In this document: positions 1 to 24,000 of the stretch, in pieces | How the letters are laid out: each line of letters opens with the position of its first letter | Position numbering within the stretch: the stretch's first letter is position 1 | Assembly (NCBI GenBank): GCA_963724365.1 | Contig: CAVRUR010000003.1 | Location: 120,528-144,527, forward strand | DNA length: 24,000 bases | Direction of reading: 5' to 3' | DNA from: an uncultured beta proteobacterium | GTDB taxonomy: Bacteria > Pseudomonadota > Gammaproteobacteria > Burkholderiales > Burkholderiaceae_F | The notes under the pieces: generated by a model | Databases searched by the model: none | The model's input: the letters and a program-made list of their open reading frames with translations, nothing else | Told to the model about the DNA's origin: nothing | Translations under genes and position numbers: made by a program

Positions 1-225
1 CATTGCCGTGCAGATGCAGCACCGTGCCTTTGGCCTTTCCGTGCGCCGGCAGGAACCACGCGTGCAGTCGCGAGCCGTCAGTCGCCTGCAGCCAGACATC
101 CTCTGCCTGCAGGCCGAACTGGGCCGGAGTCGTGTACTGCAATGCATCGGGATAGAAGAAGTAACGCTCGACCCAGCCCGACACAAACATCGTCATCCCT
201 ACGGCGATGGCGCCTGCCACGCCCG

Positions 226-232
<7 letters not shown>
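1..232 (-). CDS. alpha/beta-fold hydrolase, N-terminal part (gene continues past window start)
   Basis: Manual minus-strand translation from the ATG at 232-230 gives [77 protein letters not shown]... This is an N-terminal hydrophobic helix followed by the DG..L..W..P....GTVL.LHGN lead-in typical of alpha/beta hydrolases. The ATG overlaps the sdaA stop (ATGCTGA), which suggests co-transcription. The ORF is absent from the ORF track because it runs off the window. Confidence 0.6.
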
Positions 233-1605
<1,373 letters not shown>

Positions 1606-1696
1606 GTGCAATTCCCATGCGCAGCATCGCACCCTTCGCGTCGGCCCGCACGTCGCCGCGCGTCAAGGTCCGCGCAGCTGCATGCTCCACGTGGCG

Positions 1697-2597
1697 CTAC
1701 CGACCGCCGGCCGGCCGCGGGGGAAGCGACTTCAGGTAGGCATGCACCGCAGCGACATCCGTATCGTTGATCTCGCGCAGCGTTTCGAAGGGCATCACTG
1801 CGATCGCGCTGCCATCCGGTCGCTTGCCGCTGCGGAACATGGCCTTCAACTTGTCGGCCGTGTCGTAGGTCGTCATCACCGTCCCCGCACCGGGCGTGAG
1901 ATTCGAGGCCGCCGGCCAGGAAGGCGGTCCACCCGGAATCATGCCGCCGGACAGGTTGCTCACCATGGCAGCCGAGGCACAGGTTGGCCACATAGCGGCC
2001 ATGCTCGGGGGTTACCCCTTCAGCGACGGCCGCGGCCGGCGGCAGCTTGTGATCGATCTTCTCCGCGGCATCCTTGACGACGCCGATCGCGTAGAGCGCC
2101 TTGACCGGCAGCGGCACGGTGAACTCGGCGGCACCCCCCGGCACGGGCGGCAGGCTGCGTGCAAAGGCGATCAGCGCGGCGATGTCGGCGTCCGTGAAGC
2201 GGTTGTAGTCCTCGCTCGGCATGACGAAGAGCGCCCGCCCGTCGGGCCGGATACCGTGCCGGATGGCTCGCACCCAGTCGGCCTCGGTGTACTTCGCGAC
2301 CACGCCGGCCGGTGTGATGTTCGGCGAGCGCACCCGGAAGCCGCCGGCCGCATCATCGATGAAGACCTGTCCTGCCCCGTTGGCGCCATGACAACCACCG
2401 CAGCCGCGCGACGCGAACAGATACTTTCCGCGCGCCAGCGTCGCGTCATCACTCACCACGGTCACGCCCTTGACGTCAACCTTGGTCACGCGCTCGCGCT
2501 TGCGATCGAACAGCAGGTTGGCCGCGACCACCAGCGCGATCCCGAGCACTACCAGCACGGCAACGAGTCTGGCAATCCATTTGAGCAATCGTTTCAT
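1697..2597 (-). pseudogene. membrane-anchored di-haem c-type cytochrome, one frameshift as assembled
   Basis: ORF 1353..2597 starts MKRLLKWIARLVAVLVVLGIALVVAANLL (TM anchor) and carries two CxxCH motifs (CGGCH, CLGCH). After CLGCHG the sensible sequence continues in the frame of ORF 1697..2002: NLSGGMIPGGPPSWPAASNLTPG...VMPFETLREINDTDVAAVHAYLKSLPP. The frame switch lies near 1955-1965. RBS GAGGA lies upstream of the ATG at 2597. Confidence 0.8.
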
Positions 2598-2713
2598 ATC
2601 CGTTCCTCGTTGAGGTCGCTATAGCCCCCGTTCCATGGAAGTGCGCGACCTTACGCGCCCGCAACGGCCAAGTCGAGGCCGCGCTCCAGTCGTTGCTGCA
2701 TCGCGACTTCGGG

Positions 2714-5408
2714 CTAGCGATACGAGTAGGTCGCGTTCAGGTAGAACGCGCGGCCGAGCGGGCTGGCTGTCTGCGGATTGAAGCCGGCCTGGAACGCGGT
2801 GCTCTGCAGCGAGAATGGCGGTTCTTCGTCGAACAGGTTGCGCACGCCCAGCGCCAGTTGCCAACCGGCGAAGCCGGTGTAGCGGCCCTGCAGATCCCAG
2901 CTCGAGCTCGAGCCCACATGTCGCGTGCCGGAATCCGCATCCCGCAACGGCTCGGTGTAGCCGGCGGAGTAGACCTGCGCGAGGGTCACGCCCCAGGGGC
3001 CGCGGTTCCAGTCCAGCGTCAGCGTGCTGCGCCAGCGCGGGATCGCGTTGCCATAGGTCGCGTCACCGAGCCGTGACACATAGGTGACGCCGTCGATCTG
3101 CGTTTCCCATTGCCGCACGTAGGTGCCCTGCAGGCCGATGCGCACCTGGCCCCAGTCCTGCGGCGGGGCCAGCCAACTGGCGAAGACATCGACGCCGGAC
3201 GTCTGCGTCGTACCAAGGTTGAGCGGGGAGATATCGATCGCGACGATCGGACCGGGCAGGTTCGGGTAGACCGGATCGACCGGGCCGCGCGTGATGCGGT
3301 CGGGAAAGCGCTGGTAGTAGCGCATCAGATTTTCTTCCGTCAGCGGCTCGATGATGCCCTTCTGCTCGATCGCCCAGTAGTCGACCCCAAGCGAAAGACC
3401 GCGCACCGGCTCCCAGACGACGCCGAGGTTCCACTGCGTCGAGGTCTCGGGCTGCAGGTTCGGGTTGCCGCCGGAAAAGACTTCGACGAAGGCCAGGCAA
3501 TCGTCAACCAGTCCGGTCACGGGGCATCGGACGGGATCCTCGAAGATGGTGATGCCAGCAGACGCCGTCGGCTCGCTCAGCGTGTACAGCGGCGGCGCGC
3601 GGAAACCCTCTCCCCACGAGCCGCGCAGCAGCAGGGTCTGCAGCGGCTGCCAGCGCAGCGCGACCTTCGGGTTGGTGGTCGAGCCGAAGTCGCTGTATTC
3701 GTCGAAGCGCAGCGCGAGTTGGGCATCGAGTCCGCGCACGATCGGCACCGCGAGTTCCGCATAGAGCGAATAGACGCTGCGGCTGCCGCTGATGGCCTTC
3801 AGCTGATCGCCGAGCGGCGAATTGCCGGCCAGCACTTCAGGATCCCAGTCGTAGGACAGTCGCTCGCGTCGCGCCTCGGCGCCGAGCGCAAGCGCCAGCG
3901 GGCCTGCCGGCAGTTGTGCGATCTCGCGCGACGCAAACGCGTTGACGAGCGATGTCGTTCCGTCCGCGGTCTGTGGCGTGCCGCTGTAGGCGGTCGAGGC
4001 GAGCAGCGCGGACCCTTCCGGTCCCGAGGGTCCCCACGGATTGATCAGTCCGGTCGCTATCGCCGGGACGATCCGGTTCGCGTAGACGAAGCTGCCGCTG
4101 TAGGCGTTCTCCTGCTGGTTCCAGTTGTAGACGGCAGCGACGCTGTAGTCCCAGCCGGCGGCCCGACCCTCGGCGCCCAGCACATAGCGCTGCGTGTCGC
4201 TTGTGGTCGTATTTGTGCGCGCGCCGAGTTCGGTGGCCCGGAACGAGATCAACAGGCTGCCCGCGAGGCCGTTGGCTGCGGCGAAGTCGGTCGGGTAGTA
4301 CGGGCCGCCGGCCGGATAGCGCAACTGGCCGAACGAGGTCACCGGAGGGATCGCATTGGGCGCGATGGCAGACTCGAAGCCGATTGCGGCCGAGCAGCGC
4401 CTCGGCAAACAGGTCGAGGTCTGCGTTCAGTCGCCAGGTTCCGCGCACCAGCGCACTGGTGCGCTCGACCTCGGGCAGCAGGTCGATCGCCGGCGGCGTA
4501 GTCGTAGCCGCAGGCGAGATCGTTGTCGGGTGGGAATCGGATCGGAATTGCCGTCGGCGGCAGGCATCCGGCGGTCGCACGTCGGATTCAGGATGCGCCC
4601 GCGCGTGCGATCGAAGATGTTGGACGGGAAGGTGAACGGAGTGAGGATGTCGATGCCCTGGTCGGGCCGGTACGCGGTGCGCGCGAAGTCGCGATCGATC
4701 GCCCGCAGGGCCTGCTGCTTCTGGTAGGCCAGCGACGCGAAGACGTTGTAGCCGTCGCGCGTCGGATCGCCGTAGCCCGCCGTGATGTTCGACTTGCCCC
4801 TCGTTGCCGCCGCCGTGCTGGGTGGCAGTGAAGCCGCCGGCGACTTCGACGCCCTGGTAGTCCTTGCGCAGGATGAAGTTGATGACGCCGGCGATCGCGT
4901 CGGTGCCGTAGATGGCCGAGGCGCCATCCTTCAGCACTTCGACGCGCTCGATCGCCGCGAACGGGATCGAATTCAGGTCGACCGGACGCGCCGTCGAACG
5001 CGTAGTTGCCGAGACGCCGACCGTTGAGCAGCACGAGCGTCGATCCGCCGCCGAGACCGCGCAGGTTGGCGGACGACAATCCCGGGTTACCAAGCCGTTG
5101 CCGATCGTCTGCGAGATATTGAACGGATTGACGTTGGCCGGCACGCGCTCGAGCAGCTGTTCGACCGTGGTGACGCCGCTCCTCTCGATGTCCTCGCGCG
5201 TGAGCACCTGCACCGGCAGCGCCGACTCGACGTCGGTCTGCCGGATGTGCGAGCCGGTGACGACGACGCGCTCGAACGTCGTGGTCGGCGCCGCCTGCCC
5301 CTGCTCTTGCGCCTGCGCGGCGGCGGTCAGCATGAGCAGCGCCGCAAACGGGAACACGACTGCACCGCAGTCGCAAAAACGCCCACGCCACCGCACGAGC
5401 TGGAACAA
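2714..5408 (-). pseudogene. TonB-dependent outer-membrane receptor, at least 6 frameshifts as assembled
   Basis: The N-terminus in ORF 3837..5408 has a signal peptide ending AQA, then FERVVVTGSHI and plug-domain sequence. The plug continues in ORF 4588..5478 ([30 protein letters not shown]) and then back in the first frame ([37 protein letters not shown]). The barrel runs through ORF 4427..4927 and ORF 2714..4408. It ends with a typical C-terminal strand (GRAFYLNATYSYR). There is no N-terminal signalling (STN) extension. Confidence 0.85.
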
Positions 5409-5628
5409 GCGGCCCCCCGACCGATATTGCGGCCCCTCCGGCGGCTGTCTTTATTGCCGAAGGCACCCAAACCGTCAAGCGGGAAATTCACCGGCCGGAC
5501 AGCCGGCGGAGTGCAGCGCCGCGCCGCTCCAAGCAAGCTCGCGCCGCAGCCCGGAGGCTCCACGGAATCATCACGGCGCTCGGTTTTCCATGGAAAATGC
5601 GCACTGCTGGCGGAACCCGAGGGCGACG

Positions 5629-6183
5629 ATGAGCGACGTCACCGTCTTATTGCACCGCATCGCCGAGAACGACCGCGAGGCTCTCGACGCACTCTTTGAG
5701 TTGCTGTACGCCGACATCCACCGCATGGCGCGCGCACGGCTCGCCGAAAACGGCCCCTTGACGATGCTCGACACGACTTCGCTGGCGCACGAGGCCTACC
5801 TGCGGCTACACGGCGCCGGCCGCATCGACCTCGACTGCCGGGGCCGATTCATGGCCTACGTCTCGCAGGTCTTGCGCTCAGTCATCGTCGACTTCGCCCG
5901 CAAGCGCAACGCCGAGCGCCGCGGCGGCGGCCATGCAAACCTGACGCTCAACACCGAGATCGCCGGCTCGATCGGTAACCAGGACGAAGACATCATCCGC
6001 ATCAACGACGCCCTGGACGAGCTCGACAAGGTCGACCCGCGGCTGCGCAAGGTGGTCGAGATGCGCTATTTCGCCGGCCTGAGCGAGAAAGAGATCGCCG
6101 AAGCGCTCGACTTGAACGAACGCACCGTGCGGCGCGACTGGGAGCGCGCCCGGCTGCTGCTGTCGGTTTCGCTGAAACGCTGA
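5629..6183 (+). CDS. ECF sigma-70 family factor, PF07638 / TIGR02999-like (the ECF43-type group that pairs with Ser/Thr kinases)
   Basis: In-frame part of ORF 4912..6183. MSDVTVLLHRIAENDREALDALFELLYADIHRMARARLAENGPLTMLDTTSLAHEAYLRL matches the characteristic N-terminus of this family (M.DIT.LL....GD..A...L...VY.ELR..A...L......TL..TALV.EAYLRL). The C-terminal region 4 reads VVEMRYFAGLSEKEIAEALDLNERTVRRDWERARLLL. RBS GAGGG lies 5 nt upstream of the ATG at 5629. No anti-sigma gene is adjacent. Confidence 0.9.
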   Translation: MSDVTVLLHRIAENDREALDALFELLYADIHRMARARLAENGPLTMLDTTSLAHEAYLRLHGAGRIDLDCRGRFMAYVSQVLRSVIVDFARKRNAERRGGGHANLTLNTEIAGSIGNQDEDIIRINDALDELDKVDPRLRKVVEMRYFAGLSEKEIAEALDLNERTVRRDWERARLLLSVSLKR

Positions 6184-6190
6184 CACCTAC

Positions 6191-6217
6191 TGTCCGGTTT
6201 TCCAACAGAAATACGTC
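6191..6217 (+). promoter_or_regulatory. candidate ECF-type promoter P1 (TGTCCGGTTT-N13-CGTC) in the sigma-kinase intergenic gap
   Basis: TGTCCGGTTT at 6191-6200, a 13-nt spacer, then CGTC at 6214-6217. This is 8 nt after the sigma stop and about 32 nt before the kinase ATG. The same 10-mer, spacing and CGTC recur at 9260 and 9523. Confidence 0.6.
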
Positions 6218-6248
6218 TTTGCGGTGAGGGAGAGTTACGCCCACGCGC

Positions 6249-9215
6249 ATGATCACAAGTCGCGCACTGACCGCACAGGACTGGCACCGGCTTAATGATT
6301 TGCTGGCGGCGGCGCTCGAGCTTGAAGCCTCGAAGCGCGCGAGCTGGCTGGCCGCGCTGCCGGAGTCGGCGAGCGACCTGAGACCGCTGCTGGCCGAGCT
6401 GCTGACGAGTGTCGGTGCGACCGGTTTCGACGATACCAGGCAGACCCTGCAACCGGTTGTGCAGCTGGCCTCAGCTGCGATTTCTGCGATGCGTCGGGAG
6501 CAGGCCGGCGACCGCATCGGCCCGTGGCAGCTGGAGCGGCTGCTGGCTGAGGGTGGCATGGGGGCGGTGTGGGTGGCGCAGCGTGCCGACGGCGTGATGC
6601 AGCGGCGCGCGGCGCTCAAGCTGCCGCGCGCCGAGTGGGTCGATCATGGGTTAAGCCAGCGCCTGGCGCGCGAGCGCGCGATCCTCGCGCGCCTGCAGCA
6701 TCCGCATATCGCGGTGCTGTTCGATGCCGGGCTGGCCGATGGCGGCCGGCCGTACCTGGCGCTCGAGTACGTCGATGGCGTGCCGATCGATGCGTACTGC
6801 CAGGGCCGTGAGCTCAAGGACGTGCTGCGGCTGATGGTGCAGGTCGTGCGCGCCGTGGCCTACGCGCATGGCCAGCTCGTGATCCACCGCGATCTCAAAC
6901 CCGCCAACGTACTGGTGATGGCCGACGGTTCTCCGAAGCTGCTCGACTTCGGCATCTCCAAGCTGATCGAGGGTGACACCACGACCGCGGAGGCCACAGC
7001 GTTGACACGGCTGGCGGGACGTCCGATGACGCTCGCCTACGCCGCGCCCGAGCAGGTGCTGGCGCTGCCGATCACGGTGTCGGCGGATGTCTATGCGCTG
7101 GGGGTGATGCTGGCCGAGCTGCTCGCCGGTGCGCGGCTGTACCGATCGCAGGAGCCGCGTGCGCTGGAAGCCGAGATCCTCACCGGCGATCTGCGCGTGC
7201 CGAGCGAGATCGCCAGCGACAAGGTGCGTGCCCGCGCGCTCAAGGGCGATCTGGATGCGATCGTGGCCACGGCGCTCAAGCGCCAGCCGCACGAGCGCTA
7301 CGACAGTGCCGCCGCACTGGCCGACGATCTGGAGCGCTACCTCGACGGCGAGCCGGTGCGCGCCCGCCCCGACAGCCGCGCCTATCGGCTGAAGAAGTTC
7401 ATCGCCCGCAACACGCTGGCGGTGGGTGCGGCCAGCGCCATCGTGCTGGCGCTGGGCATCGGCCTGGGGCTCGCGCTGTGGCAGGGCAATGAAGCGCGCA
7501 CTCAGGCGCAGCGCGCCACCGCGCTCAACACCTTCGTGCTGGGCCTGATCCGCACCGCCGACCCCAACGCATCGGTTCAGACCAAGGCCGCCGACGTGGC
7601 CATGCTGCACTCCATCGAAGACCGCATCGACCACGACTTCAAGGGCTCGCCCGACCAGCTGCTGCAACTCAGAGTGACGGTCGGTGAAGCCTACAAAAAC
7701 CGTGGTGAGATGGTCGCGGCGCAGCGCGTCTTCCAGCGAGCGGTCGACGATGCAAGTTCCTACCTGCGCGCAGATGACCTGCGCCTGCTGACCGCGCAGG
7801 TTCGCGCAGCCGACGAGCGACTTATCGTCTCGACCGCGGCGGCCGGGCAGCTTGATCGTGCCATCGAGATCTTGCGCCCAAAGAGTCGCGACAACCTCGA
7901 GGCAGCCGAACTCCTGCTGGATGCGCTGCTGATCCGAAGCACACTGGTGAACGAATACGGCGTGCCAGCTTACGTCACACCGGAAGAGAACACCCGGACT
8001 GTCGACGAAATGGAACGCCTGGCGCTCGACCACTTTGGCCCGGGCAGCCGTCAGCATCTGCGTGCGGTCGGCGCAAAGTCAGGCCTGGTCAACCTGCGAA
8101 GCGGCCCCGAAGCCGCCTATCCGATCCTGGCTACGGCGATGGAGCAGGCGCTCTTGCGCAACGATGGGGTGATCGACAGCGTGGACTTTCTCAACGCCAG
8201 CGCCGTCCGGGCCGTCCTTGACTGCGCCAACGGCAAAGTCCCCCAAGGGCTCGACACGCTGTGGAGGCTCAACTCGGCGGTGCGCACGTCCCACGGCCCG
8301 ACCAGTTACCTGCTCGAAGCGATCCTGCAGGGCATCGCCGACTGTCTCGCCGCGGTCGACGACAAGACGGCGTTTGGCTGGGTGCAGGACGCCTACGACA
8401 TCGCGGCCGCCCGCGAGCGGCCGCCCTCGACCAACCTGCTGCATCGTGCAATTGCGGCGTGGGACTGGTCGACGGGCGCACGGGACGTCGAGGCCGCCGA
8501 ACGCTACTACCAGAAGGCGATCGAGAACGTACAGGCATTCCCCGAAGAGGCAATCCGCGACCGCCTGACGGCCGGCCTGCGCCTCGGTCGCGTTTGCCAG
8601 CTGGCGCAGCGCGGTGACGCGGCGGATGCCGCACGCGTAGCCGAGCCGCTGATCGCAGGCTTCAACGCCGACTACGCGAGGATCAACCGGCTGACGCCGA
8701 ATCAGGGAGCGATCTGGATCTGTTACAGCGACGCGCTGCGCCAGCTCGGCCGCTACGACGAGGCGATCAAGGCCGCGCAGACCTTTGCGGAACGGTGTCG
8801 CGCGATCCTGCGCTTTGCGCCGGGTGCACGCTGCGAGCACCGCGCGCTTTCGGCCAAGGCGGTTGTCCAGCTCGACGCGGGCCGGCTCGCGGAGGCGCGC
8901 GCGACGCTGGACGAGCGCATGAAGCTCGCTCCGAAGACGGAGGGCGATCCGCGCTTCCCTCTCGCCTTTGCACGCGTGATGATCGCGACCGGACGCGGCG
9001 CCGAAGCGATCGATGTGACGCGCGACAACTACGGCGGCTGGCTGTCGACGCAGCCAGCGAGTCCCTATACCGCCGAAGCGCTGTACTGGTTCGGCCGGGC
9101 CTACCAGGCCGCCGGCGACAAGCGCGGCGACTGGATGGTCCCGCAGGCCCGACGGGCCCTGGTGAAGTCGCCGGTCTCGTATCACAAGACACTGGCCGCC
9201 GGCATGGCGTTCTGA
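6249..9215 (+). CDS. membrane Hanks-type Ser/Thr protein kinase with a large extracytoplasmic helical (TPR-like) domain
   Basis: Intact 988-aa ORF. Kinase motifs are the Gly loop EGGMGAVW (aa 101-108), AALK (K124), HRDLKPAN (213-220), DFG (233-235) and APE (266-268). A single TM helix LAVGAASAIVLALGIGLGLALW spans about aa 390-411. About 575 aa of Ala/Leu/Arg-rich helical repeat sequence follows. The N-terminal ~90 aa (W.RLNDLL..AL.L....R..WL) is typical of kinases encoded next to PF07638 sigma factors. Confidence 0.9.
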   Translation: MITSRALTAQDWHRLNDLLAAALELEASKRASWLAALPESASDLRPLLAELLTSVGATGFDDTRQTLQPVVQLASAAISAMRREQAGDRIGPWQLERLLAEGGMGAVWVAQRADGVMQRRAALKLPRAEWVDHGLSQRLARERAILARLQHPHIAVLFDAGLADGGRPYLALEYVDGVPIDAYCQGRELKDVLRLMVQVVRAVAYAHGQLVIHRDLKPANVLVMADGSPKLLDFGISKLIEGDTTTAEATALTRLAGRPMTLAYAAPEQVLALPITVSADVYALGVMLAELLAGARLYRSQEPRALEAEILTGDLRVPSEIASDKVRARALKGDLDAIVATALKRQPHERYDSAAALADDLERYLDGEPVRARPDSRAYRLKKFIARNTLAVGAASAIVLALGIGLGLALWQGNEARTQAQRATALNTFVLGLIRTADPNASVQTKAADVAMLHSIEDRIDHDFKGSPDQLLQLRVTVGEAYKNRGEMVAAQRVFQRAVDDASSYLRADDLRLLTAQVRAADERLIVSTAAAGQLDRAIEILRPKSRDNLEAAELLLDALLIRSTLVNEYGVPAYVTPEENTRTVDEMERLALDHFGPGSRQHLRAVGAKSGLVNLRSGPEAAYPILATAMEQALLRNDGVIDSVDFLNASAVRAVLDCANGKVPQGLDTLWRLNSAVRTSHGPTSYLLEAILQGIADCLAAVDDKTAFGWVQDAYDIAAARERPPSTNLLHRAIAAWDWSTGARDVEAAERYYQKAIENVQAFPEEAIRDRLTAGLRLGRVCQLAQRGDAADAARVAEPLIAGFNADYARINRLTPNQGAIWICYSDALRQLGRYDEAIKAAQTFAERCRAILRFAPGARCEHRALSAKAVVQLDAGRLAEARATLDERMKLAPKTEGDPRFPLAFARVMIATGRGAEAIDVTRDNYGGWLSTQPASPYTAEALYWFGRAYQAAGDKRGDWMVPQARRALVKSPVSYHKTLAAGMAF

Positions 9216-9221
9216 CCGGTG

Positions 9222-9239
9222 GCCGGGCGAGAGCCCGGC
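9222..9239 (+). terminator. GC-rich hairpin just after the kinase stop (weak terminator or attenuator candidate)
   Basis: GCCGGGC-gaga-GCCCGGC forms a perfect 7-bp stem with a 4-nt loop. It is followed only by a poor U-tract (gcaccgaattct). Confidence 0.3.
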
Positions 9240-9259
9240 GCACCGAATTCTCCGGCCCA

Positions 9260-9286
9260 TGTCCGGTTTGGCGTCCTCCTTGCGTC
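9260..9286 (+). promoter_or_regulatory. candidate ECF-type promoter P2 (TGTCCGGTTT-N13-CGTC) for small ORF A
   Basis: TGTCCGGTTT at 9260-9269, a 13-nt spacer, then CGTC at 9283-9286. This lies about 50 nt upstream of the ATG at 9337. Confidence 0.6.
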
Positions 9287-9336
9287 CCTACCAGCAAGAG
9301 CCCACTACGCGGGCTTCAACCGAACGGAGGGACACC

Positions 9337-9504
9337 ATGAAGAACTCGATGATCAAGCAAGTGGCCGGATTGGCCGCCGCGGCGTGCACGACGCTGGTGA
9401 TCTTCTCGGCCGTCGCCGCCCTGGCCGACTCAGACCGCGCCGCGTTGCACCAGGCCAAAGTCGCACCGGCCACGGTCGTGGCGACTGCGTCCGTGGTCCG
9501 CTAG
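9337..9504 (+). CDS. small hypothetical protein A (55 aa), signal-peptide or TM-anchor-like
   Basis: Internal ATG of ORF 9259..9504, with RBS GGAGGG 5 nt upstream. Sequence: [55 protein letters not shown]. It has a basic N-region, a ~20-aa hydrophobic core, an ALA|D site like a signal peptidase I site, and a 25-aa tail. It is paralogous to ORF B immediately downstream. Confidence 0.6.
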
Positions 9505-9522
9505 GCAGAAGTTCCAGGCGAA

Positions 9523-9549
9523 TGTCCGGTTTCGCTTCCGAACCACGTC
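9523..9549 (+). promoter_or_regulatory. candidate ECF-type promoter P3 (TGTCCGGTTT-N13-CGTC) for small ORF B
   Basis: TGTCCGGTTT at 9523-9532, a 13-nt spacer, then CGTC at 9546-9549. This lies about 50 nt upstream of the ATG at 9600. The sequence downstream of CGTC (CGTCCCTAC..ACAAGAGCCC...GGGCT...CGAAC.GGAG) aligns with that of P2. Confidence 0.6.
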
Positions 9550-9599
9550 CCTACATACAAGAGCCCCCCGTCGGGCTCGCACGAACAGGAGAAGACCTC

Positions 9600-9773
9600 A
9601 TGACGAACTCTTACCTCAAGCACGCAGTGGCCCTGGGCGCAGCCGTCACGACGACTCTGATTCTCTTCAGCGGCGTGGTTGCGCTGGCAGATGATGACAA
9701 GGCCGCGCTGGTCGCCGCCAAATCGGTGCGCGGCACGCAGGTCGTGCAGGCGACGTCGGCGGCGCAGCGCTAG
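9600..9773 (+). CDS. small hypothetical protein B (57 aa), paralog of A
   Basis: Internal ATG of ORF 9219..9773, with RBS AGGAG 8 nt upstream. Sequence: [57 protein letters not shown]. The architecture matches A, and identity by eye is roughly 40-45%. The shared core is TTL..FS.V.ALAD.D(R/K)AAL..AK. Confidence 0.6.
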
Positions 9774-9790
9774 TCCAACGTCGCTCGAAA

Positions 9791-9826
9791 GCAAAACGGC
9801 CGCGCGTGCGGCCGTTTTGCTTTTCT
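9791..9826. terminator. bidirectional rho-independent terminator between small ORF B (+) and gcvP (-)
   Basis: GCAAAACGGCCGC-gcgt-GCGGCCGTTTTGC forms a perfect 13-bp stem. TTTTCT follows on the plus strand. The stem supplies an A/T run for the minus strand. Confidence 0.8.
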
Positions 9827-9835
9827 GGTGCAGCG

Positions 9836-12749
<2,914 letters not shown>

Positions 12750-12779
12750 CGTCCGGTGCGGACTCTGCAGCGGTGTGCG

Positions 12780-13160
12780 TTACTTGGAGGCAGCGACGTT
12801 CGCTTCGTAGGCCTTGGCATCGAGCAGGCCGTCGATCGAGGCCTTGGTCTTCATCTTGAAGATCCAGGCCTCGTACGGCGCGGAGTTCAGCTGCTGCGGC
12901 TCCGACCCGAGCGCGTCGTTGAAGGCGACGATCTCGCCGTCGACCGGCGCATAGACGTCGGACGCGGCCTTGACCGACTCGACGACGCCGGCGGTCTCGC
13001 CCGCCTTCAGCGTGGCGCCGACCTTGAAGTCGCCGACGAACACGAGGTCGCCCAGCATGTCCTGCGCGGCGTCGGTGATGCCGATCCACAGCAGGCCGTC
13101 ATCGCCGATCTTGACCCATTCGTGCGAGGCCGTGTACTTGAGGTTCGAGGGAATGTTCAT
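12780..13160 (-). CDS. gcvH: glycine cleavage system H protein (lipoyl carrier)
   Basis: ORF 12780..13178. I place the start at the ATG at 13160 (MNIPSNLKYTASHEWV...), which has AGGAG 6 nt upstream. The lipoyl-lysine motif VESVKAASDVYAPV is present. The frame is intact. Confidence 0.95.
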   Translation of the reverse strand: MNIPSNLKYTASHEWVKIGDDGLLWIGITDAAQDMLGDLVFVGDFKVGATLKAGETAGVVESVKAASDVYAPVDGEIVAFNDALGSEPQQLNSAPYEAWIFKMKTKASIDGLLDAKAYEANVAASK

Positions 13161-13251
13161 GTTCTCTCCTTTGTTCAATACTGGTTCGGCCGCCGAGGCG
13201 CATCAGTCGAGCAGGTGCATCTCGCGCACGCGACGCGTACACCTGCGACGT

Positions 13252-14344
13252 CTAGATCAGTGGCTTGCCGTTGCGCACGAACGGCATCTTGACGACCTGC
13301 GCCGGCATCAGCTTGCCGCGGATATCGACCTGCACGGTGTCGCCGACCTTCACGTCGCGCGGCACGCGCGCCATCGCGATCGAGAACCCGAGCGTCGGCG
13401 AGAACGTGCCGCTGGTGATCTCGCCGTCGCCGGCCGGCGTCACGACCTTCTGATGCGAGCGCAGCACGCCCTTGTCGAGCAGCTTGAGGCCCGACGAGGG
13501 CCTGCGTGCGCCCGCATTGGCCGATCTGCTGCTCGAGCGCCGCGCGGCCGACGAAGTCGCGCGGCGACTTCAGGTCGACCGTCCACGCGAGCCCGGCGTC
13601 GAGCGGCGACACCGCCTCGTCCATGTCGTTGCCGTAGAGGTTCATGCCGGCCTCGAGCCGCAGCGTGTCGCGCGCGCCGAGTCCGGCCTCGGCCACGCCC
13701 GCCGCCTTCAGGTCGGTCCACAGCGCCGGCGCCTGCGCGACCGGCAGCATGACTTCGAAGCCGTCTTCGCCGGTGTAGCCGGTGCGCGCGACGAAGAGTT
13801 CGCCCACCTCGGCGGCGAAGAAGGCTCCCAGGCCTTCGGTCGCGGCTTTCGTTGCGGGCCGCACCTGCCAGAACTTCGCGCGCGCGTTCGGCCCCTGCAC
13901 CGCGATCATCGCCAGGTCGCGCCGCGGCTTGATGGTCACCTCGAAGCCGCCGTCGAGCCGCACCTTCTCCATCCACGCCAGGTCCTTGTCGGCCGTCGAG
14001 GCATTGACGACGACGCGGAACCAGTCGTCGCGCAGGAAGTAGATGATCAGGTCGTCGATGACGCCGCCGGCGTCGTTCAGCATGCAGGCGTACAGCGCCT
14101 TGCCGGACTGCGTCAGCTTGTCGACGTTGTTGGCGACGAGTCGCTTGAGGAACGCGCGCGCATCGGCGCCTTCGACATCGACCGGGCACATGTGCGAGAC
14201 ATCGAACATGCCGGCGTCGCGGCGCACCGCATGGTGCTCCTCGATCTGCGAGCCGTAGGCGACCGGCATGTCCCAGCCGCCGAAGTCGACGATCTTCGCG
14301 CCGGAGGCGACGTGCGTGTCGTAAAGAGGAGTTCGCTTGCCCAT
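13252..14344 (-). pseudogene. gcvT: aminomethyltransferase, glycine cleavage T protein, one frameshift as assembled
   Basis: ORF 13175..14344 ([52 protein letters not shown]...) loses sense after ...RTQALVG. The sequence continues in ORF 13252..13467 ([42 protein letters not shown]...). The shift maps to a C/G run near 13490. Confidence 0.9.
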
Positions 14345-14351
14345 GGAGTTC

Positions 14352-14592
14352 CCGCAAAAAGAAAAGGGGCGCGATCCGACCGTGGTCGTGCCGCACCCCT
14401 CTGTCCTTTTGCCTGAGAGTTCGTGAGCCGCCTGCAGCGCGGCCCCTGCCCCTTCGGCGCCGCGCGCCTTGCGGCCGCGGTCTCTCCAGAGTCGCCGGTG
14501 ACGAAGCGGTTCTTGAACCTGAGCGATTCCGGGTGAGATTGCGCCTTCGGCGGCATCCGATTCCGAGGACCCGGATGCGCTCTCCCGCTTCG
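14352..14592 (-). promoter_or_regulatory. tandem glycine riboswitch (two aptamers) with a terminator-type expression platform, leader of gcvT
   Basis: Minus-strand reading of aptamer 1: GCGGGAGAGCGCATCCGG...GCCGCCGAAGGCGCAA...CTCAGGT. Aptamer 2: CTCTGGAGAGACCGCGGCC...GCGCCGAAGGGGCAGGGG...CTCTCAGGCAAAAGGACAG. These match the GGAGAG / CCGAAGG.GCA / CTCAGGCAAAAGGAC signature. A stem AGGGGTGCG...CGCGCCCCT followed by TTTTCTTTTT follows at 14400-14356, directly upstream of the gcvT ATG at 14344. Confidence 0.85.
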
Positions 14593-14819
14593 ACCTACAT
14601 CAGCGAAAGCGAAGGATACCAAGTCCGGCGGGCGGCCGCGCGAGGTTCTAACTGCTGTTGTCGCGGACTTCGGCCGCCGACGGCGCTCATTTCTGATCGC
14701 TAGCGAGCCGACGCTCGGAACGGGGATCGTTCGACGCGAAGATGCCGCCTGCACAGACCGCGGCGCTGGCACAAATGGGCGAGTCGCAACGGTACCGGTA
14801 GCGAAGCACTCCGTTGACC

Positions 14820-14845
14820 GGAAGAGGAGATCCCCCTCCTCTTCC
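14820..14845. terminator. perfect 10-bp hairpin downstream of the lipoprotein gene (terminator candidate without a U-tract)
   Basis: GGAAGAGGAG-atcccc-CTCCTCTTCC lies about 55 nt after the stop at 14902. No flanking T/A run is present, so its function is uncertain. Confidence 0.3.
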
Positions 14846-14901
14846 TATCGTTCGGCCTTGAACGTCAAGTATTCCCGCCCGCTCTTGCCTGCCGTCCAGG
14901 A

Positions 14902-15342
14902 CTAACTTCTGCAAACACCCCAGTAAGTGTTGTTCGCTTCCGTGATCTCTGGAACGGCATTGTCGGCGTCCACAGTGACCGTGAAGTAGCAGTTCTTGGT
15001 CGTGTATTCATAGCAGGCCGCGGGAATGGCTGTAGACAGAGGCACAGACCCCGGAAAGCCCGCCACTTGAGGCGTTGGCAACTTCACCGTTATCGGTGTC
15101 GTCACGGTCCTGAATTCCACGACCGTCGTTGTGGGAGGTGCGGCCCTCAACCCTTCGTTCCTCACCGTGACAATCAACTTGCCCGCGTCGGGACCATCTT
15201 TCGCGATGGAGCACAGACTCGCGGGAGTGGAAAGATCCGAAGCGCCCACCGGCGTCAAGTTGGCAACGGGAGTTCCACAAGCGGCTAGTGCCAATGGCGC
15301 CAAAGCACAAGCCGTCCTCAGAAAAACCTTTGACTGGAACAT
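14902..15342 (-). CDS. orphan lipoprotein with a CARDB-like beta-sandwich signature
   Basis: Internal ATG of ORF 14902..15534 at 15342, with RBS AAGAGGGG upstream. MFQSKVFLRTACALAPLALAAC gives a lipobox LAAC. The mature part contains LIVTVRNEGLRAAPPTTTVVEF ... FTVTVDADNAVPEITEANNTYW. This resembles the CARDB pattern (VTV.N.G...A..... then VD..N.V.E.NE.NN). GC is clearly lower than in the flanks. Confidence 0.65.
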   Translation of the reverse strand: MFQSKVFLRTACALAPLALAACGTPVANLTPVGASDLSTPASLCSIAKDGPDAGKLIVTVRNEGLRAAPPTTTVVEFRTVTTPITVKLPTPQVAGFPGSVPLSTAIPAACYEYTTKNCYFTVTVDADNAVPEITEANNTYWGVCRS

Positions 15343-15698
15343 GATCAACCCCTCTTTGTGAAAATGGACAGAAACACCTCCGTTACCGACTTCCGTACCA
15401 AGCAACCGATACCGCCTTTCGCGATGACTCTGCGCTGAGCCGAACGAATCTCCAAGACCGGCGATTGGTAGGGCGTGCAGCATGCACCAAAACTTGTCGC
15501 CGGACAATTCCGATCCCTGGTCTCGACTGCTCATGCTGCAATGCTAGTGAACCAGTCAGCTTCCAGGTTGACGCACGCCAACGTTCAGCGGAACACGGCC
15601 AGCGTCCGCTTCCCGCGGGACCCCCGTGGGGTGCGTGGGGTGCGCCGGTCAACGATTACCAATGCCGCCGACGTACGCTTCGCAGCGCCGGCATCTGC

Positions 15699-16647
15699 TC
15701 AGCCGAGCGGAATCCGGCTCGCGTTGCGCGCCAGGAAGGTCGCAAAGTCCTGCAGTTCGGGATTCAGCTTGCGGGCCACGTCGAGCGGACGCGCACCGGT
15801 GAAGTAGTCCTCGAACTCGGCATAGAACTGGAACATGTTGCCCATGTCTTCGGCGCCGGGGAACCCGAAGCCGCGGAACTGCTCGGGCGTGACCACGTTG
15901 TAGCGCACGGTCTGGCCCAGTGCCTTGGTCAGCGCGGCGGCCATCTGCGCCCCGGTCAGGTGCTCGCCGGCGAGGCCGAAGGTCTTGCCGACGTTGGCGG
16001 CGCCTCCCTTGAAGATGCCGTAGACGCACTTGCCGATGTCCTCGACCGCGATGCCGGACAGGCTCTTGTCGGCCATCGGCAGCGTGAACGCGAGCACGCC
16101 GTCCGGCCCCTTCTTCGGCCCCATGCCGAAGTGGATCAGGTTGTCCCAGTAGAACGACGTGTTGACGCAGCGTCGTCGGCACGCGGCCGGTGAAGAGCTT
16201 GTTGGCCTCGCCCTTGGCGTCGAAGTGCGGCACGTTGTACTTGCCCATCAGCACCGGCATGCGCTTGCCGTCGGCCGGGAAGAAGGCGCGCGTGTCCTCG
16301 AGCGTCGACCAGACCACGTGCTTCACGCCGGCCTTGGCGGCAGCGTCCGCGAGTGTCGCGGCCTGGGCCAGTTCCTTCTCCGGCGAGAAGTGCTCCCAGA
16401 AGTTGGTCACGCAGAACGCTCCGAACGCACCGTTCATCGCGCGCTGCACGCTGGCCGCATCGTCGAGGTCCGCGACGACGATCTCGGCGCCGGCGGCGGC
16501 CAGCGCCTTGGCCGGACTCGCGAGTCCGGCTTTGCGCGTGACCGCACGCACGGCGAACTCGCTCTTCGCATCGGCCAGGATGGCACGCGCCAGCCCGCCG
16601 CCCTGGGCGCCGGTGGCGCCGAACACGGTGATGATCTTCTTCGTCAT
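15699..16647 (-). pseudogene. NmrA-family NAD(P)-binding protein, one frameshift as assembled
   Basis: The ATG at 16647 (AAGGAG upstream) gives MTKKIITVFGATGAQGGGLARAIL... with the Rossmann motif GATGxxG. Sense is lost after ...FTGRVPTT near 16125-16165. It resumes in ORF 15699..16124 (GPKKGPDGVLAFTLPMADKSLSGIAVEDIGKCVYGIFKGG...). Confidence 0.8.
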
Positions 16648-16681
16648 GGCAGTGCTCCTTCTTTCCGCAAGCGGAAGTGTC

Positions 16682-17717
16682 AGATGATGTCGCAGAGTAT
16701 CGCCGCCGCACGCTCGCATTGCGACGGTGCTGACATCGAGATGCGTCACCGCGCGCAAGCGTGCGCGCGCCGAACGGGAAGAGCAGCACACCGCGGCTGC
16801 GCGCGCGTTCGACCACCGTCGCCGCATCCGGCGCGCCTTCCTTCAGCCGGAACACGATGATGTTGGTCTGCACGGTGGCCAGGTCGATGTCGACACGGGC
16901 GTGGTCGGCGAGTCGCTCGGCGATCAGCCGCGCATTCGCATGATCGTCGCCCAGCCGCGCACGGTGGTGCTCGATCGCAAAGAGGCCCGCGGCCGCGTAG
17001 ATCCCGGTCTGCCGCATCGCTCCGCCGAACATGCGGCGGTAGCGCGTGGCGCGCTCGATCAGACTCGCGCGACCCGGCCAGCAGCGAGCCACCCGGTGCC
17101 CCGAGCCCCTTGGACAGCGCCACCGCCACCAGGTCGAACGGTGCGGCCAGTTCCGCGAGCGCCACGCCGCTCGCCGCCGCGGCGTTCCACAGGCGCGCGC
17201 CGTCGAGAAACGTCGCGATCGAGTGTTCGCGCGCGGCTGCACACACGGCGACGACGTCCTGCTGCGGGAAGACGATGCCGCCCGAGCGGTTGTGCGTGTT
17301 CTCGATCTCGAGCAGCGTGCGTCGGCGGGTAGATCGCGTGGCCACGCGGCTTGCGCACGGCGAGGAACGTCGTCGACCGTGAAGTGCCGTCGCGTTCCGA
17401 TTTCGGTGAACTGCACACCGGCGTTCGCGGCCGAGCCGCCGGTCTCGTGCCACACGGCATGGCACTCGCGGCTGACGATCACGTCGTCGCCGGGGCGCGT
17501 CAGCACGCGCAGCGCCACCTGGTTGGCCATCGTGCCGCTCGGCAGCCACAGCGCTGCGTCCTTGCCGAGCAGTTCCGCCATCGCGCTCCTGCAGGCGGTT
17601 GGTGGTCGGGTCCTCGCCGTACTGGTCGTCGCCGACGGGCGCCGCGGCCATCGCCGCACGCATGGCGTCGGTCGGGCGCGTGACGGTGTCGGACCGCAGG
17701 TCGATCGGAGTGCTCAC
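16682..17717 (-). pseudogene. ltaE: low-specificity L-threonine aldolase (beta-eliminating lyase family), about 6 frameshifts as assembled
   Basis: A GTG start at 17717 gives [43 protein letters not shown]. The sequence continues through other frames as [49 protein letters not shown], then [16 protein letters not shown], then [18 protein letters not shown]...[15 protein letters not shown]. It continues as [26 protein letters not shown]...[10 protein letters not shown] and ends ...QCERAAAILCDII-stop at 16682. Confidence 0.8.
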
Positions 17718-17766
17718 GCACGCGACTCCATCGGCGAAACCGACATGGTGCGCGATCGGCGCGGCC

Positions 17767-18143
17767 TCACCAGGACGACCATCTGGTGGCGCTTGCTTCC
17801 ATTCCTGCTCGATGCCGCGCCGGAACTCCGCATGACTCCAGAACATCGCGAGCAAACGCGATCAGCAGCACGATGGCGAATGCCCACGCCAGTCGCGTCA
17901 GGCGGCGCAGCGCCCCGCCGGCCGCGGCGAACGCGCCGTAGAACCAGTTGGTGAGTCCGTACAGGACGATCAGCAGGATGATCCAGATCGACCTTGCTGG
18001 CCGTGCCGCGCTTGTAGTCGATCGGCGCAGTCGACAATGCACCAGATCGGCTGGATCAGCACCATGAACAGCATCAGGACCGCGAACGCGATCATGAATC
18101 CCGTCATCGCAAGCGCCGCCAGTCCGGACAGTGTCCCCGTCAT
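17767..18143 (-). pseudogene. small multi-pass membrane protein with a PLDc_N-like motif, about 2 frameshifts as assembled; 3' end uncertain
   Basis: The ATG at 18143 gives MTGTLSGLAALAMTGFMIAFAVLMLFMVLIQPIWCIVDCA. The sequence continues as IDYKRGTASKV in a second frame. A third frame (ORF 17767..18174) gives IWIILLIVLYGLTNWFYGAFAAAGG...[14 protein letters not shown]. The W.I.D......K..W..LL......G..Y pattern resembles PF13396. The family call is tentative. Confidence 0.45.
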
Positions 18144-18201
18144 GAGAGCGCCGTCGTGGGCAGTTCGATGACACGGCGCGCAGGAGCCGGCATGGGAACG
18201 C

Positions 18202-20497
18202 TCATCGCCGCACGCAGTCCAGGAAGTACTCGGTGCGGCCGTCGACGTCCTGCTTGACCAGTCCGTGAATGTCGGTGCCGAACCCGGGAAAGCGCTGATT
18301 CAGCTCGCGCGCGAACTGCAGGTAGCGCACGATCGTGCGGTTGACGCGCTCGCCCGGAATGAGCAGCGGGATGCCGGGCGGATACGGCGTCAGCAGCACC
18401 GACGTGATGCGGCTTTCGAGATCGTCAATGGGCACCCGATCGACCGCGCTGTGCGCCATCTGCGCGTAGGCGTCGGCCGGCTTCATCACCGGTTCCATCT
18501 CGGACAGGTACATCTCGGTGGTCAGGCGCGCGATATCGCTCTCGCGGTAGATCGTGTGCACCGAGCGTGCACAGTTCACGCAGCCCCATTTTCTCGTACT
18601 GCGGGAACTGGCGGATGAACTCCGGCATCACCCGCCACAGCGGCTGGTTGTTGTCGTAGTCGTCCTTGAACTGCTGCAGCTCGGTGACCATCGTGTTCCA
18701 GCGGCCCTTGGTGATGCCGATCGTGAACATGATGAAGAATGAATAGAGGCCCGTCTTCTCGACGATGATGCCGTGCTCGGCGAGATACTTGGTGACGATC
18801 GCCGCCGGAATGCCGGGTTCGGCGAAGGTGCCATCGAGGTTCAGTCCCGGCGTGATCACCGTCGCCTTGATCGGGTCCAGCATGTTGAACCCGGGCGCGA
18901 TCTGCTCGAAGCCGTGCCAGGCGTCGCCAGGCTTCAGCATCCAGTCCTCGCGCGTGCCGATGCCTTCGGCCGCGAGGTGATCGGGCCCCCAGACCTTGAA
19001 CCACCAGCCGCCGCTCTCATCCGGCCCGAACTCGGCGTCGACCTTGCGCATCGCCCGGCGGAATTCGAGCGCCTCGGAAATCGATTCTTCCACCAGCGCG
19101 GTGCCCCCTGGCGGCTCCATCATGGCCGCCGCGACGTCGCACGAGGCAATGATCGCGTACTGCGGCGAGGTCGACGTGTGCATCAGGAACGCTTCATTGA
19201 ACATGAAGCGATCGAGCCTCTCGGTCTGCGCATCCTCGATCAGGATCTGCGAGGCCTGTGACAGTCCTGCCAGCATCTTGTGCGTCGACTGTGTCGAAAA
19301 GATCATCGATGCGCGGTTGCGCGGCCGTTCGGACTGCCCACCGATTGCGTGCATGTCGCGGTAGTACGGGTGGAACGCGGCATGCGGCAGCCAGGCCTCG
19401 TCGAAGTGCAGCGTGTCGATGCGGCCGTCGAGCAGCGACTTGATCGTCTCGACGTTGTAGAGGATGCCGTCGTAGGTGCTCTGCGTCAGCGTCAGTACGC
19501 GCGGCTTGTCGCGCGCCGCTGCGTCCCCTGCGCGTCGGGCTGCGCTTGCGCTCTTGATCAGCGGATGACGCTCGATCTTCTTCGCGATCGACTCCCACTG
19601 GAATTCTTCCAGCGGGATCGGGCCGATGATCCCGTAATGATTGCGCGTCGGCGTCAGGAACACCGGGATCGCGCCCGTCATCGTGATCGCATGCAGGATC
19701 GACTTGTGGCAGTTGCGGTCGACGATCACCACGTCGCCCGGCGCCACGACGTAGTGCCAGACGATCTTGTTCGATGTCGACGTGCCATTGGTGACGAAGA
19801 AGAGATGATCGGCGCCGAAGATGCGCGCCGCGTTGCGTTCGCTCGCCGCTACCGGCCCGGTGTGATCGAGCAATTGCCCGAGTTCGTCGACTGAGTTGCA
19901 TACGTCCGCCCGCAGCATGTTCTCGCCGAAAAACTGGTGGAACATCTGGCCGACCGGACTCTTCAGGAAAGCCACTCCGCCCGAGTGGCCCGGGCAGTGC
20001 CACGAGTACGAACCGTCCTGCGCGTAGTGCACGAGCGCACGGAAGAACGGCGGTGCCAGCGTGTCGAGGTAGGCGCGCGACTCACGCACGATGTAGCGCG
20101 CGACGAACTCCGGCGTGTCCTCGAACATGTGAATGAAGCCGTGCAGTTCACGCAACACCTCGTTCGGCAGGTGCTGCGTCGTGCGCGTTTCGCCGTACAG
20201 GAAGATCGGGATGTCTGCGTTGCGACGGCGGATCTCGCGCACGAAAGCCAGGAGCTTGGCGACGGTCTCCTGGTCACCGTTACCCTCCGCAAGTTCCTCG
20301 TCATCGACCGACAGGATGAAACCCGACGCGCGGCTCTGCTGCTGCGCAAAGCTCGCGACATCGCCGAAGCTGGTGACGCCGAGCGCCTCGACGCCTTCGG
20401 CTTCGATCGCCTTCGCCAGCGCGCGAATGCCGAGGCCGCTGGCATTCTCGGAACGAAAGTCCTCGTCGATGATCACAATGGGGAAGCGGAAGCGCAT
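18202..20497 (-). pseudogene. Orn/Lys/Arg decarboxylase family (large PLP-dependent, wing+core+C-terminal domains), one frameshift as assembled
   Basis: ORF 18425..20608, with the real start at the ATG at 20497 (MRFRFPIVIIDEDFRSENASGLGIRALAKAIE...). Hallmarks are SWHCPGHSGG, FVTNGTSTSNK and STQSTHKML (PLP lysine). After ...YEKMGLRELCTL the sequence continues in ORF 18202..18579 (VHTIYRESDIARLTTEMY...LLTPYPPGIPLLIPGE...). The shift is at a GG/CC doublet near 18561. Confidence 0.85.
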
Positions 20498-20658
20498 GAG
20501 GAGCCAGTCGTGCCGGCGCGCGGCGTTGGAAGGGTGCGGATTATCCGCGCCCGCGGGCGTCGCAAGCAAATGAATCGCTGAACGGTGGCTCGTCGGTTCG
20601 CCGCGCACCTCAACTTCGGCAATCCACTGTCCGGCTTGGTCAGGAAGCAGTTGCCGAC

Positions 20659-20703
20659 CGTCGACCGGTCGGGAGACCCTGTAACAGGGTGTAACGACCG
20701 GTC
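20659..20703. promoter_or_regulatory. nested palindromes in the divergent decarboxylase / FecR-like intergenic region (operator candidate)
   Basis: GACCGGTC (20663-20670), then gggag, then ACCCTGTAACAGGGT (a perfect 15-bp palindrome, 20676-20690), then gtaac, then GACCGGTC (20696-20703). The element lies about 55 nt upstream of the ATG at 20756 and about 165 nt upstream of the decarboxylase start. Confidence 0.35.
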
Positions 20704-20755
20704 AACAGCCCCTCCCCATGAGGCGTTGCACGTTCACTACCGCGAGGTCTTCACC

Positions 20756-22699
20756 ATGCGAACGACGACGACAATTCCCCTGCGACGCTGGCTCGGCCTG
20801 TTGGCAACCGTGCTGACCGTCGGCTGCAGCACCGCGCTTCCCGCCGCCCAGTCGGGCGCAACGCCTGGCTATACCGACGACTCTCCGCCGCTGATTGCCG
20901 GCCGTGTGGCAGCGATCGACGGCGACGTCCGCATCTGGCGTACCGAGGAAGACGGTGACGGCGGGTGGGACCGTGCCCAGCTGAATGACGTCGTCACAGT
21001 CGGTACCGGACTCGCGGCCGACGACGGACGCACGGAAGTTGGCGTCGGCCCGCACGCGTTCCGGCTCGGCACCGGCAGCGTGGGCGGATTCAGCCAGCTC
21101 GACTTCGGAGCCAAGACCTTCAACCTGGAACGCGGTGTCATCAACATTCGGCTGGCAGCGGCGCAGCAGGGCGAAGCGGTCGCTGTCGTTGTGGCCGGCG
21201 TGCGCCTCGATCTCGCAGCCCCCGGCAGCTATCGCGTCGACGCCGTCGACAACGCCCCACTCCGGTTCACCGTATTCCAGGGCCACGGCGTCGTGCGCTA
21301 TGGCACGAACAACGTCACGGTGAACAACGGCCAGGCACTGGTGATGACGCAGTCGAGCATGAACTTCGCCGCCGCGGCCGCCACGCCGCTCGACGAATGG
21401 GCCTTCGCGCGCGATGCGCGCTACCAGCAGGTCCAGGCAGCGCGCTACGTATCGCCCTACATGACCGGTTTCGAGGAACTCGATGCCCACGGCGACTGGG
21501 TGCCCGACGCGAGTTACGGAGCGATCTGGATGCCGCGCACGGTGCCCGTCGGCTGGGCACCGTACCGCGACGGCCGCTGGCGCTGGGTACAGCCCTGGGG
21601 CTGGACCTGGGTCGACGCCGCCCCCTGGGGCTATGCGCCCTTCCACTACGGACGCTGGGTCGTCATCGGCAACCGCTGGGGCTGGTGGCCCGGCAATTTC
21701 GTCGCGCGGCCTGTCTGGGCGCCTGCGCTCGTGGGCTTCGTCGGCGGCGGCACGACGGTGTCGATCGGTTTCGGCGGCCCGGTGGTCGGCTGGTATCCGC
21801 TGGCGCCTTGGCATCCGTACCGGCCGCACTTCCGCAGCAGTCCGACCTACGTCACGGTGATCAACCAGACGATCATCCAGCGTCCGCCGCGCGGTACGCC
21901 GCCGGACATCAACCAGCGGCCGGGATCGACCTGGGTCCCGCAGCCGCGCTTTCGTGAACCGATCGTGAAGGTGCGCATTCCTGCCCAGACCGAGAAGGTC
22001 GCCGACCTGCGTCCGATGGCGCCACCGCCGCGCCCGATGCGGACCGCACCGGTCCCCGATGACGTTCGCACGTCACCTCCCGCCGCACGCGTTGCTCCGC
22101 CGCACGTTCGCGCTGGGCAAAGCGTTGCGCAGAATGCGCCGAAGTACAACGTCGCGCCGCCGCAGCCGCTGCCCGGTGCCGACTCGACTCTGTCACAACC
22201 GGCGCCGATCCGCCGCGTCGAACCCCGTCCGTTGCCACCGGCGCCGGGGCAGTTGCCGGAGCGCGAGGCACCGAGGCCGAAGCCCAATCTCCCGCAGGAG
22301 ATCGTGCCGCCGTACCAGCAGCTTCAGAAGCCGTTCCCTGCCGAGCCGGCGCGCACGCCACCCGCTGCGCCCCCGACGGTGCGCCAGCCAGGCCAGGCGC
22401 ATCCAGGCAATCAGGGACATCGCGAACAGCAAGGCTACCCGGGCAACGCACCGCGCGGAGTCGCGGCTGCACCGTCGGCTGTCCCCACGACCGTTCCCCC
22501 TGGCACTCAGCGCGCGCCGGCTGCGGCTCCCTCGCAGCGCACGGCTCCGGTGGCCGCGCCGGTCGAGAGCGCGGCACCGGCAACCGTTCCGGCGCAGCCG
22601 GTGCCGACTTCCAAGCAGCAGGCCGTGCAGGCTTCGTCTGCTGCCTCGGGGAATTCGAAGGCCGCTGACGTCTCGCGGCCGAAGATGATGGAGCGGTAG
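20756..22699 (+). CDS. exported FecR-domain / DUF6600-like (Trp-Gly repeat) protein with a long Pro/Ala/Gln-rich C-terminal tail
   Basis: Internal ATG of ORF 20585..22699. MRTTTTIPLRRWLGLLATVLTVGCS is a signal peptide with a possible (non-canonical) lipobox. A FecR-like beta region follows (IAGRVAAIDGDVRIWRTEEDG...VVTVGTGLAADDGRTEVGVGPHAFRLGTGS). Next comes a Trp-rich block (WAPYRDGRWRWVQPWGWTWVDAAPWGYAPFHYGRWVVIGNRWGWWPG). About 270 aa of proline-rich low-complexity sequence ends the protein. The frame is intact. Confidence 0.7.
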   Translation: MRTTTTIPLRRWLGLLATVLTVGCSTALPAAQSGATPGYTDDSPPLIAGRVAAIDGDVRIWRTEEDGDGGWDRAQLNDVVTVGTGLAADDGRTEVGVGPHAFRLGTGSVGGFSQLDFGAKTFNLERGVINIRLAAAQQGEAVAVVVAGVRLDLAAPGSYRVDAVDNAPLRFTVFQGHGVVRYGTNNVTVNNGQALVMTQSSMNFAAAAATPLDEWAFARDARYQQVQAARYVSPYMTGFEELDAHGDWVPDASYGAIWMPRTVPVGWAPYRDGRWRWVQPWGWTWVDAAPWGYAPFHYGRWVVIGNRWGWWPGNFVARPVWAPALVGFVGGGTTVSIGFGGPVVGWYPLAPWHPYRPHFRSSPTYVTVINQTIIQRPPRGTPPDINQRPGSTWVPQPRFREPIVKVRIPAQTEKVADLRPMAPPPRPMRTAPVPDDVRTSPPAARVAPPHVRAGQSVAQNAPKYNVAPPQPLPGADSTLSQPAPIRRVEPRPLPPAPGQLPEREAPRPKPNLPQEIVPPYQQLQKPFPAEPARTPPAAPPTVRQPGQAHPGNQGHREQQGYPGNAPRGVAAAPSAVPTTVPPGTQRAPAAAPSQRTAPVAAPVESAAPATVPAQPVPTSKQQAVQASSAASGNSKAADVSRPKMMER

Positions 22700-22707
22700 C
22701 GCATCCG

Positions 22708-22731
22708 GCCGGCGAACTGCCTGACGCCGGC
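22708..22731. terminator. hairpin between the convergent FecR-like gene and dcd (weak terminator candidate)
   Basis: GCCGGCG-aactgcctga-CGCCGGC forms a 7-bp stem. No clear U-tract is present on either side. Confidence 0.25.
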
Positions 22732-22748
22732 AACGCGGTGCCGCTTGG

Positions 22749-23312
22749 TCAGGTACGCGGCAGCGTCACGCCGCGCTGGCCCTGGTACTTGCCGCCGCGG
22801 TCCTTGTATGAGGTCTCGCAGACCTCGTCGCCTTCCAGGAACAGCACCTGCGCGCAGCCTTCGCGCGCGTAGATCTTGGCCGGCAGCGGCGTCGTATTGG
22901 AGAACTCGAGTGTCACGTGCCCCTCCCACTCGGGCTCGAGCGGGGTGACGTTGACGATGATGCCGCAACGCGCATAGGTGCTCTTGCCGAGGCAGATCGT
23001 CAGCACGCTGCGCGGAATGCGGAAGTACTCGACGGTACGCGCCAGCGCGAACGAGTTGGGCGGGATGATGCAGACGTCGCTCTTGATGTCGACGAAGGAG
23101 TTCGGGTCGAAGTCCTTCGGATCGACGATCGTGTGGTTGATGTTGGTGAAGATCTTGAATTCGTCGGCGCAGCGGATGTCGTAGCCGTAGCTCGACGTGC
23201 CGTAGCTGACGATCTTCTGTCCGTTCACCTCGCGCACCTGGCCGGGTTCGAACGGCTCGATCATGCCCTGCGCCGCCATGCGGCGGATCCACTTGTCGCT
23301 CTTGATGCTCAT
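22749..23312 (-). CDS. dcd: dCTP deaminase
   Basis: C-terminal 187 aa of ORF 22749..23723, starting from the ATG at 23312. The sequence [57 protein letters not shown]...[19 protein letters not shown]...[40 protein letters not shown] is close to canonical Dcd. The frame is intact. Confidence 0.95.
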
Positions 23313-23420
23313 TTTCAGTCGCAATGCCGCGATTTGCGCGGCCGTCAACGGTGCAGCTTCACCGAAAGGCGCGATTCTACGGGCGCGGCGCAACCCGACC
23401 CGGCCGTTAGACTCGGCCCC

Positions 23421-24000
23421 ATGAAACTGCGCTGGGCTCCCGCACGCGTCGGTGATGCGCTGCATGAGGTCGACACTCCGGCCCTCGTGCTCGACCTGGA
23501 CCGCTTCGAGTCCAATCTCGAGCGGCTGATGCGCTCTTCCACCGTGCGCGGCATGCGCGTGCGCCCGCACGCCAAGAGCCACAAGTGCGTCGAGATCGCC
23601 CGCCGCCAGATGGAAGCCGGGGCGGTCGGCATCTGCTGCCAGAAGGTCTCCGAGGCCGAGATCTTCCTCGCCGGCGGCATCGATAACGTGCTCGATCACC
23701 AACGAGATCATCGGCAAGCGCAAGGTGACTGCGCTGGCGTCGCTGGCGATCCGCTATCCCAAGGCGACGATTGCGGTCTGCGTCGACGATGTGCGCCAGG
23801 TGCGGCAGCTCGCCACGGCCTGCCGGGCGCTGGCCGCCGAACTCGAGGTCTATATCGAACTCGATGTCGGCCACGGACGCGCCGGCGTGCCGGACACACC
23901 GGCCGTGGTCGACCTCGCGCGCGAGATCAAGCTGCACAAGAACCTGCGGCTGCGCGGGCTGCAGGCCTACTACGGCTCTGCGCAGCATCGCCGCACGGTG
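23421..24000 (+). pseudogene. DSD1 / D-threonine-aldolase-like PLP enzyme (alanine racemase N-terminal fold), 5' part, at least one frameshift as assembled
   Basis: Manual translation from the ATG at 23421 gives [91 protein letters not shown]. After a 1-nt shift near 23691-23695 it continues [65 protein letters not shown]...LRGLQAYYGSAQH. The gene runs off the window end. Confidence 0.7.

Follow-up and report, generated by a model that had tools for sequence, protein, structure and literature searches.

Introduction

Sigma factors of the ECF43 group lack the acidic DAED/DxxD motif and show the consensus QTTA at the acidic-patch position; the corresponding threonine is phosphorylated in EcfP and EcfK (PMC8999054, PMC13147305). 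An acidic residue beside the phosphorylation site is kept in 15.8% of the ECF43 members, at a patch position other than that of residue D48 of the sigma factor described here (PMC13147305). Kinase-linked ECF groups typically come without an anti-sigma gene (PMC7826278). EcfP of Vibrio parahaemolyticus is an intrinsically inactive sigma factor that is switched on by phosphorylation of a threonine in region σ2.2 (Iyer et al. 2020, as reviewed in PMC8999054). In Xanthomonas citri, PknS is the kinase proven to phosphorylate EcfK, and it carries a conserved N-terminal extension of 83 aa (PMC13147305). As the T51A variant of EcfK still complements (PMC13147305), a model based on phosphorylation of a single site is too simple.

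Here, we compare these systems with a sigma factor/kinase pair from a betaproteobacterial (Burkholderiaceae-like) MAG of 3.49 Mb that is 86.8% complete. All coordinates are positions in the window, i.e. the whole stretch of 24,000 nt that was analysed (GCA_963724365.1, contig CAVRUR010000003.1, 120,528-144,527, forward strand). Judged by its sequence, the pair adds one more ordinary example to the ECF43 type already known from EcfK/PknS, apart from a few local peculiarities.

Organization of the locus

An earlier note on this DNA had described an ECF sigma factor of the PF07638/TIGR02999 type without an adjacent anti-sigma factor, paired with a 988-aa membrane Hanks kinase. Its gene content and coordinates for the pair were right. 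The features of the locus are as follows:

2714..5408, minus strand: divergent TonB-dependent receptor gene (plug and barrel Pfam matches on two frames)
5629..6183, plus strand: ECF43-type sigma factor, 184 aa (TIGR02999 and PF07638 matches)
5776-5778, plus strand: predicted phospho-acceptor T50 (alignment to the EcfK phosphopeptide)
5944-5946, plus strand: probable second site, linker T106 (local alignment to EcfK)
6191..6217, plus strand: promoter-like motif P1, TGTCCGGTTT-N13-CGTC, ahead of the kinase gene, within the 65-bp spacer
6249..9215, plus strand: PknS-like receptor Ser/Thr kinase, 988 aa (Pkinase profile, PknS structure match)
6249..6419, plus strand: N-terminal helical extension and flexible linker (AF2 helices 9-23, 27-35 and 39-57)
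6428..6434, plus strand: putative recombination breakpoint (A-type upstream, B-type downstream, compared with relative L023)
6525..7343, plus strand: Hanks kinase catalytic domain, residues 93-365 (Pkinase match, PknS alignment, catalytic residues, AF2 model)
7410..7481, plus strand: single TM helix, about residues 388-411 (hydropathy, AF2 model)
7575..9203, plus strand: periplasmic TPR-like superhelix of 27 helices, residues 443-985 (AF2, Foldseek, Pfam)
9260-9286, plus strand: promoter copy P2 (motif scan)
9337-9504, plus strand: gene of a small membrane or exported protein, 55 aa (ORF, hydropathy, conservation)
9523-9549, plus strand: promoter copy P3 (motif scan)
9600-9773, plus strand: gene of a small protein, 57 aa, paralogue of the 55-aa gene (ORF, hydropathy, conservation)
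about 9793-9825: hairpin with a T-run, end of the unit

A profile search, the check proposed in that note, placed the sigma factor in both families over its full length, with 164.4 bits for TIGR02999 (cut-off 126.15; model positions 1-182 of 183) and 139.5 bits, likewise above the cut-off, for PF07638. Its start at 5629 agrees with that of 184-aa homologues of 97% identity. From the features of the sigma factor and the relationship of its kinase to PknS, we infer that it belongs to the ECF43 group. A Pfam search of the neighbours revealed no anti-sigma gene between or beside the two genes: the divergent TonB-dependent receptor gene lies upstream, and the kinase gene begins 65 bp after the sigma stop codon. 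Sigma and kinase genes are neighbours in relatives, too, and also in distant phyla (Blastocatellia, Planctomycetota).

Four relatives likewise have the TonB receptor gene next to the sigma gene; in the window, it is broken by six insertions at 4380-5089. All its NCBIfam scores were far below the cut-offs and gave no substrate class. The promoter motif scan found no copy at this gene, and it is therefore not counted as an output. Ten further uncompensated insertions occur in gcvP, as against none in the coding sequences of the sigma factor and the kinase. These insertions are clustered, +1/+2 in size when compared with a relative that, to judge by its contig names, was assembled from short reads, and most likely represent consensus errors in the MAG rather than biology. 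Thus, the observation of an intact pair among frameshifted neighbours holds as such, but the contrast most likely reflects clustered assembly errors, and the intactness of the pair says nothing.

The sigma factor and its predicted phosphorylation sites

In region σ2.2, the motif D48-T49-T50-S51 (codons 5770-5781) takes the place of the acidic DxxD of ordinary ECF sigma factors. The stretch L47-D-T-T-S-L-A-H-E-A-Y-L-R59 aligns without a gap with the EcfK phosphopeptide AGLQAT(p)ELVHEAWMR, which places T50 on phospho-Thr51. Residues L105-T106-L107 correspond to L105-T106-I107 of EcfK in a short local alignment with one indel, and T106 is probably the equivalent of the second essential EcfK site. 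As a PDB sequence search with the sigma factor gave no match at E≤0.001, the alignment to canonical ECF sigma factors was made via the published DxxDxxQE pattern and the EcfK peptides. Among 121 homologues of 66-97% identity, T50 is kept in 117, T106 in 118 and T109 in 119. T49, T50 and S51 had all been put forward as acceptors; the comparison with EcfK singles out T50, which matches the proven site, and adds T106, which had not been considered.

The acidic patch is replaced only in part, since its first Asp, D48, is retained here and in 113 of the 121 homologues. With this one acidic residue left in the patch, the sigma factor may have basal activity. Indeed, the sigma factor might be largely constitutively competent and controlled mainly by its amount, the kinase only tuning it or having mainly other substrates. 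Besides the retention of D48, the behaviour of EcfK, which also has one acidic residue (QATE) and tolerates T51A (PMC13147305), speaks for this alternative, as do four other Hanks kinase loci and three PP2C phosphatases elsewhere in the genome, which indicate that Ser/Thr signalling is not limited to the pair. Nevertheless, we regard it as unlikely, given that T50 and T106 are almost invariant and that the adjacency of sigma and kinase genes is conserved from the genus to other phyla. Moreover, paralogous kinases share about 80% DNA identity in the cytoplasmic half versus about 50% in the sensor half, a pattern that fits a shared cytoplasmic substrate. Activation of the sigma factor by phosphorylation is the reading that we prefer.

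The receptor kinase

The Pkinase profile matched residues 94-358 of the kinase (4e-36). The best match in the PDB was PknS(1-364) of X. citri (9eed_A; E 2.5e-44; query residues 5-366), and it takes in the N-terminal extension, which aligns with PknS residues 2-81. The catalytic residues comprise K124, HRDLKPAN (213-220), DFG (233-235) and APE (266-268); together with E142, D280 and R350, they are invariant in 78 kinase homologues. T253 of the activation loop is invariant as well. The earlier description as a complete kinase with all catalytic motifs and a single TM helix stands with one small correction, as the first Gly of the P-loop is replaced by Ala (A100-E-G-G-M-G), which is conserved in the family.

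Hydropathy reaches its peak of 2.26 at residues 390-392, and the surrounding hydrophobic window (about 384-412) is the only one outside the kinase fold; a weaker peak at 270-275 lies within the kinase domain. The basic residues of RLKKFIAR are found on the N-terminal side of the TM helix, and the AF2 model contains a continuous helix from residue 391 to 436. A GC3 frame plot suggested a change of frame within the kinase gene at 7720-8140, which we dismiss as an effect of base composition, given the open frame and the alignment of homologues across this region with up to 98% DNA identity.

Residues 412-988 (about 575 aa) are all-helical in the AF2 model, in agreement with the very large helical extracytoplasmic domain noted before. 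This domain had been left unassigned. AlphaFold, Foldseek and Pfam analyses now identify it as a superhelix of TPRs, matching PknS in class. The superhelix was modelled with a pLDDT of 93.9 and a pTM of 0.91, and its top Foldseek matches were TPR scaffolds, e.g. the TPR domain of OGT and APC/C subunits. On the sequence level, TPR_12 (31.1 bits; cut-off 30.1) and TPR_2 (29.5 bits; cut-off 27) matched the periplasmic part. Four cysteines of the superhelix (C659, C699, C850 and C862) are nearly invariant in the 78 homologues. The sequence family of the periplasmic domain is narrow, comprising 155 clusters among 1.84 billion proteins, and is confined to the present kinase lineage.

Promoter motif and small-protein genes

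Exact copies of the promoter-like motif are found three times in the window, compared with 0.23 expected, and four times in the entire 3.49-Mb genome, three of them in the module. The position upstream of the kinase gene is conserved in relatives; the copy upstream of the sigma gene is degenerate in the present genome. The fourth copy precedes a distal gene on the same contig that codes for an exported protein of 104 aa, a homologue of which is encoded directly behind the kinases in the relative L022. The family of the small proteins is conserved behind the kinase genes of relatives, too. The proteins of 55 and 57 aa contain one hydrophobic helix each, preceded by only about 8 residues. A sub-threshold match to DUF6968 aside, Pfam and NCBIfam returned nothing for these two proteins or the 104-aa exported protein. 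A simple sigma-70 promoter scan of 5300-9900 was likewise negative, and we found no consensus of EcfK-dependent promoters in the papers examined. The motif might be read by the present sigma factor or by a 94% identical paralogue encoded on contig C2 of the same genome; as readers of these promoters, the two are not separable.

Tandem kinases and a hybrid gene

In relatives, two or more kinases are arranged in tandem per sigma factor; in three of them, two kinases follow the sigma gene. Using the two-kinase array of the closest relative, L023, as A/B reference, informative sites and 300-nt identity bins indicate that the kinase of the window combines the A and B genes of such an array in one hybrid: the sites are A-type up to 6428, except 6317, and predominantly B-type from 6434 onwards. 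In this hybrid, the N-terminal extension stays with the sigma gene and not with the kinase and sensor part.

Two kinases after the sigma gene in three relatives and the clean switch from A-type to B-type at 6428-6434 might also be expected if the hybrid resulted from an assembly collapse of two tandem paralogues and were absent from the cell, or if the pair were otherwise a decaying or mis-assembled remnant, all the more so in an error-rich assembly of 86.8% completeness. We consider this highly improbable. The hybrid frame runs uninterrupted through 988 codons, its product can be aligned with homologues over the entire length, a protein of the same length and 96% identity is encoded on an independent metagenome contig (P0123), and a functional fusion is to be expected at the position of the breakpoint, within the flexible linker.

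In the N-terminal extension, residues W12, L15, L19 and W33 are invariant or nearly so among the 78 homologues. The three-helix domain could act as an anti-sigma or docking domain that holds the unphosphorylated sigma factor at the membrane until phosphorylation releases it, combining sequestration with a charge effect. The conservation of a helical extension of roughly 60-80 aa from PknS to the present kinase, including the four residues mentioned, would fit such a function, as would its unknown role in PknS and its travelling with the sigma gene in the natural hybrid. We nonetheless think it quite unlikely, as no similarity of the extension to anti-sigma domains was detected at the sequence level, with no Pfam match at E≤1 and no NCBIfam match, and as the published systems lose output upon loss of the kinase instead of gaining it (PMC13147305, PMC8999054).

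Discussion

Most probably, the two genes form an ECF43 signalling switch in which the kinase turns the sigma factor on by phosphorylation. The same activation by the neighbouring kinase had been proposed in the earlier note and is supported by the sigma family, the relationship to PknS, the non-acidic σ2.2 region with its conserved threonine and the lack of an anti-sigma gene; the phosphotransfer itself is our inference. The unphosphorylated sigma factor would bind core RNA polymerase poorly, with Ser at the second acidic DxxD position and Thr as its neighbour. The TPR superhelix might sense a periplasmic signal, most likely a protein or peptide partner, whereupon the kinase would autophosphorylate in the activation loop (T253) and then phosphorylate T50, and probably also T106 in the linker. 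The added negative charge would allow the sigma factor to dock on the β′ subunit, and the holoenzyme would read TGTCCGGTTT-N13-CGTC promoters. Predicted outputs are the kinase gene, providing positive feedback, the two small single-pass membrane proteins encoded downstream and the 104-aa exported protein.

A broader reading, which we offer as speculative and rather doubtful, is that, within this genus of betaproteobacteria, one or two near-identical ECF43 sigma factors integrate several paralogous kinases with small-protein partners, the N-terminal domain serving as a sigma-docking adaptor. The latter role is hinted at by the retention of this domain with the sigma gene in the natural hybrid. 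In such an arrangement, the kinases would retain similar cytoplasmic halves but diverged TPR sensors, and each would have its own sigma-dependent small membrane protein, which would bind the sensor or TM region as a feedback partner or co-receptor. If true, several receptor kinases would feed one sigma factor with built-in small-protein feedback, an architecture of which we found no description for ECF43 in the literature examined.

Since the mechanism class has already been established with EcfP/PknT and EcfK/PknS, the pair itself adds little. It is, however, a compact test case, with both EcfK-type sites (T50 and T106) predicted in one sigma factor, a very small predicted regulon whose members can be recognised by an exact promoter motif, and small envelope-protein outputs that may feed back on the sensor. 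The relatives provide natural variation, with sensors that have diverged between tandem kinases and a hybrid that amounts to a natural domain swap, and this variation could help to show what the N-terminal extension and the TPR sensor do, also in PknS.

Among the known systems, small proteins of the MgrB-PhoQ type are comparable on the output side only: here, too, one-helix proteins of 55-57 aa are encoded beside a sensor and on the pathway's own, in this case putative, promoter. This is only an analogy. The proteins are not related in sequence, and the sensor belongs to the Hanks kinases instead of the histidine kinases. With EcfP/PknT of V. parahaemolyticus (Iyer et al. 2020, as reviewed in PMC8999054), the pair shares the ECF43 class and the threonine site in σ2.2. 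In EcfP, the second Thr of STTA is phosphorylated, and the second Thr is the conserved one in DTTS of the present sigma factor. In contrast to EcfP, which has no acidic residue in the patch, the present sigma factor keeps D48, and whereas the EcfP regulon leads to polymyxin resistance, the motif does not occur at genes of this kind in the present genome.

EcfK/PknS of X. citri (PMC13147305) shares the TIGR02999/PF07638 sigma factor with a non-acidic σ2.2 region, in which T50 stands for T51, and the conserved Thr in the σ2-σ4 linker (T106 here). In both cases, the sigma gene adjoins the gene of a single-pass Hanks kinase with an N-terminal helical extension and a periplasmic TPR domain. The present host, however, is a betaproteobacterium and not a member of the Xanthomonadales. 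The T6SS link is peculiar to X. citri and not a defining trait of the class. No T6SS sheath gene (PF05943, TssC) was found in the 86.8% complete genome, the neighbours are the TonB receptor, the small-protein genes and gcvP, and small envelope proteins as well as the kinase itself are predicted as outputs. Further differences are the motif DTTS instead of QATE, a kinase of 988 instead of 833 residues whose TPR superhelix is longer (about 13 hairpins), and the presence of several kinases per sigma factor in relatives of the present genome.

The sigma factor and its candidate phosphoacceptors

The earlier note described an ECF sigma factor of PF07638/TIGR02999 type paired with a Hanks kinase, and profile matches and catalytic residues bear this out. 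The kinase gene lies downstream of the sigma gene, separated by 65 bases.

Genes of the pair
5629-6183, + strand: ECF sigma factor, 184 aa; TIGR02999 over the whole length at 164.4 bits (cut-off 126.15); Pfam PF07638
6249-9215, + strand: Hanks kinase, 988 aa; Pkinase domain at residues 94-358

A longer sigma reading frame from 4912 was rejected as a high-GC artefact (window GC is ~67%); homologues with up to 97% identity have 184 aa and the same start Met. The TIGR02999 family is patchy across the order, since only 11 of 121 sampled genomes have a match above cut-off. As claimed, no anti-sigma gene is present at the sigma/kinase locus; upstream lies a divergent TonB-dependent receptor gene.

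ECF43 sigma factors are devoid of the acidic DAED/DxxD patch of region σ2.2 (PMC8999054). The Thr replacing it is phosphorylated in Vibrio EcfP (motif STTA; PMC8999054) and in Xanthomonas citri EcfK (motif QATE, T51; PMC13147305). The window sigma reads D48-T49-T50-S51-L-A-H-E in this region. As the EcfK phosphopeptide AGLQAT(p)ELVHEAWMR, taken from the supplement of that paper, aligns free of gaps to L47..R59, T50 sits on phospho-T51. The EcfK linker peptide (..V-T104-L-T106-I-S108..) best fits L105-T106-L107-N108, so that T106 probably corresponds to the second site essential to EcfK function, with less certainty because this fit requires one indel upstream. Among 121 sigma homologues (66-97% identity), Thr is retained at T50 in 117, at T106 in 118 and at T109 in 119, and Asp at D48 in 113. 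Peptide alignments and conservation thus narrow the acceptors proposed earlier (T49, T50 and S51) to T50; T49 and S51 are dropped, and T106 is to be added. Together with the match to PknS described below, the position of T50 supports the reading that the sigma would be switched by phosphorylation.

The kinase and its periplasmic domain

The kinase had been called complete, with all catalytic motifs and a single TM helix. K124, E142, HRDLKPAN (213-220), DFG (233-235), APE (266-268), D280 and R350 are indeed invariant or almost so among 78 homologues compared, and a single hydrophobic segment lies outside the kinase fold (~384-412), preceded by a basic stretch. The description needs amending at the P-loop, whose first Gly is Ala, the sole departure from the canonical set and a trait of the whole family. 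The closest solved relative is 9eed_A, the X. citri PknS(1-364) construct (E 2.5e-44). This alignment begins at residue 5 and therefore takes in the N-terminal extension, which the PknS authors call conserved and of unknown function (PMC13147305). In the whole-protein AF2 model (pLDDT 83), three N-terminal helices (9-57) are joined by a low-confidence linker to the kinase fold, from which a single long TM helix leads into a C-terminal half made up entirely of helices.

Within the kinase gene, codon position 1 instead of 3 has the highest GC over ~400 nt (7720-8140). A frame change, suggested by the frame plot, was ruled out by the open and conserved frame; the pattern is a composition effect of Ala/Asp/Arg-rich helical repeats.

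The extracytoplasmic domain, previously not placed in any specific ligand-binding family, is confidently modelled as a TPR superhelix. Residues 433-988, modelled separately from 85 sequences, form 27 helices (pLDDT 93.9, pTM 0.91), and Foldseek against the PDB returned TPR superhelices exclusively (OGT TPR domain, APC/C TPR subunits, TSK). E-values were ~1e-5 and TM-scores modest (0.3-0.5), as is typical for solenoids differing in superhelical pitch. With the isolated domain as query, Pfam TPR_12 and TPR_2 scored above cut-offs. Four Cys (C659, C699, C850, C862) are almost invariant, consistent with a domain facing the periplasm. Searched in full with HMMER, 1.84 billion representative proteins yielded no more than 155 clusters at E<=0.001; matches over the full length lie mostly at ~420-985 of ~950-1015-aa kinases or are contig-truncated fragments. 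Thus, the fold class is ordinary and shared with PknS, and the sequence family is private to the lineage of the window kinase. Judged by its modelled TPR surface, the domain would more probably bind a protein or peptide partner than a small molecule.

Kinase arrays and a hybrid gene

The kinase family is expanded within the genus, the named relatives being MAGs labelled "uncultured beta proteobacterium", "Burkholderiaceae bacterium" or "Rubrivivax sp.". Two tandem kinases follow one sigma at three loci of relatives (L022, L023, L024), and in one genome a single contig holds a long array. Long tandem arrays occur at G008:C7:103714-119442 and G016:C8:100532-106951; many of their copies have internal TGA stops, reflecting either decay or assembly errors. 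The window kinase shares ~80% DNA identity with paralogous A-type kinases (the type that stands first in the L023 array) in the cytoplasmic half and ~50% in the sensor half, a pattern compatible with one sigma taking input from several sensors.

Relative to L023, the closest genome (flanks 90% identical in DNA; array at 5832-12280, ordered sigma, kinase A, small ORF, kinase B), the single window kinase is an A/B hybrid. Informative sites up to 6428 are A-type except one (6317), and from 6434 predominantly B-type. The A-type part comprises the sigma gene, promoter P1 upstream of the kinase and the N-terminal helical domain; the B-type part runs from the kinase domain through the TM helix and sensor to the small ORFs downstream. 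The switch falls at kinase codons ~60-62, in the flexible linker behind the N-terminal helical domain. An assembly collapse might produce such a hybrid, but an independent metagenome protein (P0123) of 988 aa with 96% identity in the sensor half argues for a real gene. The arrangement has the look of a deletion in which tandem paralogues recombined, with the breakpoint in the linker.

A second, broken module lies at a contig edge of the same genome.

G000:C2:1-3100 (L031): kinase fragment, sigma, promoter copy, kinase-start remnant

The fragment encodes the periplasmic portion of a further kinase and is interrupted by frameshifts and stops. The sigma, ~94% identical to that of the window, is frameshifted and split across three frames. 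The promoter copy (2659) has one mismatch, and the kinase start is deleted to a remnant (ATG ATT TGG AGT TGA), followed by a beta-carbonic anhydrase gene.

Promoter motif and predicted outputs

The motif TGTCCGGTTT-N13-CGTC has three exact copies in the window against 0.23 expected, and four genome-wide.

Exact motif copies and associated genes
6191: motif copy upstream of the kinase gene
9337-9504, + strand: 55-aa protein, motif copy upstream
9600-9773, + strand: 57-aa protein, paralogue of the 55-aa one, motif copy upstream
G000:C3:402185-402624 (L030): fourth copy, upstream of the gene for a 104-aa protein with signal-peptide-like N-terminus and two Cys

In relatives, the motif stands at equivalent places and once additionally before the sigma gene (L028), where the copy in the window genome is degenerate. 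The sole family match of the 104-aa protein is DUF6968, below threshold. Its homologue in L022 lies directly behind the kinase pair, thereby tying the distal fourth copy to the module; the protein is a probable regulon member. In the small proteins, a variable tail accompanies a conserved hydrophobic helix common to them (TTLV.FS.V..LAD.DKAAL), a pattern that favours a functional membrane helix over a signal peptide that is cleaved off.

No terminator was found between the sigma and kinase genes. Likely, the sigma would add to a basal sigma-kinase transcript by boosting the kinase and inducing small envelope proteins. Any of three PP2C phosphatases encoded elsewhere in the genome could return the switch to its start state. 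No T6SS sheath gene was found in this 86.8% complete genome. A GC-rich hairpin at 9793-9825, with an A-run on one side and a T-run on the other, separates the second small ORF (+) from the gcvP end (-) and is probably a bidirectional terminator; it was absent from the output of a simple terminator scan.

Integrity of the locus

The observation that both genes are intact amid frameshifted neighbours was confirmed against L024 (80-84% DNA identity; contig names of the NODE_..._cov_... type point to short-read assembly). Sixteen uncompensated insertions, 15 of 1-2 nt and one of 7 nt, span 4380-5089 and 10507-12596, mostly outside long homopolymers.

Uncompensated insertions relative to L024
TonB receptor (6), 1-2 nt: 4380, 4492, 4575, 4787, 4984, 5089
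gcvP (10), 1-2 nt: 10507, 10822, 10866, 11078, 12086, 12257, 12300, 12533, 12596; 7 nt: 11962

None falls within the sigma and kinase coding sequences, whose only indels lie in the kinase linker and amount to net +6 nt. Every flanking event is an insertion, and the events cluster, the remaining 1.7 kb of the receptor being clean. Because of this one-sidedness and clustering, the same kind of breakage in the other sigma copy, on C2, and a completeness rated 86.8% (3.49 Mb in 18 contigs, the window on C3), the frameshifts suggest local consensus errors. Intactness of the pair thus tells nothing about selection.

Relation to known systems

A small motif-defined regulon of predicted envelope proteins, multi-kinase arrays and a natural hybrid parting the N-terminal domain from the remaining kinase are of modest interest. 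The pair itself, judged by its sequence features and the PknS match, very probably belongs to the known class of ECF43 sigma factors and Hanks kinases.

Follow-up and report, generated by a model that had tools for sequence, protein, structure and literature searches.

Three copies of an ECF-type promoter motif at a sigma factor-kinase locus and their predicted recognition by the adjacent sigma factor

In an uncultured beta proteobacterium the gene for an ECF sigma factor is followed by one for a membrane Ser/Thr kinase, and an identical sequence motif precedes the kinase gene and each of two small open reading frames (ORFs) beyond it. The locus raises the question of whether these three copies (P1 to P3) are promoters and, if they are, which sigma factor reads them. 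The analysis was carried out on a stretch of 24,000 nucleotides, referred to here as the window, and on loci from other genomes that hold homologues of the sigma factor gene. Comparison of these sequences indicated that P1 to P3 are probably promoters and that the holoenzyme reading them contains the sigma factor encoded immediately upstream of P1.

The sigma factor-kinase module and its motif copies

The assignment of the sigma factor to the ECF43 type rests on two family models, Pfam PF07638, which spans residues 1-180, and NCBIfam TIGR02999, for which the cut-off is 126 bits; the protein has no C-terminal extension and fits a sigma factor made up of regions 2 and 4 only (Table 1). Region 2.2 reads D48-T49-T50-S51, so that a threonine is present and two of the acidic DAED residues are gone; the first aspartate is retained. 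Because the acidic residue D48 is still there, a strict need for phosphorylation is uncertain. A gap of 65 nt separates the sigma factor stop codon from the start of the kinase gene, whose product consists of a conserved N-terminal region of ~90 aa, a kinase domain (residues 94-358), a single membrane span (~390-412) and a predicted periplasmic part of 575 aa with TPR-like repeats, for which the Pfam TPR_12 match lay below its cut-off. This architecture agrees with the published description of PknS (PMC13147305). The ORFs around the sigma factor gene gave no match to an anti-sigma family in Pfam or NCBIfam; since the small ORFs have no assigned function, this result does not prove that an anti-sigma factor is absent.

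Table 1. Features of the module, with positions in the window.
Feature	Position	Strand	Evidence and details
ECF sigma factor gene, 184 aa, kinase-linked PF07638/TIGR02999 type	5629..6183	+	Pfam 1.5e-40; NCBIfam 164 bits
P1, predicted kinase-gene promoter	6191..6217	+	-35 TGTCCGGTTT 6191-6200; -10 CGTC 6214-6217; weight matrix 28.7 bits
Hanks-type Ser/Thr kinase gene, 988 aa, membrane protein	6249..9215	+	Pfam Pkinase 4.2e-36; hydropathy
P2, predicted promoter of small ORF A	9260..9286	+	-35 9260-9269; -10 9283-9286; weight matrix 30.3 bits
Hairpin near predicted 5' end of ORF A transcript, GAGCCC-loop-GGGCTT	9298..9316	+	RNA fold; after conserved AAGAG
Small ORF A, 55 aa	9337..9504	+	ORF; orthologue comparison
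P3, predicted promoter of small ORF B	9523..9549	+	-35 9523-9532; -10 9546-9549; weight matrix 28.6 bits
Hairpin near predicted 5' end of ORF B transcript, GAGCCC-loop-GGGCTC	9561..9578	+	RNA fold
Small ORF B, 57 aa, paralogue of ORF A	9600..9773	+	50% identity
Strong hairpin, A-tract on one side and U-tract on the other	9787..9824		RNA fold -34.1 kcal/mol, z = -4.5

An earlier note on this DNA had reported three exact copies of TGTCCGGTTT-N13-CGTC, each 30-50 nt upstream of a plus-strand start codon, and had put the number expected by chance at about 2e-4. These observations were confirmed. The three copies were the only exact matches in the 24-kb window, all on the plus strand; none of 100 dinucleotide-preserving shuffles of the window contained a match, and the chance expectation recomputed from the composition of the loci was ~1.7e-4. 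When two mismatches were allowed, no additional site was found in the window (shuffle mean 0.23). Measured from the last base of CGTC, the start codon lies 31 nt away for the kinase gene (ATG at 6249) and 50 nt away for both ORF A (ATG at 9337) and ORF B (ATG at 9600), and a Shine-Dalgarno-like GGAG/GAGG stretch is present at all three start codons. P1 begins 7 nt past the sigma factor stop codon. As the note had also proposed, P2 and P3 are duplicates and P1 is independent of them: P2 and P3 have CGTCCCTAC..CAAGAGCCC in common downstream of the motif and precede related ORFs, and the likeness of P1 to either is limited to the motif itself.

A weight-matrix scan of the window revealed no motif site upstream of the sigma factor gene, and a sigma-70 consensus scan of positions 5300-9900 revealed no housekeeping promoter for this gene. 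One candidate upstream of the sigma factor gene, TGTC at 5446 with CGTC at 5473, was rejected because its spacer was 4 nt too long and its score below the threshold. The minus strand has one weak site, at 17745 (14.6 bits), that is probably due to chance.

Conservation of the motif at related loci

The comparison set comprised 80 loci holding sigma factor homologues, and counts are given over 81 sequences. Absence of the motif from orthologous loci had been named in the earlier note as a finding that would tell against promoters; the motif or a close variant was present directly after the sigma factor stop codon, between the sigma factor and kinase genes, in ~34 of the 81 sequences. The loci that carry it include some in which the sigma factor is only ~50% identical, as well as some from isolates, Ideonella lacteola (L036) among them. 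Between the two genes the motif was missing in about half of the related loci, and the Steroidobacter loci (L024-L032) had none anywhere in the locus. At least two paralogous sigma factor-kinase modules with a near-identical motif were found in each of several genomes; L001 and L007 belong to one MAG, and L003-L005 show tandem modules. A comparison of kinase halves between loci, made to see whether the sensor domain is co-inherited with the type of small ORF, was confounded by frameshifted assemblies and physical linkage.

The spacing between the two halves of the motif was rigid. Among 203 copies of TGTCCGG, CGTC followed at exactly N16 in 43, compared with three or fewer at any other spacing from 8 to 25; for CGT alone the corresponding values were 77 and at most nine. 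CGT was invariant in 96 sites. The sequence of the 16-nt spacer and the flanks diverge among loci, and dozens of genomes keep the motif in equivalent places. At a threshold of at least 12 bits the weight matrix detected 129 sites, as opposed to one in the reversed sequence, and 49 of the 58 sites scoring at least 25 bits lay outside coding sequence, compared with a baseline of 38% (based on crude coding calls). Sites were oriented to the downstream gene, with kinase start codons ~31 nt away and those of small ORFs 50-53 nt away. Homologous sites preceded homologous small ORFs in six loci (L001, L002, L006, L009, L010 and L014). The layout resembling an ECF promoter that had been noticed in the window was therefore recovered across genomes, in the fixed spacer, the orientation, the conserved distance and the mostly noncoding location.

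Both the -35 and the -10 variants changed with the clade of the adjoining sigma factor: the clade of the window has CGTC[CT], Steroidobacteraceae have CGTAT, Acidobacteria have CGTTTA/CGTATA, and one further clade has TGTCGGCTTT. The interpretation of the motif as a promoter is supported because it is conserved, rigidly spaced and covaries with the sigma factor across genomes. The motif was far commoner before the kinase gene than before the sigma factor gene, being directly upstream of the latter in only three loci. In this comparison, the earlier proposal that the kinase gene is under the control of the sigma factor was upheld.

Known sigma factor systems and alternative readings

Activation of a sigma factor family through phosphorylation by a Ser/Thr kinase has been published for EcfP/PknT of Vibrio parahaemolyticus and EcfK/PknS of Xanthomonas citri (PMC8999054; PMC13147305). 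The window sigma factor matches the same PF07638/TIGR02999 models as these proteins, which belong to group ECF43. As in both published systems, the sigma factor gene adjoins one for a membrane Hanks-type kinase that is extended at its N-terminus and has a large extracytoplasmic domain, there is no recognisable anti-sigma factor, and in region 2.2 a threonine stands at the phosphorylated position of both EcfP and EcfK. The region 2.2 sequences differ, being DTTS in the window, STTA in EcfP and QATE in EcfK; EcfK also retains one acidic residue in this region (PMC13147305). The predicted local targets differ as well: a kinase gene and a pair of small ORFs in the window, genes for polymyxin resistance or type VI secretion in the published systems. 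Neither EcfK nor EcfP was among the best 120 of the more than 7,600 relatives of the window sigma factor, and the matches listed were all close relatives. A sigma factor 99% identical to that of the window (P0016) is encoded on a 739-kb ENA contig. The literature searched yielded neither a published promoter consensus for ECF43, EcfP or EcfK nor the promoter sequences of EcfP and EcfK targets, although a consensus may be published elsewhere; the only text matches to TGTCCGG were noise from primers.

Promoter sequences were available for comparison from two other groups. The ECF41 motif given in the earlier note, TGTCACA-N16-CGTC, was correct (Wecke et al. 2012; PMC3426412). Agreement of the window with ECF41 was confined to the spacer geometry, the -10 element and the first four -35 bases; the full -35 element is TGTCACA in ECF41 compared with TGTCCGG in the window. 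In addition, ECF41 sigma factors have a fused SnoaL-like C-terminal domain, whereas the window sigma factor lacks an extension, and their targets are genes for carboxymuconolactone decarboxylase, an oxidoreductase or an epimerase rather than a kinase gene and small ORFs. The ECF42 promoter of S. meliloti RpoE10, TGTCGG[A/C]-N16-CGTC, for which transcription starts have been mapped, is similar to the window motif but not identical: both have a -35 element starting with TGTC, a 7-mer followed by a 16-nt spacer, and CGTC as the -10 element. Four kinase-linked loci (L017, L021, L022 and L053) have TGTCGGCTTT, comparable to the TGTCGG of ECF42 promoters. ECF42 sigma factors are distinguished by a long C-terminal regulatory extension and YCII/DGPF neighbours, whereas the window sigma factor is unextended and has a kinase partner, and the window contains no YCII gene.

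The sequence data bear differently on the alternatives to recognition by the adjacent sigma factor. That the three copies are a chance occurrence or a functionless relic of local duplication has a negligible probability; P2 and P3 did arise by duplication, but P1 is independent of both, the number of chance matches expected is minute, and the weight-matrix counts and the N16 spacing peak effectively refute such an origin. The motif could instead be an operator for a DNA-binding repressor or activator. Conservation of a sequence upstream of genes would fit such a role and nothing else favours it; the two halves are unlike and have no dyad symmetry, the spacer is fixed in length with an unconserved sequence, orientation to the gene is strict, the CGTC half is typical of ECF promoter -10 elements, and no other regulator gene is conserved across the loci. 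An operator is for these reasons very improbable.

More weight was given to the possibility, still an unlikely one, that P1 to P3 are real ECF-type promoters read mainly by a different sigma factor, either a paralogous kinase-linked one or an ECF42-type one elsewhere in the genome, which would imply a cascade or cross-talk. The exact window motif is used in ECF42-like metagenome loci (L170, L101 and L092), upstream of CMD and YCII genes beside a gene for a sigma factor with a C-terminal DUF6596 extension. Since the same core motif occurs in ECF42-type loci, and resembles the published ECF42 promoters, another sigma factor of the same genome could read P1 to P3; since paralogous modules within single genomes have nearly the same motif, sigma factors and promoters may lack a one-to-one pairing. 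Against this possibility, the motif is tightly placed beside kinase-linked sigma factor genes, its two elements change together with the clade of the adjoining sigma factor, and no ECF42-type gene is present within the window. Recognition by the adjacent sigma factor was preferred. The suggestion that the motif represents the recognition sequence of a poorly characterised ECF group was upheld in part: it adjoins the sigma factor gene and its variants track sigma factor clades, but the group is already partly characterised, as phosphorylation-activated and of ECF43 type, and the motif is not specific to it. The motif is an ordinary representative of a known promoter class and is not unique to the kinase-linked group.

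Proposed circuit and its implications

What the following scheme says of transcription starts, dependence on the adjacent sigma factor, phosphorylation and the role of the small proteins is predicted from sequence. The sigma factor would be inactive until its partner kinase phosphorylates the region 2.2 threonine, here T50. Because no terminator lies between the two genes, the sigma factor gene, which lacks such a promoter of its own, would probably be transcribed at a basal level jointly with the kinase gene. A periplasmic signal sensed by the membrane kinase would lead to phosphorylation of the sigma factor, and the active holoenzyme would begin transcription a few bases past each CGTC. Firing of P1 would yield more kinase, giving positive feedback, and firing of P2 and P3 would switch on two small exported or membrane proteins. 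The comparison suggests that the component under positive feedback is the kinase and not the sigma factor.

The ORF A product has a basic N-terminus, a hydrophobic stretch of ~20 residues with ALA at its end and an acidic tail of ~25 aa; it had no match in Pfam or NCBIfam, and its orthologues differ preferentially at third codon positions. The protein collection yielded 23 homologues of ORF B, each either unnamed or annotated as "hypothetical"; ORF B differs from its L002 orthologue at 17 codons synonymously and 10 non-synonymously. Among related loci, the best-conserved target other than the kinase gene is a small hydrophobic ORF with the motif in front of it, and the position of this ORF around the sigma factor gene varies among distant clades. 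The hairpin upstream of ORF A has a counterpart in other loci, with a different stem sequence; a search of positions 5300-9900 against Rfam gave nothing above threshold. As judged from its predicted fold, the strong hairpin downstream of ORF B is likely to be the terminator for the module and for the convergent gcvP gene.

TPR domains commonly bind peptides, and the products of the two small ORFs and of their counterparts in other clades might, as exported or membrane-anchored peptides induced by the sigma factor, feed back on the kinase through its fast-evolving periplasmic TPR domain, although we regard this idea as improbable. If it were true, peptide feedback together with kinase self-induction would form a closed three-part circuit of sigma factor, kinase and peptide. 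In MgrB/PhoQ, a small induced membrane protein feeds back on a sensor kinase. The likeness to the window, in which the signalling system would induce a small protein, exported or in the membrane, whose gene lies with or near that of the sensor kinase, is an analogy only; any action of the small ORFs on the kinase would be hypothetical, and they have no sequence relationship to MgrB.

The sigma factors that Ser/Thr phosphorylation activates are a widespread family, with more than 7,600 relatives found for the window protein, yet to our knowledge only two members have been studied. The public ECF classification pipeline predicts promoters from the region upstream of the sigma factor gene; here the predicted promoter is downstream of that gene and before the kinase gene, so it is liable to be overlooked in a prediction based on the upstream region. 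One promoter geometry is common to the kinase-linked, ECF41 and ECF42 groups, which raises the question of cross-talk between them. The consensus (G)ATGTCCGGTTT-N13-CGT[C/A/T] would make the regulons of kinase-linked systems predictable from sequence, and it suggests that small exported proteins recur among the targets.

Motif copies in the sigma-kinase module

The pattern TGTCCGGTTT-N13-CGTC was found exactly three times in the window, always on the plus strand, and was absent from 100 shuffles of the window. These copies, described in an earlier note as placed upstream of start codons, were confirmed in both number and location (see table), and a search that allowed up to two mismatches added no further site in the window. 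The copies are designated P1, P2 and P3, as the predicted promoters of the kinase gene, small ORF A and small ORF B, respectively. Their 13-nt spacers were wholly unlike one another. P2 and P3 also had the sequence 3' of CGTC in common and are duplicates, as the note had proposed; P1 had nothing but the motif in common with them and is independent.

Coordinates of the module and its flanking genes in the window
Feature	Position	Strand	Description
TonB-dependent receptor gene	2714-5408	-	Split between frames: plug domain in one ORF, barrel in another
ECF sigma factor gene	5629-6183		184 aa; Pfam PF07638, 1.5e-40; NCBIfam TIGR02999 above cut-off
P1	Start 6191	+	7 nt after sigma stop codon; ends 31 nt before kinase ATG
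Kinase gene	6249-9215		988 aa; Hanks-type kinase domain at residues 94-358
Conserved kinase N-terminal segment	6249-6520		First ~90 residues
P2	Start 9260	+	Ends 50 nt before small ORF A
Leader hairpin	9298-9316	+	
Small ORF A	9337-9504		55 aa; preceded by P2
P3	Start 9523	+	Ends 50 nt before small ORF B
Leader hairpin	9561-9578	+	
Small ORF B	9600-9773		57 aa; preceded by P3
Strong hairpin	9787-9824		17 bp; A-tract and U-tract flanks
Glycine dehydrogenase gene gcvP	9836-12475	-	Split into at least three ORFs

Conservation and targets of the motif in related loci

One genome per species was scanned, which yielded 80 related loci with sigma homologues (45-98% identity). Burkholderiales supplied most of them; Steroidobacteraceae and Acidobacteria supplied some. 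These loci contained 203 copies of TGTCCGG, which was followed after exactly 16 nt by CGTC in 43 cases and by CGT in 77; at every other spacing between 8 and 25 there were at most three CGTC and nine CGT. The spacer is therefore rigid. A weight matrix derived from these sites gave 129 matches of at least 12 bits in 1.76 Mb (both strands counted) and a single match in the same sequences reversed. The consensus of 96 strong sites was (G)ATGTCCGGTTT, nine variable bases, A-(A/T)-T-N, CGT, then C/A/T. Strong sites avoided coding sequence, with 49 of 58 lying outside crude coding calls versus a 38% baseline, and sites faced a gene whose distance was conserved (~31 nt for kinases, 50-53 nt for small ORFs). 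Spacing, matrix matches, location and orientation all argue for the earlier interpretation of the motif as a promoter.

In ~34 of 81 sequences, some at only ~50% sigma identity, the motif or a near variant was located directly 3' of the sigma stop codon; a location directly 5' of the sigma gene was limited to three loci (L009, L057 and L059). The kinase gene was its most frequent target, followed by small hydrophobic ORFs. With a profile of the window small-ORF family, members were detected in the distant L055, L060 and L075, where the ORF is 5' of sigma, as well as in ten close loci; all had the motif upstream. Comparable small ORFs were present in metagenome loci L134, L139, L173 and L186. 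Further targets encoded exported proteins (PEP-CTERM proteins, di-haem oxidoreductases, a CsgG-like lipoprotein and a beta-helix protein).

Several loci differed in layout. Tandem sigma-kinase modules were observed in L003, L004, L005, L009 and L014, with a kinase having its own motif at ~2826, then a sigma gene at 6001; L014 adds a second kinase. In L004 an IS3-like transposase reading frame lies immediately 3' of the sigma gene. Steroidobacter and relatives (L024, L026 and L028-L032) lacked motif sites throughout the locus, and their kinase start codon directly adjoins the sigma stop codon; either a different promoter is used or the targets are elsewhere. A weak site, TTTCCGGATC..TCGTTTA (14-17 bits), occurred within the sigma coding sequence of L035 (6154), L070 (1828) and L077 (848), and may be an internal promoter or merely conserved coding sequence.

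Relationship to known ECF groups

The window sigma belongs to the family described as ECF43. In this group, phosphorylation of a region 2.2 threonine by the partner kinase activates EcfP of V. parahaemolyticus and EcfK of X. citri; the threonine replaces the usual acidic DAED motif (PMC8999054, PMC13147305). Region 2.2 of the window sigma is DTTS; T50 occupies the phospho-acceptor position, one acidic residue is retained, and the published description of PknS matches the window kinase layout (PMC13147305). No published promoter consensus for ECF43 was found in the literature searched. The public ECF classification predicted promoters from regions 5' of autoregulated sigma genes (PMC7826278), an approach that would tend to miss the window promoter because it lies 3' of the sigma gene.

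ECF41 promoters, with mapped starts, are TGTCACA-n16-CGTC (PMC3426412), in agreement with the motif given in the earlier note, and those of the ECF42 member RpoE10 of S. meliloti are TGTCGG[A/C]-N16-CGTC (PMC6180224). A metagenome scan for ATGTCCGGTTT-N13-CGTC matched at least 120 stretches of DNA. Among the matches listed, ~15 of ~125 sites were in sigma/kinase/small-ORF modules and ~14 were 5' of carboxymuconolactone decarboxylase (CMD) or YCII genes; the others lie on short contigs or are likely chance matches. The exact window motif preceded CMD/YCII genes in L170 (9378-12000), L092 (1894-3200) and L101 (7995-9400). The L170 genes show the ECF42 layout: they adjoin a 443-aa sigma whose C-terminal extension is DUF6596. 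A DUF6596-containing ORF is also present in L092. The sites in these three loci had a distinctive common spacer, ending TTTCCCATT before CGTC.

Because the ECF41, ECF42 and metagenome CMD/YCII sites resemble it, the window motif is one more member of the TGTC-N16-CGTC promoter class and is not unique to the kinase-linked group. Cross-talk is conceivable, in that other sigmas of this class could read the window motif. That the neighbouring sigma reads it is best supported by co-variation: with the loci arranged according to a sigma protein tree, motif variants tracked sigma clades. The window clade had CGTC[C/T], Steroidobacteraceae had CGTAT and Acidobacteria had CGTTTA or CGTATA, while two further clades had TGTCGGCTTT or TGTCGGGTT. 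Recognition by the neighbouring sigma is the probable reading.

Module genes and proposed circuit

The kinase comprises a conserved N-terminal segment, the kinase domain and one membrane span near residues 390-412, followed by an outer part of 575 aa that contains TPR-like repeats. The N-terminal segment was strongly conserved in all kinase homologues of the loci, across all clades (DW.RL..LL..AL.L....R..WL..L, then L.P.L..LL), had no Pfam match and might be a sigma docking part. Between the window and L001, L002, L010 and L014, the cytoplasmic half was 75-90% identical and the periplasmic half merely 47-62%. The window periplasmic half was nearest to that of L002, which also has the A and B small-ORF types; L014 has a 98% identical sigma, yet its small-ORF type differs.

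Small ORFs A and B (50% identity) had no Pfam or NCBIfam match. In both, the N-terminus is basic, a run of ~20 hydrophobic residues closes with ALA, and the tail is acidic. They are probably real genes, since third-codon-position changes were in excess in orthologue comparisons. Their leaders carry a hairpin right after a conserved AAGAG, near the predicted transcript 5' end, and at equivalent positions in L001, L002, L006, L009, L010, L014, L055, L060 and L075; the stem sequence varies by locus, with pairing preserved. The hairpin may stabilise the mRNA as a 5' stem-loop or act as a regulatory element. The strong hairpin at the module end, which separates small ORF B from the convergent gcvP, is likely to be a bidirectional terminator; a simple terminator scan did not list it. 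The split receptor and gcvP genes suggest either pseudogenes or an assembly rich in indels; the reading frames of sigma, kinase and both small ORFs are intact.

In the proposed circuit, sigma would be made at a basal level; it lacks its own motif copy, and no terminator separates the sigma and kinase genes. A signal at the periplasmic domain would activate the kinase, which would phosphorylate sigma, and the holoenzyme would then initiate at P1, P2 and P3. Initiation at P1 would provide positive feedback on the kinase, and P2 and P3 would induce two small, putatively exported or membrane proteins. What the analysis establishes is the sequence features and their conservation; the transcription starts, sigma dependence, phosphorylation and the part played by the small proteins are inferred from them. 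The comparative evidence supports a promoter, not a new kind of element, and an ECF promoter of this shape would not surprise a specialist. The consensus allows regulons to be predicted from sequence for a large sigma family that has been little studied, and it suggests kinase-centred feedback.

Follow-up and report, generated by a model that had tools for sequence, protein, structure and literature searches.

Two adjacent units downstream of a sigma factor gene and a kinase gene carry small ORFs that, judged by their conservation, are real, selected genes and define an undescribed family of ~55-residue proteins. They lie in a 24-kb stretch of DNA from an uncultured betaproteobacterium, which we call the window. 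We consider it very likely that both small proteins are translated, are under purifying selection, have an exported C-terminus and possess ECF-type promoters of their own, and that these promoters, together with a third one before the kinase gene, form the local regulon of an ECF43-type sigma factor activated by the kinase (at T50, by homology). The small proteins are probably outputs of this sigma-phosphorylation signalling system and possibly also its modulators.

Two tandem units and their small genes

The units are arranged head to tail within positions 9260..9773 and repeat with a period of 263 nt, longer than the 245-250 nt given by an earlier reading of the bare sequence (the sequence-only reading). 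Each consists of an exact TGTCCGGTTT-N13-CGTC element followed by a leader (CCTACcAgCAAGAG with a short hairpin), a Shine-Dalgarno sequence and a small ORF; element, leader, ribosome-binding site and ORF had been recognised in both units by that reading. The units align end to end with a mean column identity of 79 %. The two proteins, which carry the motifs TTL..FS.V.ALA and D(S/D)D(R/K)AAL..AK as described earlier, are identical at 26/52 positions (50 %, E 8e-14, BLASTP), more than the 40-45 % estimated by eye. The features of this region are:

9260..9286, + strand: P2, promoter-like TGTCCGGTTT-N13-CGTC for ORF1; exact match, kept in all orthologous units
9287..9336, + strand: leader 1, with conserved CCTACCAGCAAGAG, a hairpin at 9298..9316 and the RBS GGAGGG at 9326..9331
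9337..9504, + strand: small ORF1, type 1 (t1), 55 aa; identical protein P0024 in public assemblies, in-frame orthologs in 7 distinct loci
9523..9549, + strand: P3, promoter-like TGTCCGGTTT-N13-CGTC for ORF2; exact match, starting 18 nt past the ORF1 stop codon
9550..9599, + strand: leader 2, with CCTACATACAAGAG, a hairpin at 9561..9578 and the RBS AGGAG at 9587..9591
9600..9773, + strand: small ORF2, type 2 (t2), 57 aa; 23 homologous clusters at 68-95 % identity
9787..9824, both strands: bidirectional intrinsic terminator hairpin with a 17-bp stem and A/T-run flanks; -33.1 kcal/mol, z -4.77 by direct folding
9836..10489, - strand: C-terminus of gcvP, convergent with the small ORFs

The sequence-only reading had taken both ORFs for genuine genes under selection, from a family that it did not recognise, and had tied this view to in-frame homologs beside orthologous sigma/kinase loci and to an estimate of dN/dS. 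Orthologs of the small ORFs were found in 13 related loci; every related locus has them in frame, next to the orthologous sigma and kinase genes. Pairwise Nei-Gojobori (NG86) dN/dS is mostly 0.1-0.5 at dS 0.2-0.9, indicating purifying selection, and ranges by paralog type from 0.13 to 0.59 for type 1, from 0.07 to 0.49 for type 2 and from 0.38 to 0.50 for a third type described below. The gene order of TonB receptor (- strand), sigma factor, kinase or kinases, 55-aa ORF, 57-aa ORF and gcvPHT (- strand) is kept in all longer contigs.

Genes of this size were expected to escape gene callers. Contrary to this expectation, predicted proteins that match the two ORFs are present in the databases, in 31 clusters (for example NCBI 'hypothetical protein PLE54_12475'). 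ORF2 matches 23 of the clusters, 55-58 aa in length except for P0023, a frameshifted 74-aa call with 97 % identity over 60 % of the ORF2 query, and ORF1 matches eight, including the identical protein. All of these homologs are 'hypothetical' or unnamed and belong to Burkholderiaceae or betaproteobacterial MAGs. When 1.84 billion representative proteins were searched with a profile, 53 clusters were obtained at E<1e-3, nearly all 47-76 aa long with the same layout. Every one of them is unnamed and from uncultured Burkholderiaceae, and the databases show the family in no other group. The small proteins have no significant match in Pfam, NCBIfam or PDB sequences. The family can be recognised by the signature AA..TT...FS.V..LADxD(K/R)AAL plus a C-terminal Arg, which adds an unnamed but clearly marked family to the catalogue of small membrane proteins.

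The transcripts of the two units probably overlap. A simple terminator scan overlooked the hairpin after ORF2, and the region was therefore folded directly; the terminator found in this way lies 3' of ORF2 and is common to ORF2 and the convergent gcvP. Direct folding found no terminator-like hairpin between ORF1 and P3, so that transcripts from P2 should run into ORF2, which on this arrangement of sites should be read from both P2 and P3.

The hairpins of the leaders differ in strength. The one in leader 1 is weakly supported (9298..9316, -11 kcal/mol, z -0.95), and that in leader 2 reaches -13.3 kcal/mol with z -2.2 (9561..9578). Single-sequence folds place a hairpin in most leaders of the family, with z from +0.4 to -2.8, while RNAalifold predicts no consensus pairs across 20 leaders because the length of the hairpin differs between paralog types. 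Since the hairpin is present in most leaders and not in all, we refrain from calling it a conserved RNA element.

The sigma factor, the kinase and a repeated promoter element

The sequence-only reading had placed the small genes behind an ECF sigma/kinase pair, and domain matches bear this out, with a kinase of the Hanks type. The features upstream of the tandem units are:

5629..6183, + strand: gene for an ECF43-type sigma factor, 184 aa; PF07638 E 1.5e-40, TIGR02999 E 2.5e-48
6191..6217, + strand: P1, ECF-type promoter-like TGTCCGGTTT-N13-CGTC; exact match, 32 nt upstream of the kinase start codon
6249..9215, + strand: gene for a PknS-like Hanks Ser/Thr kinase, 988 aa; Pkinase E 4e-36, HRDLKPAN, DFG and APE intact

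The sigma factor scores 139.5 bits against PF07638 (cut-off 21.1) and 164.4 bits against TIGR02999 (cut-off 126.15). In ECF43 sigma factors the acidic DAED motif of region 2.2 is replaced by QTTA or STTA, with the second Thr as the site of phosphorylation (PMC8999054, PMC13147305). Region 2.2 of the window sigma factor reads LDTTSLAHEAY and likewise lacks DAED; T50 stands at the phospho-acceptor position, aligned with EcfK T51, and a single acidic residue is left (D48), as one is left in EcfK within QATE. The kinase gene begins 66 nt past the sigma stop codon, with no anti-sigma gene adjacent. Its product has an N-terminal extension of ~90 aa, a kinase domain at residues 94-358, one transmembrane segment at about 386-415 and a periplasmic domain of ~575 aa with a weak TPR_12 match (29 bits, under the cut-off of 30.1). 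PknS of Xanthomonas citri is built in the same way, with an 83-residue extension, a Hanks domain, a TM segment and three periplasmic TPRs (PMC13147305).

By every sequence criterion that we applied, the pair is an ECF43-type module like EcfK/PknS. EcfK-PknS (Xanthomonas citri) and EcfP-PknT (Vibrio parahaemolyticus) share with it the sigma family, the Thr in region 2.2, the kinase architecture including a TPR-like periplasmic domain, and the lack of an anti-sigma gene (PMC13147305, PMC8999054). By homology to these two systems, the window sigma factor would be switched on by phosphorylation of T50 by the kinase.

Within the kinase, conservation is unevenly distributed. The TM segment and the first ~25 periplasmic residues (WQGNEARxQAQRATALNTFVLGLIRTADPN) are nearly invariant among kinase paralogs, while the rest of the sensor domain is just 36-60 % identical.

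The element that precedes both small ORFs occurs a third time, again as an exact copy, as P1, which lies in the 65 nt that separate the sigma gene from the kinase gene. In 100 dinucleotide shuffles, the observed number of three exact copies was never reached. The 24-kb window holds no further site at up to three mismatches, and scanning it found no copy before the sigma gene or before the divergent gene for the TonB-dependent receptor. P1 is kept in the sigma-kinase spacer of four related loci (L009, L010, L012 and L013) and has one mismatch in a fifth (L002). In all the loci retrieved, conservation covers the -35 block and CGTCC(C/T)TAC, and the 13-nt spacer is variable. The near-identical strain L009 has four copies, located before kinase A, t3, t1 and t2, where t3 is the third type of small gene.

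Since P1 in front of the kinase gene is the same element as P2 and P3, the simplest reading of the three sites is that the neighbouring ECF43-type sigma factor controls them as a local regulon. Motif position and conservation suggest that P1-P3 probably function as promoters and depend on this sigma factor. The local targets would thereby be just the kinase gene and the small genes, the sigma gene having no motif, unlike the EcfK and EcfP modules, whose reported outputs are genes for a type VI secretion system or for polymyxin resistance (PMC13147305, PMC8999054).

Small-protein architecture and a proposed contact with the kinase

The anatomy of the family was analysed on 40 members, non-redundant at 70 % identity, and counts at the cleavage site and over the uncharged stretch refer to 38 of them. 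Their layout is a short basic N-terminus, a 22-residue uncharged hydrophobic segment (exactly 22 residues in 30/38 members) and a C-terminal part of 25-27 residues. Mean column entropy is 2.5 bits at residues 2-8, falls to 1.25 at residues 9-30 and 1.28 at residues 31-41, and rises to 2.56 in the last 15 residues. Hardly any variation is seen at A11, A14, A15, T18, T19, L22, F23, V26, L29, A30, D31, D33, L37 and A40. The positions among these within residues 9-30 fall on one helical face (periodicity peak at 94-100 degrees, permutation p ~0.004), and the hydrophobic segment is followed by the conserved juxtamembrane motif LADxD(K/R)AAL..AK. The tail of 25-27 residues is variable, apart from a final Arg in 31/40 members. 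AlphaFold2, run on ORF2 with a close-homolog alignment, predicts a single helix from residue 2 to 56, with pLDDT 85-97 over residues 1-30. Whether the hydrophobic segment is retained as an anchor or removed as a signal, the C-terminus is exported to the periplasm.

Other identities for the small proteins were considered and dropped. A lipoprotein is excluded because Cys17 of ORF1 is V or T in the paralogs, a Tat substrate because there is no twin-arginine motif, and a pilin or Flp-like protein because there is no Pfam match. A leader peptide or upstream ORF does not fit genes that sit at the 3' end of the locus, ahead of a terminator. An anti-sigma factor is out with a cytoplasmic part of just ~8 residues, and a kinase substrate is out because the N-terminal Ser/Thr residues are not conserved.

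We propose the following mechanism. A signal at the periplasmic domain of the kinase would lead to phosphorylation of the sigma factor, and the active sigma factor would raise transcription of the kinase gene, closing a positive loop, along with that of both small genes. The small proteins would stay embedded in the inner membrane, each as a single-pass helix of N-in/C-out orientation, and their conserved face and acidic LADxD(K/R)AAL..AK motif would contact the conserved TM/juxtamembrane stretch of the kinase. This contact would tune kinase activity, by inhibition or by activation, as an MgrB/PhoQ-like feedback within a sigma-phosphorylation pathway. The conservation of juxtamembrane segments in both the small proteins and the kinase counts in favour of such a contact. 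Sigma-dependent single-pass proteins of this orientation that modulate the kinase at the membrane, in the manner of MgrB, are our working model, one that we hold tentatively and would put somewhat short of an even chance.

The analogy was first drawn in the sequence-only reading, and it stays an analogy. MgrB modulates PhoQ in the PhoQ-PhoP feedback of E. coli and Salmonella (PMC2789325). Like MgrB, the small proteins have about 50 residues, and they would resemble it in having a single N-in/C-out hydrophobic helix if that segment is retained. MgrB is transcribed by the regulator of its own pathway, and the same may hold for the small genes, whose promoter element is also that of the kinase gene. 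A further proposed likeness is an action on the membrane sensor kinase. Unlike MgrB they have no sequence similarity to it (no Pfam or NCBIfam match at E<=1) and no periplasmic cysteines, there being no Cys after residue 30; they occur as two or three paralogs, each with its own promoter; and the partner would be a Hanks Ser/Thr kinase predicted to phosphorylate a sigma factor instead of a histidine kinase. On these sequence grounds they are not members of the MgrB family.

A second parallel is MzrA (EcfM) of E. coli, a single-pass inner-membrane protein that modulates EnvZ (PMC2727453). The likeness lies in the proposed role of the small proteins as single-pass inner-membrane modulators of a sensor kinase. 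MzrA differs in its 127 aa, its folded periplasmic domain and its linking of two pathways instead of feeding back on its own, and there is no homology. Its gene is part of the regulon of sigma E, an ECF sigma factor.

The accounts of EcfK-PknS and EcfP-PknT describe no small accessory protein for ECF43 modules (PMC13147305, PMC8999054). What appears to be new here is a small membrane protein encoded in the regulon beside a sensor kinase, in a sigma-phosphorylation pathway, with a function suggested by analogy. In ECF43/Hanks kinase pathways both the sensor input and the reset of the pathway are open questions, for which the small proteins are candidate modulators or ligands.

The association with kinases can be followed across loci. 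The loci were searched with a narrower alignment, the broad family alignment being too diverse. Among motif-carrying small genes, a kinase homolog lies immediately upstream in 19/22 distinct loci, the exceptions being L051, L053 and L060. The third paralog t3 (MTKSHLPQ..., 56 aa), which has its own copy of the promoter, sits between two tandem kinase genes in seven loci (L001, L009, L010, L013, L037, L055 and L057), and in several relatives no recognisable terminator separates t3 from the second kinase gene downstream.

It is conceivable that the small proteins act independently of the kinase. They would then be the output of the pathway and serve in envelope or membrane stress, with the bilayer or another membrane protein as their target and no feedback to the kinase. 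Two kinds of loci point this way. At L060 a pair of genes resembling t3 and t2 stands beside gcvP, and neither a sigma nor a kinase gene lies within 10 kb; the upstream, t3-like gene has an intact motif, and the second has the -35 block with CTTT instead of CGTC. Group B, another branch of the family, comprises about a dozen distinct loci with a different conserved upstream pattern. Its motif-negative members are never near a kinase and have unrelated neighbourhoods (HypE/HoxX/V-ATPase, PPK2, MliC/PBP), and adjacency to a kinase is therefore not obligatory for the family. The lack of any other motif target in the 24-kb window also suggests that the small genes may be the main output. Against this stand the kinase neighbours in most motif-positive loci, the insertion of t3 directly upstream of a second kinase gene in several relatives and the paired juxtamembrane conservation; we regard kinase-independent action as rather unlikely, though it is the best placed of the alternatives. 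The claim that the small proteins are the dedicated output of the sigma factor holds in part. Their private promoters copy the element of the kinase gene and keep its -35 and -10 blocks in relatives, but the word 'dedicated' is weakened by L060 and by group B.

A retained helix or released peptides

The small proteins may instead be cleaved. The earlier reading had left two fates open, release at an ALA|D site or anchoring by the hydrophobic core. ALA|D looks like a textbook signal peptidase I site: before D31, position -3 is S, G or A in 36/38 members, -1 is A in 37/38 and +1 is D in 34, and the signal-type n-h-c layout with small residues at -3 and -1 runs through the whole family. We nevertheless lean moderately towards a retained, signal-anchored transmembrane helix, because the hydrophobic segment is unusually conserved and its conservation is periodic along one face.

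If cleavage did occur, the first 30 residues would be a Sec signal, and peptides of 25-27 residues (DxD(K/R)AAL..AK...R) would bind the TPR-like sensor in an autocrine manner or leave the cell. Besides the residues around the site, this is consistent with the basic N-terminus, with a tail that keeps its length of 25-27 residues and mostly its C-terminal Arg despite its variable sequence, with the TPR-like matches in the kinase sensor and the three TPRs of the PknS sensor, and with the fact that the three peptide types differ in their tails and the kinase paralogs in their sensor domains. The putative signal peptide, however, is conserved more strongly than any other part of the protein and has a conserved face, which is unusual for a sequence to be discarded. 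The uncharged stretch of 22 residues has the length of a transmembrane segment, the AlphaFold2 helix runs unbroken through the putative cleavage site, and the TPR matches are under the Pfam cut-off. We consider released peptides unlikely, and somewhat more so than kinase-independent action.

The nearest known parallel for such peptides is RRNPP signalling in Firmicutes. The RRNPP pro-peptides (PhrA, PapR, NprX) are precursors of ~40-60 residues with an N-terminal export signal, are encoded beside the gene for a TPR receptor, and have paralogs with divergent C-terminal parts. Their receptors act in the cytoplasm on a re-imported peptide of 5-10 residues. Here, in contrast, a kinase carries the TPR-like domain on its periplasmic side, and the export segment rather than the C-terminus is conserved; the mature part is less constrained than the export segment (2.56 vs 1.25 bits), which speaks against a pro-peptide.

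A more specific and more speculative version would be a peptide-receptor circuit, in which sigma-induced peptides of 25-27 residues, cleaved at ALA|D and ending in Arg, dock in the TPR-like sensor of the very kinase that activates the sigma factor, and in which specific pairs have arisen by diversification of t1, t2 and t3 on one side and of the sensors of kinases A and B (36-60 % identical) on the other. We judge this a long shot. If true, it would be a Gram-negative periplasmic analogue of RRNPP signalling that operates on sigma phosphorylation, and it would provide the first ligand of a PknS-type sensor.

That the units are duplicated regulatory or sRNA elements, with ORFs that are mere accidents of high G+C, is effectively refuted: spurious ORFs are indeed common at high G+C (for instance a 184-aa ORF in another frame at 9219..9773) and each leader has a hairpin, but dN/dS is well under 1 in three paralog groups, protein conservation reaches down to ~30-35 % identity with length and layout kept, a good RBS precedes both ORFs, and the units match no Rfam family at threshold.

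The window itself shows some irregularities beside these genes. The TonB receptor and gcvP genes are frame-split in the window and intact in relatives, which suggests indel errors from long reads. Divergence from L009 and L001 jumps within ORF2 at ~9689. Compared with L009 the kinase of the window is a hybrid: its N-terminus is of the kinase A type, and residues 91-988 match kinase B at 98-100 % identity. The loss of t3 through a deletion between the tandem paralogs, or through their collapse during assembly, would fit this pattern.

Possible recombination in the kinase and in ORF2

We compared the window's single kinase gene, which encodes a PknS-like Hanks Ser/Thr kinase (6249..9215), with the two tandem kinase genes, A and B, of the near-identical strain L009 (3420..9880). 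The window kinase matches kinase B at 98-100% identity over residues 91-988 but at only 50% over residues 1-90, and both L009 kinases align to window 6466..7841. On these alignments the window kinase appears to be a recombinant of these tandem paralogs, with the sensor domain of kinase A and the third small gene apparently lost from the window via deletion or assembly collapse.

A second step in divergence lies inside ORF2, the downstream member of the tandem pair of small exported or membrane protein genes. The number of differences to L009 and to a further related locus, L001, rises at about 9689 from 0-4 to 10-22 per 100 nt and remains raised from there across gcvP; the DNA of ORF1, the first gene of the pair, has no differences between the window and L009 strains. 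This step looks like a recombination breakpoint within the part of ORF2 encoding the tail.

Frame breaks in the flanking genes

In the window, two genes flanking this region are split across multiple reading frames:
2714..5408, minus strand, TonB-dependent receptor gene
9836..about 12740, minus strand, gcvP

The receptor gene is uninterrupted in L002 and L009, to the limit of each locus; L002, L003 and L005 have an intact gcvP, and in L009 this gene is split as well. The breaks in the window probably reflect indel errors of long-read metagenome assembly rather than pseudogene formation.

Upstream elements and members away from kinases

Many promoters of small-gene types t1 (that of ORF1) and t3 in relatives carry a GTGAAnnTTCAC palindrome about 5 nt 5' of the -35 block, and this palindrome may bind an additional regulator. 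It is degenerate in the window:
L002 7647..7658, palindrome
L013 7650..7661, palindrome
L024 699..710, palindrome
L032 1696..1707, palindrome
window 9245..9257, degenerate counterpart (CCGAATTCTCCGG)

Family members that do not adjoin a kinase gene share another conserved upstream pattern, GTGAATATTC ... GCAATG(T/C)TCCG ... N17-20 ... CGAT(N)TAATGC (L058 9899..9960; also L021, L023, L029, L034, L040 and L042), a candidate promoter that may serve another sigma factor. Their neighbors are unrelated (HypE/HoxX/V-ATPase, PPK2, MliC/PBP). In L060 a t3-like and t2-like gene pair (9645..10174) adjoins gcvP, and neither a sigma nor a kinase gene lies within 10 kb; the first of the pair carries the promoter element TGTCCGGTTT-N13-CGTC, and the second keeps the -35 block with CTTT replacing CGTC.

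Conserved residues in the kinase and the small proteins

A periplasmic juxtamembrane stretch of the kinase (residues about 413-440, window about 7485..7570), WQGNEAR(Q/T)QAQRATALNTFVLGLIRTADPN, is almost invariant across seven kinase paralogs and orthologs, whose sensor domains are 36-60% identical outside it.

Of 40 non-redundant members of the small-protein family, 31 end in Arg (codons at 9499..9501 in ORF1 and 9768..9770 in ORF2), and this final residue could serve in docking or processing; the approximately 10 residues preceding it are highly variable across the family.
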